Positions 1 through 64,000 of a DNA stretch of 64,000 nt are shown here, piece by piece. Numbering within the stretch: the first letter of the stretch is position 1; every line of letters starts with the position of its first letter. The DNA lies in NCBI GenBank assembly GCA_964347045.1, contig CAYFXC010000010.1:41940-105939 (forward strand), read 5' to 3'. The translations under genes were made by a program, and so were the position numbers. The stretch comes from an uncultured archaeon. Lineage in GTDB: Archaea > Asgardarchaeota > Hermodarchaeia > Hermodarchaeales > Hermodarchaeaceae. The notes under the pieces are model-generated. The model saw nothing but the letters and a program-made list of their open reading frames with translations, searched no databases and was not told where the DNA came from.

Positions 1-303
1 TGAAGCCCCCATAAAATATCCAGACCAGATGAAAGGCTTACGTTTTTGGATCTTATCGGATAAAAATCCAGAAAACCCTTTGGAAACATTAACGACAAAA
101 TCACCAATACCATCAACTAATCCAAGGATTAAAGGAGCAAGTCCGGGAGGAGCAAGAAGAGCAACGAAAACAGGCCAAATAGAAAAGACAATATCAGAGC
201 CCATATCATTCAGAAATGATGCTGTTCCAAAGATTTGAACCACATGACGTTCATTAGGCAATTGACTAATGAAGTCTTCCCGAGTTTCTTTTTGATCGTT
301 CAA
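1..303 (-). CDS. MFS transporter, N-terminal part (runs off the window edge)
   Basis: Hand translation from TTG at 303: ...ASFLNDMGSDIVFSIWPVFV...GFSGFLSDKIQKRKPFIWSGY. Contains an MFS motif-A-like G-x-L-S-D-K-x-x-K-R-K and hydrophobic helices. Not in the ORF track. Confidence 0.8.
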   Translation of the reverse strand, partial: MNDQKETREDFISQLPNERHVVQIFGTASFLNDMGSDIVFSIWPVFVALLAPPGLAPLILGLVDGIGDFVVNVSKGFSGFLSDKIQKRKPFIWSGYFMGAS

Positions 304-469
304 TGTTACAGCTCCGGTGAGGAAGAGTATCCAACCATAACTTAAGGGCTGCTGGCTGGTTCGACGTGAACTCGAAACTTACACGCTGTGCAACTCCCAA
401 TAGCGTTTCCTCTGAATAAACGATAATTCGTCGTCCATCAGGTTCAAAGGTTATTTGTACTTCAGCCAA
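266..469 (-). pseudogene. Probable remnant of a 2Fe-2S ferredoxin-like N-terminus (as in ASKHA/RACo-type proteins)
   Basis: VQITFEPDGRRIIVYSEETLLGVAQR resembles a 2Fe-2S domain start, but the expected CGGxGxCGxC never follows. The 3' end overlaps the MFS gene. Confidence 0.35.
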
Positions 470-617
470 GATCGTTGCACTCCATCCAAATAATTATTAG
501 GAAGTTAGTATTTTTTTTCCATTACTTGACCATTGAAATTTTAAACAGTTATGTATATGTTATCATTGTAGAATATAAAGGAAAAAGCACATACAGTAAA
601 TAGTCTTTATCCTAGAG

Positions 618-872
618 GTGACATTTGACTTGGCAGAATCTCCACCCCCTGAAATACCACCACCCTCGACTCCTCCAACACCACCACCGGCTGAACCGAA
701 GCCTGAAGAAAAACCCCTTGCCCCGGATCAGTGTCCCCGTTGCCGAAGTGATGCAACCACAATTCTCCGAAAAGTGCCCATCGCCTACGGCCATGAAATC
801 ACACGAAAATGCGATAAATGCGGCAATATCTGGAAATATACTTCCAAGTTTGGCGCCGGTGCCTGGCCTTAG
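618..872 (+). CDS. Pro-rich small zinc-ribbon protein
   Basis: PPPEIPPPSTPPTPPP, then CPRC...CDKCGNIW. Confidence 0.7.
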   Translation: MTFDLAESPPPEIPPPSTPPTPPPAEPKPEEKPLAPDQCPRCRSDATTILRKVPIAYGHEITRKCDKCGNIWKYTSKFGAGAWP

Positions 873-992
873 ATCCATCCTAAATCTTCAAAGGGATTCG
901 CAAGGGAACTATTCAAGATGCTATTACTTGACCTTGAGTGACAAAAACGAACAATAAGATCAAAAAGGTTTTTTTAAAAAAAACAATGGAAT

Positions 993-1220
993 TTAGGCTT
1001 TCTCAAAGCCATAACATGATGATTTGTCTGGGAGTACCAGAAAATTATTATTGCCAGTTTTGGCAAATGGATTTACTGCAGTGCACATGCCGCTTTTTCG
1101 ATCATAGTATTTACATTCGAGACAAATTGACTTAGTACTCATTTCATCAGGCATGATCCTCATTTTCAAAGGATCAGTTTTGCGTGCTTTGGATTTTTTG
1201 CTCATAACACATTTCACCAC
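993..1220 (-). CDS. Small Cys-rich (putative metal-binding) hypothetical protein
   Basis: CLECKYY...C...SSCYGF pattern; start may be the ATG at 1205. Confidence 0.55.
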   Translation of the reverse strand: MVKCVMSKKSKARKTDPLKMRIMPDEMSTKSICLECKYYDRKSGMCTAVNPFAKTGNNNFLVLPDKSSCYGFEKA

Positions 1221-1340
1221 ATGAATTGTAATTCGAGTAGGGTTGAGAGTTAGCTAAAACCTTTTCCATCGCTGGACTTTCAAAAAAAGCTACATCCAAA
1301 TAGAACCCCTTGTTAATGAGCTTAGTGTGGTGGATATGGC

Positions 1341-1865
1341 ATGCGTGATCATCAACCATCTAAGTCATTTGAGAAAGAAGTAATAATGGGACTTGTTTCA
1401 CAAATCGCCCAGCGGATTAGCACTCAGAAGGCAACCTTGATGGTAGCTGAATCAGCAACCGGGGGGTTAATTCAACACCTTCTAACACAGATACCAGGAA
1501 GCTCGGAATTTTATCTAGGCGGTATTGTAGCCTATTCGAATGAACTCAAACATCGATTATTACAAGTCCCCAAAGCTACTATCAATAAGTATGGGGCTGT
1601 CAGTTCTGAAACAGTAGCAGCCATGGCCAACGGAGTGAGGTTATGGACAAAATCGGATTATGGACTTGCCGCTTCGGGAATAGCTGGTCCAACTGGAGGT
1701 ACTTCAATAAAACCTGTTGGACTGGTGTTTGTGGCTGTTTCCCACCATTCCTTTGAAACGATAACCCAACAACATAATTTCAGGGGAGACCGACAAAGCA
1801 ACAAATTAAATTTTAGTCGAGTAGCTCTCCAACTATTACTAGAGAGCATCAGACATGAAGAATAG
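1341..1865 (+). CDS. cinA: CinA C-terminal domain protein / NMN deamidase (PncC)
   Basis: AESATGGLI, GSSEFYLGGIVAYSNE, GAVS, SGIAGPTGG, KPVGLVFVA. Confidence 0.9.
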   Translation: MRDHQPSKSFEKEVIMGLVSQIAQRISTQKATLMVAESATGGLIQHLLTQIPGSSEFYLGGIVAYSNELKHRLLQVPKATINKYGAVSSETVAAMANGVRLWTKSDYGLAASGIAGPTGGTSIKPVGLVFVAVSHHSFETITQQHNFRGDRQSNKLNFSRVALQLLLESIRHEE

Positions 1866-1928
1866 ATGCTTCCTAATCGTAATGACGGAAATCTCTTAAG
1901 GTGCTTCATATCAAGACACTTGAAAGTG

Positions 1929-2837
1929 ATGGCGCCTCCCTCTAGTTATCCCTATCATCTTGAGTCTCCAGTATTTCGCCCACCCAGTGAAGCTAATAGC
2001 TTGATTTTACAAGCCACACTCGGCTGCTCTCATAATGCCTGCACATTTTGTGGAAGCTACAAGACGAAGCAATTCAAAGTCAAACCGTTCGCCCAATTTA
2101 ATAATGAAGTAGTACACCTTTCCCGAGATTATGAAATCAAACCGCAAAGAATTTTCCTTGCAGATGGAGATGCTCTCGTCCTTTCTACCCCTCAATTACT
2201 ACAAATTCTAAACTTGCTAATTACAGAATTTCCCGATGTTAAACGAATTAGTATCTATGCCAGTGGGACTAACGTTCAACAAAAATCCGATGAGGAACTT
2301 GCTCAAATTCGAAAAGCAGGCCTTGAGTTGATCTATATCGGCCTGGAATCGGGTGACGATGAGGTCCTACAAAAGATCAACAAAGGAATTACAAACAAAG
2401 AACATATTATTGCCTGTCGACGGTTATCTCAGGCGGGATTCACTTTGTCCCCAATTATCATTTTGGGGCTAGGTGGTAGAACCCTTAGCCACCAACATGC
2501 ATTACAAACAGCAGCAACTATCAATGCTATCGATCCACCTTATTTGGCAGCATTGACACTTATGCTCGTGCCAGGAACAGAGCTTTATGCTCAAGCGAAA
2601 CAAGGAAAATTTGAACCTCTTAATCCACTTGAAATCCTTCAAGAACTTCGGACCCTAATTAATCAACTAACAGACCTATCAAAGTGCGTGTTTAGAACCA
2701 ATCATGCCTCGAATTATCTTGCTCTCCGAGGTGTACTATCACGTGACCGAAAAAAGCTTTTAGACATAATAGATTCTGTGCTCTCAGATCCTGATGTCAC
2801 GAGTCGGTTACGTCCTGAATATATTAGAGGTTTGTAG
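1929..2837 (+). CDS. Radical SAM protein
   Basis: VFRPPSEANSLILQATLGCSHNACTFC, FLADGDAL, GLESG, FRTNHASNYL. The ORF track starts at 1866; ATG 1929 looks more likely. Confidence 0.9.
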   Translation: MAPPSSYPYHLESPVFRPPSEANSLILQATLGCSHNACTFCGSYKTKQFKVKPFAQFNNEVVHLSRDYEIKPQRIFLADGDALVLSTPQLLQILNLLITEFPDVKRISIYASGTNVQQKSDEELAQIRKAGLELIYIGLESGDDEVLQKINKGITNKEHIIACRRLSQAGFTLSPIIILGLGGRTLSHQHALQTAATINAIDPPYLAALTLMLVPGTELYAQAKQGKFEPLNPLEILQELRTLINQLTDLSKCVFRTNHASNYLALRGVLSRDRKKLLDIIDSVLSDPDVTSRLRPEYIRGL

Positions 2838-2897
2838 GAAAGGTTTAACTCAAGGAATAGAAAGCCTAGCGTAAACAGTATTTGGAGTCTGATTCGG

Positions 2898-3077
2898 ATG
2901 AGTCTCGATCCAGAAGATTACGACCCCCTTGATCGACTTGGTCCTCGCCCCACTCAACCAAAAGAAGTACCACGAAAAATTGACGCTGATATCGTTGCAT
3001 TACTCCGTCAAATCATTGTTCGTGTTGAACAATTAGAGAAAGATATGCGTCGAGTCAAAGAAATCCTAAAAATCTAA
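2898..3077 (+). CDS. 59-aa hypothetical protein with C-terminal coiled coil
   Basis: Hand translation MSLDPEDYDPLDRLGPRPTQPKEVPRKIDADIVALLRQIIVRVEQLEKDMRRVKEILKI; GGAG upstream; fills an intergenic gap. Confidence 0.6.
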   Translation: MSLDPEDYDPLDRLGPRPTQPKEVPRKIDADIVALLRQIIVRVEQLEKDMRRVKEILKI

Positions 3078-3083
3078 GTAAGT

Positions 3084-5039
3084 TTAGACAGCCTGTGACC
3101 TTCGTCGCCAGAAGATAATAAGAATAATTGATGCTACTACAACTATTCCAACACCACTGACAATTAAAAAGAGAATCGGAAAAGTGGGACTTATGGTAAG
3201 CAAAATAGTATCGGTTTCATATTGGCACAGAAGAAGCCGAGATGGGTCAAGAAAGAGTCTCAGAGGCATGTCAGCAGTTTCAACCTCAACCGTGAGTGTT
3301 GATGCTTCCAGTGGTTGATTTGACCACAATTCAATAAAATCACCTGACACGGTTTCAATGGATATCGGGATATAAAGTGTTACAAGTGAAGATTGAAGTT
3401 GATGAATTTGGAAGGTTGTCGTCCAGCCGGTTCCACTAGGTTGCGTTGAAGCTGCTCCCAAACTGAGTGTTACAACACCGCTTCCATATACCCAGGAATC
3501 AAAGAACCAATCCAGTGATTCCCCCACAATGTTTTCAAAGAATTGTTGTAGTGTTCGGGTTCGAATATTTTGATGTTTGGCTTGCGAGTAGATATATTGC
3601 CATGCTTGATAGAAGGTTTCATTTCCAATTTGGTGACGGAGAAGATCATAGACTAAGGCACTTTTTGCATAGACAATACGCCCGTAGGAAAACCAATCTG
3701 TGGTTTGCCAATAAGCCATTGATTGATTAACGATTTTGTCCCCTTCTACGCTGACGTATTCCCAATAGCGCTCCAAATCACCTAGACGATAATCAGCGCG
3801 TGCTGTCAATCCATAGACATGTTCGACCCAAACATATTCACAATACGATGCAAATCCTTCGTCGAGCCAAGGTTCAGTAAAGCTATCTGTCCCCAGAATG
3901 AAAGGTATCCATTCATGTCCAATTTCGTGAGCTGTTACTGAAGCGAGATATGACAAACCAGAAGGATTGTCATAGAGACTTCTCCCAATCATAACTAATT
4001 GTGGATATTCCATTCCACCTGACCAAAAATCAACTTCTACTATGGCAAGGTTGTTCCAAGGGTAGAGTCCAAATAAACGTCCAAAGATTTCCAGACATTC
4101 CTCAGCGACTTCAAGTACTCGCAGTCCTCCCTCAGCATGTTGTGGTGCATGGTAACTTGTGACATTCACACCATTTGTAACAACACTTTCCGATTCATAG
4201 TGTGGACTCGCACACCAAGTGAAATCATTCACTGGTCCCGTTGTAAAATTCCATGTTCGAGTGGAGATGCCAGAGGTTATTGTCAGAAGTTGTCCTGTTG
4301 CAGCAATAATGAAATCATCGGGGACCGTTATCGAAACATCATAGATGGCAACGTCGCTGTAGAAACTCTCTCCCATGTAAGAGTAAGTGTTCGTATCCCA
4401 ACCTCGCTCATCATAAACAGCAACAACAGGATGCCAATTGCCCATATTATAGGCCACAAAGTTGTAAGGTTCAGTACGATTGGTCCACCCAAATCGGTCA
4501 AATTGATTAGGGACCGTGATTTCCCAAACAATCGATAATGTCACATTGGCACCAGGACTTAATGCACCCGGACCTGCACCACCGACAAGATCCACTTTCA
4601 TGATGGTTAGATTAGAGCCCATAATGATATAATTAAGTGAATTACTATCATGGATAACATCGGTTACATCAATCCAGCCATTAGGCCGGAATGCATTCGG
4701 ATATAGATGAAAATATAATTCCGTTAGAATATCTTCTGCATGGTTCACATAGGTGATTGTCGATATTCCTGTTACGACGTGACTTGAATCGATGAGCAAA
4801 GCACTAATCGAATAGTTTGTAATAGGTGACGGAGCACCCATAGGAGCGCGATAGTCCAAAGTTGTTGCTTGAACCTCATCATTTCTATTAATCAAGGGGG
4901 TTTGCTTTACACCAAGTTGAAGATCATAAGATTTTCCAAGGAAGGTAGCGGGAGTAATGATAGGTACCATTGCTGGAAAAATAAGAGAAGCAACGATTGC
5001 ATACACAAGAATAAGCTCGAAAGCATCACGAAGTCGCAT
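3084..5039 (-). CDS. Secreted, membrane-anchored M1 family metallo-aminopeptidase
   Basis: GGMEYP and HEIGHEW...WLDEG zinc motifs; N-terminal signal/TM; C-terminal TM followed by RRR. Confidence 0.9.
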   Translation of the reverse strand: MRLRDAFELILVYAIVASLIFPAMVPIITPATFLGKSYDLQLGVKQTPLINRNDEVQATTLDYRAPMGAPSPITNYSISALLIDSSHVVTGISTITYVNHAEDILTELYFHLYPNAFRPNGWIDVTDVIHDSNSLNYIIMGSNLTIMKVDLVGGAGPGALSPGANVTLSIVWEITVPNQFDRFGWTNRTEPYNFVAYNMGNWHPVVAVYDERGWDTNTYSYMGESFYSDVAIYDVSITVPDDFIIAATGQLLTITSGISTRTWNFTTGPVNDFTWCASPHYESESVVTNGVNVTSYHAPQHAEGGLRVLEVAEECLEIFGRLFGLYPWNNLAIVEVDFWSGGMEYPQLVMIGRSLYDNPSGLSYLASVTAHEIGHEWIPFILGTDSFTEPWLDEGFASYCEYVWVEHVYGLTARADYRLGDLERYWEYVSVEGDKIVNQSMAYWQTTDWFSYGRIVYAKSALVYDLLRHQIGNETFYQAWQYIYSQAKHQNIRTRTLQQFFENIVGESLDWFFDSWVYGSGVVTLSLGAASTQPSGTGWTTTFQIHQLQSSLVTLYIPISIETVSGDFIELWSNQPLEASTLTVEVETADMPLRLFLDPSRLLLCQYETDTILLTISPTFPILFLIVSGVGIVVVASIILIIFWRRRSQAV

Positions 5040-5171
5040 CTTTAGAGCAACCAACTTTTGTGAGCACTTGTAGAATAAAAGGGAAAAAGTATTCGAAGGG
5101 TGCAAATGCCCCCTTCATGGGAGTAAAAAACTTCTGATACAAGAATCAAAAAGTCTTCCTTCAGTGGAAGA

Positions 5172-5321
5172 TTAAGCTTCTTCAGGAACATCTGGGAATT
5201 CGTAGCCACAACTTGGGCAAGCAATTGAACCACAGGCTTTAGCCATCATACAGCCTGCACAACCTGTTGCTTGTGCTTTTTCGAATGTCTGGCCACACAT
5301 GGGGCATCGGTAATTTGTCAT
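5172..5321 (-). CDS. 49-aa Cys-rich microprotein downstream of feoB
   Basis: Hand translation MTNYRCPMCGQTFEKAQATGCAGCMMAKACGSIACPSCGYEFPDVPEEA; GGAGG RBS upstream. Confidence 0.8.
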   Translation of the reverse strand: MTNYRCPMCGQTFEKAQATGCAGCMMAKACGSIACPSCGYEFPDVPEEA

Positions 5322-5384
5322 GTTTTTGTTCCTCCAACGCATATTTCAAATTATGAAATCTACCCAATAATCACCTTTTGAAGC

Positions 5385-7583
5385 TTATGGAAATCCCAGT
5401 CCGATGAGTATCCAGTTTGCCATACCACCGAAAAGAATGGCAAGGGAGATGGTTGTAAAGGCAAGCATGATTGTATATCTCCAGCGGTATTCACGCGCAA
5501 GAACTGCAATTGTTGCAATACATGGAATATAGATCGTAGTCACAAGAGCGAAGACAAATAGTTGACGTGCTGTCATAAAAGCATTCAGAGGACCATTTGC
5601 GAGGATGATTAAGAGTTCGACAGTGAGTTCTTTTCGAAGAATCCCGTAGATTAAGGCTGCGGCAGTTTCTGGAGGTAGACCAAGCCACCCGACAATGAGG
5701 GGGGCAGTCATGAGGCTAAACATGTGTAGATAGGAGAATTGCGGAGTAGGAAAATTTAGTAGAAGTCCCAGAATTGCACCACCTATGATGATGAGGGGGA
5801 GTGCTATGAATACAAACTCACGGAAGCGCATCCATGTTTTTTTCATTGTAGGCTTAAATCGGGGTGCACGAAGTGGAGGTATTTCCATTACGAGTCCATG
5901 AGATGCACCAGGAAGAGTATGCTGAAGAAGTGCTCCTAATCCTATGATAATTGCAAGGACGATACCAAGAATAATGAAGGCAAAAAAGATTGAGCCGAAT
6001 AAACCTACAGTTCCAAGAATAACAGCAAGTTGAGCCGAACAAGGAACGAGAACTACAAGCAATCCAGCAATGATTCTTTCTCTACGAGTATTGAGAATTC
6101 GTGTACTGAGAACAGCAGGTACGTTACAGCCCATTCCGGTGAGTAAGGGAATAATTGCCCGTCCATGCAGCCCAAGGCGATGCATGAAGGCATCAAGTAA
6201 AAATGCAATTCGAGCCATATAGCCTGTGTCTTCGAGAATGGAGAGGATAATGTAGAAGGTGGCAACGAACGGAACAGCTATGAACAGCCACGCTTGGATT
6301 CCGAGTACAAGTCCAAAATAGAGAATGATTTGGATAATTGGCGATGGAATGAAAGCTACAATGAGGTATTGAGCTGTAGGGTTGATGAAGGTTTCCCAGA
6401 ATTCACCTAAAGTTGCTTCAAAAATAGCTCCTACACCGAACATAAGTAGGATGGATCCAATGAGAATTAGCATTGCAATAGGGAGTCCAATCATTCGATG
6501 AGTAAGTATAGTTGAAATTTGCTCAGTTAGGGGAACTCGTTCTCCTTTCCCTTTTTGGACTTGTTCAGTAATGTATATTGTATATTGATGCCGTTTTTCT
6601 CCAAGTACCAAAACGATATCTGCATCAAATTCTCTTTCGATTTCTTGCCGAGTTGCATCAACAAGTTTCATCGCTTTTTCTGATTCTAGTTCTTCCTCGA
6701 CATAATCCCCACATTCAGCATATTCTTCAAGAAGTTGTAGAGAGAAAATTCGTAATGGCAAGCTAGCTAGTCGTATCTGCATTTGACTAAGTTGTTGTTC
6801 TAACTTCCGGAGTTTAGCTTCAATACCATCTGGGAATAGTAATCGCCGTGGGTGTTGACGAGATTTTTCAACAGAACCGGCTTTTGCAGCAGTACTTAGT
6901 AGCAGTTTCAGATTTTTTCCCTGAATTGCCACAGTAGGAATAACAGGAACTCCCAACAAGGTTTCAAGTTTTCTTTCATCAATTTCAATACCCATTCGTC
7001 GGGCAAGATCCACTTGGTTTAAACAAACTACAAGCGGGATATTAAATTCTAATAATGCAGTGGTAAGAAGAAGGTTTCGAGCGAGGTTGGTAGCGTCGAC
7101 AACGTTGACGATAACATCAGGAGTGTCTTGTTGCAGGTACCTGAGGGTGACTTTTTCATCTTTAGTTGCTGGACTAATGATAGTATAGGAGCCTGGTAAA
7201 TCCACAATATCAAGACTTATCACTTCTGATTCTGCTTTAAAATCGTTTTTTGTCCATCTACGAAATCGGCGACCAAATCTCTGTCTTCTCCTCCCGCGCT
7301 GAGGCGGGTCAGCTTCTTCAGTATTAGATGATGTTTCCCATTCCCTAGTTTCAGTAAGTCCCTTAGGCGAATAAATATCGTGATGGGCAAGATAGACTTT
7401 GCCTTGAAGAATTTTTACGGTTGTACCGGGATAATTCGAAACAATGGCACCAAGACCAGTCCAATAATTGAAAATAACGCTTTTCCCAACATTTGGTTGA
7501 CCAACTAAGCCTATTCGTATATGATCCTTTTTCTGATGTCGAATTAGTTGTCGTTGTTTTCCCTTTCGGGAAACCTTCACCAT
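5385..7583 (-). CDS. feoB: Ferrous iron transporter FeoB
   Basis: GQPNVGKS, NYPGTTV, DLPGSY, LEDTGYMARIA, GMGCNVPA, PCSAQ, YIPCIAT. Confidence 0.97.
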   Translation of the reverse strand: MVKVSRKGKQRQLIRHQKKDHIRIGLVGQPNVGKSVIFNYWTGLGAIVSNYPGTTVKILQGKVYLAHHDIYSPKGLTETREWETSSNTEEADPPQRGRRRQRFGRRFRRWTKNDFKAESEVISLDIVDLPGSYTIISPATKDEKVTLRYLQQDTPDVIVNVVDATNLARNLLLTTALLEFNIPLVVCLNQVDLARRMGIEIDERKLETLLGVPVIPTVAIQGKNLKLLLSTAAKAGSVEKSRQHPRRLLFPDGIEAKLRKLEQQLSQMQIRLASLPLRIFSLQLLEEYAECGDYVEEELESEKAMKLVDATRQEIEREFDADIVLVLGEKRHQYTIYITEQVQKGKGERVPLTEQISTILTHRMIGLPIAMLILIGSILLMFGVGAIFEATLGEFWETFINPTAQYLIVAFIPSPIIQIILYFGLVLGIQAWLFIAVPFVATFYIILSILEDTGYMARIAFLLDAFMHRLGLHGRAIIPLLTGMGCNVPAVLSTRILNTRRERIIAGLLVVLVPCSAQLAVILGTVGLFGSIFFAFIILGIVLAIIIGLGALLQHTLPGASHGLVMEIPPLRAPRFKPTMKKTWMRFREFVFIALPLIIIGGAILGLLLNFPTPQFSYLHMFSLMTAPLIVGWLGLPPETAAALIYGILRKELTVELLIILANGPLNAFMTARQLFVFALVTTIYIPCIATIAVLAREYRWRYTIMLAFTTISLAILFGGMANWILIGLGFP

Positions 7584-7602
7584 TCACCCGCTCCGAAAGA
7601 GT

Positions 7603-8346
7603 CTATTTAGAAAGATTACGATGGACTCGTATTCGTTTCGCAAGGGTAGAGCTTAAGGCAAAATGGGCAGTTCCTACTTCAATAAGGAGGGTGTCTCCAA
7701 TTGGGGAAATTTGGATAACACGGACAGTTTCACCAGGAAGTATACCCATTGAAGAAAGCATTCTTAGTATATCGATATTCTCATCGCTGATACAATCGAT
7801 GATTGCTGTTTCGCCTTGTTCTAGGGCAGCCAAATTTAATTTTGATCGAGAAGATACAGTTCCATCCGAGTCTGGAATGGGATTGCCATGTGGGCACCTA
7901 GCAGGGCCTTCGAGCTTTTCGAGAACTTTGTTACAGAGTTCTGGAGTGAGCATGTGCTCCCATTCACAAGCAACTTCGTGAGCTTCCTCCCAGCTAACTC
8001 CTAAAAGGTCAACAAGAAGTCGTTCTGCAACTCGATGACGACGCAGGACATCGAGTGCAAGTTTCCGACCCTTCGCGGTTAAGCGCACTCCTTTATTTTT
8101 CTCATATTTCAAATAGGATTTCTCAGCCAGCTTTTGCACCATTTGTGTCACACTTGCCGGTTTAACATTCAAAGCTTCGGCAAGCTCACCAGTTTTGGCA
8201 TATTTTTCATCGTGTTGAAGAAGCCGAAAGATTGCTTCAAGATACTCCTCAATATTCGCACTTGGAATATCGTATTTGCTGGTTATAGGTGAAGAATTGG
8301 GATCTTCTTTTTTAGCTTCTAGTTGGTTTTGAGGATCAGGAGTCAT
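7603..8346 (-). CDS. DtxR/IdeR/MntR family metal-dependent regulator with C-terminal FeoA domain
   Basis: EEYLEAI, LAEALNVKPASVT, RRHRVAERLL, EACEWEH, CPHGNPIP, then a FeoA-like LSSMGILPGETV. Confidence 0.93.
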   Translation of the reverse strand: MTPDPQNQLEAKKEDPNSSPITSKYDIPSANIEEYLEAIFRLLQHDEKYAKTGELAEALNVKPASVTQMVQKLAEKSYLKYEKNKGVRLTAKGRKLALDVLRRHRVAERLLVDLLGVSWEEAHEVACEWEHMLTPELCNKVLEKLEGPARCPHGNPIPDSDGTVSSRSKLNLAALEQGETAIIDCISDENIDILRMLSSMGILPGETVRVIQISPIGDTLLIEVGTAHFALSSTLAKRIRVHRNLSK

Positions 8347-8353
8347 ATCACAA

Positions 8354-8371
8354 ATTTAGGCGAGCCTAAAT
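8354..8371. promoter_or_regulatory. Putative DtxR-family operator next to the TATA box of the dtxR-feoB operon
   Basis: Perfect inverted repeat ATTTAGGC-GA-GCCTAAAT with TTAGG...CCTAA arms; minus-strand TTTATA at 8371-8376; weaker copy at ~8388-8405. Confidence 0.75.
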
Positions 8372-8410
8372 ATAAATTTTTACATATTGTTAGGGGTGCC
8401 AAAATAGTCA

Positions 8411-9322
8411 TCAAACAAAACCTAGCACCTGAGCACACATAAGAAAATATAACACGAATGAACCTACATCACCCCACCTATCCGTAATATCGTCTACGTC
8501 ATCACGTTTTGCAGGTTTACCATTCAAATATAATTGTGATATAATCTGCCGAATACCTAAATCATCAGCGGGAAAAACTTCCAGTCTTCGAAGGCCTGTT
8601 AAAACGGCCAACTCGGCGGTCCACCTACCAATCCCTCGAAGTGCATCAAGCTGGCTGAGTATAGAATTTGTATCAAGCATACTTAGCGCTTCTAGTTTCA
8701 AAGAGCCTGAAGAAATCGCCTTAAAAAGCCCAATCAGATATGGAGCCTTATATCCAAGTTTACAAGCTCTCAATTCTGCTTCAGATAGGTTCAACAAAGT
8801 TTCCAATGAGGGAAAGCCAAACAGTTTGTCATCGCCAATATAGCATTGCGGACCATAGTCCAGCACAAGCCTCCGAGTTACTTGATTTGCTGATCGAAAA
8901 CTCACCTGCTGCTGTAAAATCGCTTTCACTATAGCCTCAAACAAAGTCGGTTGACTGAAGGGTCGAAGACCACGTAGAGGTTCTTCGAGGTGCGCAATAA
9001 CTGGATCCTTCATGATTTCTTTCAGTACAGGTTGAGTATCAATATCCCACCCTAAAAGCCATTCAATTGAAGTCAAAATTGATCCATAATCACTTCCAAA
9101 TTTCGCAGGCCATTGCAACTGAAGACTTGGATTCGCTCCTTTCCGAAGCTGAATAACGCGAACAGGAATCAACGCATTATTAATTGGTAGGCATCGAGCA
9201 AACTCCCCAGGTCGTTTTTTCTCTGGCGTAGGTTGAATATCAGAGAATACCCAACTATCCACGGTTAAATCCAAATCAAAAGGTCTTTCAAGTTCCACCT
9301 GAAACCCATGAATTTCGGACAT
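8411..9322 (-). CDS. alkA: DNA-3-methyladenine glycosylase II (HhH-GPD family)
   Basis: FEAIVKAILQQQVS, LRGIGRWTAE, FPADDLGI. Confidence 0.9.
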   Translation of the reverse strand: MSEIHGFQVELERPFDLDLTVDSWVFSDIQPTPEKKRPGEFARCLPINNALIPVRVIQLRKGANPSLQLQWPAKFGSDYGSILTSIEWLLGWDIDTQPVLKEIMKDPVIAHLEEPLRGLRPFSQPTLFEAIVKAILQQQVSFRSANQVTRRLVLDYGPQCYIGDDKLFGFPSLETLLNLSEAELRACKLGYKAPYLIGLFKAISSGSLKLEALSMLDTNSILSQLDALRGIGRWTAELAVLTGLRRLEVFPADDLGIRQIISQLYLNGKPAKRDDVDDITDRWGDVGSFVLYFLMCAQVLGFV

Positions 9323-9493
9323 TCATCCACCGGCTTCACTGATTGCCTGAAGACATATTTTATCTTATGCTTCTCGCTTAAAAAAATGTTAAAGCACATG
9401 TTATCAGTTGTTATAGTATGTGGAACAACAGTTCACAACACTTTTAGCCTTATAGATCCAAATAGCAATAATGTTTTTGGAAGTGAAATACAA

Positions 9494-9874
9494 ATGGCAA
9501 TGCTTGGAGTTCAACGTATCATGACAGGACAAAATGTTGAAGCGAGCGACGTGATGCACTGTTTTCTTGGATTACGTACTCTTGAAATAGACGTGTACTT
9601 CTACCTTCTTAAAGGCCAAGCTACTGTAAAAGAAGTTGCAGAAGCCCTCGGGCGTAATCGTAGTTCAATACAACGAGCCATCCAAAACCTTGTTCAACGT
9701 GGATTTGCCCATCGCCGAACTCGTACTTTGCGCAAAGGCGGATATGTATATGTTTATGAAGCGGTCAGCTTAGTTATGATGAAGGATTTGATAAAAGGCG
9801 CCCTTGATTCATTTTATCAGCAAATCGAAGAATTTCTGGATCAATACTGGACCGAATCATCAAAAACAACCTAA
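9494..9874 (+). CDS. TrmB-like (COG3355-type) winged-HTH transcriptional regulator
   Basis: TVKEVAEALGRNRSSIQRAIQNLVQRG...GGYVYVY; start reassigned to ATG 9494. Confidence 0.8.
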   Translation: MAMLGVQRIMTGQNVEASDVMHCFLGLRTLEIDVYFYLLKGQATVKEVAEALGRNRSSIQRAIQNLVQRGFAHRRTRTLRKGGYVYVYEAVSLVMMKDLIKGALDSFYQQIEEFLDQYWTESSKTT

Positions 9875-9992
9875 TCGGTTGTTCATTGTTGTGGCACTAT
9901 CGACAACTTTATATTCAAACGACTGTACACACACTTCAAGACTGTGAAAAAGAATATATTTCCTTTTACAGCATAATAGACGGTGAAAAGAA

Positions 9993-10220
9993 ATGGCGTC
10001 AATTGGCTGCCCATTTTGTACAAAGACTGGCGTTGCTATGGTTATAACCAGCTTAGCACTTGTTCTCCTTAGCATAACGACAACCATTCCTTGGATAGCC
10101 ATCTTAGGCCTAGTCTTCCTCATTGCCGCATACATCGTCCCTAGTATAGTGAGTGGAAAAAGCTGCCATGAAGAAGGCTGTACAAACCCCTCACACAAAC
10201 ATGGAGAGGAAAACTCATAA
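9993..10220 (+). CDS. Small 2-TM membrane protein with N-terminal CxxC and C-terminal Cys/His
   Basis: GCPFC, two hydrophobic helices, SCHEEGCTNPSH; stop overlaps the thioredoxin start. Confidence 0.7.
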   Translation: MASIGCPFCTKTGVAMVITSLALVLLSITTTIPWIAILGLVFLIAAYIVPSIVSGKSCHEEGCTNPSHKHGEENS

Positions 10221-10639
10221 TGAGCGAAACTCCCGATCCTGAACTGACCCGATTACGTGAACAAAAAATTAAGGAGTTACGAGTCAAAAGGGCAACACAA
10301 TCCAAAACCCCAAACACGGCTCCAAATAAAGTACTTCACCTTTCCACCAACGATTTCGACCAAACCATCAGCAAAGGCATCACCCTAGTAGACTTCTTCG
10401 CCGTATGGTGTGGACCCTGCAAGATGATGGCCCCTGTGATTGATCAACTTGCCCAAGAATATGCTGGGCGAGCAAAGGTGGCAAAACTTGATGTTGATCA
10501 GAATATCGAAATTGCGATGCGATACCGCGTGCAAGGCGTCCCAACATTTGGTATCTTTAAGAATGGCGTGCTGGTCCACCGTATTGTTGGTGGTGTTGGC
10601 TATCAGCCTTTGAAAGCCGCTCTTGATTCATTTCTTTAG
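10220..10639 (+). CDS. trxA: Thioredoxin
   Basis: WCGPC active site, VQGVPT cis-Pro motif, archaeal-type N-terminal helix. Confidence 0.95.
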   Translation: MSETPDPELTRLREQKIKELRVKRATQSKTPNTAPNKVLHLSTNDFDQTISKGITLVDFFAVWCGPCKMMAPVIDQLAQEYAGRAKVAKLDVDQNIEIAMRYRVQGVPTFGIFKNGVLVHRIVGGVGYQPLKAALDSFL

Positions 10640-10761
10640 GCTCTGCCAGTTAGTGAAACCTGACAGTTGACTAGACTTCGCCATTTACGGCAGTAGTAAG
10701 TTGATTGTTAGATTTTTCTTTTAAGAAAAGAAATATCATTATAAAGTACTAGTGAGCGACT

Positions 10762-10987
10762 AATTTTAGAACACATTCCTTCCGTGTTCAGGTGGTTCAA
10801 ACTCAAGCAGCTCCGAAAATTTTTTATTGTCAATTCGGATTTTCGTGAGCTGCTGGACCACCCGAGGAATGTCTAGAGTTGCTTCATGCTGACTTCAGAC
10901 TATATGGGAATCGGGTAGCAGCAGCCACATTTACCTCTGCAGCATCGACGGTTTGTTGCAATAAAACCTGAAAGGAGAATTCGGTTA
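10762..10987 (+). promoter_or_regulatory. Long structured 5' leader of grpE-dnaK-dnaJ (candidate cis-regulatory RNA)
   Basis: Four nested helices spanning 10773-10872, a second hairpin at 10918-10959, TTATAAAG at 10739-10746. Confidence 0.5.
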
Positions 10988-11650
10988 ATGACAGAAGACC
11001 CGCAAAAGATAAGCGAAGCACTAGAAATCGCAAAAGACAAGAAGCTAGCTGATGATCCAAACCCTAGGAAAAAAACACCAACCGAATCTAAAAAACCCAA
11101 GAAGCTAACTAAGAAGCAATTGTTGCAAGCCTTGGAAGAGGCGCAAACAAAAGTAGCGAAATACAAAACCCAGCTCGCTTATGTGCAAGCAGAACATGAA
11201 AATTATGTAAAATCAATGGAGCGTCGAGAAGTAAATCTCAGGCTTCAAGCGAATCGCGATTTGATTCTAACACTATTACCAATTTTAGACGATTTAGAAC
11301 GATCACAATTGATGGTTCCCCGAATTGAAGCGAATGACCCATTTATTGAAGGGCTTAGCATGCTAGTGGATAATCTAAAATCTGCTTTAGCACAAGCAGG
11401 CGTCACACCGATCGAATGCACGGGGGAATCCTTTGACCCCTTACGTCATGAGGCTGTGGTACGCGAAGAATCCACGAAGGTTCCTCCGAATACTGTGGTA
11501 GAAGAATTGCGCAAAGGATATCTTCTCAAGGGATCCCTTTTACGACCTTCCATGGTTAAAATTGCGATTGCTCCTAATACACAACCACAAGCAGAGCAAA
11601 AGATTGAAGAGCCACAAGAATCTGCAAACAATGTATCAGAAAAGAAATAA
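10988..11650 (+). CDS. grpE: Nucleotide exchange factor GrpE
   Basis: [34 protein letters not shown]. Confidence 0.96.
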
Positions 11651-11682
11651 CAATCTATGATTTAGAAAGGAGAGTTGAAAAA

Positions 11683-13587
11683 ATGGTTAAAATTATTGGA
11701 ATAGATTTGGGAACGAGCAACTCAGCTGCAGCTGTGATGCGAGGAGATCGCCCTGTCATCATTCCCAGCGCTGAGGGTCCCACCGTTTCTGGGAAAGCCT
11801 TTCCCTCATATGTGGCCATCACAGATGATGGCAATCGACTTGTTGGTGAACCGGCCCGACGTCAAGCAGTAGCGAACCCTGAGGGTACAGTTACTGCTGT
11901 AAAGCGGAAAATGGGAACTCGTAAAAAGGTTAAGATTCGAGATAAAACCTTTACACCAGAAGAGGTCTCTTCATTCATTCTTCGAAAAATAAAAACCGAT
12001 GCCGAAGCGTTTCTCGGAGAACCAGTCATTCAAGCAGTTATCACTGTTCCTGCGTATTTTAATGATAACCAGCGCCAAGCGACAAAAGATGCAGGAGAAC
12101 TTGCAGGTCTTGAAGTAGTTCGGCTGATCAACGAACCCACCGCTGCTTCATTAGCATATGGTATTGATAAGCTCGATAAGGATCTTCGAATCCTGGTGTT
12201 TGACCTCGGTGGTGGAACATTGGATGTGACCATCATGGAATTTGGTCCAGATCCAGAAACAGGAAGCGGGCTTTTTCAAGTAGTATCAACAGCGGGAGAT
12301 ACTCAACTTGGCGGAACTGACATGGATCTCGCGATTGCTGAATGGCTAGCTGATGAATTCAAAGGAGAGCATGGCATGGATCTTCATGACGATCCCACTG
12401 CTTGGCAACGGCTCATTGAAGCCGCGGAGAAAGCTAAAATTGAGCTATCCAATGTCATTGAGACAGAAATCAACTTGCCGTATCTGACAGCTGATAAAGG
12501 TGGACCCAAACATCTCCAACGAAAAATCACGCGAGCAAAACTAGAGGATCTTGTTCGAGATATAATTGATCGCTGTGACGGTCCTATGCGACAAGCTATC
12601 AAGGATGCCAAACTGCGACCTAACGAGGTTGATAAAATCATTCTCATTGGTGGACCTACCAGAATGCCTATTGTTCGACAATATGTCGAAAAGTTCATTG
12701 GTAAGAAAGCGGAGCGGGGCGTAGATCCAATGGAAGCAGTTGCTCTCGGTGCAGCCATTCAAGGTGGCGTAATCACGGGCGATGTCAAAGACCTGCTTCT
12801 GTTAGATGTCACTCCACTTTCGCTTGGTGTAGAAACCAAAGGAGATATCATGACACCCATCATCGAACGCAATACGACTATTCCTGTTGAACGTAGTCAA
12901 ATCTTTAGTACAGCAGCAGATATGCAAACTGTTGTAACTATCCATGTGTTACAGGGTGAACGATCTAGGGCAAGTCAAAATATTTCACTTGGCCAATTCA
13001 ATCTAACAGGAATACCACCAGCACCAATGGGTGTACCACAAATTGAAGTTACCTTTGACATTGACGTCAATGGCATTCTCCATGTTAAGGCTAAAGATCT
13101 TGGGACAGGAAATGAACAGAAAATCACCATTTCCGCTTCGACCAAATTAACTGATGAACAAAAGGACCGAATGGTAGCAGACTCTGAAAAATATGAAGAA
13201 GAGGATAAGCGCTACCGCGAAGAAGTTGAAGAGCTTAACAAGGCAGAGTCATTGGTCTATTCCGCTCGGAAGACGATTAAAGAACTTGGAGACAAAATCA
13301 GTGAAGAAGATAAACAGAAGGTCGAAGAAGCAGCGAACCGGTTAGAAAAAGCGGTTCAGGAAAAGGATTTAGCAACCACTAAAAAAGAGATGGAAACACT
13401 CACCGATATTCTTCAAGGTATTGGAACCGCAGTATATCAACAAGTTGCAGAGGAACAGGCTCGGGCTCAAGCACAAGAAGGAGTTGCTGATGATTCTGAT
13501 TCGGAGCCCAAGAAGAAAAAGAAGAAGAGTAAAGAGAAAGTTGTAGACGCCGATTATGAAGTTGTGGACGACGAGGACAAGAAGTAA
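11683..13587 (+). CDS. dnaK: Chaperone DnaK (Hsp70)
   Basis: [43 protein letters not shown]. Confidence 0.99.
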
Positions 13588-13687
13588 CTAAGATAATATT
13601 CTTGTATTCAGTAATTGGGCATATCGGTTGAGACAGAACAAATAAAAACCTAGTCTAGATTCGGTTACCCAAATATGGTGAGCTAGC

Positions 13688-14800
13688 GTGAGTTATGGTA
13701 GCAATCAAAAACGAGATTATTACGAAGTGCTTGGTGTAGAACGGAAAGCTACCAAAGAAGAAATTAGAAAAGCGTATAGAAAGCTTGCACTGAAATTTCA
13801 CCCAGATCGGAATAAAGAAGCTGATGCTGCAGAGAAATTCAAGGAAGTCTCTGAAGCCTATGCAATTCTTTCAGATGACGAAAAGCGGCTCCAGTATGAC
13901 CAATTTGGGCATGCTGGGATTCACGGACGATATAGTGCTGAGGATATTTTTGGTGGGATTAATTTCGAAGATATTCTGCGCAGTTTTGGATTAGGTGGGA
14001 GACTTGGCGGTGTCGGTAGCATCTTCGACTTCTTAATGGGTCGAGGAGGACGAAGAACTTCACGTCGCGATCAGGCAATAGATCTGCGATATGATATGAA
14101 TATTACATTAAAAGAAGCTGCGACAGGTATTGAGAAGGAAATCACGCTCAAGCGCGACGAGCAATGTCCGAAATGTGGAGGAACAGGGGGAGAACCCGGA
14201 ACACCTCTAAGAACCTGTTCCCGTTGTGGTGGGCGAGGCGAGCTTCGACAAGTCCAGCAAACCATGTTTGGACAGGTTATTCGTGTTGCTACATGTCCGG
14301 GATGTTATGGTCATGGTCAAACGGTAGAAACGCCCTGCTCTGAGTGTAGAGGAAAAAGAACCGTTCGAGAAAAACGAAATATTCGAGTCCAAATACCACC
14401 AGGAGTTGAATCAGGTTCAATGCTTAGGCTTAGGGACCAAGGAGCGTCACAGGAAGGAGGAAAACCTGGCGACCTTTATGTTGTTGTCCATATCAAGCCT
14501 GATAAAATCTTTCAGCGTGTAGGCGACGATATCCTGATGGAATTACCCATTTCAATAACCCAAGCTACATTAGGAACTGAACTCGAGATCCCAACTCTCC
14601 TTTCCAAAGCAAAATTAAAAATCCCTGCTGGCACCCAACCAGATACAATTCTCCGTCTAAGAGGACAAGGCATGCCTCGTGTCCGATGGCGAGGAAATGG
14701 GGATCAATTAATTCGAATTAAGGTAGATGTTCCCAAAAAACTCAACAAACATCAGCGAGACCTTTTGGAACAACTTGCAGATGAGCTTGACAGAGATTAG
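13688..14800 (+). CDS. dnaJ: Chaperone DnaJ
   Basis: J domain with HPD, G/F-rich region, four CxxCxGxG-type repeats. Confidence 0.98.
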
Positions 14801-14804
14801 CTCG

Positions 14805-16181
14805 TTAATCAGCTTTGGCAACTACTTGAATATCACTGAATTGAATTGAAGGAGCTATGAGTGATCCACCTGCACCAACAAGATAGCTCCGGATATCACT
14901 TCCAACTACGTCAACCTTTTTGATGAGATCAAATGCATTGCCAGCTAGCATTAATCCATGCACTGCACCTGTAAGTTCGCCATCAATGATGCGAAAAGCA
15001 GGATTTCCAACAACGCTATAATCACCAGTTTCTTGGTTGGATGAATGAGCACCCTGTAATCCTTTGATAAGGTAGCCAGATTTAATATCGCTAAGTATAT
15101 CTTCTAGTGCATGTTTTCCACCAAGGACAACCATATTCGTAGGAGCTGTATCGACAACACCTGTACGAAGATTACGCGTGGCGTTTCCAGTACTAGTTAC
15201 ACCATGACGTTGGGCCCAATAGTTGTTCCAGAGGAATGAACGGAGTTTTCCTTTCTCAATAATAGAAGTACTTTGTTGGGGAATCCCCTCACCATCAAAG
15301 AGTCCTGTAGCATATCCACCTTTAATGAGTCCATCATCAGTAAACGAAAGCGTTTTGGAGGCAATTATATCGTCTTTTTTATCCGCTAGTTGGGATTTTT
15401 CACGGACAACATTTTCACCTTTTATGGCTGGCATGAATGCATGAGAAAGAAGAGAACCTAGAGCACTAGCTGCAAAAACAACAGTCCCTGATTCAGTTTC
15501 CCCTTTAGCATGCTGCTTTGCAAGCAGAACATCTTTCACAGTATTATTGACAACATAATCTATGTCCAGTTGAAAATTCCGATTGACATCAACCGACCAT
15601 ACAGAAGGAGTCATACCTGAATCAGTTGGAGCTACTAATACTGCATATGCATAAACACCCGTTCCACGATCTGTAGTAGAGATTCCATTAGAGTTGGCAT
15701 AAGCCAACCAGCCATAGAATCCCCCAGTTCCCGCTTCGCCGATAACAATCTTTGAATCTTTCTTCATGATGTCGCTTGTCATTTTTGTTGCTAAATCAAC
15801 GAAAACACCGGGATCTTTTTCTGGAATTGAACCATCCCAAGTTCCAGTTAGTTTTGCATACTTGCCCTTTGTAGCGAAATCTTTCCAAGTTTGATCGGGA
15901 GTACTGGCCTTTGCAGCAGCAATTGCTCGTTTCACAGATTCTTCGATGGTTTCTTGCATCAGCCGATTAGTGTAAGCTGAGCCCAATTGATTATTAATTA
16001 CGACGCGGATTGATGCCCCCGCTTCTTGAGATTTTATTGCTTTGTTGATCTGCCCAAGAGCGACTTCACAGCTGATTTCGTAATTATCCTGTAATAGAAT
16101 CTCGATTTGATCTACCTTATTGGAACCATATGCTAGGGCTTTTTCAGCTAGATGTAGAAGCGTTTGTTCTTTGTCTTTCAT
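14805..16181 (-). CDS. pmbA: TldE/PmbA family protein
   Basis: FDGEGIP, STGNA, GDYSV; paired with TldD; GGAGG RBS before ATG 16181. Confidence 0.88.
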   Translation of the reverse strand: MKDKEQTLLHLAEKALAYGSNKVDQIEILLQDNYEISCEVALGQINKAIKSQEAGASIRVVINNQLGSAYTNRLMQETIEESVKRAIAAAKASTPDQTWKDFATKGKYAKLTGTWDGSIPEKDPGVFVDLATKMTSDIMKKDSKIVIGEAGTGGFYGWLAYANSNGISTTDRGTGVYAYAVLVAPTDSGMTPSVWSVDVNRNFQLDIDYVVNNTVKDVLLAKQHAKGETESGTVVFAASALGSLLSHAFMPAIKGENVVREKSQLADKKDDIIASKTLSFTDDGLIKGGYATGLFDGEGIPQQSTSIIEKGKLRSFLWNNYWAQRHGVTSTGNATRNLRTGVVDTAPTNMVVLGGKHALEDILSDIKSGYLIKGLQGAHSSNQETGDYSVVGNPAFRIIDGELTGAVHGLMLAGNAFDLIKKVDVVGSDIRSYLVGAGGSLIAPSIQFSDIQVVAKAD

Positions 16182-16200
16182 TATCTTTTCATCCTCCTTC

Positions 16201-17604
16201 TCAGGCTTTTCCTCCAAATGTTATTGGTCCACTACCAAATCGAATAAGAGGTCCACCTTCACTTATGAGAGCTTCTTGACCTTTGCCACATCGGCCTACA
16301 CCATAACCAAAGGTTTCTTTTCCTACACCTTCAATTTTGAGTAACGCTTCGGTGGCAATTCCGGAAATGGACATGTTGCTTACTGAGTTGCCTAACTCGC
16401 CATTGACAATTTCAAAAGCCTCTTGAATTCCAACTTGGAAACTGGAATTCATTTGCGCTGAACCTCCAGCAAATGAAAGACAATAATAACCGAAATCAAT
16501 GCCCTCAAAGAGCTCTTCATCTAACATATCGCCGCGATCAAAGAATGTATTTCGCATGCGAATCTGCGGCACAAAACGATAGTCTTCGGCTCTAGAGTTG
16601 CCAGATAGTGGTAATCCTGTTTTTTGGGCATATTCCCGATCTGTTAATAATGCGTTAAAAACCCCATCTTTTATGAGATATACTCGACTTGTTGGAACTC
16701 CTTCATCGTCATATTTGGTAGTACCTAGTCCGTCCTTAATGGTTCCATCATCAACCATTGATACAACCTTAGGGGCAACATCTTGATTCATTTTATCTGC
16801 AAAAGAGGATTGCAATGTGAGATCGGCTTCCGCAAGATGTCCAAGGGCTTCATGAGCTAATATTCCTACCACATTTGGACCGATTACACAAGGAAAACTA
16901 CCAGGTTTTGGAGTAGACCCTTTTAGTTGTTTCTTAACCCGTTCAACTATTCTTTCAGCAACCACTTCAGGCGTCTGGTTCAATTCATAGAATTCCCAAC
17001 CATGTGAAGTAGAACCACATTCATCTCGTGCACCTGTGATTTTTCCATTTTCTTTACCTGTTAATCTTACAGATTGATAAACATGCCCAAATCCCATCTC
17101 GAGTTGTGTGCCTTCATTTGTAACCAGGTATTTTGTACCAATACTATCACGTTGACGAATCGTAATGGCTTTGATTCGAGAATCTAAGCGTTGTGTTTCT
17201 TCCCATAGTTTTGCGGCATATGCGATTTTTTCTTTAGGATCCACATCAGCAGGATTTTGTCCAACCTCGAAAGGAACGGTTTCTTTTACTGGTTTGATTT
17301 TTGCTAGTTCAATGGGGTCTTTCCGGGCTTTTCCTGCTCTGTTAGCAAGAGAATACGCATCTTTCACTGATGACCGTAAACCATCGATAGTGAGGTCGTT
17401 TGAGGATACAAAACCCCAAGTTCCACCAGCTAAAACACGAATAGCAACACCTTCTTCAGTGCGTTGGCTAATGCTTCGTACACGACCATCCTCAAATTGC
17501 GTATTACTAAAAATAAGGGATTCCATGCGCAATTCAACATATGTTGCACCGAGTTTTTCTCCATAATCTGCAGCTTTTTGAAGCCTATCTATCAAGTGAA
17601 TCAC
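16201..17604 (-). CDS. tldD: TldD metalloprotease
   Basis: HEALGHLAEAD, YDDEGVP, RMRNTF, CGKGQ; exact start uncertain (ORF extends to 17652). Confidence 0.92.
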   Translation of the reverse strand: MIHLIDRLQKAADYGEKLGATYVELRMESLIFSNTQFEDGRVRSISQRTEEGVAIRVLAGGTWGFVSSNDLTIDGLRSSVKDAYSLANRAGKARKDPIELAKIKPVKETVPFEVGQNPADVDPKEKIAYAAKLWEETQRLDSRIKAITIRQRDSIGTKYLVTNEGTQLEMGFGHVYQSVRLTGKENGKITGARDECGSTSHGWEFYELNQTPEVVAERIVERVKKQLKGSTPKPGSFPCVIGPNVVGILAHEALGHLAEADLTLQSSFADKMNQDVAPKVVSMVDDGTIKDGLGTTKYDDEGVPTSRVYLIKDGVFNALLTDREYAQKTGLPLSGNSRAEDYRFVPQIRMRNTFFDRGDMLDEELFEGIDFGYYCLSFAGGSAQMNSSFQVGIQEAFEIVNGELGNSVSNMSISGIATEALLKIEGVGKETFGYGVGRCGKGQEALISEGGPLIRFGSGPITFGGKA

Positions 17605-17700
17605 ATCAAATCGCAAGAAGAATTTCACTTTGTCGGAGCGGATAGGATACACATCAGCTTATAAGGCAATTGGAATGAACAACTAGATGAGGAATAGTCG

Positions 17701-18168
17701 GTGGTAAAGGAAACTACATTCATTGTTGATGCTATGTTTGGATCTTTAGCTCGTTGGTTAAGGTTGCTAGGGTTTGATACGTTGTATTGCCCAACTCAAT
17801 CCGATGATGAAATCCTCGATGAAATTAATTCAAGAATCCTAGTTACAAGGGATGGAGAACTGATTGATCGAGCTCGAAAACAAGGATTCCAAGTAGTAAA
17901 CCCCGGTATTGGAGCCATAAGGGATATGCTGCAACGAATCAAACAGGAATTGAAAATTAATTTTGTTGTAGATCCTACGCAGAGTCGATGTGCTCAATGT
18001 AATTCTCTGCTTCTTGAAAGAACACGAAGCCAAGTTCAAAACTTTGTGCCAAGTGGATCTCTTCGAAATCATGATACATTTTGGCAATGTACAAATCCTA
18101 GTTGCAAGCAGGTGTATTGGCAAGGTCGCCATTGGACCCGAATTAAAAAAACAGTAAAACAAATCTAG
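17701..18168 (+). CDS. Mut7-C RNase domain protein
   Basis: DAMFGSLARWLRLLGFDT, LVTRD, RCAQCN...C..CKQVYWQGRHW. Confidence 0.9.
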   Translation: MVKETTFIVDAMFGSLARWLRLLGFDTLYCPTQSDDEILDEINSRILVTRDGELIDRARKQGFQVVNPGIGAIRDMLQRIKQELKINFVVDPTQSRCAQCNSLLLERTRSQVQNFVPSGSLRNHDTFWQCTNPSCKQVYWQGRHWTRIKKTVKQI

Positions 18169-18196
18169 CTTCATAATTTGAAAAGGCAAGTTCATT

Positions 18197-18724
18197 TTAC
18201 TCAGGATAAAATTGGGGGAGAAGAAAACGGGGAAGCGCACAAATAACTGCATCACGAAGAACTTGAGTCCTGAGTAGCCGATTTTGTGTGAGAACTCCGA
18301 TAATTCCTTCATTCTGAAAGAGGTTATTACTTCTCATTAACTTATCAACGATCTTCTTACTTAAATCGGAGCTCGGATTTATTTGATCAACGATTGAATG
18401 AGATATTTCAACAGCAACTGATCGTGCGACACACATTTTGTTACCTTTTAAAACCGCAACAATAGCTTGAATGTAAAACGCGTTGTTAAATTTAAAAAGA
18501 CCTCCTTCGATTCCCACACTGAAATCTGCCAAAGGTACTTTTTTATAAGCTTGTTTTGCGCGGTTAATTGCTCCCTGCAGAGTTTCTGCTTCTGTCATGG
18601 GAAATGGCTGAATTCCAGAATCCACGTTTATTGAAGAAATCGTTATTTTGTCGAAGTATAAACTGAAAGCTTGTCTGACTGCGGCGTGTTTAACAGGGTT
18701 TTTAGAACCAACTACGATTTGCAT
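18197..18724 (-). CDS. yjjX: Inosine/xanthosine triphosphatase
   Basis: GSKNPVK, VDSGI..FP, GAINRA, VGIEGG, GIIGVLT. Confidence 0.88.
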   Translation of the reverse strand: MQIVVGSKNPVKHAAVRQAFSLYFDKITISSINVDSGIQPFPMTEAETLQGAINRAKQAYKKVPLADFSVGIEGGLFKFNNAFYIQAIVAVLKGNKMCVARSVAVEISHSIVDQINPSSDLSKKIVDKLMRSNNLFQNEGIIGVLTQNRLLRTQVLRDAVICALPRFLLPQFYPE

Positions 18725-18780
18725 AATGTTTTCGTTATGGGAACTCCCTTTAAAAGCTAGGTTGCTTGTAGTTATCGGTA

Positions 18781-19293
18781 TTAATCGGATTTTCGTAACC
18801 GAGCTTCACGTAATTGCTGATGAAGAAGTGAGCCCCGAGCTTTCAGGAGACGCATGATCTTTCGAATTGCATTTGATTTCAATTGGTAACTATAGATGTG
18901 TAGAGCTCCGAGGAATATCACGATTCCTCCGAGTATAAGTACAACTAGACCTAAGGGTGCGCTGAGCAATGCAATAGTCCCTCCTTGAGTTATCAGAAGA
19001 ACTACAATTCCAAGGAGAAAGAAACTAGCTGTATAAAACGCGATTATTGAAGCGATGAGTAACATCGGCCAGTAGGCAGTTCCTTCAAGTCGGGTTCCTT
19101 CTTTTTCTGCATAAAGGCGAAATCGAAGATGTTTCGCCATGGTCCAAGGAGACACACCTAACCAAGATCCTTGACGAACTTCAATAGCCTCTGGAGGAAT
19201 CGTTTGTAAGATTTGACACTTGAAATCTAAAAGAATTCGTCGTAACTCGGTGTAGGCATTGTCCTGTGAAAGCTCCGTATACCCCTCAATCAT
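18781..19293 (-). CDS. Hypothetical 2-TM membrane protein
   Basis: Soluble N-terminal half followed by two long hydrophobic segments. Confidence 0.65.
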   Translation of the reverse strand: MIEGYTELSQDNAYTELRRILLDFKCQILQTIPPEAIEVRQGSWLGVSPWTMAKHLRFRLYAEKEGTRLEGTAYWPMLLIASIIAFYTASFFLLGIVVLLITQGGTIALLSAPLGLVVLILGGIVIFLGALHIYSYQLKSNAIRKIMRLLKARGSLLHQQLREARLRKSD

Positions 19294-19349
19294 ATGATGC
19301 CTTGGCTCGATATGTTGTCTTTTACTTTTTCGTATGTGGTAGAGGGTTT

Positions 19350-19979
19350 TTAGTTCTTTGAGATGACTCCCAGAGGCATAAGCTCACGTTTAAAGACTTC
19401 ATTGAGAAGTAGAGCAAAACCATAATAGATTCCGACAAATCCGCTAGCGATACCTTCCCATCCGGCAACCACGTTAATAACTGTGATTGCTGTCCCTTCA
19501 TTGTGCCATGTTTCCCAAGCAAACCAATGGCCTAAGGCGACAAGCCAGAAGAAAATGGCAAGAAGAAAGAAAAAGACCTGTAACACACGATTTGTTTTCA
19601 TTGAAGCTAAAAAAAACCAGAAGCTGAAAAATCCCCACAGAAAGAAGAAGGGGACCTGTACTAACATAGCTACGGCTGGTTCAGCAATAGAAGGCGCAAG
19701 GCCAAGAATTGGAAGAAAATAAATGAAAACGTATGAAAACCAAAAAGTTGCACCCAGAATTAACGTGGTTGCTCCAAAGGAGTTTCCAATTCTTAAGGAC
19801 CACAAACCAGCAAGTAGTGGAGTAAAACCACCTGCAAATAATGCAGAGGCATAAATAACGCTTAACCCATTTATATCTACGATCTCAGCAAAAAAGAGGG
19901 ATAAAAGAATGAGGGCAAACCCAAATCCTATTGCTCCAAATGCTAGGGGATTAGCAATCCGTTCATCACTCATACACAT
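19350..19979 (-). CDS. satP: Acetate uptake transporter family (SatP/YaaH/GPR1-FUN34)
   Basis: ANPLAFGAIGFG (ANPAPLGL-like), GNSFGAT, FWFSY, about 6 TM helices. Confidence 0.85.
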   Translation of the reverse strand: MCMSDERIANPLAFGAIGFGFALILLSLFFAEIVDINGLSVIYASALFAGGFTPLLAGLWSLRIGNSFGATTLILGATFWFSYVFIYFLPILGLAPSIAEPAVAMLVQVPFFFLWGFFSFWFFLASMKTNRVLQVFFFLLAIFFWLVALGHWFAWETWHNEGTAITVINVVAGWEGIASGFVGIYYGFALLLNEVFKRELMPLGVISKN

Positions 19980-20373
19980 TCACCTAAAACCTAATTGTAA
20001 AGTTCTAAATCGGCGTTTTTCGTGTAGAATTATATAAGGCTTTACTGTGAACTTAAAACTGTTTAAAAAATAATAACCAATACGCTTACTTCTGTTCACG
20101 CTTCAAACGTTTATTCAAACGCATTTTATTACCTGTTGTCGTTGATTGATGACGAGATAAGAAATTACAAAAATCAGAGAGAAAGCTCTTCTTTGTTGAA
20201 TATTTCTTCACTTCTTTTCTTTTAGAAATCATGACTCCCTCCCTTAAACTAACATTAAAAACCTAAAGATAAGTTTTTTCAAAGGTTTTTCAGATAGAAG
20301 CACAGAAAAATTGCCCAGGATGCCGATAGGGTCAATGTTTTAATTCGCGTTTTTTGTATACGCGATTGGGTAC

Positions 20374-21393
20374 TTGCAAGAATTACTAGTTGAAGGAAGG
20401 GCCTTGACTAAGCTGGATACAATACATAAACTGGCAATTCTAGGTGGACTAGGAGCAGTATTGAGCCCTTTCATATCGCTCTTTGTTTCCGGAGGAAATA
20501 TCAGAAATTACTGGATTTTTCAGATTTTAAATTTTTATAGCGTAGGTGTTGTAGTGTTCATCCTATTGCTCATCGCGAGCATTTTAGCAAGTATAATGGC
20601 AGTCCGTGCAGCGAATTTTGTTTCCAAGATGCCCCAACGTGCAGCCTCTGATCTCAAAGCCTCTGGCATCCTTATCCTAATCGTTGGGATAATCTCATTG
20701 ACCAATGTACTAGCGGTAATATCAGGAATTCTCATACTTGCGGTAGGTGTAGAATGTGATGCCATTTGGAAGAAGATTCAACACGCCCGAACTCAAACGG
20801 GTTGGCCCTACGTAACAGTTGCTACAGCAGCAGGAAGTACATGGGCTCGACGAACTTCCTGTGAATTCTGTGGAGCCCCTTTAGTAATTAAAAAGGCAAC
20901 TGCCCGTGAACATCTCATCCTTATTGAAACCCAGTGTCCTCTTGATAACACATTCGATACTGTACAACTCCCCCTTTCTCGCTTAGATTCATGGACAGCC
21001 GTCGCGGCAGATCGACTTCATCGATGTGAAAAATGTGGAAACCGAACTGCGGCTCTTATTATGATCGGACAATCTGGAGTAACGACCAGCTTACAGGCTT
21101 ATTGCCCCAGAGGACATAGTAATCGAACTTACCGAAAAGTTTGGACACCTCTATACCCTCATATAGCCCAAACGCCAAGTGTAAATCTTGGATTCCAAGG
21201 TAGACCAAAGCGGTACCAATTTCAATCAATATTTCAAGATCATTATCGAAGCACCTTTACACAACCTATACCCATATCTTCTAGAAAATCAGGTCTTACA
21301 TACTCCGAATCGATTGGATTCTGCACTCAATGTGGAGTCAAAATCGAACTATCCGATACCTACTGCTTCAGATGTGGGCATCAAATAAACTAA
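20374..21393 (+). CDS. Membrane protein (about 4 TM) with cytoplasmic multi-zinc-finger region and C-terminal zinc ribbon
   Basis: TM N-terminus; CEFCG, CP, CEKCG, CPRGH; C-terminal CTQCG...CFRCG. Confidence 0.75.
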   Translation: MQELLVEGRALTKLDTIHKLAILGGLGAVLSPFISLFVSGGNIRNYWIFQILNFYSVGVVVFILLLIASILASIMAVRAANFVSKMPQRAASDLKASGILILIVGIISLTNVLAVISGILILAVGVECDAIWKKIQHARTQTGWPYVTVATAAGSTWARRTSCEFCGAPLVIKKATAREHLILIETQCPLDNTFDTVQLPLSRLDSWTAVAADRLHRCEKCGNRTAALIMIGQSGVTTSLQAYCPRGHSNRTYRKVWTPLYPHIAQTPSVNLGFQGRPKRYQFQSIFQDHYRSTFTQPIPISSRKSGLTYSESIGFCTQCGVKIELSDTYCFRCGHQIN

Positions 21394-21929
21394 TGGTGAA
21401 AATCATGGTCCAAGCAGCAATCGAAGCAAACTTCACCTGCTCTTGTGGAACTCCATTCATTGTTATGACTTTGGATCCTGCTCCTAATGACAAAATCTCA
21501 GGATTATTAGTATGTCCCAGACATAAAGTGGGCCATCATATTACTCTAGACCATTCGGGCCTTGATCTCTGGGTTGGAGTTGTTGCAGACCACCTCTATC
21601 GTTGTGCATTATGTGGAAGAGAGTTACCACCAGCTACAGCTGTGAGTTCCTCGGAAGTAGCAACAACATTCACACTCAACTGTCCCGTACACAGCACCCA
21701 AAATAACACCCGAACTGTTTGGAGTGTTATACACCGAAGACTTCTTTCCGAAATTCAACACCGTCGAGTACCACCAGAACCACCCGAAACTCCAACCCAA
21801 TCTGAAGAACCAAAAACGCGACCAGCCGTTGAATCTGCTGAACCCAAAGCTATTTACTGTCCTCAATGTGGTAAGAAAATCCGCCCGAATGATAATTTCT
21901 GTTTTCAATGCGGAAGTGCTATCGATTAG
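21393..21929 (+). CDS. Soluble multi-zinc-finger protein, paralogous to the cytoplasmic part of the upstream gene
   Basis: CSCG, CPRH, CALCG, CPVH; Pro/Glu linker; CPQCG...CFQCG. Start at 21393 or 21405. Confidence 0.75.
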   Translation: MVKIMVQAAIEANFTCSCGTPFIVMTLDPAPNDKISGLLVCPRHKVGHHITLDHSGLDLWVGVVADHLYRCALCGRELPPATAVSSSEVATTFTLNCPVHSTQNNTRTVWSVIHRRLLSEIQHRRVPPEPPETPTQSEEPKTRPAVESAEPKAIYCPQCGKKIRPNDNFCFQCGSAID

Positions 21930-21968
21930 TTTGGGCAATTATACTACAGGAGCTCCTAATACTTTGGA

Positions 21969-23549
21969 TTACGCGGAGTCAAAAAATGCTTTACCAAAGG
22001 AATGAAACAAAAGCTGTTTTATCATAGGAGCCGCTGGATTTCCTCTGGCATATAAAAAATAAACTAGGCTACCAAAAAGGGGTACTAGAAGACTGCTGGA
22101 AAATGCCTTCCATGAATTCATCGTCAAGGGAGGTCTCCAGACATCAAGGTTTAACTTCCACGAACGAGTAAACACTTCCCATTGTAAATCAGTCAATGCT
22201 TCGATTTCTGGTCGACTTCCTTCACTTAGAATAGATGGACGCAAAGGAACCCAAAGAAGTGGTGTTACAAACAGTTTCATTCCTTTAATATCATCAAGAA
22301 GTTCTAGTGTAGCATTCACATCCTTTTCTTCTTCTCCAGGTAATCCAACGAGCCATGTAGTAAGGGGAAACCATCGATTATCATTAAGTATACCGATGGA
22401 TTGTTTCACAATGTCAGGCCATTCTTCAGGAGTAAAAGGTAAAGCTTTACCTGCCATCCGCTGTTTGAACAAGCGTACGCTCCCAGTTTCAACTCCAGCT
22501 TCAGCAGTAACATAAGGCTTACCTCCATGCTTGTACCGACCACGAGTTACAAGAAGTTCTGCAACCTCTTCCAAACACTTTGGATCTGTAACCACTGGAG
22601 CCAATGCAATGTGAGCTGGTTGAATGTATTTTAAGTCCGGAACTTCGACCAGTTTAGCAATTAAATCAACAATCGCTTTACGATTGGGAATAAATCGTGA
22701 TGATTTAAGACCATAGAGAAAAAGATCTTCAGTGGCGAGGATGGCCATCTCATTTCCCGCTTCAGTGTTTGCTACAACTTCCTTTAAGATATGATCAATA
22801 GGAAGGGAAAATCTTCGTCGCTGTGTCGGAGAGCAAAATTGGCATCCACGACCACACCCACGGGTAATTTCCACCGTGCCGTGAAGGGAACCTCCACGAA
22901 TGATAGGAATTTCTTCTGGTGATCGGAGAACTCCGCCAACGATAGTTGGTAGTAGATTTTCACCATTCACTGCTTGATGAAAAAGGTTCAAGACATTAGG
23001 ACCAACCTCGCCAGTAACTACACTATCGATACCCAAGGTTTTCCGGGCAGCTGGTCCCGCAACCTGCCATGCTCCAGCACCCCCCACAATCACTTTCGCT
23101 TGTCCTCGATCATGAACTTTAGCGATTGTCGTCTTTCGAAGGAGGTGACGGAACTCTTTGCGGTTTCGTGGTTCACTTCCAAGTGCAAACATATTCGAAT
23201 AAGTCAAACTAACATAGGCGATCCCGAGAGGATCCATGCTTGAAACGCCCACAACGCGGGTATCAGGTCCAATAAATTGTTTCAGATTCTTTGGATGAAC
23301 CACAGCAAGATCAGATTCATTAAAACCATTATCTAGAAGCAAGGCTTCAATCTTTCTTAACCCATAGGGAGCAATTCTAGCCCGACCATTTGGCAAATCA
23401 GACTCTTTGGGCATATAGAGGGGTTTGAGAAAACTAGGAATTAGAAGAAAAGATCCCGCGAAAGCTCCAAATGGGTCATCACCAAAATGGCTCATTTCAA
23501 TTTCTGAAGCAGTCAAAACGATTTTAATACCATTCTTTGGAGGAACCAT
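21969..23549 (-). CDS. Archaeal B12-binding-domain radical SAM protein
   Basis: APYGLRKIEA, MDPLG, GGAGAWQ, EITRGCGRGCQFCSP, GVETGS. Confidence 0.9.
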   Translation of the reverse strand: MVPPKNGIKIVLTASEIEMSHFGDDPFGAFAGSFLLIPSFLKPLYMPKESDLPNGRARIAPYGLRKIEALLLDNGFNESDLAVVHPKNLKQFIGPDTRVVGVSSMDPLGIAYVSLTYSNMFALGSEPRNRKEFRHLLRKTTIAKVHDRGQAKVIVGGAGAWQVAGPAARKTLGIDSVVTGEVGPNVLNLFHQAVNGENLLPTIVGGVLRSPEEIPIIRGGSLHGTVEITRGCGRGCQFCSPTQRRRFSLPIDHILKEVVANTEAGNEMAILATEDLFLYGLKSSRFIPNRKAIVDLIAKLVEVPDLKYIQPAHIALAPVVTDPKCLEEVAELLVTRGRYKHGGKPYVTAEAGVETGSVRLFKQRMAGKALPFTPEEWPDIVKQSIGILNDNRWFPLTTWLVGLPGEEEKDVNATLELLDDIKGMKLFVTPLLWVPLRPSILSEGSRPEIEALTDLQWEVFTRSWKLNLDVWRPPLTMNSWKAFSSSLLVPLFGSLVYFLYARGNPAAPMIKQLLFHSFGKAFFDSA

Positions 23550-23731
23550 GAGACGACCTCAGACGGGAATCGCAGCCCGTGAATGTGCTTTTTCAGCAAA
23601 AAAAGCTTCTGCATTTATTTAAGAAATATCACCCAAATCCTTCGTCTTACAAACTTCATTGGAAAAAAATTCCTTAAAAAGAAGGTTCTAAAATTCAATT
23701 GAGATAAACTTGTGGTTTTTTTCATAAATAA

Positions 23732-24190
23732 TTAAGATTTCTCAAAATGAGTTTTTAAGTTCATGAGTGTTTGGCGAGCATCCAATCGAATTTGTTCATC
23801 GGGTTGTTGTCGTGTTTTTCATCGATTCTCCGACCCAAAAAACTTCGGGGGGGCCATATGTAATCTCGCAAGTGAGATGTGTTCCACTTGCAGTGTGTTC
23901 AAAAAACCATTTCGCATCTTGAAAAGGTTGCCTCGACGATGATCGGACATGCAAGGATCTTCCAAGCTGAATTTCAACGACTTCCAATTCCTGAGTGAAA
24001 CGAAAATCTTTAACGCTGATTTCCATCGCAAATCGTGCTCCCACACCCCAGAGGGCTTCGGTGGTTGGATCATAGCTTGTTACTGATGTGATGAATTTTG
24101 GGACGTTTCGATGATTGACAGCATATTAGAACAACTGTTCAAGAGGGGCAATGATTTCGATATTTTCGCTAATTTCTGTCTTTTTTGTTT
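23732..24190 (-). pseudogene. Degenerate SRPBCC/polyketide-cyclase-like gene
   Basis: ISENIEIIAPLEQLF*YAVNHRNVPKF...GVGARF...GTHLTCEITY contains an in-frame TAA. The C-terminal ...RQTLMNLKTHFEKS lies in another frame after homopolymer runs. Confidence 0.7.
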
Positions 24191-24226
24191 CCCATATAGG
24201 TAGCGTAACTTCTGGGTTCTTAAGAT

Positions 24227-25561
24227 TTAGCGGTGTAAGTATTGTTCCCATTCCCAGTCTGTGACTGTTCCATGAATGTATTTATACCATTCAGCTTTTC
24301 GGATTTGTTGGTAAAGATCAAAGAATTCAGAACCGATCACCTCAATAAGAACAGCATCCTTTTGAAGGGACTGAAGAGCGCCATCTAGAGTGTCCGGGAG
24401 CTGTTGGATTTTCAATTGACTTAGGTGTTTCCTTGATAGGTGATAGACATCCTCTATAACTGGCTCAGGAGCCTTGAGTTTTTTTTCTATGCCATCCATA
24501 CCCGCGCCTAGTAGCACCGGAAATAGCAGGTAAGGGTTTGTTAGAGGATCGGGTGAGCGAAACTCAATAGCTGCTTTTTCTGCACTTGTAAAGAGAGGAA
24601 TTCGAATTAGTGCAGATCGATTGAGATATCCCCAAGTAATGTATACTGGAGCTTCGAATCCAGGAACCAAGCGCTTGAAGGAATTTACTGTTGGATTGGC
24701 TAGAGCAGTGATTGCTGGAGCATGGTGCATAAGTCCTGCCACAAAATGATAGCCAGTCTCTGTGAGAGTCCCATCAGATTTTCCAAGGAGATTCTGATTA
24801 CCCTTCCATAGTTGAAGGTGCACATGCAAACCACTTCCTGCTTGGCTAGGAAAAGGTTTGGGCATAAAACTGACCTCTACATCATAGAGTGCTGCACGTC
24901 GACGTAGGAGGAGTTTGAAGAGTGTGAAATTATCAGCAGCACGTCCCAATTCTGTGAACGCAAGTTCGATTTCCTGTTGGCTTTGTCCATGTTCGGAATG
25001 GACCCAGGCTATTTCGATTCCTATTGCCCGCAAATCGAGCGCGGTCTCCAAAAGGAGGTCCATGCTTTGATTTTCTGGAAAAATGTCTGCATAGCCAGCC
25101 GTGTCGAGAGGCACTCCATCCTCTGTGAGGAAATAGAATTCAGGTTCAAGTTTAACTCGCATCTGTAAACCTTTTGCTGCGAGTTGTTCTAAACTTCGCT
25201 TGAGAATAGTTCTTGGCGCATGTGGATGAGGAATAAGATGTCCATCTGCACCACGCTGAAAAACATCAGAAATTACAATAGCGCGCCGTGGAACACTATT
25301 TGGCAATTCTTGGAGTGTGGAATTATCCGGAACAAGCTGGAGATCTGATGAAGTAATCGATGCGAGTCCTTTCACAGATGAACCATCGATACCACAACCG
25401 GGAACATGTGCTGACCCTTTTTTAAACGCGTTTACAGAATCAACCGGGTGGATAGGGACAGTCATTCCTTTCGGTACTCCGTCGATATCAACTGTAAGCA
25501 ATTCAACAAAATGGAGTTTGCCTCGACCTTCAGGGGAATTCGTTTCTTCGGGCATACGCAT
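24227..25561 (-). CDS. glnA: Glutamine synthetase type I family protein
   Basis: IDGSS, EPEFY, FMPKPF, GSGLHVH, KRLVPGFEAP, NRSALIRIP, EFRSPDP. Confidence 0.88.
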   Translation of the reverse strand: MRMPEETNSPEGRGKLHFVELLTVDIDGVPKGMTVPIHPVDSVNAFKKGSAHVPGCGIDGSSVKGLASITSSDLQLVPDNSTLQELPNSVPRRAIVISDVFQRGADGHLIPHPHAPRTILKRSLEQLAAKGLQMRVKLEPEFYFLTEDGVPLDTAGYADIFPENQSMDLLLETALDLRAIGIEIAWVHSEHGQSQQEIELAFTELGRAADNFTLFKLLLRRRAALYDVEVSFMPKPFPSQAGSGLHVHLQLWKGNQNLLGKSDGTLTETGYHFVAGLMHHAPAITALANPTVNSFKRLVPGFEAPVYITWGYLNRSALIRIPLFTSAEKAAIEFRSPDPLTNPYLLFPVLLGAGMDGIEKKLKAPEPVIEDVYHLSRKHLSQLKIQQLPDTLDGALQSLQKDAVLIEVIGSEFFDLYQQIRKAEWYKYIHGTVTDWEWEQYLHR

Positions 25562-25681
25562 TACCTCAGTCGACGTTTGAGAAGATAGAACTGGGATGTT
25601 GGCTTTTAAATCTCCATCGCAAGTTTATCTGTCGAACATTCCAGTGTAGATTAGGATAAGTTTATTGGGGAAAACTCTACT

Positions 25682-27640
25682 TTGAGCATGAAGACGGTGC
25701 GTTGCATGAAAGGGGCGCGACCAAAAATCCTTCCACTACTTCTCTCGCTGCTCCTAATTCCTTCCTTCACAATATTTGGCACCTCATATGTTGTTTCTCA
25801 GCCAATTGACTCAATTCCTCAGACAAGGTTGTATAACCCATCACTGAACTTAACAAAAGTATCAAAGACACGCACACTATTGGCAAATGAAAATCCTCCA
25901 CGAAACTGGACAGTACTTGTGTACATGGCAGCCGATAATGACCAGCATTTTCCCGCTTTTGATAACATTAACGAAATGGAAATAGTTGGATCGACTCAAC
26001 AAGTTAACATCATTGTATATGTTGACTTCCTAACCAATAGCACTCAATTTGGTGCAGGCGCTTATACTTTCAATATTACGCGAGATTCACCCCTGGCCAA
26101 TAGTTCAATCAATTCGCAACCACTAAACACACCACTTCCTACTGAACCAAACATGGGAGATCCCACAACTCTCCTTGCATTTATTCAATTTGCTCAGAAC
26201 TATTCCCAAGCAGAACATTATATGCTGATAATCTGGGATAAGGGAACAGGCTACACCGGTGTTTGTTTTGATGAAACCAGTGGGGGTGATCGTCTTCTTC
26301 CTCAGGAGATAGCTCTAGTTTTAGAAAATAATACTATTGAGCCGATCAGCATCACTGCCTTTGATGCTTCCCTCATGGGACAGATCGAACTAGCATATGA
26401 GCTTCAAGAAGGAACAGAATATATAATCTTCTCAGAAGAAACCATTCCAAATCAACATTTCCCCTATCATACTTTTTTGAACAGCCTTATTCTTCAAGAA
26501 GATTCAAGTCCATTCCTGCTCGCAAAAGAAGTTGTTGACCGATATATCGAGGCTTATTCACCAGGCGGCACATACTATTCTGATTTTTCTATTCCTCCAT
26601 CAACTCTGTGCCTTTCGGTCATTAACACTTCCATGATGCCCACTGTCTTTACATGGTTTAATCAAGCCATTAACTGGTTAAATACCAGCTATAATATATA
26701 CAGGTCTTATTCTGGAATATGCAAATCAAGAGGTTTAACACAGCAATTTAGTGTCGCTCATTACATTGACTTAGGAACCTTCGCCTACCAATTACTACAA
26801 TGGGTACCGGATCTAACGTTCCAAAATTTTGTTGAGAATCTCAGCATCAGTATTCAATCGGCAGTTTCTTACCAATTGCACCTTTCGGGTTCACCCGGAG
26901 CTACTGGATTAGGCATTAATTTTAATTACTATGATCCAGTCCCACTTTCATTTCTCAATAACTCGGCCTATGAAGACGTTATTACCAAATTGTTTACACT
27001 TGGTGAAACTGCAGACACTTCAATTCTTTCATTATCATTAGGTCCCATTTTTGGTTATCTCGATGGAAAAGCCGACTCAGTATATTTTAGATTTTCTCCT
27101 CAAATCGCTGTTGAACACACTGTCATACTAACTGCTTTTCAAAACGTTGATGAAGACTTTGACCTTTATTTGTATGACAGTAATCTGAATTTATTAACAC
27201 GAGCTGTTGGTATAACTTCAGATGAAGCTGTGCAATGGTCCCTAATTCCTGGACAACTTTACTATATCCAAATTTTTTCAAATCCGAGAGCTGACATCAC
27301 ATATGGATTAGGTTCATTTGAAATCATAATTAATCCAAGTTTTCCAGTTAATCCAGCGTCAGTGGTAATACAGATTGGTATCTTTACCATTATTCTCTGC
27401 ATCATTCTGTTCATTATATACATTATTTGGCGGAACTGGGAAAACATTAAACGGGCAATCGAAAGCTATCAAATTAGGCGAATGGCAAAGCGGATCCAAA
27501 CCGAAGCAACCACGGAAACTGGATCCCCAACTTCTACATCAACATGCGAAAAATGTAGCGAAGTATTACCTGAAGATGCAAAATTCTGTTCAAATTGTGG
27601 AGAAACCTTTGAAGAACCTTCAGAAAATCCCAAAGATTAA
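25682..27640 (+). CDS. Clostripain (C11)-fold cell-surface protein with PPC-like domain, TM and cytoplasmic zinc ribbon; canonical dyad substituted
   Basis: WTVLVYMAADND, NMGDPTTL, IWDKGTG (normally WxHG), FDASLMG (normally FDAC), DFDLYLYD, TM, CEKC...CSNCG. Confidence 0.85.
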   Translation: MSMKTVRCMKGARPKILPLLLSLLLIPSFTIFGTSYVVSQPIDSIPQTRLYNPSLNLTKVSKTRTLLANENPPRNWTVLVYMAADNDQHFPAFDNINEMEIVGSTQQVNIIVYVDFLTNSTQFGAGAYTFNITRDSPLANSSINSQPLNTPLPTEPNMGDPTTLLAFIQFAQNYSQAEHYMLIIWDKGTGYTGVCFDETSGGDRLLPQEIALVLENNTIEPISITAFDASLMGQIELAYELQEGTEYIIFSEETIPNQHFPYHTFLNSLILQEDSSPFLLAKEVVDRYIEAYSPGGTYYSDFSIPPSTLCLSVINTSMMPTVFTWFNQAINWLNTSYNIYRSYSGICKSRGLTQQFSVAHYIDLGTFAYQLLQWVPDLTFQNFVENLSISIQSAVSYQLHLSGSPGATGLGINFNYYDPVPLSFLNNSAYEDVITKLFTLGETADTSILSLSLGPIFGYLDGKADSVYFRFSPQIAVEHTVILTAFQNVDEDFDLYLYDSNLNLLTRAVGITSDEAVQWSLIPGQLYYIQIFSNPRADITYGLGSFEIIINPSFPVNPASVVIQIGIFTIILCIILFIIYIIWRNWENIKRAIESYQIRRMAKRIQTEATTETGSPTSTSTCEKCSEVLPEDAKFCSNCGETFEEPSENPKD

Positions 27641-29421
27641 TCTTTAATGAGCTGTTCGAGTTGTGTAATGAACGCTTCTGCTTGTTTCATCCCAAGAGCC
27701 CAGAAATCCTCTTTTGAAATATCAAAATCTAGTTCAGCCGCAAGTTTCCGTGGCGAACTTGTGCTACCAGCAGAAAGTATTCGTTTGAGTTTTGGTACAA
27801 AGTCTTTGCCCTGTTCTTTGTAGAGCCGGTAAAGAGCAAACACAAAGAGATTAGCAAAGACATAGGGATAATTGTATAACCGGAATCTTGGGATGTAATA
27901 ATGCCCTTTGAAAGTCCACTCCCATTTGCTTTCCGGTAGCCATTCGACCGCGTTTCCGAACATCCTGTCACGCCCCTTAACCCAATATTTCGAAATGGTT
28001 TCGCCATCGAGATATTCACCTCTTTCAAAAGCAGCATACATATCTATTTCAAAGAAATAACGGGCTGAAACTTGGAAAACCGTTTGTCCAAATTCATCAA
28101 GCACACGAACGAGGACTTCGATTTTCTCATCGTTAGTCTTTGCTTCCTCAATAAGCTTGTCCGATAATAGAAGTTCCCCAAAGATACTGCCTACTTCAGC
28201 AATACACATTCCAATATCTGTGTTAATAGGTTTCAGCCCAGACATTAGATAATCATGAACTGCATGACCGTTTTCATGAACCAGAGTAAAAACTTCACTA
28301 AGTTTGCCATTATAACTCAATAAAATGAAAGCTGATTTGCCCGCGAGCCAAGGCGAGCAGAATGCTCCTTGTCGTTTTCCTTCACGAATCGCTCCATCAA
28401 TCCTATTTTTATCAAACATATCTCTTACAACCTGAGCAAGCTCGGGATCAAACCCCTCGTAAGTGTCAACAGATATTTGTTGGGCTTTTTTCCAATCAAA
28501 ACTACGTTCTGGCATATTAGCTAGTGGGGTAACCACATCCCATTCTCCTAGTTTGGGTAAGTTCATGAGCTTTGCTTTTAGATGAAGATAACGCTGAAAG
28601 AGTGTTGAGTGATTATCAACTGTTTTCATTAACGCGTCAATCGTTTCAGAGTCAACATCGTTATCAATAAGACTCTGAGTTCGTGGGGATGGCCATTTTC
28701 GTTTCTTACTCATTTCTACATGATCGCCAATAAGAGCCCGTGCACCGCTCGCCCAGATGATTTCGTCTTTTCCAAGACCTGTCCAAATAATACTCTTTGC
28801 AGCTTTGCGAACATCTCGATCAGAGTCTTCGAAGAGAGCATGGATTTGCGTAAACGGCATCTGTTTCATTTCGCCATCGATTTCGATTTCAAACATCCGC
28901 GTTGAAAGCCAGTCCCCACGAAGTTGTTGCCACGAATCAATGCCAAATTGATCTTTTTGAATAATAAGTTGTTCTTCCATTTCACTCAAAACATGTGGTA
29001 CTTTGCGTTGGGCGATTTCAAGAACATGTTTGTATTCAGCAAGAACAGGATTATCAATAAGCTCCGGTCGGGCTGCAATCGCTTGTATAAGTTCAATCTC
29101 TGTGAAGGCAAGGAGTTGACCAATCTTTGAGTTCATCCTGCGTGCTAAATCTGCAGCTTGTTTGGCAGCATCATCAAGAGAATTTGCAGCATAGCTAAGA
29201 TATGAGTATTTGAAAGCGCCTTCGCGTTTTAGATAGTTATCTTGGGTTTTTTCAAGAAATGCTTTCAATTCTGTGGGATTAAGTTTGCGAATTTTTCCTT
29301 TGTATTCAATTGCCAGTTCTTCTGCGTCCTTGACAGCCTGATCCATCTGTATTTTGAGTTTGTCAAGCTTCGTTGAGGGAACCAATGGACTTAGGTCCCA
29401 CACTGCACCTTTTACGGTCAT
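27637..29421 (-). CDS. pepF: M3B oligoendopeptidase F
   Basis: WDLSPL, GKRQGAFC, HENGHAVH...AEVGS, YNYPY. Confidence 0.93.
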   Translation of the reverse strand: MTVKGAVWDLSPLVPSTKLDKLKIQMDQAVKDAEELAIEYKGKIRKLNPTELKAFLEKTQDNYLKREGAFKYSYLSYAANSLDDAAKQAADLARRMNSKIGQLLAFTEIELIQAIAARPELIDNPVLAEYKHVLEIAQRKVPHVLSEMEEQLIIQKDQFGIDSWQQLRGDWLSTRMFEIEIDGEMKQMPFTQIHALFEDSDRDVRKAAKSIIWTGLGKDEIIWASGARALIGDHVEMSKKRKWPSPRTQSLIDNDVDSETIDALMKTVDNHSTLFQRYLHLKAKLMNLPKLGEWDVVTPLANMPERSFDWKKAQQISVDTYEGFDPELAQVVRDMFDKNRIDGAIREGKRQGAFCSPWLAGKSAFILLSYNGKLSEVFTLVHENGHAVHDYLMSGLKPINTDIGMCIAEVGSIFGELLLSDKLIEEAKTNDEKIEVLVRVLDEFGQTVFQVSARYFFEIDMYAAFERGEYLDGETISKYWVKGRDRMFGNAVEWLPESKWEWTFKGHYYIPRFRLYNYPYVFANLFVFALYRLYKEQGKDFVPKLKRILSAGSTSSPRKLAAELDFDISKEDFWALGMKQAEAFITQLEQLIKD

Positions 29422-29519
29422 AATAAAACGCTCACTCGTGAAATGTGCTTCAAGGTTAAAAGTTACATGGATTAGTTATCTTCTGTCAAAAGCATAATGA
29501 GAAATGGCTAGCAGGTATA

Positions 29520-31052
29520 TTAGGTATTTAGTTGGTAACACATACCACTAAACTGATCAAAAATGTCACGAAATGCTTTGTAGAGTTTATTATAAGTAAC
29601 CACTCGTTCGGAGTCAGGGAACACTTCACGGTCATAGGAAAAAAGACGTTCAAGCTCATCAAAGGATTTGAATTCACCCAGCGCAACAGCAGCGACTAGA
29701 GCAACTCCCACGGTACCGGCATCTTGCAGGGTTGTCACTCGTTTCAATGGAACATTGAGCACATCCGCGAAAATCTGTATCCACAAATCACTCCTAGCTC
29801 CACCGCCGCAGATATTTAGTTTTTTGACAGTATGACCCATGCCTTCGAGCACTTCTTTGACCCAGCGGGTGTTATATGCCACGCCTTCAAGCACAGCGCG
29901 GACCATATGGGTGCGGTTATGGTCCAAGCTGAGATTCAAAAAAGCACTTCGGATAAAAGGATTGATGAATGGACATCGCTCGCCAATGGGCCAAGGGAGA
30001 TACAAGAGATTCCGACTTCCAGGTGGAACCTTTTTGGCCTGCTCAGTAACGAGATCATAAACATCAATATTCGAAGCTGACGCTTCTTTGATTTCAGCTG
30101 TGCATACATTATCAACTAGCCAAGACAAACATGACCCTGCGCTTTCCATGTGTCCAGTTAACAAGAGACGCCCTGGAATTGCACTTTCAACGGTTCCAGC
30201 CCCTGCCAAATCAAATTGTGGTTCATCTTGATGTTGAGCGATCCAACCCGAGGATCCGACATACAAATGTTTTTTCATAGGTCTGATTGCACCCGACCCA
30301 ATAGGAACTGCCACCATATCTCCGCATCCGCAAACAACATGGGTTTCCGGAGACAAACCTAATTGCTTTGCTGCCTTAGAAGATAGGGTGCCCAATATAT
30401 CCGTTGTTTTCTTAATTATTGAGAAGTGATCCAAAGAAAGTCCCAAACCTTCTTCAACAATTTCCGGTTCCGGTGTATGTGTGTCGACGCGAAAATAATT
30501 CCACAAACATGCATGACTCCAATCAGTGTAAAAGTCATCTAGCCCACACTGATAGAGAATCCAGTCTTTGACATCCACAAACTTGAATGCCTTCTTGAAA
30601 ATTTGGGGTTCTTCATTTTTCACCCATAAAATTTTTGGCAAAGGATCCTTTGCAGATGCCACAGGAATGATGTTTTTCGCCAGCATATCCGGAATGGTAA
30701 ACTGGTTCATAAGCGGAGTCACGTAGTCGACTGACCGAACATCAAGCCATAAAATAGTTTTGCGAAGGGGACGCCCTTTACTATCCACTGGAATCACTGA
30801 TGCCATCATCGCATCAACCGTAAATGCAATAATTGATTGAGGGTCAATCTTGGTTTGTTTAATTATTTCACGGGTCGTCGTAGTGATGGCATCCCAATAG
30901 ACTTGGGGATCCTGCTCGGCCCATCGCTCTTGGGGGTACTCGACCTGATAGGCTTGTTGGACTGTACCTTGCACACAGCCTTGCATGTCGATAATGCTTG
31001 ATTTGGTGGCACTAGTCCCTAAATCACAGGCGAGAATATATCTATTAGACAT
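29520..31052 (-). CDS. FGGY-family carbohydrate kinase (xylulokinase-like)
   Basis: DLGTSATK, EQDP, LWLDVR, GERCP, RAVLEGVA, GGGARSDLW. Confidence 0.9.
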   Translation of the reverse strand: MSNRYILACDLGTSATKSSIIDMQGCVQGTVQQAYQVEYPQERWAEQDPQVYWDAITTTTREIIKQTKIDPQSIIAFTVDAMMASVIPVDSKGRPLRKTILWLDVRSVDYVTPLMNQFTIPDMLAKNIIPVASAKDPLPKILWVKNEEPQIFKKAFKFVDVKDWILYQCGLDDFYTDWSHACLWNYFRVDTHTPEPEIVEEGLGLSLDHFSIIKKTTDILGTLSSKAAKQLGLSPETHVVCGCGDMVAVPIGSGAIRPMKKHLYVGSSGWIAQHQDEPQFDLAGAGTVESAIPGRLLLTGHMESAGSCLSWLVDNVCTAEIKEASASNIDVYDLVTEQAKKVPPGSRNLLYLPWPIGERCPFINPFIRSAFLNLSLDHNRTHMVRAVLEGVAYNTRWVKEVLEGMGHTVKKLNICGGGARSDLWIQIFADVLNVPLKRVTTLQDAGTVGVALVAAVALGEFKSFDELERLFSYDREVFPDSERVVTYNKLYKAFRDIFDQFSGMCYQLNT

Positions 31053-31173
31053 GTAAAAGCCTCCCGCCGTATTATGGGAGTGAACTGGAATAAAGGCTTA
31101 TTCACTTTGAGTCTATGGACACCAATGAAATCATGTTAGATAAAATGAACGCAAACCCAGTCGCTATCTGATT

Positions 31174-32271
31174 TTACGAATTGAGCGCTTCCTTAATGGT
31201 ATTCACACAAGCTTTGTTTTGCTCTTGAGTTCCAACTGTTATTCGAATGAACTGACCATCTAAGCCAGCTTTTCCTGTATAATCGCGAACAATGATCCCT
31301 TCTTGAAGTAAATTCTGTGCTATTGTGTTTGAATCGGCGTTGGAAGCTGTAAATTGCGTAAGTACAAAATTGGTTTTCGAAGGAAAAGCTCTAACACCTG
31401 ATAGTTGATTAAGAGCTTTTTCAAGATATTCACGACCAGTTTTGATTTCACGCTTTACAAAACCAAGATATTCTGAATCACCGAGAGCTGCCACAGCCGC
31501 AGCGGCAGTAATGCGATTGATAGGAAAATGGTACAAGACCTTTGAAAGGTATTCAGCAAGTTCAGGATTTGTGAGAGCGTATCCCAAGCGAAGCCCTGCA
31601 AATCCAAAGGCTTTCGCCATAGTACGAGTAATAATGAGATTGGAATGTTTATCGATGAAGTGAGCCAGGGTCGTGTCTGTGAAATCAAAGTATGCTTCGT
31701 CGACAATAATTAGCAGATCCAATTCAAGGAGGCGGCGAAATTCCATTTCAGGGATACAATTTCCCACTGGGTTATTTGGGCTTATTAGAATGACTTCTTT
31801 GGTGGCAGGAGTGATAGCCTCAATGACATGGTCAAGAGTCCATGAGTAATTGGGTGGGGGTCGTGGTACAGATAGATCAGTGCCACCAAAGATGGCGAGG
31901 CGGAGACGATAAGGACCATAATCTGGTGGGACAAAGAGTACAACATCACCGGGATTTAAGAATCCATAATAGAAGGCATCAATGAAGTGAGTTGATCCGT
32001 TCCCAACTACAATTTGTGTGTCAGGAAACCCAGTATAAGCTGAGAGCGCTTGTTTGAGCTCATAATAAGAAGAGTCTGGGTAGAGATGCGCTTTATCTAG
32101 CTCATCAATGGCGGCCTGTCGAGCTTTGGGCGAAATACCAAATGGGAGTTCATTTCCCATAAGCCGAGCATAATCGTTTCGAATCTCGTAGAGTAAACGG
32201 AGCTGCGCTGTTGGATTGTACGCGACACCAGTTTGGACATGTGATTTTAAAAGATGTGAAATGTCACCCAT
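31174..32271 (-). CDS. hisC: Histidinol-phosphate aminotransferase family (PLP class I/II)
   Basis: GNGS, SPNNPVG, DEAYFDF, RTMAKAFGFAGLRLGY, RITVG. Confidence 0.85.
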   Translation of the reverse strand: MGDISHLLKSHVQTGVAYNPTAQLRLLYEIRNDYARLMGNELPFGISPKARQAAIDELDKAHLYPDSSYYELKQALSAYTGFPDTQIVVGNGSTHFIDAFYYGFLNPGDVVLFVPPDYGPYRLRLAIFGGTDLSVPRPPPNYSWTLDHVIEAITPATKEVILISPNNPVGNCIPEMEFRRLLELDLLIIVDEAYFDFTDTTLAHFIDKHSNLIITRTMAKAFGFAGLRLGYALTNPELAEYLSKVLYHFPINRITAAAAVAALGDSEYLGFVKREIKTGREYLEKALNQLSGVRAFPSKTNFVLTQFTASNADSNTIAQNLLQEGIIVRDYTGKAGLDGQFIRITVGTQEQNKACVNTIKEALNS

Positions 32272-32423
32272 GATACTTTCCCACCCAAACCAATAAGGGG
32301 AATAGGCTTTCTTTACACGAGACGCTTAAAGCCAATGGTTGTACCGAAAACAGAGCAAATCTGATGGTAGGATTTTTACTTTATCCGGCTCGCTTTTAAA
32401 CTGAATTCACTCTATTTTCCTTC

Positions 32424-33941
32424 ATGGCGGTTTATGACGAAATCATGGCAAAATATCGTGAGGCGGCGTTAATAGGGTCGATCATCTCCGTCATGGATTG
32501 GGATACAGAATGCTACATACCACCTAAAGCGTATCCATTACGTGGAGAGCAGATGGGATTAATTCGCCAGATGCGCCAACGTATGCTATCTAGCCATGAA
32601 TTAGGAACATTACTTGACAAGGTGGAATCAGAAACTGAATTTGCGAAACTCGATGAGATACAAAAGCGAAATACCTACCTTGTGCGTCGGCAATATGATG
32701 TTATGGTAAAAATCCCTGAGGAACTTACTGTTGCATTATCAAAACAAGCTACAAAAACCATGAATATCTGGAAGCAAGCAAAAGCCAAAAACGATTGGAA
32801 ACGTTTCCAACCTGAATTGACAGAACTTTTCAAGCTTCTTGAAAAACGAGGAGAAATCCTCATGGAAGTGCGTCAGACCCCAACAGTATATGATGCCCTA
32901 ATTGATCTCTATGAGCCCAAAATGACACAAGATACAATATCTAAAGTCTTCAAAGAGCTGCGAAGAGATCTTATTCCACTTGTCGACAAATACACGGTAT
33001 TCGTAAAGGAAATGGACTTTTCATTCATGAATCGAAAAGTGTCACTGGATGCTCAACGAAAAATCTCCACAGCACTCTGCGATTTTATTCAGTATGATAC
33101 TACCTCGAATCAGGCAGGTGGGCGAGTCGATGAAACCGAACATCCCTTTACTTCAGGTTATTACGACGATGTTCGAATAACCACACACTATTATGAGAAT
33201 AACTTCGCAGCTTCATTCTACTCAGTATTACACGAAGGTGGTCACGCTATATATGAACAGAACTACCCACCCGATGGGAAATTCCAACCCTGGGGTGATG
33301 CACCTAGTTATGGTATTCACGAATCGCAGTCACGGTTTGTAGAAAATATGTTGGGGCGATCCAAAGAATTCATCACCTTTTTCCTTCCAACACTTAACAA
33401 ACTCACAAAGAACACCTTCAAAGACATTAATGTTGAGCAGATGACAAAAGCAGTGAACAAAGTGGAGCGCTCAAAAATTCGAATTGAAGCTGACGAAGTC
33501 ACCTATTCTCTACATGTTATTATCCGCTTTGAAATAGAACGTGATTTATTCGTGAATAAAGTCAAAATTTCAGAGTTGCCTAGTGTATGGAATGAGAAAT
33601 ACGACCAATACCTTGGAGTAGAAATTGAAACTGACTCAGAAGGCGTCATGCAGGACACTCATTGGGCGTTAGGATATCATGGATATTTTCCCTGCTATGC
33701 CCTAGGGAATATCTATGGAGGTCAATTCCTCGCAGCGATGGAAAAGAAAATTCCCACCTGGTTAGATCTAGTGGCGTCCGGCAAATTCGGAGCCATCAAA
33801 CAATGGCTAGTTGACAATGTACACCTCAAAGGGGATTTGTACGATCCTGAAGTTTTGCTCCACAAAATCACTGGTGAAGCATTAAATCCGAAACCCTTCG
33901 TTTATTACCTGACAGCCAAATACAAAAGTATCTTTGGCTAG
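32424..33941 (+). CDS. M32 carboxypeptidase (Taq-type)
   Basis: HPFT, DVRITT, HEGGHAIYEQ, HESQSRF, IRIEADE, MQDTHW, GYFPCYALG. Confidence 0.95.
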   Translation: MAVYDEIMAKYREAALIGSIISVMDWDTECYIPPKAYPLRGEQMGLIRQMRQRMLSSHELGTLLDKVESETEFAKLDEIQKRNTYLVRRQYDVMVKIPEELTVALSKQATKTMNIWKQAKAKNDWKRFQPELTELFKLLEKRGEILMEVRQTPTVYDALIDLYEPKMTQDTISKVFKELRRDLIPLVDKYTVFVKEMDFSFMNRKVSLDAQRKISTALCDFIQYDTTSNQAGGRVDETEHPFTSGYYDDVRITTHYYENNFAASFYSVLHEGGHAIYEQNYPPDGKFQPWGDAPSYGIHESQSRFVENMLGRSKEFITFFLPTLNKLTKNTFKDINVEQMTKAVNKVERSKIRIEADEVTYSLHVIIRFEIERDLFVNKVKISELPSVWNEKYDQYLGVEIETDSEGVMQDTHWALGYHGYFPCYALGNIYGGQFLAAMEKKIPTWLDLVASGKFGAIKQWLVDNVHLKGDLYDPEVLLHKITGEALNPKPFVYYLTAKYKSIFG

Positions 33942-34388
33942 AAGCATGATTGGATTTGAAAAAGTAATGATAGAATTTGCGCACACATTAGAGAAAAGGA
34001 AAAGGGACCCGTGCCCAGTTGCTCGAGCCCCCATTTGTTATGGGCACGTTCAAGTTTCTTAGTGAGCGTCTTTAGTTGCGACAAGCAAACCAATAGATGT
34101 ACTTGACGCGATCTGCTTGCATTTGAGTCTTGTTCGCGCCATGAGGATAATTATATTTGTGCATTTTGTGTGTCACCGATGAAAGCCTAGCCCAACGTCT
34201 TATTTAAGGCGGACTCACCTTTTGGGCTCACTTTGAGAGGTCGCATAATGTTACTTTACTCACATTTTGCTAATTCTGATAAATCCAGAGAATGATTCAT
34301 ATTGTGAGGTTCTTTCATACACTCCTCGTTACTATTGGAGCGAATTGATGTCTTAGAAATTCATGAGACTTCTAAAGGAGGTCAACAA

Positions 34389-34781
34389 TTGAAAAAGAAA
34401 GGTGATCTTTCACCAGAGCCAAAAAACGTTGATTCTTACATTGCCAATTCAGGCAGCGAAGCCCGCCCAATACTTGAAGAACTCCGGAAAATAATAAAAT
34501 CCACTATTCCAAAAGCAGAAGAAGGAATAAGCTACAACGTGCCAATCTACAACTATCACGGTATTCTTGCAGGATTTGCCGTATACAAGAACCACGTTAG
34601 CTTTGGCTTTGGAGCGGACGTGCTTCAAAATAGAGATCGCAAAATGCTTGAAGAAAAAGGTTACAAAACCGGAAAAGGAACCATGCAAATCAAGTTCGAC
34701 CAAGAAGTGCCGACCACAGCGATAAAGCAAATTCTAAAAGCAAAAGCAAAAATGAATGAAGCCAAAAGAGCGATAAAATAA
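34389..34781 (+). CDS. DUF1801 (YdhG-like) protein
   Basis: VDSYI...LEELRKII...EEGISYNVP...GFAVYKNH...TGKGT; GGAGG before TTG 34389. Confidence 0.85.
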   Translation: MKKKGDLSPEPKNVDSYIANSGSEARPILEELRKIIKSTIPKAEEGISYNVPIYNYHGILAGFAVYKNHVSFGFGADVLQNRDRKMLEEKGYKTGKGTMQIKFDQEVPTTAIKQILKAKAKMNEAKRAIK

Positions 34782-34932
34782 GCTTTAAATCAAGATTAAT
34801 AATTCTCGATGCATACAGACGCATTAAAGAATCGCTCAATACTGAGCTGTTTCGGATTTTTTAGTTGCCCTCTTCAACAGAGCATATCATTTTTAATATG
34901 TGGCACTAAATTTTCATTAGGAGGTTTGATGA

Positions 34933-35349
34933 ATGGAAAGGGGTCAGGTTGCTCAAAATTTAATAATAGTTGGCATTATCCTAAGCGCCTTGTCCATGGC
35001 ATACGGCGCTTTTGGCGCAGGAATTTTCACTCGTTCTCTCTTTGAAGGTTCTCCATTTCTAGGTTTTGTGAATATAGGCGTGTTCCTCGCCTTCATACAT
35101 GGTTATATGGTATTAGCTAGTTTCATATTAGGAGTACTTTTACCCATTAGTTTCTTGAAATCAATTACCTTAAAACAGATGAAATTCGCCACAACTCTTT
35201 TGCTGGTTTGTGCAATTACGATATTCGTTCATTTTGGGTTGGTTTCTTTTGCATCCTTTTTCATAATTGGCGACCAGAGTAATCTTATCTACTTAGGTGT
35301 ATTAATTGGAGCAATTCTTTACATCTTCGCTGGATTCTTGAATGTATAG
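34933..35349 (+). CDS. Hypothetical 4-TM membrane protein
   Basis: GGAGG RBS and four hydrophobic segments. Confidence 0.7.
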   Translation: MERGQVAQNLIIVGIILSALSMAYGAFGAGIFTRSLFEGSPFLGFVNIGVFLAFIHGYMVLASFILGVLLPISFLKSITLKQMKFATTLLLVCAITIFVHFGLVSFASFFIIGDQSNLIYLGVLIGAILYIFAGFLNV

Positions 35350-35579
35350 GAGGAGTTCAAAAAATCTGAGCACTACCATGAATACTGTTTCAATCTAAAC
35401 ACCAGAAATCACATAATGTGAGTAAATGTAGATGTTGAGGTCACATTATGTAACTATACTGCTATGTCGCTAACAGACCAAAAATCATTAACAAAAAAGA
35501 GTTCTTTGTAACGAGTATCTAGTTGATTTCATTTAGAAAAATTCAAAATATCCGCCTATCCTGAATTTAGCCAGAACAC

Positions 35580-35738
35580 TTACTCTTTTCGTCCTTTTGC
35601 AATTGAGATTAACCCCAAAATTGCGAAAACTGTACCACCAGAATATCCTCCAAGGGGATTTATAATTGGCATGAAAATGAAGAATATTGCTGCCAAAATC
35701 ACGAGTATTATTCCAATCAATACCTTTCCTTTGTTCAT
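35580..35738 (-). CDS. 52-aa 2-TM microprotein
   Basis: Hand translation MNKGKVLIGIILVILAAIFFIFMPIINPLGGYSGGTVFAILGLISIAKGRKE; basic ends flank the two helices. Confidence 0.6.
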   Translation of the reverse strand: MNKGKVLIGIILVILAAIFFIFMPIINPLGGYSGGTVFAILGLISIAKGRKE

Positions 35739-35915
35739 TCAGTCACACCCAATTTACTATTTATGGTAAGGTTTGTTTGGAGTCCATTAAATTCCTTATA
35801 ATGTTTTTTATTTTCCAAGCTATCAAAATGTAGGGGATTAGCTCGAGTCAGGTTCACTCGGTTCCCTACGAATTTAAAAAAACAAGCTAGGCTATATTAT
35901 GCTTGTTGTGATTTT

Positions 35916-36395
35916 ATGACGGGCAAAGAAGATGAGTTTGAAGAGATTTTAACGCAGGCATATAAACGCATGCACCGATATAGTTGTGCAGAAGCCTCAT
36001 TACAAGCCCTGATGGCTCTGTGGAAACTACCAGAACAATATTCCTGGGCAACGGCAGGGTATTTAGGTGCCATAACTTCAGGTCAGACTTCGTGTGGTCT
36101 GCTTATCGGTAGCAGCATTGCAATTGGTTTTCGGAGTGGTCAAAAAGTAAAAGGCATTCCAGAGCTAAACGAGCGTGAACGAAGCAGAGCCATTCACGCG
36201 GTGAACGAACTCTATTCAGAGTTCTTAAAGAAATTTCAGAGTAGCGACTGTAAGACTCTTAGTGAGGTAGATTTCGTCAAACCTGAAGAAATTGCTCAAT
36301 GGACGATTAGTAAAGGCTGGAAGAAGACCTGTGACATTTATCTTCATTTTGTGATAAACAAATGTGCACAGATGGCTGAAATGGGAATATTATAA
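35916..36395 (+). CDS. C_GCAxxG_C_C family putative redox-active protein
   Basis: YSCAEA, TSCGLLIG, SSDCKTL, KTC. Confidence 0.8.
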   Translation: MTGKEDEFEEILTQAYKRMHRYSCAEASLQALMALWKLPEQYSWATAGYLGAITSGQTSCGLLIGSSIAIGFRSGQKVKGIPELNERERSRAIHAVNELYSEFLKKFQSSDCKTLSEVDFVKPEEIAQWTISKGWKKTCDIYLHFVINKCAQMAEMGIL

Positions 36396-36654
36396 TCTCC
36401 AACCAGAAAGTAATGATCTTCAAATTACAGACCTTGAATAAGTCTACACACAGGGATCACCAAAAGTGACTAGATTAACAATTTGTAAAGGCGATTATTT
36501 TGTTTGCCTTTCATATGTCTGATTGGTCTAGTTGGCAGTTTCCGGAATACAAAAATTTATAAATGTTTACTAATAATTAGTAAACATGTGGCAAAATCCT
36601 GAACAACTGAACTAGCAGGAATTAGCCATAAAAAGAGAAAACGAGGAAAACGCA

Positions 36655-37155
36655 ATGGGACTTCTCTCCCCTGATGAAGAGATGGTTTGGCAACAATTCC
36701 AACAAGGACAATCAACCAGCGATATTGCCAGTACGAGCACAAAGGAGAGTTGGTCAGTTTCGTATGTATCTCGTGTGTTAAACCGTGCAAGAAAAAAGAT
36801 TGCGAAAGTATTGCAAGAGCATGCTCGAAGTCATCGCTTAGATGTTGAGAGTTTGTTGGATTACAAGGGGCTTCTGATAGGGTTTGACTATCAAGCCAAC
36901 ACTCAAGTATACATTATCTTTACAATACCAATGGGCATTGTCGTCTGGTATAAACATGAATCTTACGCTGGTAAGCTATGCCCAGAGTGCCCAAAACAAC
37001 AAGAGTGCCGGTATACACTTGATGCAGTTATCAATGAATATAACATTACACTGCGACCAGATGAAAAGGAGCTCCCCATGACAAAGCAGTCCATTGCACT
37101 CTTCAATAAACTTGCTGCGAAAGAGATACCCCGGTATCAAAGGAGTGTGGAATAA
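36655..37155 (+). CDS. HTH-containing hypothetical protein with CxxCxxxxxC motif
   Basis: STSDIA...SVSYVSRVLNRARKKI HTH-like; CPECPKQQEC. Confidence 0.7.
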   Translation: MGLLSPDEEMVWQQFQQGQSTSDIASTSTKESWSVSYVSRVLNRARKKIAKVLQEHARSHRLDVESLLDYKGLLIGFDYQANTQVYIIFTIPMGIVVWYKHESYAGKLCPECPKQQECRYTLDAVINEYNITLRPDEKELPMTKQSIALFNKLAAKEIPRYQRSVE

Positions 37156-37902
37156 TTGGGAAGGGAATATGAAGAAGCACGGGTGATTAAGCCTCCCGGC
37201 GAAAAGATCACCAGTGGCCGAGTGTTTAGACCTTCGAAAGCTCTGCGGAACAAGATGTGGCTTCAACAAGTTATCCTAGCGCTATTCATCTACATACTAT
37301 TCTTAGTATTTGTTGGAGGAATTGGTTCAATTATTAGTCTAGATGATCCAAGTGCATTTCTGTGGCTTGTAGCTTGGTGGGTGCCACTGAATATTGGAAT
37401 GTGGATATTTAACCTAATTTGGCTGATTCCAGCTTGGATTCTAACGCCCCTCTATGTAGGAAGAATTGAATATTCGGTAATTGCTAAGTCAGGTGAAACA
37501 ATGCCTGAGGTTTATGTCCGGAAAGGTATTATTAGCATTACACGAAAGCATGTACCCTTCCGAACTATCACTAATATCAGCACTACTGCAGGACCTTTCG
37601 ACCGGATTTTTGGTATTGGTAATGTTAATATCGAAACGGCTGGATATTCTGGGCAAAAATCAGGTCCCGAAGAAAAATTAGAAGGTTTTGAATTTTATGA
37701 GGAGTTGCGTGATTTCATTCTTCAAGAATTGCGAAAGTTCCGAGCACCATACACGATTGGTACTGAAGTCGTGAGTCCCCGGGAGGAACCAATACCAAAA
37801 CTCCCTGACACATTGGACGATGAAATTCTTCTGACTCTTCGGGAAATCCGTGAAATCCTTTCGGAAATCGCTCGAAAACTCGAAAAAGCAAAACGCGATT
37901 AA
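37156..37902 (+). CDS. Membrane protein with bacterial-type PH domain (bPH_2/YdbS-like) and C-terminal coiled coil
   Basis: 2 TM, then VRKGII...VPFRTITNI...GPFDRIFGIGNVNIETAG. Confidence 0.85.
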   Translation: MGREYEEARVIKPPGEKITSGRVFRPSKALRNKMWLQQVILALFIYILFLVFVGGIGSIISLDDPSAFLWLVAWWVPLNIGMWIFNLIWLIPAWILTPLYVGRIEYSVIAKSGETMPEVYVRKGIISITRKHVPFRTITNISTTAGPFDRIFGIGNVNIETAGYSGQKSGPEEKLEGFEFYEELRDFILQELRKFRAPYTIGTEVVSPREEPIPKLPDTLDDEILLTLREIREILSEIARKLEKAKRD

Positions 37903-37911
37903 ATCTAAACA

Positions 37912-37946
37912 GGAGGAAGAGTAGAATCTTCCTCTCCCTCTTTTTT
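37912..37946 (+). terminator. Hairpin plus T-tract, putative terminator
   Basis: GAGGAAGA-gtagaa-TCTTCCTC followed by TTTTTT, 10 nt after the stop codon. Confidence 0.55.
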
Positions 37947-38166
37947 ATTCTCAACTAAATGAATTAAACATCAACCTGATGTCACACGAGTTGACCAATG
38001 AAAACTTGCTTTTCGTACTTGACAAATTAGAAAAAATGAATTTCTATTTCTAAGAAAAACTTATTAAAAATTCTTAATTTTCGTCATCTATGGAGCTTTC
38101 TTAAGGGTACTTCTTGAAAGTCTTTGTTTGGAAAATTTAGATTTACTGGCAGGGGTGGCTAATTAG

Positions 38167-39015
38167 ATGATTCATCATGTCTTCATTATTGATGCGCGAG
38201 AAATGATTGTCGTGCAGAAGAAGTTTTGGATCATCGATGTGGATAAACAAGAAATGCAGCAATTTGCAACCCGTGTAAAAGCTAGTCAAATGGTTCAAAT
38301 TGAAGTAATTGGTTCAACGAAATATATTGGACAGCCACTTGGACGTGGAGTCGTTGTTCTCTGTGCCGAGCCCGTTGATGAAGACACCACTCTTCTAGAA
38401 AGAATTGATAAAGTAACTTTTGAGTTTCGGCGGGTCATTTGCCACGAAGAAGATTTTGAAGCATTCATGATGAAAGTTGACAAATATGTAACAACGAAGC
38501 TCAAAATAAGTTTGTTGGGTTATGGCGGTGTCGGAAAAACAACAATGCTTCATTTGCTTAATGGGGGTGAACCACCCCAAACGTATATTCCGACCATTGG
38601 AATTGATATCCAAAAAGTCGAAGGGGCTCGCATTGGCACCTACGAACTACTGGTGTGGGACTTTGCAGGACAAGACCGTTTTCGAAAATTGTGGAAGATG
38701 CTGTTTTCTCGGAGCCGTATTGTATTTCTAGTCACTGACTCAACATTAGAAAATGTGCTGCAAAGTAAGGACATTATCACCTTTCTCCATGAACAAGGCT
38801 TGTCCAGTGAAATCATTATCATTGCCAATAAACAGGATTTGAATGGAGCTCTTCAACCGCATCTCGTCCAGCGGCTTCTAGGCGTGAGAACATTTGGGCT
38901 CATTGCTATTGATCCCAATGACCGACAAAAAGCCCTTGATATAATTCATAAAAGTCTGGAACAAACAGTGGACTGGGATCAATTAGAGGTCGATACCATT
39001 GATTTTCTACCCTAA
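38167..39015 (+). CDS. Small Ras-superfamily (Arf-like) GTPase with N-terminal longin-like domain
   Basis: GYGGVGKTT, YIPTIG, WDFAGQDRFRKLW, NKQD. The N-terminal ~110 aa (MIHHVFIID...) resembles longin/adaptor-sigma starts. Confidence 0.88.
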   Translation: MIHHVFIIDAREMIVVQKKFWIIDVDKQEMQQFATRVKASQMVQIEVIGSTKYIGQPLGRGVVVLCAEPVDEDTTLLERIDKVTFEFRRVICHEEDFEAFMMKVDKYVTTKLKISLLGYGGVGKTTMLHLLNGGEPPQTYIPTIGIDIQKVEGARIGTYELLVWDFAGQDRFRKLWKMLFSRSRIVFLVTDSTLENVLQSKDIITFLHEQGLSSEIIIIANKQDLNGALQPHLVQRLLGVRTFGLIAIDPNDRQKALDIIHKSLEQTVDWDQLEVDTIDFLP

Positions 39016-39108
39016 ACAGAAGAGGAGTCATTAAACTAATTCTATTTGCCAAGAAATGTTTGTAAGGGCAGCGCATTTAATTAGGCTCAGCTCTGTCAAA
39101 GTTATCAA

Positions 39109-39987
39109 ATGACAGATATGGGAACTCAGACAGATACATTAGTAAAATCCCATTCAGGGAAATACTTAGTAAGTAAAGTACAAACTACTGAGAATCTCCG
39201 AACGGACATTGAGAAAGCTGTCGAACTCATCGGCGGATTCGACCAACTCATTCAGCCCGGCGATTTGGTCACCATCAAACCAAACCTAAATACGGCTGAT
39301 CCCTATCCCGCCTCCAGTGATGCGAATTTTATTCAAGCCTTGGGTGAAACCTTGCTTGCGGCAGGGGCAGGAAAACTCCAGATAATGGATGCATCAACGC
39401 AACGCGTCTGCACACGAGATGTGGGCGAAGAGATTGGGCTCTGTGATGTCGCCATAGATTTGAACGCGGATTTCATATCCTTAGATGAACATCCCTGGAT
39501 AAAGCAATCCTTTCCACAAGGTACATACCTGAAAAGTGGACATATTGGTGAACCAGCTTTAAACCTTGGTAAGCTGGTCATAGCACCCTGTTTGAAAACC
39601 CATTTCTTCGCGAAATTCACGGCAAGCATGAAAGTGATGATGGGATTACTGAAACGCGAAGACCGCTTGAAAATGCACATGCGAAAACTCGAATACAAGA
39701 TTGCTGATCTTGCCTCCTACTTCCAACCCACCCTTGTTGTTATGGATGCACGAAAAGTCTTTGTGACAAAAGGTCCCGTTTCAGGGCAAATTGAGACACC
39801 AAATGTCATTATGGCCAGCCACGACATGGTGGCCATCGATGTTGAAGGTGTTCGAATTCTCAAAAGCTATAACGCTAAAAACAAACTCAATGAACCCGTT
39901 TGGGAGTTAGGTCAAATAGCCCGTGCTAAAGAAATCGGTATGGGCGCTAAAAGTGATGATGAAATTCAAGTTATCGAAGCTCCATAA
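39109..39987 (+). CDS. DUF362 domain protein
   Basis: IKPNL, PCLKTH, TASMK, VAID. Confidence 0.85.
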   Translation: MTDMGTQTDTLVKSHSGKYLVSKVQTTENLRTDIEKAVELIGGFDQLIQPGDLVTIKPNLNTADPYPASSDANFIQALGETLLAAGAGKLQIMDASTQRVCTRDVGEEIGLCDVAIDLNADFISLDEHPWIKQSFPQGTYLKSGHIGEPALNLGKLVIAPCLKTHFFAKFTASMKVMMGLLKREDRLKMHMRKLEYKIADLASYFQPTLVVMDARKVFVTKGPVSGQIETPNVIMASHDMVAIDVEGVRILKSYNAKNKLNEPVWELGQIARAKEIGMGAKSDDEIQVIEAP

Positions 39988-40173
39988 ATGATTAACTAGC
40001 TTATTCTTGATGAATGAGGAGTAGAAGCTCGATTCCAATAATAAAAGGCAATTTTGGCTTTGACGTCCTCTTATTCTTTCTTCATTTTTGGATGAACAGT
40101 TAAATCCTGAACGATAAAGCGATTGAGTGGCCTTGTGAACTGAAATAGTGCTTCATACATTACTTTGACCAGT

Positions 40174-40671
40174 TCATCTTCCACGGCTAGGTTTAGATTC
40201 TAGTGGAGACACTTTGAGAATGTCATCGTAGTGTCTATCACGAATTTTATTAAGAACAACAAAAGACCGTGTTTTTTCTATGAAATCTTGGTTACGGATT
40301 TGTTCGATGATTTCTTCGAAACAACGGATATCTTGGCAGATTATTTTAATGATAAGATCGAATTCACCAGTTACCGTATAGATTTCAACAATATTTTCGA
40401 TTTTCCGAAGAGCTTTCGCCACTTCGGGTCCAGGCATTCGTCCTGCATTGACACCCATTAAGACCATGATCGGATTATCAGCTTTCTCATAGTCAATGTT
40501 AACAGTGAATCGTTGAATAACGCCAGCTTTCAAAAGGCTCTCGATGCGGCGACGAACCACGGATTCAGAGAGTCCAAGGATTCGGGCGAGTTGAGCCACG
40601 GGTTGTCGGGCATCACGTACAAGATGACGGAGGATGCGTCGGTTCGTTTGATCAAGACTGAATTGTATCAT
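40174..40671 (-). CDS. Lrp/AsnC family transcriptional regulator
   Basis: LDQTNRRIL...DAR..VAQLARILGLSES.VRRRI...GVI; VTGEFDL. Confidence 0.93.
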   Translation of the reverse strand: MIQFSLDQTNRRILRHLVRDARQPVAQLARILGLSESVVRRRIESLLKAGVIQRFTVNIDYEKADNPIMVLMGVNAGRMPGPEVAKALRKIENIVEIYTVTGEFDLIIKIICQDIRCFEEIIEQIRNQDFIEKTRSFVVLNKIRDRHYDDILKVSPLESKPSRGR

Positions 40672-40846
40672 TGTGTCACGTCCGTAACACTTTAATGGTG
40701 ATTTCTGATGACTCAAAATTTGATGTTTTTGAGCACATTCTAGCCTGTTTCAATCATTTCTTTAAAAAGTGCTGGTGGTTCCATTAATATTTTAATGATT
40801 TATTGGCGGATTCTTATTATCCCTTATATAGTACCGGTGGATTCCA

Positions 40847-41734
40847 ATGATAAAGGATCCAGTTGTATACATTGATGGTGAGTTCATACCAAGTCAGGAG
40901 GCGAAGATCTCCGTTTTTGACCATGGACTTCTATATGGTGATGGCATCTTTGAAGGCATCCGAATCTATGATGGTGTGGTCTTCAAACTTGATGCTCACT
41001 TGGATCGACTGTATCAAAGTGCAAAAGCCATGTGGTTAACGATTCCCTTGAATAAAGTTGAAATGAAAGATGCCATTTTGGAAACGGTACGGCGGAATGG
41101 GTATCAGGATTCCTATATTCGATTGTTGGTGACTCGAGGAAAAGGCGATTTGGGTATGAACCCAAAGAAGTGCCCAAAGGCTTCTGTGGTGATTATTAAC
41201 ATTCAGGTCGAGCCAATGCATGGCCATGGTTCGAAAAATGGCATTTCTACAATTATTGCCAGTATTCGAAGGCAAACTCCCGATTCGACAAGTCACGAAA
41301 TCAAGTCATTAAATTACTTAAACAGCGTCCTTGCAACGCTAGAGGCAAATCGACAGGGCGTTGATGATGCAATTATTTTGGATCAACGTGGTTTTGTAGC
41401 AGAGGCAACAGGGACCACGCTAGTTGCGGTTTGGGATGGGATGTTACATGCACCACCCCTGACAGCAAGTATTTTGAATAGCATAACTCGTCGTTTTGTT
41501 TTAGACATGGCTCACGATTTGGGATATCAAGTTCATGAAACAGACATGACACCTTTCCAGCTATTAATGGCACAAGAAGTGTTTCTCTGTGGAACTATGG
41601 GCGAAATAACCCCGGTACAAAGTATCAATGGTCAACAAGTTGGGGCTAAAACACCTGGTCCAATTACTCAACACTTACTCACTGAATATGAAAAGCGGAG
41701 AAAAGACCCGAAAAATGGTACACCTATTGCTTAG
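40847..41734 (+). CDS. ilvE: Branched-chain amino acid aminotransferase (PLP fold IV)
   Basis: DHGLLYGDGIFEGIR, HLDRL, YIRL, KSLNYLNS, ITRR, EVFLCGT. Confidence 0.93.
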   Translation: MIKDPVVYIDGEFIPSQEAKISVFDHGLLYGDGIFEGIRIYDGVVFKLDAHLDRLYQSAKAMWLTIPLNKVEMKDAILETVRRNGYQDSYIRLLVTRGKGDLGMNPKKCPKASVVIINIQVEPMHGHGSKNGISTIIASIRRQTPDSTSHEIKSLNYLNSVLATLEANRQGVDDAIILDQRGFVAEATGTTLVAVWDGMLHAPPLTASILNSITRRFVLDMAHDLGYQVHETDMTPFQLLMAQEVFLCGTMGEITPVQSINGQQVGAKTPGPITQHLLTEYEKRRKDPKNGTPIA

Positions 41735-41776
41735 AAATCAGTTGTTTCTATTTTCGAAACATCACTCATTGAGCAA

Positions 41777-43228
41777 CTAGATAGGTACAATAGTACCTTT
41801 CAAGGTTGATGAGACCGGACTGTGTTTTTGAATAAATTGTTTGAGCGCATCAATTGCGGTAAGGTGCAAGTCACGTCGGTTTGTCCCGTAATGAGCGGGA
41901 ATACTCTGGACGGTAAGGAAGCATGCACGATAAGTTTTCGAAAGGTCTATTGGGTGTCCGCCGATGAAGAATTCGTGGATACGTTTACGGTAGGGATTTT
42001 CAATTTTGAAGTAAATGGTAAGACCAAGACAGCGTTTTACATAGCCGCCCAGTTGACGATAGGGGTCGCGGGAATAGGTATTTTCTAGGTTGTCTTCCAT
42101 CATTTGCCAAAGTTCTTTACCAGTGATTTCGCAGACAGAGATAGGCGGATTATTGGGGATGATGTTATAGAGATCATTCATGGTAACATTTCCGGGAGGG
42201 ATTGGGGCGCCAAAGCGCCAACCGTTTGAGAAAGCGAGATCGGTGCCACTGGCATCTTGGCAGGCCTGAAGGAGTATGTTGTCCATGGTTGATTCAAGAG
42301 AACGCCATCGGGCAAGAGTGCTGCGTGTTTGTCCGACAATAGTATCGAGCATAGATCGTTCGGATTGTGAGAGAATTCCGGTAATCATATCTTGAATTGC
42401 TGGATTGGGAGTTGTGATTTCTTCTATAGAAATGAGTTTGTGGCGAAAGGTTTTGACTCGATTGTTAACGATTTTGAGGTCAAGTTTTCCAAGAAAAGAA
42501 GCGTGGCTCCCAGATTGGATTATGACGGTCCGGTTCACCACGACGGGTTGATATAAACGATTATGTGTGTGACCACTTAGGAGGACATCGATGCCATCGA
42601 TTTCAGATACAAGTTTGAGATCTTGAGGATATCCCAGATGAGATAACACAATAATAAGATCGACTCGTTCCTTGTCACGGAGATGTGTGATATAGTTGGG
42701 GAGTTCTTCATTGCCAAGAGTAAAATAGACACCGTCACTATATGAGGAGGGCATTATCTTGTCAATTATGTTTGAAGCGATTCCAATAACGCCTATATGA
42801 AGCCCTTTGCGTTCGATGATTGTGCCATGTGAAAAGATTGGAGTCTTGGTGTCTTTGGAAAAGCAGTTTATGGCTATCATAGGATAGTTAAGTTGGTGCG
42901 TTAGGTTTTGAAATTCCGCCGGACTATAGGAAAATTCCCAATGGGCTGTCATGGCATCAATTGCCATGGCGTTCAAGATAGGTACCATGGCTCTTCCATT
43001 GTTTTTCATTGCCGTGAAGGTGCCATGAAGGGTATCGCCATTGTCTAGGGTTATAACTGCATTTGGGTGCTCAACTTCGAATTGGCTGAGTAGCGTTGCC
43101 ATTCGAGCAAAGCCACCTACTTTTCGCGTTGTGGGACGTCCGCTTTTCCAGAAGATTTCATGATGCGGTTCAAGGTAGCCATGAGTGTCGTTTATTTGAA
43201 GAATGGTCAAGTGACGTTCTTCTGACAT
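41777..43228 (-). CDS. Bifunctional metallophosphatase / 5'-nucleotidase (SoxB-like)
   Basis: NDTHG, DNGDTLHGT, AHWEF, LSH, SGHTH, NGWRFG; start reassigned to ATG 43228. Confidence 0.85.
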   Translation of the reverse strand: MSEERHLTILQINDTHGYLEPHHEIFWKSGRPTTRKVGGFARMATLLSQFEVEHPNAVITLDNGDTLHGTFTAMKNNGRAMVPILNAMAIDAMTAHWEFSYSPAEFQNLTHQLNYPMIAINCFSKDTKTPIFSHGTIIERKGLHIGVIGIASNIIDKIMPSSYSDGVYFTLGNEELPNYITHLRDKERVDLIIVLSHLGYPQDLKLVSEIDGIDVLLSGHTHNRLYQPVVVNRTVIIQSGSHASFLGKLDLKIVNNRVKTFRHKLISIEEITTPNPAIQDMITGILSQSERSMLDTIVGQTRSTLARWRSLESTMDNILLQACQDASGTDLAFSNGWRFGAPIPPGNVTMNDLYNIIPNNPPISVCEITGKELWQMMEDNLENTYSRDPYRQLGGYVKRCLGLTIYFKIENPYRKRIHEFFIGGHPIDLSKTYRACFLTVQSIPAHYGTNRRDLHLTAIDALKQFIQKHSPVSSTLKGTIVPI

Positions 43229-43736
43229 ATAGGAAGCCACTCCTGTTAACCCATAATATCCAAATGCTATTGATGTATCAACTTTGGAGCACTTGAGGTT
43301 TCCGATATAAACCATGTTAGTAAACGAATGTTGAACTGCTGGTTGTTTCAACATAACCTGGATTTTACAGTTATGCACCTGAAGTTTGTATGAATCGACT
43401 GAGAATAAAGGATAGAAGAAACGCCCAGCGACGCGTCCGTAATATATCAGCGTCTCTGAAAAGCCGTTCTTTGGCGCTCAGACGTACTCTAAAGGCGTCA
43501 ACTTTATAGATGCTCATTGGATGACTGGATAGAAAACCACACTTTGCATTGATGTAGGCTTGCTAACGGATGAAAGTGACTTATCTCTTTGCATCCATCT
43601 CATCGAGTATCAGTTTATCTCTTAGCTTTACTACTATTATGCTGATGAATAGAATATTCTTCCAAGATCTCTTAATCAGGTCAATCAGAGAAATGTAGGC
43701 AGTTCCGGTTAGAACACTAAACAAATAATTACCGGA

Positions 43737-44339
43737 ATGAATTATTTTATGGAATATCTAAAGGGTGTACATTCAATGCGGGTAAAAGCCTTGGTAGCGG
43801 GACTCACTGAGTTGGTTGAAGAACTTAGTGTGGAAGGCTGGCATGAATTTCGTACACTTGATCGGACACGAATCGATTTTGCTATCACTAAAGGTTCTCA
43901 AAGGTTACTCGCCGTAGAATTTGAACGTTCCAGGAAATGGCTGTTTGCGCGAGTGCTTTATAATGCGATAAAAGCGCAGCGTGCGGAGTTTCCAGCCATT
44001 CTGTTTGTATATCCTTTTTATGATCTTCCTCGTGCAGGTCGTTCATGGGTTCCAAATTATGTCGAAGAAACCTTGGGACTTCGATTAGCTTTGTGTCATC
44101 CTCGTGATTGTCTTGTAAGTACACGTACACTTATCTGCGAGCAGTTGAATTTACCAGTTCCAACCGAAATTACTGAAATAGATTATGTCATATCCTCTAA
44201 TACCATACCAGAATCGCTAAAGGTGGGTGCAGAAGCATGGAAAGCGTTGAAAACTCGTTCAATCTCTAAAAAACCTCGAAAAAAGCGGATAACAAGAACA
44301 TCAACAATACGGAAGAAAACGAGTAAGTCGATTGAATGA
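43737..44339 (+). CDS. Putative PD-(D/E)XK nuclease-fold protein with basic C-terminal tail
   Basis: HEF...RIDFA...LAVEFERS core; KKPRKKRITR tail. Confidence 0.6.
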   Translation: MNYFMEYLKGVHSMRVKALVAGLTELVEELSVEGWHEFRTLDRTRIDFAITKGSQRLLAVEFERSRKWLFARVLYNAIKAQRAEFPAILFVYPFYDLPRAGRSWVPNYVEETLGLRLALCHPRDCLVSTRTLICEQLNLPVPTEITEIDYVISSNTIPESLKVGAEAWKALKTRSISKKPRKKRITRTSTIRKKTSKSIE

Positions 44340-44396
44340 AATTCAATAATTTGGACACGAAGCTTATAATCTCATAATACACTGTTTTGATAGTGT

Positions 44397-45401
44397 ATGA
44401 GCAGGGGATTAGACATGGCCGAGACAATTGATCAGGTGATATCCGATCGACTTGAAGTTCTCTCACGGACAACGTTCCCAGTTAACTATGTTTTTTCCAA
44501 GACCTTTGAGTATGCTTTAAACCATCGAGCTTGTGCTTTGACAATTGTGACAAAATCTGGCGTCCAAGTGAACTTCACCGAACCGGTTAAGGTGCATCCA
44601 AAATTGCTGGATCGAGAAGGTCCATTTGTCTATCGAAGACGTTTGTATTATGTAAAAGAGCTGAAAATCCTTGATAGCTTCTTAGTTATCACCCAGGACC
44701 AACTTGACCTGCCCACTAAGAAAGACCCGAAAGAAAACGTTGGGCTTTTTGTAAAGGCTGTGACACCCTATGTTGAAGCTGTGGATAATATCATTCGGCG
44801 ACGTTTCGGTACAATAGTGATCCGCATTTCCTCTCGAGACAAGCCTCTTGTCCTTCATCGTCAAACGGTAAAGGGCAAGCAAATTCTCACGGCAAATGAA
44901 CTTTTAGCAGACATTAAAATCCCCTTTGAACTAAGGCTTGCAATTAGAGAAACTTTATTTAGAAGCAAACTGGGGCTGAGGATTCAAGCAGACAGTGAGA
45001 AAGAAACAAGAGTACAGGCTTCCTTTTTTACATTAGAGGATGGACGCGTCATCCTTCATTCTCCCGGAAGTATTCAAGCACAGGAATTTGTTGAACTTGG
45101 AAAGGTTCCATACCGTTTCGAAGGTAAGGAAGGTCCAGTAACGGCCCGTGGAATCATTACTAGTTTTCTTCAATTTGAAAACAAAACCGTAGCCCAATTA
45201 CTTCAGGAATATAGCGATTTAGCATTTCTACCCTTTTTCTTCGATCTGTATTTGGAGCAGGGAGGTCCTCCTATTCGAAATGTCGCTCTATTTGATGGAA
45301 AACTGATAATTGGTCGAACTCCGGAATCCAATGTCAATGAGGGAGCATTTGAAATATTTTTGGCAAAATCTGGAATCGACAAACATCTTTTGAAAAGTTA
45401 A
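44397..45401 (+). CDS. Hypothetical protein
   Basis: 334-codon ORF with normal composition; no family recognised. Confidence 0.75.
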   Translation: MSRGLDMAETIDQVISDRLEVLSRTTFPVNYVFSKTFEYALNHRACALTIVTKSGVQVNFTEPVKVHPKLLDREGPFVYRRRLYYVKELKILDSFLVITQDQLDLPTKKDPKENVGLFVKAVTPYVEAVDNIIRRRFGTIVIRISSRDKPLVLHRQTVKGKQILTANELLADIKIPFELRLAIRETLFRSKLGLRIQADSEKETRVQASFFTLEDGRVILHSPGSIQAQEFVELGKVPYRFEGKEGPVTARGIITSFLQFENKTVAQLLQEYSDLAFLPFFFDLYLEQGGPPIRNVALFDGKLIIGRTPESNVNEGAFEIFLAKSGIDKHLLKS

Positions 45402-45429
45402 AAATGTCATGTTAAGTAAAGGAAGGTCG

Positions 45430-46035
45430 TTATAGATTTTTTTTGATGGCTTCGACACCCAGATTGAAGGCATTGAGATTGATTTCCTTTAGACGTCGCA
45501 TTTTTGTAATTTCTTGCTTTAGCGTAGTCACTTCAACAGGTGTAAGATTGGATCCTGCGAATGCACCGACCATGACAGTATTCATTACTAAAGGATCTCC
45601 AGCTTGTTTGGCAAGATTTACTGCATCTAGTGTGAATAATTGAGAACAAAGTGTACGAAGCCGATTTTCAACCTCAGTTATTGGAGGATAGGTGAGTTGA
45701 CCTGTTAGTACCTCAATGGGATATACAGGGTGCATGTTCACAATTGCAACACTTGAAGGATTCAAGTAGTGGGCACCCACTCGTAGTGCTTCGATGGGTT
45801 CAAAACCTAGGAGCAAATGAGCGGAGTGTTTGGGGATAAGTGGACCAACATCATGTTTGCTTATCCGTATATGCGACATTACCGTCCCACCACGTTGAGC
45901 GGCTCCATATGTTTCTCCAATTGCTGTGAAATAGCCTTTAGCAATTGCTGCATCGGCAATTAGACGTGATGAGAGAACATTGCCTTGACCGCCAACACCA
46001 GCAATCACAATGTTGAAAGGATCATCATGAACCAT
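45430..46035 (-). CDS. iorB: Indolepyruvate:ferredoxin oxidoreductase beta subunit
   Basis: AGVGGQG, GAAQRGGTVMSHIR, FEPIEALR; start ATG 46035. Confidence 0.93.
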   Translation of the reverse strand: MVHDDPFNIVIAGVGGQGNVLSSRLIADAAIAKGYFTAIGETYGAAQRGGTVMSHIRISKHDVGPLIPKHSAHLLLGFEPIEALRVGAHYLNPSSVAIVNMHPVYPIEVLTGQLTYPPITEVENRLRTLCSQLFTLDAVNLAKQAGDPLVMNTVMVGAFAGSNLTPVEVTTLKQEITKMRRLKEINLNAFNLGVEAIKKNL

Positions 46036-46040
46036 GTTTC

Positions 46041-47951
46041 TCAATCCTCGATAAGGTGGATCACTTGATGAGGACATACGTTCACACATACGCCACAACC
46101 ATTACACAAAGTGGTCTCGATTCGGGCTTTATCAGATTCATTATCCCAGACACAAGCTGGGCAATTGAATTCAACAGAGCAAATCTTGCATTTTTCTCCG
46201 AAGCATTTTTCGGAATCAACAATAAAAACAGGTGTTGGTTCTTCTCGTTTTCTTCTTTCGCGATTGGTAATTAGGGCACATTCTCGTCGAAAGACAATTG
46301 CATGACTTTCATCAGAGTTTAAGGCCCTGTAAACGGTATCGATTGATTCCTTGAGGTTAAATGGGTCGACAACTGAAACCGATTGAAAGCCAATACCATG
46401 AAGTACTTGCTCTATTGGAACTGTAGATGTTACATCTCCTGTTGCATTATAACCAGTACCGGGGTGTGGTTGAAAACCTGTCATTGCTGTCGCATTGTTA
46501 TCGAGGACACACACGGTGGCTTTAGATTGATTGTAAACAATATTGACTAAAGCAGGGAGACAAGCATGATAGAAAGTAGAATCTCCCATCACCGTAATTA
46601 CTGGGTCTTTGAGTCCAAATTGACCCAGCTTTCCCAAACCACATGCAATCCCGACTCCAGCACCCATTGAGTGTTGGTTTCGCATCACGCCATGATAGAA
46701 AACGCCGAGTGAATAGCATCCTATGTCACCTGTAACAATGCCTTTTCCTTTATTGCGTTTGATTGCTCGATAAATACTATAGTAGGCAGGTCGGTGGGGA
46801 CAGCCAGCACAGAAGGTGAGAAGTCGCCTTGGAACTATACTAGTGGCTTCGGCGGCTGTTTTTAGATAGTCTTTCTGAGCTGAAGAGTAGCTGAGTTTTT
46901 TCACTGCTGCAATTGCCTTGATTGCTTGATTGATATCAACTTCTCCATATTCGGGAACGTGTCCAGATAATTTTCCATAAAATTGTGGAATAGCCTGTGA
47001 TGGCATTTCTGTTGCTAGGCTGCGGATTTGTTCCTCTAGATAGGGATCGATTTCTTCAAAGAAAAGCACCTCAGTTGTTGTGGTAAGTCGTTTAAGAATC
47101 ATTGCTCGGGGTAAAGGAGAAACAGTAGCAATTCGAAGAATACCGATATCTTTCAATTGAAGAATATCAACAGCTTCTCGTACATATTTCCAGGCAATAC
47201 CTGAAGTGATAATCAATAAGGATGGATTGCTGGGTCCATCATAAAGATTCCATGAAGACTTTTCAAATTCCTCATCCCGTACTTTTTCCAAACGTTTATG
47301 CAAATCACCATGCCGTAAATGAGGCCTTGGAAGATTATGTAAAGGGAGATTATAATCAAATTTGGCAGTTCTCTGTGTCTGAGTAATTTTCCCAAGCTTG
47401 AATGGAGCACGGCTATGGGCTAGCCGTGTTGTTTCTCGAACCAAGACGATAACACCGTGTTTTTCTGATAAATCAAAGGCGTACGAAATGATATCTTTAG
47501 CTTCTTGATGAGTAGAGGGTTCGATAACAACAATATCTGAATAAAATCCTAAAGGTCGTGCATCGCCCTCTGTTGTGGAGCTGTGAGCAAAGGGATCATC
47601 CGCCACTACCAGAACAAGTCCACCAGGTCCATGACCGGTATATGCGATGTTAATGAGAGAATCGAGTATAACAAATAAGCCATTGAGTTTCATCGATGCC
47701 ATAGCACGAAGACCTGTCCAGGAAGCAGCTGCCGCAGCTTCAAACGCAACTTTTTCATTGACACTCCATTCAACATAGATACCAGAATCTTTAGAAATCG
47801 TGGCTAAATTTCCTAATATCTCTGAGGAAGGTGTACCAGGATAGGCTGCAGCAAATTGAACACCTGCTTCAAGAGCTCCACGGGCAATTGCGTCATTGCC
47901 TAAGCCTATAACCGTATCACCAGCTTTACGGGTCATTAGAGAATTAGTCAT
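46041..47951 (-). CDS. iorA: Indolepyruvate:ferredoxin oxidoreductase alpha subunit
   Basis: GNDAIARGA, YPGTPSSEI, NEKVA, FCAGCPH, GDIGCY, GDSTF, NNATAMTG, C-terminal ferredoxin; start reassigned (ORF extends to 48104). Confidence 0.95.
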   Translation of the reverse strand: MTNSLMTRKAGDTVIGLGNDAIARGALEAGVQFAAAYPGTPSSEILGNLATISKDSGIYVEWSVNEKVAFEAAAAASWTGLRAMASMKLNGLFVILDSLINIAYTGHGPGGLVLVVADDPFAHSSTTEGDARPLGFYSDIVVIEPSTHQEAKDIISYAFDLSEKHGVIVLVRETTRLAHSRAPFKLGKITQTQRTAKFDYNLPLHNLPRPHLRHGDLHKRLEKVRDEEFEKSSWNLYDGPSNPSLLIITSGIAWKYVREAVDILQLKDIGILRIATVSPLPRAMILKRLTTTTEVLFFEEIDPYLEEQIRSLATEMPSQAIPQFYGKLSGHVPEYGEVDINQAIKAIAAVKKLSYSSAQKDYLKTAAEATSIVPRRLLTFCAGCPHRPAYYSIYRAIKRNKGKGIVTGDIGCYSLGVFYHGVMRNQHSMGAGVGIACGLGKLGQFGLKDPVITVMGDSTFYHACLPALVNIVYNQSKATVCVLDNNATAMTGFQPHPGTGYNATGDVTSTVPIEQVLHGIGFQSVSVVDPFNLKESIDTVYRALNSDESHAIVFRRECALITNRERRKREEPTPVFIVDSEKCFGEKCKICSVEFNCPACVWDNESDKARIETTLCNGCGVCVNVCPHQVIHLIED

Positions 47952-48134
47952 TGCACATTGCACCATCGTAATGGGTTTACGTATAATGGATTCACTACGA
48001 GAGAGTCTTGTTAAAATAAAACCTTGTTGCTTAGGTAACACGATAAAAGGCACCGAAACACAACGTAACACCAGCGTTAGAAACAGACAAAAACCGCAGC
48101 CCAAAAAGAAAGAACGTCCGCAATAGTAGTAAAG

Positions 48135-48341
48135 GTGATCAAGATGTTAAAGCAAGATTTCGTTGCTATTGCGTTGTACGTAACCACCATTTATGTAGCA
48201 GTCTTGTTATGGAGCTTTCGGTTCTATTGGCATGCAGTTCTCATTGCGATGATATCCACAGCACTTGGATTGGGGTACTTCAATTATCGAAATAGATGGT
48301 GGAAGAAGAAAAACGAGAGAGACAGCGAGGGCGGCGCTTAG
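48135..48341 (+). CDS. Small 2-TM membrane protein
   Basis: Two hydrophobic helices and a basic tail. Confidence 0.5.
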   Translation: MIKMLKQDFVAIALYVTTIYVAVLLWSFRFYWHAVLIAMISTALGLGYFNYRNRWWKKKNERDSEGGA

Positions 48342-48475
48342 GCTGGTTTCTCCACATAATGAAACCTTTTACTCACGAAGTGTAGGTAAAATAAAACCTT
48401 TTAGCCACAACTAATATCCTAAGTAGAATTCAAATTAGTTGTCCATTACATCGAATTTGGGTTGGATGGAGATAG

Positions 48476-49348
48476 ATGACCTCTAAGTCAGTTGTAAAAA
48501 CGAAAGTAGTTGATTTTCATATACATGTAGGAAAACGAGAACATTGGAATCCAGCGATTCATGCGCTTTTCAAGGAATTGAATCCAGGTCTTTATGAAAT
48601 ACAAGACGAGGTCATGACGCCTGAAAATATCGTAGGAATGCTGGATGAATGTGGAGTAGAATGGGGGGTTATTCTAGCGGAACTTTCACCTCAAGTAACT
48701 GGTATAGTAACCAACGAATTCGTTGCGGAGTTCTGTGAAAAACACTTAGATCGTCTCCTACCATTTTGTTCTGTTGACCCCACAAAGGATCAAAACCCCA
48801 CCAAAACCCTCGAACATGCTATTGAGGATCTTGGTATGCGTGGATTAAAGCTCTACCCGACCTATCAGCACTTTTATCCGAACGCCTATGCAACCTCAAA
48901 AGAATGGGAAAAATTGAGAAACCTATATGAAAAGGCGGAGTCCTTTGGAATTCCTGTTATGTTCCATACAGGAACTAGTATTTTTCCTAATGCTCGGTTG
49001 AAGTATGGAAACCCTATTTTCTTAGACGATGTCGCCACTGACTTCCCCAAAATGCCTGTTGTCATTGTACACGGTGGGAGAGGTCCCTGGTTTGAAATGG
49101 CGTTTTATGTAACAAGGCTCCATTCGAATGTTTACCTAGAGATTTCTGGTTTACCTCCGAAGAATCTATTACAATATTTTCCACAAATAGAAGTAATTGC
49201 TGAAAAGGTACTTTTTGGCAGTGACTGGCCTGGAGTTCTTAGCATTGCTGAAAATATTGAAGCTATTAGAAACCTCAATATCAACGAAAGAACTAAAACA
49301 CAAATTCTTGGCGAAAACGCTATTAAATTACTCAATTTAGAATCTTAG
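48476..49348 (+). CDS. Amidohydrolase_2 family metal-dependent hydrolase
   Basis: DFHIH, GLKLYP, FHTG, HGG, LFGSDWP, ILGENA; adjacent to the BCR operon. Confidence 0.88.
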   Translation: MTSKSVVKTKVVDFHIHVGKREHWNPAIHALFKELNPGLYEIQDEVMTPENIVGMLDECGVEWGVILAELSPQVTGIVTNEFVAEFCEKHLDRLLPFCSVDPTKDQNPTKTLEHAIEDLGMRGLKLYPTYQHFYPNAYATSKEWEKLRNLYEKAESFGIPVMFHTGTSIFPNARLKYGNPIFLDDVATDFPKMPVVIVHGGRGPWFEMAFYVTRLHSNVYLEISGLPPKNLLQYFPQIEVIAEKVLFGSDWPGVLSIAENIEAIRNLNINERTKTQILGENAIKLLNLES

Positions 49349-49367
49349 AATTAAGATTAGAATTTAT

Positions 49368-49586
49368 TTATCTCCGTCTTGTGAAGATTGTTACAAGAGA
49401 ACATGTTTCAGACTGAATACACTCATCGCAGCTTCTTTCTGTCTCAACTTCAACTGTCGGTAATATTAAGACCTCAAAGCCTAATTCTTCATAATTAGAC
49501 TCATATTCTGCGGCACGATGTTTTTCGACACTGAACCGTTTCTCCCATCCCTGTTTTTCTAACTCTTTGTCTGTGGGATTAGCCAT
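49368..49586 (-). CDS. Small hypothetical protein, last gene of the BCR operon
   Basis: ELEKQGWEKRF...YEELGFEV...CDEC...C...TIFTR; co-oriented with the bzd genes. Confidence 0.75.
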   Translation of the reverse strand: MANPTDKELEKQGWEKRFSVEKHRAAEYESNYEELGFEVLILPTVEVETERSCDECIQSETCSLVTIFTRRR

Positions 49587-49622
49587 TGATACCGCTCCAA
49601 TTTCACTGATAAAGCAGTTGGT

Positions 49623-52133
49623 TTAGAATAAGTCATCAAGCTCATCTTCTCCTGGCATTTTACCATGATCTTGAACATGTTGTTGAAGAAGTTCGGTTTC
49701 TCGTTTTGTGTACATGGGGTCTTCTTCAAATTGGAAGAACTTAGCACTATTTTGTTGTGTCAATTGTTCTTTCAAGGCAGCTTGAAGTCCGTCAGTGCCT
49801 TTGATAATTAAGACAGTTTTTTCTGAGTCTGCTAGTATATACACACCAGGTCCAGATGGAACTTCTTTAACTTGCATCTCATCAAAGATGAGCCAAGCTT
49901 CTGGAGGCATGGTTGGAGGAGTCAAGGATAGGCGGAGATCACATTGAAGACAGCGATGAGCTTCTTTTAGTGCCGTATCAAGAGGAAGCGCTTGTTCAAC
50001 CTCTTCAAAGGATAATACACGTTTTTCTAAAGCAAGCAATGGCAATTGTTTACGATCCCATTTGAAGAAATCTTCATCACGTCCTAACTGGTGGTTGATT
50101 TTCAGATCGCCCGCAAGTTCCTCAAGAAGGGTTCCAGTTCCACCTAAGAATGTATCAATCTGTGAAGCAACCTGACGGCCGGTCGCCATCGCTTCAACCA
50201 CTGATGTAGGCCCTGTAGCAACATCTCCAGCGGCAAATACGCCACGTAATTGTGTTTCCCATGAATTCTCTTTAGTCGCCAAGTTTCCATCTTCTGATTG
50301 TTTCAAATCAACCCCACTACTGATTTTTGATAAGTCAACTGACTGACCAACTGCAAAGAAGACTGTGTCCGCTGTAACGGTTTGCTTAATATCTTCATCA
50401 AAACTTGGGTTGAAACATCCTTCTTCGTCAAAAACACAGGTACACCTAATTAATTCAACTCCAACGACTTTTCCATCTTTACCAAGAATTCTTTGAGGTC
50501 CCCAAGCTGTATGAAGCATTATTCCTTCTTCCACTGCCTGAGAGATTTCCCATTTATGCGCAGGCATTTCTTCATCTGTTTCTAAACAGGTGAGCAGCAC
50601 TTTTTCAGCACCCAACCGAATAGATGTCCGCGCAACATCAATTGCAACGCTACCACCACCAACAACAACAACCTCTTTACCAAGATCTGGTTTTTCTCCA
50701 GCATTCACCTTTTTCAGGAACGTTAATCCTTCATATACCCCAAGAAGATCATGACCTTCGATCACTAGATTTTTACCGACTTGCATTCCGATAGCAAGCA
50801 AAACAGCATCAAAGCTCGCTTTTAGTTTTGTAACAGAGATTTCCGCACCTATGTGAGTGGCGGTTTTAATTTTAATACCCATATTTGTTAGAACTTGAAT
50901 GTCTGAATCTAGAACGGTGCGAGGTAGCCGATAAGTTGGAATTCCGGATCGAAGCATTCCTCCTGGTTCCTGTTGCTCCTCGAAAACGGTTACATTGTGT
51001 CCCAATCGAGTTAGGTAAAAAGCAGCACTTAATCCAGCAGGTCCGGATCCGACGATTGCAACTCCTTTTCCTGTTGAAGGGAGATTCGACATTTTGGATT
51101 TCCATTGACCGGTATCGTTCTCAACTGCAATACGTTTGAGTCCCATTATACACAAAGCACCATTAAGATCAATTCGCCGGCATTTCTTTTCACAGGGATG
51201 ATGACATACATGTGCTAAAACGGACGGAAGAGCGGCCTTTTCCCTAATAACTGCGGTTGCTTGCGAGTAATCACCTGCGGCTACCAGTCGGATATAGCGT
51301 GGAATATCGATCTGTAGGGGACAATTATTGACACATGGTAACAGGACTGCTTCTCGATTAGCCCAGATAACTTCCTTATCTAATAAAGCACCAGTTGGAC
51401 ATACTTCAACACAGGCACCACAGAATTTGCAGCCGGATTCACCTAAGCTTTGAGCTGTTGATCCCACAACAAAATTCTCACCATCAAAAGCCAACCCTAA
51501 TGCATCGATGCTACGAAGATTACTACATGCCCTGATACAGCGAGTGCAGCCAATGCACAAATTGTAGTCCCGAATAATCAATGGTTCATTACCGATTTTG
51601 GGAAGTTTCTGTGGAATAAAGCGTGGAGTGGCTTCTTTAATGCCAATATATTCTGCGACTTTTTGGAGTTCACATCGTCCAAATTTTTCACAACATCTTT
51701 CATCAACGGGAACATTAGGGGGGCAGGGTTCACGGGCGCAGCCTTCTCGTTGTGCACAGGTTAAACACGCATGGGGATGAGTGGCTAATATTAATGATAA
51801 CTTGTCTTGACGGTGAGTTACAATTTCTGGGGTATCAATGAGAATAACCATTCCTTCTTCAACTTGAGTATCACAAGCCTGATGGATTCCATCTCGCCCT
51901 TCAATCTCAACCGCACATAGACCACAGCCCTCATATTTTGTGTCATCTCCAATGTTCTTGATTTCTTGAGTTCCACGAAAAATACTACCCGTAGTCTTCG
52001 TTCCCACCCCAGATGATAATTCAGGGTGATAACACAATCGGGGAATGTACACCGCCACAGAGTCAGCTGCAGTTAGGATGTTAGATTTTTCATCAACCTC
52101 GGCTTTTTTACCATTTATTGTCAGTGTAACCAT
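49623..52133 (-). CDS. BzdV-like NAD(P)H:ferredoxin oxidoreductase (2Fe-2S/4Fe-4S plus GltD-like FAD domain)
   Basis: IPRLCYH, CGLC, CIGCTRC, CKFCGACVEVCP, GSGPAG, GIPTYRLP, GGGSVAID, AAGD, RCLQC. Confidence 0.88.
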   Translation of the reverse strand: MVTLTINGKKAEVDEKSNILTAADSVAVYIPRLCYHPELSSGVGTKTTGSIFRGTQEIKNIGDDTKYEGCGLCAVEIEGRDGIHQACDTQVEEGMVILIDTPEIVTHRQDKLSLILATHPHACLTCAQREGCAREPCPPNVPVDERCCEKFGRCELQKVAEYIGIKEATPRFIPQKLPKIGNEPLIIRDYNLCIGCTRCIRACSNLRSIDALGLAFDGENFVVGSTAQSLGESGCKFCGACVEVCPTGALLDKEVIWANREAVLLPCVNNCPLQIDIPRYIRLVAAGDYSQATAVIREKAALPSVLAHVCHHPCEKKCRRIDLNGALCIMGLKRIAVENDTGQWKSKMSNLPSTGKGVAIVGSGPAGLSAAFYLTRLGHNVTVFEEQQEPGGMLRSGIPTYRLPRTVLDSDIQVLTNMGIKIKTATHIGAEISVTKLKASFDAVLLAIGMQVGKNLVIEGHDLLGVYEGLTFLKKVNAGEKPDLGKEVVVVGGGSVAIDVARTSIRLGAEKVLLTCLETDEEMPAHKWEISQAVEEGIMLHTAWGPQRILGKDGKVVGVELIRCTCVFDEEGCFNPSFDEDIKQTVTADTVFFAVGQSVDLSKISSGVDLKQSEDGNLATKENSWETQLRGVFAAGDVATGPTSVVEAMATGRQVASQIDTFLGGTGTLLEELAGDLKINHQLGRDEDFFKWDRKQLPLLALEKRVLSFEEVEQALPLDTALKEAHRCLQCDLRLSLTPPTMPPEAWLIFDEMQVKEVPSGPGVYILADSEKTVLIIKGTDGLQAALKEQLTQQNSAKFFQFEEDPMYTKRETELLQQHVQDHGKMPGEDELDDLF

Positions 52134-52199
52134 TGGGTTCGACCTTCTTAGCGGTTATCGAGAACTGGAAAGACGGAATTTGAGACGATTATACCCGAG

Positions 52200-52517
52200 C
52201 TAAAGGACCCGGCCTTTTGCGTTACTTAGGAAATGTGCGATGGCGTGAGTTGGACAAGCATTAGTACACGGCGGATCAACTTCCCCACTTGTTGGTTTAC
52301 ATGGAGCACAACTGTATTTGAGTTTGTGGCGATGTTCTTTTCGAACACCCATGATGTTACCATCTTCGATTTCGAACTCGTTTGGGATGACTTCTAACAC
52401 TGAAGCGGGACAAACTTCCACACATTTCCCACACCCATCACATTTGTCCGTATCTAGAGTTATGAAATATTCTCCAGAACCATCCTTGTAGCCATAATTT
52501 GCAATCAACACTTTCAC
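52200..52517 (-). CDS. bzdM: BzdM-type ferredoxin
   Basis: ANYGYKDGSG, CDGCGKCVEVCP, LKYSCAPCKP...CTNACP; directly after bzdQ. Confidence 0.85.
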   Translation of the reverse strand: MKVLIANYGYKDGSGEYFITLDTDKCDGCGKCVEVCPASVLEVIPNEFEIEDGNIMGVRKEHRHKLKYSCAPCKPTSGEVDPPCTNACPTHAIAHFLSNAKGRVL

Positions 52518-52526
52518 CTATAGGAA

Positions 52527-53432
52527 CTAGCTTTTTCCTTGAGCTCGTTCATAGAGTACCTTAGCAAATAATGCGGCTCCTGCAGCGCCTGCTAGCATGG
52601 GGTCAAATCGTGGATCATCACGCCATTGGTCTGGTTTGAGAGCCTGAATTCCTAACTCTTTTTCAACGCGTTTAACTATTCCGATGTTTTTGGCAATCCC
52701 ACCAGTGATAACAAATTCTTTCTCAACGCCAACTCGATTCAGCAGGTCTACAACACGATGTGCCATGGCTTGGCAATAAGCTGCTAGGACCTCATCTTTT
52801 GACCATCCACTTCGAAGAAGTCCAACAGCCTCAGATTTAGCAAAAACTACACAAGTGCTGCTCACTGATTGAGGTTCTTCTTTCACTGCAAATGATCGAT
52901 CTCCAACTTCTTGAATAGGGACCGATAGAAGATCGGCAAATACTTCCATGCCACGACCAGTTCCTGCGGCGCATTTATCATTCATGAGAAAGTTTTGGAC
53001 TTTTCCTTTTTCATCAACGCGAATGGCTTTACAATCTTGTCCGCCCATATCCAGAACGGTTCGTACTGATGGTCCCCACATGAAGTTTGCTCCGCGTCCA
53101 TGACAAGCGATTTCTGTAATCGCTTTTTGTGCGAAAGGTATATTGACCCGACCATAGCCAGTTCCCACAACATAATGAACATCTTTGAGTGTAAGCCCCG
53201 TATCTTCAAGAGCCCAGTTCATTGTTCGCTCAGCGCTGTCAGGACTACTTGACCCTGTTCGCATCACACTCTGTGCAAAAACTTCGCCATTAACCATGAT
53301 TACAGTCTTCGAACTGACAGATCCAATGTCAACTCCTCCACTAATCACCTTCCCATCTTTGGGGTCGATGCCTTCAACTGTATGACGATATTCTGGCCAT
53401 CTCCAAAATTCCTTTTTTGTCATTTTCATCAC
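52527..53432 (-). CDS. bzdQ: Benzoyl-CoA reductase (bzd-type) ATP-binding subunit Q
   Basis: FWRWPE N-terminus, GVDIGSVSSK, GTGYGR, EIACH, DMGGQDCK, NDKCAAGTG, STCVVFA. Confidence 0.92.
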   Translation of the reverse strand: MMKMTKKEFWRWPEYRHTVEGIDPKDGKVISGGVDIGSVSSKTVIMVNGEVFAQSVMRTGSSSPDSAERTMNWALEDTGLTLKDVHYVVGTGYGRVNIPFAQKAITEIACHGRGANFMWGPSVRTVLDMGGQDCKAIRVDEKGKVQNFLMNDKCAAGTGRGMEVFADLLSVPIQEVGDRSFAVKEEPQSVSSTCVVFAKSEAVGLLRSGWSKDEVLAAYCQAMAHRVVDLLNRVGVEKEFVITGGIAKNIGIVKRVEKELGIQALKPDQWRDDPRFDPMLAGAAGAALFAKVLYERAQGKS

Positions 53433-54205
53433 TTCTTTGCCCGCTCCTTGGCTACCAGGGCTGCACCGTAGGCACTTGCATATTCAGGAAACTCAGGCAC
53501 ATGAACCTCCACACCTAATCCCCGTTTCATTGAATCAACAAAGCCAACATCATAGGCTAAACCTCCAACCAGAAGGACATCTTCTGTAATCCCCAACCTT
53601 CTAACCATTGAAACCACACGTTCGGCAATTGCGTCATGAATTGCGCGGGCAATATTTGCTTTCGGTGTCTGAGCATGAATTAGTGATACTACCTCGGATT
53701 CAGCGAAAACAGTACATTGAGCATTCATAGGAACTGCTTCAGTGGCTTCCAAAGACATAGAACCCATTTGCTTTAGTTCAACTTCGAGTGCACGAGACAT
53801 AGCTTCAACAAATGCACCTGCGCCAGCAGCACATCGTTCATTCACGACAAAATCTTCCATACCACCGAATTCGTCACATTTAACAGCCCGAGCTTCCTCA
53901 GCTCCAACATCGATAATGGTCCGAGCTGAAGATAATAAACTAACCCCTGCTTTTGCATTCGCTCCAACTTCGCTTACACTATCGGATGCAAACTCTACTG
54001 AGCCTTGACCAATTCCTGTTTCTGTGATGTGGCTAATTTCATCAAGATTCAATCCTGCTGCCTGTAGAGCCATCTCAGAGGCATCTTTGACTGCAATCTT
54101 GAGATCAAATCCTGTCAAGGCAGATCCTCGAGCAACTATCTTTCCATCATCGAGGATGACAACCTTCACATTCTTAGCGCCAAAGTCAATTCCTGCAGTT
54201 ATCAA
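53429..54205 (-). CDS. bzdP: Benzoyl-CoA reductase (bzd-type) ATP-binding subunit P
   Basis: GIDFGAK, DVGAEEAR, NERCAAGAG, NAQCTVFAESE. Confidence 0.9.
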   Translation of the reverse strand: MITAGIDFGAKNVKVVILDDGKIVARGSALTGFDLKIAVKDASEMALQAAGLNLDEISHITETGIGQGSVEFASDSVSEVGANAKAGVSLLSSARTIIDVGAEEARAVKCDEFGGMEDFVVNERCAAGAGAFVEAMSRALEVELKQMGSMSLEATEAVPMNAQCTVFAESEVVSLIHAQTPKANIARAIHDAIAERVVSMVRRLGITEDVLLVGGLAYDVGFVDSMKRGLGVEVHVPEFPEYASAYGAALVAKERAKK

Positions 54206-54218
54206 ATCTATCTGCCTC

Positions 54219-55526
54219 CTACTTAACCCCCAATAGTTCCAAGAAGGAATCTACCGCTTTCTTCGTACGTTCCAAATCGAATTCTCGTTCATCACCCATA
54301 TTCCCTTCAAAGGGAAGAACTGGGACACCTGCTTCCTTGAATGCAAGACGGTTCTCTGCAATATTCAACGTCAAACCTTCACACCCACGATTATAATGCA
54401 GCATAACACCATCAACTTTCCATTCTCGAACAATGCGAAGCATCATATCGCTTTTTTCGTGAGCGGAATAGAAGTGTTGCCATTCAGGTCGAGAATGGGT
54501 CCAATCAACTAGAATTTCAAGAGCCTGCTTTCGAGAAGTAATATCAATTCCTTGTTCTTGTGGAGTTGTTCTGGGACCCCAAGTTCCATCGTCTTTCACT
54601 TCCCATGCCCCAATCAAAGAAAAAGTGTAAAGCGAGCCAACTGACACCACACCGTAGGATTCGAGATATCGGAAAACCTCAAGAAATCCCCAAGGAGGTT
54701 GGGTGTCCGTAATAACACGGCGTCGTTCATTACCCACTGCTGCGATTTTATTATCTACTCGGCTTTGAACTTCGTCACGAAGTTTTCGATAGAATGCCAC
54801 AACCTCGGGGCGATGTTTCATGATCGTTCCAAACACATAGAGCGAATACATCGTCTTTTCATCAAGTGGTGCCGGAATGGTCTTATTCATTTCACAAATC
54901 TCAGCCCAAAGAGAAGTAGCCTCACATTCATTATAGACAGCTTGGATTAGTTTTGCATCATCATAGTCTCGACCAGTAGTTTTTTCCAACCAGTTGATTC
55001 CATCCAACAATTGATTAACCACATATTCACGCCGTCGGTCGTTGAAATCCCGAGATAATCCTGTGCTTACATCAATACAGAAGAAAGGCACACCTCCTTC
55101 CAGGTCACTTGCGATTTGATACCATTTCGCATGACTACAGCAAATATGGGTTGTCCACATGAAATCTGGTTTAGGAAACTTGCCTCCAAACACATATTCA
55201 TCTAATACTACTGAGCCAAGATAATTTCGTAAATACGCACATAAATCACGGGCAAACCCTTTCGCTTCGATAGCTTCCTGACATCTAGCAGCAAATTCCT
55301 TATTGAAGGCAATTGAAGCCCCATATGGTTCCCCAGTCAGACTCCATACATCGTCTCCTAGACCTGCAGGAACCGCACTATAGGCCCACGCGCCACCAGC
55401 CCACCGGATTCCACCCTTCTCATGAGCTTTTGCATAATTGTCATAATATTGTTGTCGTAAAGCTTTCCCTTCATTCCAGATTTCTAAAGGTTTAGTTTGA
55501 TATTTCATTTCAGTCAATTTAATCAC
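54219..55526 (-). CDS. bzdO: Benzoyl-CoA reductase (bzd-type) subunit O
   Basis: LTGEPYGAS, RDLCAY, HICCSHAKW, TQPPW, HYNRGCEG. Confidence 0.92.
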   Translation of the reverse strand: MIKLTEMKYQTKPLEIWNEGKALRQQYYDNYAKAHEKGGIRWAGGAWAYSAVPAGLGDDVWSLTGEPYGASIAFNKEFAARCQEAIEAKGFARDLCAYLRNYLGSVVLDEYVFGGKFPKPDFMWTTHICCSHAKWYQIASDLEGGVPFFCIDVSTGLSRDFNDRRREYVVNQLLDGINWLEKTTGRDYDDAKLIQAVYNECEATSLWAEICEMNKTIPAPLDEKTMYSLYVFGTIMKHRPEVVAFYRKLRDEVQSRVDNKIAAVGNERRRVITDTQPPWGFLEVFRYLESYGVVSVGSLYTFSLIGAWEVKDDGTWGPRTTPQEQGIDITSRKQALEILVDWTHSRPEWQHFYSAHEKSDMMLRIVREWKVDGVMLHYNRGCEGLTLNIAENRLAFKEAGVPVLPFEGNMGDEREFDLERTKKAVDSFLELLGVK

Positions 55527-56651
55527 CTAAAACAGGTCGGGTAATGCAAACGTTTCTAAAAACGCTTCAACACGAGTCTTAAACTGTCCAATTGGTACGG
55601 TCACATCAAATTCTAAAAAGTAGGTTGGGATACTATTCTCTTCAAGCATTTTCCGTAAAGCCGGCATGTCCAATTCATGGGGATCACAGAATTTTTGTTG
55701 AATAACAAGGGCGCCCTGAACATTGTAATCTTTTGCCAGTTGTAAAATATGTGGGAATCGTTTTCGCTCAGGCCAATCTTTACTGGGACAAGGCGGTCGA
55801 TCAATGTACCGGGCGGCTATAGCAGCCAAACGATCTTCTTGCGGATCAACTTCGTTCCAGAAATATCGGGTACCCGTGCAATGTTCATCAACTACTAGCG
55901 TGGAATCTAAAGACTCCACCATTTTAACGAATTCCGTGTCGTCATCTTCACTTCCTATAATCATAAGGCGGGTTCCGGTTTTCCTGTCAAGTTTCCGATT
56001 CGGTAGTTCTTTGAGCACTGCTTCCAGTGCTTGATTATGTTCTTGCTTATCGACCATTTGACTAGAAACAACCATGTACATAGCCTCTAACCCCGTCAGT
56101 GGGGGATCTTCCTGTTTTCGAAACTCATACACTTGTTTCATCAGTTGACGGTTCTTGTCTACAACTTCAATGCCCTGATCTAGATCCCTATCTGAAATAG
56201 GACGTCCAATCCACTGCTCCAATGCTTTCTTGAAAACTTCCAGTTCACCCCGTAAATATGAATAGGCATGTGGTGTTTGGATTCCGTGGGGAGTATACAG
56301 GTAGTAACTGAACTCTTGTGGAATGTGCTTTACCCAGCTATTGTATGTTTGGCGAATATGGAGACACGATTGGGCGATCATGATGCCATTTAGGTAATCG
56401 TATCGACCTTTCAATCCTTGAGCTAAGCAGTCACGGCAAAATGGACAAAACATCCCAAATATATGAGGTTCGGTCACATCTTGGGCTTCATGACTACCCA
56501 AGATGCGAACAGGGAGGATATCAGCAGCAAAAAGGAGTTCTTCAGGGACATAGGTGCAGAAGTAACCGAGTACTTTTCCACCCGTTTCTTTTTTCCAGGC
56601 TTTTGCATAGTCATGACGATTTTCATACCATTCTTTAAATTTTTCAAACAT
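55527..56651 (-). CDS. bzdN: Benzoyl-CoA reductase (bzd-type) subunit N
   Basis: FCTYVPEE, MFCPFCRD, QSCLH, EHCTGTRY, PCP, QKFCDPH; start ATG 56651. Confidence 0.92.
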   Translation of the reverse strand: MFEKFKEWYENRHDYAKAWKKETGGKVLGYFCTYVPEELLFAADILPVRILGSHEAQDVTEPHIFGMFCPFCRDCLAQGLKGRYDYLNGIMIAQSCLHIRQTYNSWVKHIPQEFSYYLYTPHGIQTPHAYSYLRGELEVFKKALEQWIGRPISDRDLDQGIEVVDKNRQLMKQVYEFRKQEDPPLTGLEAMYMVVSSQMVDKQEHNQALEAVLKELPNRKLDRKTGTRLMIIGSEDDDTEFVKMVESLDSTLVVDEHCTGTRYFWNEVDPQEDRLAAIAARYIDRPPCPSKDWPERKRFPHILQLAKDYNVQGALVIQQKFCDPHELDMPALRKMLEENSIPTYFLEFDVTVPIGQFKTRVEAFLETFALPDLF

Positions 56652-56822
56652 GGGGATCTTCCTATCCTCAAACACTTGGGTATGGAGTGTTTTTTTCAAA
56701 CGGTATGAGTATCAAATTCCTTAAGAATTTTTGCAAAAACGTTTTATAGCGATGAATACTTATTCTATATTGATAAAAAGATTTACCATAATTATCCACA
56801 TAATAATAAAGGAGTTCTTCAA

Positions 56823-57158
56823 ATGACTGATTGGTATTCAGATAGGATTCGAGGGTTACTTTCAGCCATTACTCATCCATCACGGGTGGCAATATTAGAA
56901 TTCTTGTTCGACCGTGATTTTGGGACAAACAAATCGCTTAGGCAATATCTGAAAGCATTACGACCTCAAACGGGAGGCGATTCACCGGCTGTAGTTACCC
57001 ATCATGTTTCTCTACTTGAGAAAACTAAGTTGGTTAGACATTCAGATGAAGACGCACGGATTATTGTAGCTACAGCCTTTGGGCGCAGAATGATTAGATT
57101 GCTTAGGCAGATGGTGACAAACTCAGATCTGGATGAATCCTGGGATCGCTCGCTTTAA
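56823..57158 (+). CDS. ArsR-like winged-HTH regulator, divergent from bzdN
   Basis: AITHPSRVAILEFL...VVTHHVSLLEKTKLV...ATAFGR. Confidence 0.7.
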   Translation: MTDWYSDRIRGLLSAITHPSRVAILEFLFDRDFGTNKSLRQYLKALRPQTGGDSPAVVTHHVSLLEKTKLVRHSDEDARIIVATAFGRRMIRLLRQMVTNSDLDESWDRSL

Positions 57159-57799
57159 AGGTTAAATCCTTGATCACGAAGAACTTGAGTTAGATTTTTT
57201 CCTTGGTCACGGGCTCTTTGAAGGAAAAATCGGAGGTAGCGATCAAAGAAAGGATTACTGCCCTTTGCAGCCAAAGGGATTCCAAGGACCAGGTCGCCTT
57301 TAATTAAATCTAATCGTTGTGCAGCCATCCCTACGGACCACATCATTCGATTATCTATGAAGTGTTGGGCTGCTACTGTTGTTGCAGAGGAAAGGGCGAT
57401 ACCTAAATCCAGAATTTTGAAGGCACAGAGGGCTGTAGTTTTGTTTTGACGGATGGCTTCTTCGTAATCAGCGCAAGTTTCGTAGCCACAGGCTTGACAA
57501 TCGAGGGATAGCGGAGGACGCTTAGCATGGATTCCGATTAGGAAAATGGCTGCACTTTCTTTTACAGCTTCAGCATCAGGTTCCAAAAACCAGAAAGTTT
57601 GGCTTGTAAGATCTTCTTTTCGCATTTTTAGGATTTCTTTGACTATCTGCTTAATTGTGGCTCCGGACACAATTTCTATGGTAAGATCATCGAAGCCCTT
57701 GGATTTGGGTGCGGTTGTGGCTGCAGCCGCCATTAAATTTGCAACGTTTTTGATTGCCTCGTCGGTGAGTTTACCTCTTTTTGTTGGAATTTCATTCAC
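57155..57799 (-). CDS. DUF2148-type ferredoxin-domain protein
   Basis: AATTAPKSKG, DCQACGYETC, LCAFKILDLGIA, IDNRMM, GSNPFFDR. Confidence 0.8.
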   Translation of the reverse strand: MNEIPTKRGKLTDEAIKNVANLMAAAATTAPKSKGFDDLTIEIVSGATIKQIVKEILKMRKEDLTSQTFWFLEPDAEAVKESAAIFLIGIHAKRPPLSLDCQACGYETCADYEEAIRQNKTTALCAFKILDLGIALSSATTVAAQHFIDNRMMWSVGMAAQRLDLIKGDLVLGIPLAAKGSNPFFDRYLRFFLQRARDQGKNLTQVLRDQGFNL

Positions 57800-57845
57800 C
57801 TTTATACAGGGAGTTTTTCCACATAACTAGAAGTGTTGTTTTTGC

Positions 57846-59135
57846 TCAATCCGTAGGTTTCTTCCCAGTAACAGCCTTTACGATATTCCAGAATTCGTCT
57901 TCTTTCAAACCAAGGCGTGTCTCTCGAAGGAGTTCGGCTGCGTTTTGTAATTGTCGAAGCATTTCTACCTTGTCTCGAAGTTTGTGTGTCTCTTTAACTT
58001 GTAATAAAATTTGCAATATTTGTTCATCTGTGGCTTCAATTTTCTTTTGTTCAAGTTTTGTTTTTACAATTTGGCTCCCGGTGTGTTTTCCCATATAGAA
58101 CTCTGTTTTCCGTCCAACAGTTTCTGCAGGGATAGGTTCGTAGGTTAGTCGATGGGAGAGGATGCCATGAACGTGGATGCCCGCTTCATGTGAAAAAGCG
58201 TTTTCGCCAGTGATTGCTTTATGAACTGGAAGAAGGATAGCAAACGATTTGCTAACAAGTTCAGCAAGTTCTTGAATTCTTTCGGTTTTTATGCCAGTTC
58301 GAATACCATAGAGAATTTCTAAGGCCATAACCACTTCTTCGAAGGGGGCATTTCCTGCACGTTCTCCAAAACCGGCAACACAGACATGAGGAACAGAAAC
58401 ACCTTCTTCGATTGCCGCTAGCGTGGTGGCGGTGGCTAATCCAAAATCATTGTGGTTGTGAATTGAGAGAGGAACTTTTCGTTTAACCTCTTTATAGAGG
58501 CGGTCACGGATTTGTGATACCAAATATCGCATCGATTCAGGTCTTAGAAAACCAACGGTATCAGTAATTACGACGCGATCAGCACCAGCCTCGATTGCAG
58601 TTTTGAAAATTTTTACTGTATTTTTAATGCTAGTACGTGAAGTGTCTTCGGTGACGAAATCGACAATCACTCCATGCTTTTTTGCATATTCAACACAGTC
58701 TGTCACGATATGTAGCGCTTCTTCTGGGGTTTTCTTCAACTTGTATTTCAAATGAAGGTTGCTGAACGCAATGAAAATTGGTACTTCTTCTGCTCCTGAT
58801 TGAATTGCTATATCGATATCTGATTTGATGGCGCGAGCCGGAGCGCATAATTTAGCCTGTTTGAAACCCTCTGCAGCAATTCGGCGGACAACTTCTTGTT
58901 CGTCTTTCGAAACTGCAGGAAACCCAACGTTGATAATGGATATTCCCATTTCATCCATCAGTTTTGCGATTTCGATTTTTTCATCAATTAAAAGACTAGT
59001 TCCAGGAGTTTGTTCACCATCACGAAGGGTTTCATCCCAGATAAGAACTTCAGTGGGCAGATGCTTTGGCTTTGTTTGAAGAACCTTGTTAAAGTTCACA
59101 ATTAGCCCTTCTGCCTCTAATTCGTCAAGCAACAT
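57846..59135 (-). CDS. Homocitrate/isopropylmalate/citramalate synthase family (DRE-TIM)
   Basis: DETLRDGEQTPG, HNHNDFG, GERAGNA, HEAGIH; no LeuA regulatory domain. Confidence 0.9.
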   Translation of the reverse strand: MLLDELEAEGLIVNFNKVLQTKPKHLPTEVLIWDETLRDGEQTPGTSLLIDEKIEIAKLMDEMGISIINVGFPAVSKDEQEVVRRIAAEGFKQAKLCAPARAIKSDIDIAIQSGAEEVPIFIAFSNLHLKYKLKKTPEEALHIVTDCVEYAKKHGVIVDFVTEDTSRTSIKNTVKIFKTAIEAGADRVVITDTVGFLRPESMRYLVSQIRDRLYKEVKRKVPLSIHNHNDFGLATATTLAAIEEGVSVPHVCVAGFGERAGNAPFEEVVMALEILYGIRTGIKTERIQELAELVSKSFAILLPVHKAITGENAFSHEAGIHVHGILSHRLTYEPIPAETVGRKTEFYMGKHTGSQIVKTKLEQKKIEATDEQILQILLQVKETHKLRDKVEMLRQLQNAAELLRETRLGLKEDEFWNIVKAVTGKKPTD

Positions 59136-59241
59136 TAGTCTCAGCCAGCCTGATTAACCAATAAATGATAGTATAGACTTAAGTCTCTTTCTCGTCTATA
59201 TAGCAGGAATCATTGAATTCAAATTTGGAAGGAAAAAAACC

Positions 59242-60018
59242 ATGAATTCTGGATATTCTAATATCAAGATTGAGGTTTCAGATGGTGTAGGTACAATATT
59301 GGTGAATCGACCACCTTTGAATATTCTTGATCAAGATACACTTACAGAACTTCAAATGGCTTTTAAGAATTTAAAGATTAACGATGATGCCAATCTCATT
59401 CTTTTGAAAACGGCTGGTGATCGGTTCTTTTCCGTTGGAGTGGACGTAGAGCAACACCTCCCAACACATGCACCGAAAACATTGACGGCATTTAACAAAG
59501 TGTTTGAAGCACTAATCGATGTTGACAAACCTGTGATCGCTGTGGTTCAAGGATCCGCTCTGGGAGGAGGATGCGAGTTAGCTTTCGCCTGCGATGTGGT
59601 GATTGCCGTTGATTCAGCTAAGTTTGGTCAACCGGAAATTCAGCTTGGGGCCGTGCCCACAATAGCTGCAGCGACTTTGCATCATCTGATTGGTCAAAAA
59701 CGAACTTTTGAACTGCTTTATACTGGTGATAGTATTTCTGCTAAAAAAGCTGAATCGATTGGACTTATTAACCAGGCTGTGCCTGCAGACCAATTAGAAA
59801 ATACTGTCAACGAATTTATTGTAAAACTCAAAGAGCACAGCCCCATAATGCTCCGGTACATTCGTCGGGCTATTTACGAAAGTTTGCACCTTGATTTCAT
59901 GCAAGCTGTTGAAAAATCCACCGAGATTTATCTTGACTCATTAAAAAATACAGAAGATGCTTCAGAAGGACTCAAAGCGTTCTTAGAGAAGCGGAAACCG
60001 GAATGGAAAGGAAAATAG
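59242..60018 (+). CDS. dch: Cyclohexa-1,5-diene-1-carbonyl-CoA hydratase-like enoyl-CoA hydratase (Dch/BzdW)
   Basis: Crotonase motifs FSVGVDVEQHLP, ALGGGCEL, FGQPEI; BCR context. Confidence 0.75.
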   Translation: MNSGYSNIKIEVSDGVGTILVNRPPLNILDQDTLTELQMAFKNLKINDDANLILLKTAGDRFFSVGVDVEQHLPTHAPKTLTAFNKVFEALIDVDKPVIAVVQGSALGGGCELAFACDVVIAVDSAKFGQPEIQLGAVPTIAAATLHHLIGQKRTFELLYTGDSISAKKAESIGLINQAVPADQLENTVNEFIVKLKEHSPIMLRYIRRAIYESLHLDFMQAVEKSTEIYLDSLKNTEDASEGLKAFLEKRKPEWKGK

Positions 60019-60033
60019 TCTTCTGAGAGCGTT

Positions 60034-61065
60034 TTAGGGAATTACGATAGTACGACCTAGAACCTTTCCTTCTTCAAGTAGTTTGAATGCATCATTGATT
60101 TCTTCAAGTGGACGCTTGCTATCAATAATGGGTTTAATCTGAATGATACCCTTTTCAACCATTCTCAATAGAGGAGGATAGTCAACCGGACGACAGCCAA
60201 GAGATCCACGGATTTCTACTTCTCGAAACATAATTCGTGAGGCCGAAACGGTCCAATCAGATTCAGCGTAACCAACAACAACCATCCGACCACCCCATTT
60301 CACCACCGCTAATGCTTGACTCATAACATCAGGAATTCCAATGGCCTCAAAAGAGATATCAACGCCACGCTTCTTTGTTAATCCCCTAATCTGTTTAACC
60401 GGATTTTCATCTTTTGAATTAATAATTTCAATAGCACCGAGTTTTTTAGCTAATCTAAGTTTTTTATCATCGATATCGACAGCATAAACGATACCACCAG
60501 CCGCTGCAGCGATTTGAACCACATTGATGCCAACTCCACCACATCCAAATACAGCTACCAAATCTCCTGGACGAACTTCTCCACGGTTTTTCACAGCGTG
60601 ATAGGGTGTAGAAATCGCATCGGCTACGATACTTGTTTCTTCCAATGCTAATGAATCAGGAATGCGAAATACATCCTTGGCAGGAACACGGATGTATTCA
60701 GCGTAGGCGCCATCAATGTGATTCCCAACCATTTCTTGTCGCTGGCACACGTTTTCTCGCCCTAAACGGCAATTATCACAATATCCACAGCTTAGAACAG
60801 CAGGAATTAAAACGCGATCTCCCTTGGTCCAAGTTTCAACAGCAGACCCTATTTCAGAAATAGTCCCTGAAGCCTCATGTCCAAGGATTAACGGGGGTTT
60901 TTTGAACGTCGGAGTTCCATGCAAATAGTGTAAGTCGGTTCTGCAAACACCACAAGCTGCTACCTTAATTAATACATCATTGGATCCAACTTCGGGTGTT
61001 GGTATATCTTCGATTTTAAGGGGTTTTCCAGCTTCATAAAAAACTGCAGCCTTCACTGTGAGCAC
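60034..61065 (-). CDS. had: 6-hydroxycyclohex-1-ene-1-carbonyl-CoA dehydrogenase-like zinc dehydrogenase (Had/BzdX)
   Basis: CGVCRTD, GHE, CGYCDNC...C, VADAISTPY, GSLGCRP; BCR context. Confidence 0.75.
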   Translation of the reverse strand: MLTVKAAVFYEAGKPLKIEDIPTPEVGSNDVLIKVAACGVCRTDLHYLHGTPTFKKPPLILGHEASGTISEIGSAVETWTKGDRVLIPAVLSCGYCDNCRLGRENVCQRQEMVGNHIDGAYAEYIRVPAKDVFRIPDSLALEETSIVADAISTPYHAVKNRGEVRPGDLVAVFGCGGVGINVVQIAAAAGGIVYAVDIDDKKLRLAKKLGAIEIINSKDENPVKQIRGLTKKRGVDISFEAIGIPDVMSQALAVVKWGGRMVVVGYAESDWTVSASRIMFREVEIRGSLGCRPVDYPPLLRMVEKGIIQIKPIIDSKRPLEEINDAFKLLEEGKVLGRTIVIP

Positions 61066-61171
61066 CGAGGCACCTATCTAACTTTTTACCTTAAATCCTT
61101 TAGGAAGCTTGGAGAACTAGAGAAAAGTAAAGATTTTTGGTTTCTATGGTTGGATGTTGTGGAGAGATTCA

Positions 61172-61468
61172 ATGGGAAAAGCAGATTCGAGAATTAAAAT
61201 CCATCTGGTTGGCGTTTTAAAAATTACGACGGGAATTGAAGAAGTAGTGCTAAACCTAGAGGGTAATGATACAATTGGAACTATTCTTAGCAGACTAGTA
61301 GAAATGCATCCTGCTCTGAGTCAAGAATTGTATGACAAATCTGGTGAGGTCCACAAGTATCTCAATATTTTTGTTAATAATAAACCTGTGCTTCAGGAAA
61401 ATCTTAATGAAATCCCAATTCAGAAATCCACGAAATTAACGCTAGTAATGGCTGTTGGTGGTGGATAA
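61172..61468 (+). CDS. MoaD/ThiS ubiquitin-like sulfur carrier
   Basis: Beta-grasp size, IFVN, C-terminal AVGGG; upstream of AOR. Confidence 0.88.
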   Translation: MGKADSRIKIHLVGVLKITTGIEEVVLNLEGNDTIGTILSRLVEMHPALSQELYDKSGEVHKYLNIFVNNKPVLQENLNEIPIQKSTKLTLVMAVGGG

Positions 61469-61476
61469 CGAACTCC

Positions 61477-63324
61477 ATGGATGAATCTAAAATGATAGCA
61501 AATCAACGCGCTATTATCAATCTTAGCAAGAGTTCAGTGAAAATTCATGAGATTTCACCAAATGTAATTAGAAGTTATTTAGGCGGTCGAGGTACGAACG
61601 TCTACTATCTTAACAAATTGCTCAAGAAGAATGTCGACCCTCTTTCTCCTGAAAACGTGCTGATATTTGGAGCTGGTCTACTTACAGGGTACCTTATCCC
61701 AAACGCGTCACGCTTCAATGTTACCGCAAAGTCTCCTGAATCAGGTTTTCTGGGTGATACCAACTGCGGGGGCTACTTTGGTCCAGAGATGCGTTATGCG
61801 GGCTTTGACCAGATTATCATACTTGGCAAAGCAAAGAAACCGAGTTATATTTTTCTTCAAGATGGCTCCGTTGAAATTCAAGACGCATCGGCCTATTGGG
61901 GTCTTGATACTTATGAAGTTCAAACCGAGTTAAGGAGAGATTTAGGTGATGTACAGGCCGCTGTCACTGGAGAAGCTGGTGAAAAACTCGTCCGATTTGC
62001 CAACATACGAAATGGTGTTAAGAATTCCGGAGGACGAGGCGGATTGGGTGCGGTCATGGGATCGAAAAACTTGAAGGCGGTAGTGGCCTACGGAACTCAA
62101 GGTCTTAATGTCGCTCATCCTGAACAGCTTCTAGAGATTACTAAAAATGTTAACGATTACGTCCTGAACTCGAAGGTTATCTCGGTCATGGGAAGATTAG
62201 GATCTCCCTATCTTTACGATGTCAGTAATCCTTTGGGAGCGATACGCACCAAGAACAGTCAACTAAATGCTTGGTCCGATTCATTGAACGCTGAGTATTT
62301 CGAAGAATATGTTGAGAAGATGGTTTCCTGTGCCTCATGCATCGTTCATTGTCGGCATCGAAACACAATGAATGGGGAAGGCCCTGAATACACAACAATC
62401 GGATTACTGGGAGCAAATGTTGGGATCTCTGATCCAAAGCAGGTTATCGAATTGAATAACCTCTGTAACCGACTTGGATTAGATGTTGCTTCAGCAGGGG
62501 GCATTCTTGCATGGGTTTTTGAGCTGTATGAAAAGGGAATTGTTGATAAAGCAAAATTCAAAGGTGAGAAACTGGAATTTGAAAACTTTGAACTTGTCAA
62601 ATCTCTTCTCGAAAAGACCGCCCGCCGTGAAGGGTTGGGAGATGTTTTAGCAGAAAGTAGTCAGGCAGTGCATCATTTTGGACCAAAATCAGCAGATTAT
62701 CTCATTGCGGTGAAGAACCTACCTCAAAGTGACCCCCACGATGTTCGATACATCAAAGCCTTCGCTTTAGGCATAGCAACCGCATCGAGGGGTGCTGATC
62801 ACTTGCGAAGTCGACCAACCCTCGAAATCTTTCTCAGATTGCCCCAAGAAGTAAAGGAGAGCATCTATGGAACGGGCATTTCACCAGATCCTACGTCATA
62901 TGAGGGAAAGGAAAAAACCGTCTATTGGTCGGATAACATGTACGCAGTGATCGATGCTGTGGGAATCTGTAAATTCATTTGTCATGGTTTCAACAGCCCG
63001 CATCTCATTGGGTATGAACAGGTGCAGAAGTTTTTACAAGCTGCAGTTGACCTCAAATTCGACTATCAAGAACTGAAAGAGGTTGGTCAGCGAATAATTG
63101 ACACGGAACGAAACCTCAATCTTCGTTTTGGACTTACTCGCGCAGATGATTCACTACCTAAACGCTATTTCGATGATCCAGCCCCACTGAAGACCGCGAA
63201 AGGGCATCATATTGAACGCAAACAGTTTCAGGCCATGTTGGACCGATATTATGCTCTTCGTGGGTGGACTGGCGAGGGAATGTTATCAGAAGAACGTGTC
63301 AAAGAATTGGAGGCGATTGAATGA
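61477..63324 (+). CDS. aor: Tungsten-containing aldehyde:ferredoxin oxidoreductase family protein
   Basis: YLGGRG, KSP, GRGGLGAVMGSKNLKA, CASCIVHC, GLD, RGADH, GICKF, YYALRGW. Confidence 0.92.
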   Translation: MDESKMIANQRAIINLSKSSVKIHEISPNVIRSYLGGRGTNVYYLNKLLKKNVDPLSPENVLIFGAGLLTGYLIPNASRFNVTAKSPESGFLGDTNCGGYFGPEMRYAGFDQIIILGKAKKPSYIFLQDGSVEIQDASAYWGLDTYEVQTELRRDLGDVQAAVTGEAGEKLVRFANIRNGVKNSGGRGGLGAVMGSKNLKAVVAYGTQGLNVAHPEQLLEITKNVNDYVLNSKVISVMGRLGSPYLYDVSNPLGAIRTKNSQLNAWSDSLNAEYFEEYVEKMVSCASCIVHCRHRNTMNGEGPEYTTIGLLGANVGISDPKQVIELNNLCNRLGLDVASAGGILAWVFELYEKGIVDKAKFKGEKLEFENFELVKSLLEKTARREGLGDVLAESSQAVHHFGPKSADYLIAVKNLPQSDPHDVRYIKAFALGIATASRGADHLRSRPTLEIFLRLPQEVKESIYGTGISPDPTSYEGKEKTVYWSDNMYAVIDAVGICKFICHGFNSPHLIGYEQVQKFLQAAVDLKFDYQELKEVGQRIIDTERNLNLRFGLTRADDSLPKRYFDDPAPLKTAKGHHIERKQFQAMLDRYYALRGWTGEGMLSEERVKELEAIE

Positions 63325-63776
63325 AGTACATTTTCGTTTATCCTGATCGGTGCACTGGTTGCCGATTATGTTCCCTTGCTTGTTCATTAACCAAATTTGG
63401 AGAATGTAATCCCCGTAAAGCAGCGATTAGTGTCGTACGAGATGAGTTTGAACGGTTTGAGTTTCCAGTAGTTTGTTTTCAATGTCAGGATGCGCCTTGC
63501 GTATCAGCCTGCCCACAAAACGCCATTACAAAGGATGAAGGAGCAGCAACTCGCGACGATAATCGATGTATTGGTTGCCGATTATGTGCTGTAGTCTGTC
63601 CCTTCTCCGCCATAACAACTCATGGTAGGGAACTTATCCATTGTGACCTTTGTGGAGGTGATCCACAATGTGTCAAATACTGTTCCACAAAGGCGATTGA
63701 ATATGCTGAAGAAACACAGGAAGCAATGCAAAGACGAAAAGAACAGCTAGCCCGTGTCCTAAGCATAGAGAAATAA
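63321..63776 (+). CDS. 4Fe-4S dicluster electron-transfer subunit of AOR
   Basis: Four Cys clusters CTGCRLC, CFQCQDAPC, CIGCRLC, CDLCGGDPQC; overlaps the AOR stop. Confidence 0.92.
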   Translation: MKYIFVYPDRCTGCRLCSLACSLTKFGECNPRKAAISVVRDEFERFEFPVVCFQCQDAPCVSACPQNAITKDEGAATRDDNRCIGCRLCAVVCPFSAITTHGRELIHCDLCGGDPQCVKYCSTKAIEYAEETQEAMQRRKEQLARVLSIEK

Positions 63777-63888
63777 ATCCAGAGGTTCACTCGGAGTAAT
63801 GATGGACTAAGTCCAATCACCTTGATAAAAAACTGACAAATAATAAATCATAAAAATAAATGAATAGGTTTAGTGAGTGGCGAACGAA

Positions 63889-64000
63889 ATGGTAAGGGCT
63901 ATTATTGTTTATGATACAAAGTATGGCAACACAAAGCTTGTAGCGGAAAAGATCATGGAGGGAATAGGCGAAGTCGAGGGAATAGAAACTGCTATCAGTG
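63889..64000 (+). CDS. Flavodoxin-family protein, partial
   Basis: MVRAIIVYDTKYGNTKLVAEKI (FMN phosphate-binding loop); truncated by the window end. Confidence 0.8.
   Translation, partial: MVRAIIVYDTKYGNTKLVAEKIMEGIGEVEGIETAIS

Follow-up and report, generated by a model that had tools for sequence, protein, structure and literature searches.

A candidate promoter-operator region with a structured leader upstream of the grpE-dnaK-dnaJ operon of an Asgard archaeon

The source genome, a MAG with an assembly of 2.58 Mb, belongs to a Hermodarchaeota-type genus of Asgard archaea. In the window, the 64,000-nucleotide stretch of DNA analyzed here, a thioredoxin gene precedes grpE, dnaK, and dnaJ on the same strand (Table 1). 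The trx-grpE order is conserved in 16 of the 17 loci of the family, and at the 17th the contig ends 133 nt upstream of the grpE start. Our comparative set comprised 13 species; a metagenome scan returned two true loci, one new (L150) and one identical to G006, and the 77 GrpE relatives that we found lie outside the 13-species alignment. The hairpin element that is the subject of this work is restricted to one genus and always occupies the trx-grpE spacer. The sister genus has a different spacer there with its own conserved AGAAAACCTTAAAA box, so an independent grpE promoter in the spacer is the rule in the family.

The spacer was described beforehand as a regulatory element, and its conservation bears out a strongly constrained non-coding region in front of this archaeal Hsp70 operon. 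Core identity is 0.93 in the clade with long spacers, compared with 0.53 at the adjacent trx third codon positions, and 0.74 over all 13 species, compared with 0.49; conservation of the BRE/TATA core equals that of the first two codon positions of thioredoxin. Alignment of the relatives revealed no conserved small ORF in the spacer, and the ATG at 10869 is not conserved. Downstream of trx, the arms of a terminator-like hairpin vary among the aligned species yet remain complementary (CAGTTGAC.., CAGCCAAT.., CAGTCAAC..).

Table 1. Features of the trx-grpE spacer and the flanking genes (positions in the window)
Feature	Positions	Strand	Evidence or distribution
trx (thioredoxin)	10220-10639	+	Pfam Thioredoxin, E 2.4e-28; TIGR01068, 101.9 bits
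Terminator-like hairpin (10660-10711), then T-run (10713-10722), 3' of trx	10660-10722	+	Long-spacer clade only
P1, candidate BRE/TATA AAAAGAAATATCA-TTATAAAG	10726-10746	+	One clade only
Small 5' hairpin GAACAC/GTGTTC, loop ATTCCTTCC resembling an anti-SD	10769-10789	+	Invariant in 7/7 long-spacer sequences
Segment 1: left arms GGTGGTTC and AGCAGCTC, with bulge AAACTCA between	10791-10813	+	Complementary to 10847-10862
P2, BRE-like CCGAAAA (10813-10819) and TATA-like TTTTTTAT (10820-10827)	10813-10827	+	Most conserved block of the spacer
11-nt spacer 3' of TATA (3' half of the predicted loop)	10828-10838	+	Varies genus-wide, with no invariant or near-invariant column; both flanks conserved
Right arms ATTTTCG, GAGCTGCT, GGACCACC, then CCCGAG	10839-10866	+	Conserved genus-wide, even without left-arm partner
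HP2, leader hairpin GTCTAGAG/CTTCAGAC	10871-10900	+	Hairpin at same position in 13/13 species
Segment 3, TATGGGAATCGGGTAGCAGCAGC	10903-10925	+	Inverted repeat; MFE folds of P2-type leaders
SD AGGAG and grpE start codon (10988)	10973-10990	+	GGAGGA plus ATGAC or GTGAC conserved
grpE	10988-11650	+	Pfam GrpE, 9.2e-40
dnaK	11683-13587	+	Pfam HSP70, 2.1e-218
dnaJ	13688-14800	+	Pfam DnaJ and DnaJ_C; CXXCXGXG

The block TCCGAAAATnTTTTAT at 10812-10827 is invariant in the 13 species and lies in what had been drawn as the loop and inner stem of a long RNA hairpin; the invariant alignment columns read TCCGAAA.T.TTTTAT (T45-A51, T53, and T55-T60). In each of these species a purine-rich BRE stands directly 5' of an 8-bp A/T-rich TATA-like element, in one orientation, and we named this candidate core promoter P2. 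The succession of BRE, TATA, variable spacer, and resumed conservation has a conserved BRE in the plus-strand orientation only, the position of a minus-strand "BRE" coinciding with the variable spacer. P2 resembles boxes upstream of tRNA genes of the source genome (e.g., CGAAAcggTTAAAAT and GCAAAGGTTTTTAAC), where CGAAA-n3-TTAAAAT and GCAAAGGTTTTTAAC are found at -35 to -45, and TATA-type hexamers, including TTTTAT and TTTTTA, are about 2.2-fold enriched upstream of ORFs in this genome. The P2 element TTTTTTAT is a weaker TATA than TTATAAAG of the upstream P1. A genome-wide BRE/TATA matrix, sought by EM on 1197 crude upstream regions and by TATA-hexamer anchoring, failed to converge and yielded no BRE signal, a result probably due to the roughness of the ORF and start calls, and P2 thus carries no quantitative promoter score.

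Because the "loop" and inner stem contain the BRE and TATA elements, the predicted start falls within the right arm of the hairpin; a start beyond the stems was what the preliminary description had itself named as contrary to its view. From the geometry (TATA center at 10823.5 plus about 26), we predict that P2 transcripts begin at about 10847-10852. Going by its position and composition, the conserved stretch that had been drawn as the right arms can be read as an A/T-rich promoter-proximal element, for which ATTTT (10839-43) is the candidate, followed by the predicted P2 start and the first nucleotides of the mRNA.

In the mechanism that we propose, the candidate promoter P2 is bracketed by an inverted repeat whose left half is AGCAGCTC-CGAAAAT and whose right half is ATTTTCG-t-GAGCTGCT. 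The two arms (10806-10820 and 10839-10854) flank the BRE/TATA block, the right one overlaps the predicted start, and the centers of the outer arms are 41 bp apart, or about four helical turns. Such a geometry would fit a dimeric or bridging regulator that governs access of TBP, TFB, and RNAP. When we searched the source genome for further copies of either arm with up to 3-4 mismatches, we found none save chance matches within genes, among them a near match to the right arm at about window position 3921, which lies within a 673-aa ORF and was rejected; a regulon search of the same genome with the arms and the BRE/TATA block also gave nothing convincing. The inverted repeat is unique in the genome, so no regulon backs an operator. 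The CGAAAAT/ATTTTCG part of the symmetry could arise simply because the BRE and the proximal element are alike in composition, and for most alignment columns a DNA palindrome and an RNA hairpin predict alike. Our best reading of the region, at a probability of roughly one half, is that a core promoter is flanked by an inverted-repeat operator and followed by a structured leader of about 140 nt.

Transcription from P2 would give the mRNA this leader of about 140 nt, and in the 11 species with an unambiguous start codon, CCGAAA and that codon lie a constant 172-179 nt apart. The leader contains HP2, whose arms differ by subclade (GUCUGGA/UCCAGAC, GUCCGGA/UCUGGAC, GUAAUGCC/GGCAUUAC, and AGAGAGUC/GACUCUU; mean z -1.36). 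When the leaders were aligned with MAFFT and folded with RNAalifold, the consensus was weak (-2 kcal/mol), because the subclades are not alignable by sequence, and the evidence for HP2 therefore consists of per-species folds. The 5' end of the leader (GCUGCUGG-ACCACCCGAG) would pair with downstream UUUGGG, UCGGG, and CAGCAGC elements around HP2. Segment 3 can pair with 10849-10866 (GCUGCUG:CAGCAGC and CCCGA:UCGGG), in competition with segment 1, and CAGC recurs at a fixed offset of +105 to +109 from CCGAAA in 9 of the 13 species.

We then weighed this reading against the long hairpin of the preliminary description, whose four nested helices were all recovered, at the positions given for them, by an inverted-repeat search. 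The folding energy of 10770-10875 (106 nt) is -40.8 kcal/mol, compared with -22.0 +/- 3.5 in 200 shuffles, none of which folded as well (z -5.45); a hairpin of about 100 nt at 10773-10872 is real and beyond chance. The minus strand of the same segment folds equally well (z -5.27), and the fold thus cannot separate an RNA hairpin from a DNA palindrome. With one full-length match in the 2.58-Mb assembly, the hairpin is single-copy, which rules out a MITE or other dispersed repeat, a recurrence that had been named beforehand as contrary to a regulatory role here. An Rfam search with E values up to 10 returned only noise, the best hits being miRNA models at 18.3 bits, compared with a gathering score of 90 (E 1.4).

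Covariation, proposed earlier as a check on the RNA structure, did not support it, the long hairpin showing 7 double-change pairs where 6.9 were expected from shuffled controls. The inner helix is paired in 92% of cells across species but is nearly invariant, and the outermost helix is perfect in the source genome only, with 63.5% of its cells pairing across species; the MFE fold of the whole leader prefers the small 5' hairpin to this outermost helix. In 7 of the 13 species, just 44-107 nt separate the trx stop from the core, P1 is absent, and neither outer helix (a or b) has its left arm. Four of these seven (G013, G014, G007, and G012) retain a GGACCACCC-like right arm despite the missing left arms, while the G002 subclade differs there. 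Helix c, formed by the outer arms of the inverted repeat, carries a central U-C or U-U mismatch in 5 of the 13 species, and the palindrome is thus not strictly maintained. All of the few transitions in helix b (three C-to-T in the left arm and one in the right) yield plus-strand G-U pairs, and these substitutions hint that the clade with P1 uses RNA pairing.

These data bear on an RNA-only explanation, in which the region has no internal promoter and the hairpin is part of a long leader transcribed from P1 or, where P1 is lacking, of a trx-grpE intercistronic RNA. The hairpin would fit this explanation by its stability (z -5.4), and so would the G-U direction of the helix b transitions, the P1 footprint suggesting transcription from about 10769, and HP2, which shows that the downstream region is structured RNA. 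The segment 10849-10866 can moreover pair with either 10791-10813 or 10903-10925, the two being mutually exclusive. Conceivable modes of action are a two-state attenuator (segment 1:2 versus 2:3), a processing or stability signal, and a protein-binding hairpin with a U-rich loop bound by an Sm-like or other protein. We consider the explanation unlikely, however, given that conservation peaks in the loop and inner stem, at letters that read as BRE/TATA, and the loop is variable in its 3' half, that four of the seven species in which helices a and b have no left arms still keep the right arm, and that helix c is interrupted in mid-helix in five species. The loop also contains a T6 run at which a polymerase coming from P1 would tend to halt, covariation is not significant, and no Rfam family matches.

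The promoter-operator reading has an addition in one clade, where the preliminary description had pointed to a box, TTATAAAG, at 10739-10746. The box is present, and 7 related sequences carry it as TTATAAA(G/T); in these an invariant TTATAAA is followed by about 22 variable nt and then by near-invariant sequence from 10769; as far as the alignment tells, this pattern is the footprint of a promoter and a constrained transcript. The box and the roughly 50 invariant nt are confined to one clade, as is GGTGGTTC, found in the long-spacer clade only; AAGCAnCTC, just upstream of the BRE, is conserved genus-wide. G013, which groups within the P1 clade (SH-aLRT 85), has lost P1, its box reading CAATTGAGAG, and its GGTGGTTC arm has decayed, with the BRE/TATA block and GGACCACCCGA intact.

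P1 would be a second promoter 80 nt upstream of P2 with a start near 10769, and a P1 transcript beginning there is plausible in this one clade on the sequence pattern; the left half of the hairpin may thus act at the RNA level. The first 50 or so nucleotides of this RNA would be invariant, with a CU-rich anti-SD-like loop and complementarity to the 5' end of the P2 mRNA. Oligo-T runs tend to terminate archaeal polymerase. The P1 RNA would have to traverse the T6 run in the P2 TATA element, a likely archaeal termination signal, and it may stop there, at about 55 nt, or read through and form the long hairpin. We infer the start sites of P1 and P2, the binding of a regulator, and the way in which the P1 RNA would act.

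A second explanation concerns the P1 RNA itself, as the product of a separate small RNA gene that starts near 10769, stops at the T6 run near 10825 after about 55 nt, and base-pairs in trans with the P2 mRNA, at the 5' end and at the SD, P2 remaining the promoter of the operon. This is consistent with the conserved P1 BRE/TATA followed by 22 variable and about 50 invariant nt, with a T6 run at the right distance, with the anti-SD-like loop and the complementarity to 10847-10862, and with G013, where the complementary arm has decayed and P1 is lost as well. DNA binding sites upstream of P2 could also account for the invariance of segment 1, though, AAGCAnCTC is conserved even in species without P1, and a search for further targets in the genome found none; we regard the proposal as doubtful. 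The same low standing applies to its most specific form, a same-strand small RNA gene whose T6 stop doubles as the P2 TATA and whose product pairs with the first ~16 nt of the mRNA and with the SD. If it were true, one stretch of DNA would serve both to terminate the regulator and to promote its target, what looks like a long hairpin would be the regulator-target duplex written in cis, and the region would be a first candidate case of an Asgard chaperone operon controlled by RNA.

The preliminary description had proposed an RNA thermometer or switch acting over the grpE SD, or an ncRNA, as candidates; neither the thermometer nor the switch is corroborated here. The conserved hairpin ends at 10872, about 100 nt from the SD (10973-77), which lies outside the structure, and at least 27 pairs persist up to 80 C (the MFE rises from -40.2 kcal/mol at 37 C to -13.5 at 70 C and to -7.7 at 80 C, where 27 pairs remain). 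In the P1-type RNA the predicted unpaired probability of the SD hardly changes, at 0.38-0.51 over 15-65 C. The alternative pairing that had been put forward does occur in the source sequence, as TTCAGGT/ACCTGAA and, with one G-U, TTCCT/AGGAG, but it is neither conserved nor beyond chance, and none of the relatives examined has ACCTGAA at the equivalent position. Forcing this state costs about 3 kcal/mol (-64.5 versus -67.7) and leaves most of the long stem in place, so the pairing is not truly incompatible with the stem, contrary to the earlier claim. Similarly, the proposed second hairpin (10918-26/10950-59) exists in the source sequence but is not chosen by the MFE fold, not beyond chance, and not conserved, the 3' half that holds it (10876-10990) folding no better than shuffles (z +0.81). 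Heat-shock genes do lie downstream, TTCCT (10776-80) and the loop UUCCUUCC are able to pair with the SD, and the alternative state is only about 3 kcal/mol dearer in the source genome; because left arms are missing in seven species, the SD pairing is unconserved, and the hairpin is still folded above 80 C, and with no anti-SD segment in species that lack the P1 module, we consider it highly improbable that heat melts a structure hiding the grpE SD or start codon. A promoter-operator region with a structured leader is more likely than an RNA thermometer.

The arrangement can be compared with known heat-shock control systems. The bacterial hrcA-grpE-dnaK-dnaJ operons controlled by CIRCE and HrcA likewise have a palindrome before grpE-dnaK-dnaJ, and the CIRCE half TTAGCACTC is superficially like the AGCAGCTC arm; here, however, 33 bp separate the AGCAGCTC arm from the GAGCTGCT arm, compared with 9 in CIRCE. 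In agreement with the earlier description, the 64 kb contain no match to TTAGCACTC-N9-GAGTGCTAA with up to 3 mismatches, and HrcA (PF01628) was found in none of the 15 genomes of the genus (72-91% complete), with positive controls in 7 bacteria, and a CIRCE/HrcA remnant was rejected. ROSE and fourU elements are also found in the 5' leaders of heat-shock genes and have a CU-rich segment able to pair with the SD, but the conserved structure here does not include the SD, the stability of the hairpin is much too high, and the anti-SD pairing is unconserved outside one clade.

Other parallels are archaeal. In Pyrococcus furiosus and Archaeoglobus fulgidus, the Phr/HSR1 operators are inverted repeats at the core promoter or start site of heat-shock genes, repression acts by blocking the basal machinery, and the gene for the wHTH regulator lies near the chaperone genes. 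The present locus shares an inverted repeat at a heat-shock core promoter and a nearby wHTH gene, but its arm sequences (AGCAGCTC/GAGCTGCT) are different, and they bracket the BRE/TATA block with 41 bp between outer centers, whereas Phr/HSR1 operators are compact sites over the start. It is also a single site with no regulon, unlike Phr/HSR1, and the one neighboring candidate for a cognate DNA-binding protein, the wHTH protein, is Lrs14/Sta1-like with other putative sites. In the autoregulated Lrs14-type promoters of Sulfolobales, a small wHTH regulator binds repeats overlapping the BRE/TATA. Here the Lrs14/Sta1-like gene (9494-9871) keeps a syntenic position 1.1 kb upstream; the repeats found at this gene and at orf75 (GTTGTGGCAC-like, with 11-nt spacing) are absent from the grpE spacer, and a search for matches between the putative sites of this regulator and the spacer gave none that was convincing. 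In haloarchaeal hsp5, the heat response resides in the BRE and TATA box, and the flanks are dispensable (Lu et al. 2008, PMC2396416). Control borne by the BRE/TATA could likewise explain their invariance here, although the flanks at this locus are conserved and palindromic.

The proposed architecture thus has two layers: P2, the inverted repeat, and the leader would form a genus-wide, ancestral layer, and P1 with its RNA a clade-specific one. Should the region prove to be no more than a promoter and its operator, it would count as an ordinary type of element in an interesting lineage. The Asgard Hsp70 operon is of bacterial origin and needed rewiring to an archaeal, eukaryote-like transcription machinery. 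In place of HrcA and CIRCE, neither of which was found, this genus has a conserved BRE/TATA core with an inverted repeat around it and a structured leader after it, to which one clade is proposed to add an extra promoter and RNA upstream, making the region a clean, testable case of such rewiring.

The 348-nt spacer between trx and grpE holds the long hairpin, made of four nested helices (a to d, from outer to inner). Gene order trx-grpE is conserved across the entire family, and throughout the genus the same-strand order is a gene for an Lrs14/Sta1-like wHTH protein, a gene for a 75-aa membrane protein (orf75), trx and grpE-dnaK-dnaJ. The divergent neighbours (a 732-aa ORF, a 247-aa ORF and an HhH-GPD base-excision protein) are syntenic in 7–9 of the 11 other genus genomes with a long enough contig, indicating that the whole ~10-kb block is stable. 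By blastn, the element was present in 12 of 14 genus genomes besides the source genome and in 0 of 4 sister-genus genomes, with no convincing match among ~380 other Asgard genomes. Inspection of the spacers, leaving out one cut contig and one genome without a GrpE match, located a conserved core in 13 species, source genome counted; these species and one metagenome sequence (L150) make up the alignment. We read the core as the predicted operon promoter, lying within an inverted repeat and followed by a ~140-nt structured leader, to which one clade adds an upstream promoter with an RNA complementary to the mRNA 5′ end. We give this reading a probability of about one half; all start sites (P1 upstream, P2 at the core) are predictions.

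Features of the grpE upstream region, in window positions
Feature	Positions	Strand	Remarks
Divergent neighbours	5385-9322	-	
GTTGTGGCAC-like repeats, first	9418-9441		
wHTH gene (Lrs14/Sta1-like)	9494-9874	+	126 aa from likely ATG
Antisense 112-aa ORF	9860-10198	-	
GTTGTGGCAC-like repeats, second	9877-9897		
TATA-like CTTTATAT	9907-9914		
orf75 leader hairpin	9945-9985		
orf75	9993-10220	+	75-aa membrane protein; 56-83% identity in genus; abuts trx
trx	10220-10639		thioredoxin gene
Terminator-like (bacterial-style) hairpin + T-run	10660-10722		after trx; clade with P1 module only
P1 box (candidate)	10739-10746		conserved AAAAGAAATAnnATTATAAA, 3′ of post-trx T-run (clade alignment)
Helix a	10773-80/10865-72		
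Helix b	10791-98/10855-62		
Helix c	10806-13/10847-54		
Helix d	10814-20/10839-45		
BRE of predicted P2	10813-10819		CCGAAAA
TATA of predicted P2	10820-10827		TTTTTTAT, centre 10823.5
Predicted P2, 3′ of TATA			unconstrained spacer, A/T-rich proximal element, initiator region
Leader hairpin HP2	10871-10900		
grpE SD	10973-10977		
grpE	10988-11650		
dnaK	11683-13587		
dnaJ	13688-14800		

In the 13-species alignment, the columns TCCGAAA.T.TTTTAT (10812-10827) are invariant; in the hairpin of the preliminary description, they fall at the 3′ end of its inner stem and in the 5′ half of its "loop". The following 11 nt vary freely and conservation returns at ATTTTCGTGAGCTGCTGGACCACCCG, a layout that is that of a putative archaeal core promoter in plus-strand orientation. 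Archaeal start sites place the TATA centre at about -26/-27, so transcription from P2 would begin at ~10847-10852. The BRE is conserved in plus-strand orientation only, similar boxes (CGAAAcggTTAAAAT, GCAAAGGTTTTTAAC and GCAAAACTCATATAAAC) lie at -35 to -45 in tRNA upstream regions of the same genome, and TATA-type hexamers, TTTTAT and TTTTTA among them, are ~2.2-fold enriched upstream of ORFs. The core (identity 0.93 in the close clade, 0.74 overall) is conserved to the degree of trx first and second codon positions (positions 1+2, 0.92 and 0.91; position 3, 0.53 and 0.49), and the distance from core to grpE start codon is constant at 172-179 nt. In the sister genus the trx-grpE spacer is a different one and has a conserved AGAAAACCTTAAAA box of its own, apparently an independent way of filling the same promoter position. 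There (L023-L025), a GC-rich hairpin follows trx, and ~90 nt before grpE lies a conserved GAGAAAACCTTAAAA(C/T)ACG box.

The preliminary description had proposed an RNA thermometer or switch over the grpE SD; what it observed largely holds, and its interpretation does so only in part. All four helices were found, no CIRCE element was present, as it had said, and the Rfam search it suggested returned only noise. Folded in silico, 10770-10875 reaches -40.8 kcal/mol vs -22.0 ± 3.5 for shuffles (z -5.45), and because its opposite strand folds equally well (z -5.27), an RNA hairpin and a DNA palindrome are indistinguishable by fold; positions 10876-10990, the spacer's 3′ half, are at chance level (z +0.81). 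Across the 13 species, helices c and d are paired in 92.3% of cells, almost invariant and with one compensatory pair, helix b in 74.4% and helix a in 63.5%. Covariation is at the level of shuffles, with 7 double-sided pair changes vs 6.9. Helix a is flawless solely in the source genome, the position facing A10775 being mismatched in every relative, and five species have a mid-helix c mismatch (U-C or U-U). The left arms of helices a and b occur only in six long-spacer species and L150; in seven species just 44-107 nt separate the trx stop from the core and these arms are missing. A right-arm GGACCACCC-like sequence is retained in 4/7 short-spacer species (G013, G014, G007 and G012), and at that position the G002 subclade has AGGGACCG. 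A thermometer is unsupported, because temperature folds keep at least 27 pairs to 80 C, predicted SD accessibility barely shifts and ACCTGAA (10966-72), a partner in the proposed alternative state, is conserved in no relative. That SD-covering state costs only ~3 kcal/mol in the source genome; most of the long stem, thought incompatible with it, survives alongside. A MITE, which would recur elsewhere, is ruled out, as the 2.58-Mb assembly contains one copy of the element.

In a tree of GrpE, Trx and N-terminal DnaK, the six long-spacer species and G013 form one clade (SH-aLRT 85). The arms of the terminator-like hairpin vary in sequence among species and keep their complementarity (CAGTTGAC, CAGCCAAT, CAGTCAAC). 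After P1 come ~22 variable nt and then a block of ~97 nt, 10769-10866, that starts with GAACAC and hardly varies, a pattern that is the footprint of a putative promoter and a transcript constrained from its first base. The predicted P1 RNA opens with the small GAACAC/GUGUUC hairpin, whose loop AUUCCUUCC is anti-SD-like, and continues with GGUGGUUC...AGCAGCUC, complementary to 10847-10862. It would then reach the TATA box of P2, whose T6 run probably signals termination in archaea. In G013, a natural experiment, the P1 box is destroyed (CAATTGAGAG) and the left arm decayed (ACCGTTTC instead of GGTGGTTC), with BRE/TATA and GGACCACCCGA intact, indicating that only the left half, and neither the right half nor the core, is tied to P1. 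The helix b transitions, too few for a test, each give a plus-strand G-U pair, which would be consistent with pairing at the RNA level in the P1 clade.

Downstream of the core, HP2 lies at the same place in 13/13 species (mean z -1.36), with subclade-specific arms (GUCUGGA/UCCAGAC, GUCCGGA/UCUGGAC, GUAAUGCC/GGCAUUAC, AGAGAGUC/GACUCUU and others). A fixed-offset CAGC can pair with GCUG of the predicted 5′ end in 9/13 species, and in the source genome CCCGA pairs with UCGGG in the leader. Since these downstream partners exist too, 10847-10866 can pair either upstream or downstream, and the upstream partner is present only in RNAs made from predicted P1. Phr/HSR1 operators are a precedent for heat-shock control at an archaeal core promoter. 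Another is haloarchaeal hsp5, whose heat-shock response resides in BRE/TATA (PMC2396416).

Among candidate regulators, HrcA was found in 0 of 15 genus genomes, control genomes being positive. The inverted repeat around the core has no second occurrence in the source genome, so no regulon backs an operator. The wHTH gene was listed as a 188-aa ORF from 9308; it probably begins with the ATG at 9494, because conservation sets in only at ~residue 60. Its product has hits to Sta1 (E 3.2e-15) and Lrs14 (E 8.7e-11), each scoring under the curated cut-off, and to PDB 3r0a, and its conservation in the genus exceeds that of GrpE (up to ~89% vs ~64% identity). Genus-wide, GTTGTGGCAC-like tandem repeats spaced by 11 nt are conserved in two places: inverted, upstream of the wHTH gene, and directly 5′ of the TATA-like box serving orf75-trx. 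These sites probably bind the wHTH protein, for autoregulation and trx control. Their absence from the grpE spacer leaves the wHTH only a candidate grpE regulator. In the orf75 product, CPFC lies close to the N-terminus, the core is hydrophobic and the C-terminal tail is C..C/His-rich; the antisense ORF overlapping orf75 is less conserved and probably spurious. The orf75 leader hairpin reads CTGTG...TACAG here and CTGCA...TGCAG in relatives, with a conserved GGACGGTGAA SD region on its 3′ side. Long structured leaders seem common in the wHTH-orf75-trx-grpE gene cluster.

Outside Hermodarchaeota/Promethearchaeota, the closest GrpE loci belong to bacteria (Thermoanaerobaculia/Acidobacteriota and Chloroflexota; 34-44% identity, L048-L118), and GrpE of other Asgard are no nearer (27-38%). 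This agrees with the accepted view that archaea obtained their Hsp70 operons from bacteria, and hints that this lineage gained its operon from bacteria in a separate event.

Follow-up and report, generated by a model that had tools for sequence, protein, structure and literature searches.

Loss of the catalytic dyad in a conserved clostripain-fold surface protein of Asgard archaea: a probable pseudo-peptidase

Locus and protein layout

The window (the whole 64,000-nucleotide stretch of Asgard archaeal DNA that was analysed) contains a C11-like open reading frame at 25682..27640 on the forward strand. An earlier note on this DNA described it as intact and 652 aa long; the frame is indeed intact from TTG 25682, but translation probably begins at ATG 25706, which gives 644 aa, because M-K-G-A-R opens all orthologues (residue numbers here follow the 652-aa frame). 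The gene lies between two conserved neighbours that serve as synteny markers, namely a divergent upstream glutamine synthetase gene (GlnA; 24227..25561, reverse strand) and a convergent downstream gene for an M3 oligopeptidase F-like protein (PepF; 27637..29421, reverse strand), the end of which has a 4-nt overlap with the C11 stop. Reading an operon or a functional partner out of this neighbourhood was rejected, as the flanks are opposite-strand housekeeping genes (glutamine synthetase, M3 oligopeptidase, FGGY kinase and aminotransferase).

The features of the protein are all encoded on the forward strand. It opens with a hydrophobic segment resembling a signal or anchor sequence (25706..25780, residues 9-33; Kyte-Doolittle 2.06 over residues 16-34), which is conserved in the orthologues, followed by a poorly conserved linker (25781..25891, residues 34-70) in the region where orthologous N-termini differ and where the AlphaFold2 pLDDT falls below 50 (residues 26-70). 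The clostripain-fold domain (family C11, clan CD) occupies 25901..26941 (residues ~74-420) according to both Pfam PF03415 and Foldseek, and is followed at 27014..27349 (residues ~445-556) by a beta-sandwich similar to PPC or collagen-binding domains, matched by Foldseek to 1nqd, 3jqw and 5sv5 with probability 1.0; the PPC domain PF04151 is recorded in homologues. A single transmembrane helix (27362..27430, residues 561-583; helix 558-584 in the AlphaFold2 model) has a Kyte-Doolittle value of 3.16 for its hydrophobic stretch 561-579. Next comes a basic juxtamembrane helix (27431..27511, residues 584-610) with seven Lys and Arg residues, and finally a C-terminal zinc ribbon of the form CxxC-x10-CxxCG (27545..27601, residues 622-640), whose Pfam Zn_Ribbon_1 match (E 1.6e-4) lies under the curated cut-off, and whose four Cys show no variation in 28/28 and 19/19 aligned rows. 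The hydrophobic segments, beta-sandwich matches and CxxC pairs thus bear out the signal peptide, PPC-like domain, single transmembrane segment and zinc ribbon named in the earlier note, and the product would be a type-I membrane-anchored clostripain-fold ectodomain, probably N-glycosylated.

The same order of signal peptide, C11, PPC, transmembrane helix and zinc ribbon is found in 19 of 23 canonical His/Cys relatives, so the layout is older than the loss of the dyad described below. This makes the transmembrane helix and zinc ribbon a weaker argument for a receptor, as had been proposed from them, than it looks. What survives of that proposal is the basic juxtamembrane helix, conserved only in the clade that carries Ser at the nucleophile position (the Ser clade) and replaced by a Pro-rich linker in the His/Cys relatives, which may leave some room for a cytoplasmic role.

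Mapping of the dyad onto the C11 fold

The scaffold itself is intact, as had been claimed: Peptidase_C11 (PF03415) matches residues 80-373 with E 1.7e-39 (score 136.8 bits, cut-off 25.8), the AlphaFold2 model has a mean pLDDT of 85.3, and the top Foldseek matches are all C11 structures (E 1e-18 to 1e-21), led by clostripain 9cip (E 2.7e-21) and including 6n9j, 6nag and 6mzo. Within this scaffold, both catalytic residues of family C11, the His of W-x-H-G and the Cys of F-D-A-C, are absent. The codon AAG at 26240..26242 encodes Lys187 in W-D-K-G and the codon TCC at 26369..26371 encodes Ser230 in F-D-A-S, exactly as first read, and in phmmer alignments to solved C11 structures (9cip, 6n9j, 6mzo and PmC11 3uws/4yec), with the flanking motifs conserved, Lys187 occupies the position of the catalytic His and Ser230 that of the catalytic Cys.

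Much of the remaining active-site region is retained. Asp228 (26363..26365), two residues N-terminal to the nucleophile position, corresponds to the S1 specificity Asp of PmC11 (Asp177) and clostripain (Asp229) and is invariant in 50/50 aligned relatives; Asn86, Glu252 and Gly188 are kept alongside it, the first two being invariant, as are the glycines of the dyad loops and oxyanion hole. The specificity pocket is nonetheless altered in the window protein, where Glu263 has been lost and Lys187, His259 and His263 gained; His259 (26456..26458) lies in the S1-pocket loop and aligns to PmC11 Gly208, which adjoins the pocket residue Asp207. Alignment to clostripain and 6n9j leaves the autoprocessing segment (PmC11 Lys147, clostripain Arg181/Arg190) in a gap, and neither clade has a conserved basic residue at the corresponding position; Arg204 was rejected as a candidate for a conserved site of activation or cleavage, since it aligns with neither PmC11 Lys147 nor clostripain Arg190.

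Orthologues and gene history

Positional orthologues (GlnA / C11 / PepF) are present in a small Asgard class that comprises 19 species genomes, and a metagenome scan added three close loci, each from subclades already sampled. Trees recover a single Ser clade (30-31 rows, SH-aLRT 100) nested within His/Cys relatives, and its basal rows retain His at site 187. In the sister-genus genome G018 the locus (radical-SAM, GlnA, C11, PepF) encodes a protein, P0132, that retains W-N-H-G and F-D-A-C. At the root of the Ser clade Ser took the place of Cys; the His site changed afterwards, at least three times: to Leu, to Val/Ile, and to Tyr/Lys(Glu).

As a result, site 187 is His, Lys, Glu, Leu, Ile, Val or Tyr among positional orthologues, that is, seven residue types within one genus, and has the second-highest entropy among the 50 sites that are invariant in the His/Cys clade. 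Other residues invariant in the His/Cys relatives (Glu263, Glu398 and His400) also decay in the Ser clade, and many residues are invariant specifically within it. One orthologue, from G007, carries a Tyr/Ser pair; an apparently split G007 copy is neither a pseudogene nor a gene with a recoded stop, the interruption being a run of Ns at an assembly gap. Site 230 is far more uniform: 28 of the 30 clade rows have Ser, and Ala and Asp occur once each. Among the rows read at the DNA level, to which the sister His/Cys clade (P0030-P0035) and the basal rows P0016, P0017 and P0029 do not belong, the Ser codons are TCN in most lineages and AGT in one, which implies either selection for Ser itself or parallel Cys-to-Ser changes.

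In three species pairs the Ser form has a dN/dS of 0.18-0.22, matching the 0.15-0.20 of the His/Cys paralogue in the same pairs, and hence the gene is retained rather than decaying. This paralogue co-occurs with the Ser form in 11 of 14 congeners. A search of the window genome (88.9% complete) with the His/Cys paralogue found no second C11 gene, so a partnership with an active paralogue is unproven for that genome.

A probable pseudo-peptidase

Taken together, these comparisons suggest that the window protein is probably a conserved clan CD pseudo-peptidase, unable to cleave peptide bonds, which is the pseudo-protease branch of the two alternatives offered in the earlier note. The substituted dyad sits in an intact fold (pLDDT 85), in a clade of 30 rows held under purifying selection and in conserved synteny, and the specificity-pocket residues are retained, even though the pocket has been remodelled. 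The hydrophobic residues Leu, Ile and Val are incapable of acting as a general base, and yet the pair of Ile/Ser forms has a dN/dS of 0.18.

The proposed course of events would begin with a His/Cys surface protease, still active, in the same place on the chromosome. The change from Cys to Ser came first, after which the His site escaped constraint and drifted; Lys187 is just the state of the subclade to which the window protein belongs. The former substrate cleft, remodelled to be less acidic and more basic, would still bind ligands, and the protein would act on the outside of the cell, alongside the active His/Cys paralogue of most congeners or jointly with it, with the basic juxtamembrane helix of the Ser clade and the zinc ribbon giving contact with the cytoplasm.

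Against the pseudo-peptidase reading stand the strong retention of Ser230 itself over two codon sets and the fact that each lineage which lost His187 has acquired a His elsewhere, at 259 or 189; the search of the window genome that found no His/Cys paralogue also tells against a partner role there. Site 259 is Gly in all relatives that keep His187, and His or Arg wherever it is lost (21 versus 19 rows, with none discordant); the Ile/Val lineage has Arg at 259, together with a G-H-G motif whose His lies two residues downstream (His189). This tight coincidence could reflect a relocated catalytic His, in which case the protein would be a Ser-based hydrolase on the clan CD scaffold, with Ser230 as nucleophile and a base that is still His187 in the basal His/Ser forms and has moved to His259 in the Leu, Tyr and Lys/Glu lineages and to His189 in the Ile/Val lineage, possibly oriented by Asp228. 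The invariance of Asp228 and of the oxyanion-hole glycines would suit such an enzyme, and if it existed, it would be an enzyme family caught rebuilding its own catalytic site. The reading is nevertheless unlikely. Site 259 is Arg, not His, in the Ile/Val lineage, and the decay of Glu263, Glu398 and His400 fits loss of a catalytic site rather than its retuning. A test for correlated evolution between sites 187 and 259 could reach no significance, as the best tree holds just three independent events, and just one if well-supported branches alone are counted. The basal His/Ser forms, moreover, share their His-plus-Ser state with an inactive metacaspase, TbMCA4, and an engineered Cys-to-Ser mutant of PNT1 is non-functional (both discussed below); no clan CD enzyme with a Ser nucleophile was found in the literature searched.

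The other branch of the earlier note, in which Lys187 and Ser230 would form a dyad of the kind found in signal peptidase I, LexA and Lon, with the Lys as general base, is less likely by a wide measure. Lys and Ser do sit at both dyad positions, and the nearest subclade has Lys in 12 of its 15 clusters, but the co-conservation that a working pair would lead one to look for is absent when the orthologues are collected: the other three clusters, nested inside this Lys subclade and from three different sources, carry Glu, and row P0011 keeps the Lys with Ala in place of Ser230. Within the subclade 36% of domain sites are invariant, site 187 not among them, and 62% equal or exceed it in conservation; positional orthologues under equal purifying selection have His, Leu, Ile, Val or Tyr there. 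The comparison of orthologues has largely refuted a Ser-Lys dyad.

That the gene is decaying, or that the substitutions are assembly or sequencing artefacts, deserves hardly any credence, for nothing except the substitutions themselves speaks for it (the apparent G007 split being the N-gap), while strain-specific decay and sequencing error, which the earlier note had allowed for, are excluded by the recurrence of the same states across many independent assemblies, with full-length intact ORFs in at least 12 species genomes and about 30 protein clusters, dN/dS of about 0.2, conserved synteny and many clade-specific invariant residues.

Implications

In genome surveys of Asgard and sediment archaea, C11 genes are counted as a sign that proteins are degraded outside the cell (e.g. 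the Promethearchaeota preprint 10.1101/2025.03.11.642519). Of the two C11 genes per genome in this lineage, one is most likely not a protease, and C11 gene counts would for that reason overstate proteolytic capacity. No description of C11 pseudo-peptidases was found in the literature searched. The family offers a clean natural series for the evolution of pseudoenzymes, running from an ancestor that had His/Cys at this locus through a His/Ser intermediate to several independent losses of His, with all stages under purifying selection.

Comparison with known systems

With clostripain, PmC11, the Bacteroides C11 proteases (6n9j/6nag) and 6mzo, the window protein shares the fold, the motifs flanking the dyad, the S1 Asp and the Asn of A-D-N. 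It differs from the C11 clostripain family in having Lys for the catalytic His and Ser for the catalytic Cys, from clostripain and PmC11 in that the nonapeptide linker of the former and the Lys147 activation segment of the latter correspond to an alignment gap, and from the solved C11 proteins in additionally possessing a PPC-like domain, a transmembrane helix and, on the cytoplasmic side, a zinc ribbon.

Trypanosoma brucei metacaspase 4 (TbMCA4), which has His plus Ser, is inactive, and the S219C mutation restores its activity (PMC3220528). It resembles the window protein in having a natural Ser for Cys while the rest of its clan CD fold is intact, in being membrane-associated and in coexisting with active paralogues; unlike it, TbMCA4 belongs to family C14 rather than C11, is eukaryotic and intracellular or flagellar, and lacks the layout of a transmembrane helix plus zinc ribbon. 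Its link to an active paralogue has been demonstrated, whereas that of the Asgard protein is inferred only. In PNT1 the engineered change C136S likewise gives a non-functional protein (PMC4850289).

Bacterial pseudo-orthocaspases carry Tyr/Ser for His/Cys, keep an acidic specificity pocket and occur beside true variants (PMC6426788). As in the Ser clade, both dyad residues are replaced, Ser stands for Cys and the variants are conserved, the G007 orthologue even having the same Tyr/Ser pair; they differ in being bacterial members of family C14, and in that Tyr/Ser is their most prevalent state, compared with seven states at site 187 here. The survey of family C14 reported pseudo-variants to be absent from Archaea (PMC6426788).

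The closest comparison is with the canonical His/Cys Asgard members (for example P0030-P0049, and the positional orthologue P0132 in G018), which have the same length and layout (mostly including the zinc ribbon) at 34-43% identity. They keep the catalytic His and Cys together with Gly259, Glu263, Glu398 and His400, and their juxtamembrane segment is Pro-rich.

The protein and its dyad positions

The open reading frame at 25682-27640 (+), whose 652-aa numbering is used throughout, has a stop-free translation; the true start is probably the ATG at 25706 (644 aa), because M-K-G-A-R forms the N-terminus in all orthologues. At the other end (27637-27640) the stop region and the final nucleotides of the convergent gene for M3 oligopeptidase overlap by 4 nt, and separate terminators for the two genes therefore have no room. 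Pfam matches a Peptidase_C11 domain over residues 80-373, with E 1.7e-39 and a score of 136.8 bits (cut-off, 25.8). When the protein is aligned by phmmer with C11 proteins of solved structure (clostripain, 9cip; PmC11, 3uws/4yec; the Bacteroides enzymes 6n9j and 6mzo), the catalytic His is matched by Lys187 of a W-D-K-G motif and the catalytic Cys by Ser230 of F-D-A-S, in each case between well conserved flanks. The codons (AAG, 26240-26242; TCC, 26369-26371) are those given in an earlier note, and with the Pfam match and the phmmer mapping they bear out its claim that Lys and Ser occupy the His/Cys positions of a C11 scaffold.

The AlphaFold2 model built from 50 homologues is confident (mean pLDDT 85.3, pTM 0.75) and lays out an alpha/beta domain, a beta-sandwich, a single long helix that spans the membrane region and, at the C-terminus, a small ribbon. 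All Foldseek matches of the first domain are C11 structures (9cip, E 2.7e-21; 6n9j, 6nag, 6mzo); those of the second are collagenase collagen-binding and pre-peptidase C-terminal domains. Hydropathy gives two hydrophobic segments, 16-34 and 561-579, the latter followed by a K/R-rich tail, and all 11 N-x-S/T sequons lie within the predicted ectodomain (5.9 ± 2.2 expected from shuffles, P = 0.02). The signal-like segment, PPC-like domain, single TM and zinc ribbon described from the sequence were thus all recovered, the ribbon by a weak Pfam match (E 1.6e-4) below the family cut-off.

Distribution and history of the dyad

The closest proteins, of the same length and layout, all come from Asgard archaeal assemblies, variously labelled by their submitters as Promethearchaeota, Hermodarchaeota, Odinarchaeota or Hodarchaeota. 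Among the database matches, 240 aligned C11 domains carry His/Cys, and the exceptions are chiefly the clade of the window protein plus about 12 scattered others, mostly with Ser at the Cys site. These ~12, among ~260 domains outside the clade, are unrelated homologues (P0059, P0133, P0135 and P0174, His/Ser; P0163 and P0257, Gln/Ser; P0189, Arg/Ser; P0050 and P0262, Arg/Gly), and some are single domains within giant multi-C11 proteins; the origin of pseudo-C11 domains thus seems to be a recurrent event.

A maximum-likelihood tree was built for 61 family members, with more distant Asgard C11 proteins as the root. All Ser-bearing relatives form a single clade in it (SH-aLRT 100), which lies among His/Cys proteins that share its architecture, and a second tree of 40 rows agrees. 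Within this Ser clade, the basal rows (P0029, P0016 and a seven-row subclade) combine His with Ser, and P0017 has His/Asp. P0027/28 have Leu in place of the His, P0018-20 have Val or Ile (with an extra His two residues downstream), and the related genome G007 has Tyr. A 15-row subclade that includes the window protein has Lys, which has in turn become Glu in three of its clusters, each from a different source. On the 40-row tree the minimum number of changes is seven at the His site and three at the Cys site. Co-conservation of Lys and Ser as a dyad, which the earlier note proposed as a test, does not hold up, since site 187 is also H, E, L, V, I or Y among Ser-clade rows and Ser has once become Ala. 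An in-frame TGA seems to split the Tyr/Ser orthologue (L039, G007:C48, ~14200-17623), but the break adjoins an N-run followed by unrelated sequence; it is an assembly gap, and a pseudogene or a case of recoding was rejected.

The Ser codon was compared at window 26369-26371 and at loci L031, L032, L034, L072 and L073 versus L022, L023, L028, L029, L033 and L036-L039. The K, Y, I and L lineages use TCN, but the subclade retaining His uses AGT. Because these lie two mutational steps apart, with no single-step route, either selection would have retained Ser while its codon switched in two steps, with Thr or Cys in between, or Cys would have changed to Ser more than once.

Locus and selection

The class to which the window genome belongs comprises, in the genome set used, 19 species genomes in one family, with genera g1 (14 species plus the window genome) and g2 (4 species). 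In g1, whatever the residue at 187, the Ser-type gene is always flanked by the genes for glutamine synthetase (divergent) and M3 oligopeptidase (convergent), and because of these shared flanks the Ser-type genes of g1 are positional orthologues. The neighbours are housekeeping genes on the opposite strand and give no functional hint; an 84-aa ORF without a Pfam match lies between the radical SAM gene and glnA (23819-24073, -). The sister-genus genome G018 has a matching neighbourhood (radical SAM, GlnA, C11, TPR gene, PepF), and because its positional orthologue P0132 reads W-N-H-G and F-D-A-C, the ancestor at the locus was a canonical His/Cys protein. The G018 gene (L070:6610-8340, -) ends just past the TM helix, without the zinc ribbon, and a TPR-like ORF of 218 aa (L070:5941-6597, -) separates it from PepF.

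A canonical His/Cys C11 gene on a separate contig accompanies the Ser-type gene in 11/14 congeners. In the window genome (2.58 Mb, 88.9% complete), family HMM and His/Cys paralogue queries found no C11 besides the Ser-type gene, an absence that may reflect incompleteness. Several g1 His/Cys paralogues (L011, L014, L016, L018, L021) have open frames of ~1050-1110 aa, with an additional ~440-aa N-terminal region before the C11 domain.

Three species pairs have a dS that is not saturated (0.24-0.36). In these, dN/dS by NG86 was 0.18, 0.22 and 0.18 for the Ser-type gene and, in the same order, 0.15, 0.20 and 0.18 for the His/Cys paralogue; one pair represents the Ile/Ser form, without a possible general base at site 187. 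The Ser-type gene is kept as strictly as the presumed His/Cys enzyme, and the feature is real and conserved.

Changes in the active site

Around the dyad, Trp185, Gly188, Gly190, Gly193, Cys195, Asp197, Phe227, Asp228, Ala229, Met232-Gln234, Glu236, Ser251, Glu252, Pro256, Pro261 and Tyr262 do not vary in either clade. By alignment, Asp228 corresponds to PmC11 Asp177, the S1 specificity Asp, and Asn86, aligned with the Asn of the PmC11 A-N-N motif, is most likely the counterpart of pocket residue Asn50. The domain has 50 sites without variation in the His/Cys clade; in the Ser clade, constraint on them has relaxed most at 400 (His), at 187, where the catalytic His stood, and at 368, 401, 95 and 259. 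This is the pattern that would be expected had the nucleophile been lost first and constraint then lost on the rest of the catalytic apparatus, not that of a new co-adapted Ser-Lys pair.

Site 259 (His259 codon, 26456-26458, +; compared in 40 relatives) aligns to PmC11 Gly208, adjoining pocket residue Asp207. It is Gly in every row keeping His187; in every row without it the site has changed, to His in the L, Y and K/E lineages and to Arg in the I/V lineage (21 versus 19 rows, no exception being found). This concordance reflects only three independent events, only one of them on well-supported branches, and carries no statistical claim. Site 263 is acidic (Glu263) in 22/23 His/Cys rows and His, Gln, Asn or Ser in all Ser-clade rows. 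The gain of Lys187, His/Arg259 and His263 with the loss of Glu263 may be read as making the S1 region, formerly acidic, more neutral or basic, and suggests a binding pocket that is remodelled or self-occupied. The main rival to a remodelled pocket is Ser-based catalysis with a relocated base, the catalytic His having moved; that a change at Gly259 accompanies every loss of His187 speaks for it, and we regard it as improbable. A Ser-Lys dyad is very unlikely: across the Lys subclade, 36% of domain sites show no variation, but site 187 does (K12/E3), and its conservation is equalled or exceeded at 62% of sites.

The preferred reading is that the dyad has probably decayed in a pseudo-peptidase kept by selection, Lys/Ser being one of its states. 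The pseudo-protease option of the earlier note is supported, with the dyad substituted, the dyad-flanking residues invariant and the gene under selection. Its argument from architecture to a receptor is weakened: the TM helix and the four ribbon cysteines also occur in 19/23 His/Cys relatives, so that the layout was inherited from an enzyme and is by itself no evidence for a receptor. Between TM and ribbon, the Ser clade has a conserved helix rich in Arg, the His/Cys clade a Pro-rich segment.

Comparison with known systems

The window protein is homologous to family C11, yet has neither the catalytic His nor the catalytic Cys. Under the MEROPS convention, such a C11 homologue would count as a non-peptidase homologue. 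Full-text literature searches on clostripain in Asgard and on the C11 Pfam family yielded no description of this Asgard family. The nearest functional analogues belong to family C14, not C11. In TbMCA4, Ser replaces Cys and the protein is inactive, S219C bringing activity back (PMC3220528); bacterial pseudo-orthocaspases, conserved and with the acidic pocket retained, have Tyr/Ser instead of His/Cys, and their survey found none in Archaea (PMC6426788). Within C11, PNT1 does not function in vivo once its Cys has been engineered to Ser (C136S; PMC4850289). Pseudo-peptidases of clan CD as such are already known; what would be new here is a pseudo-peptidase type in family C11, archaeal and membrane-anchored.
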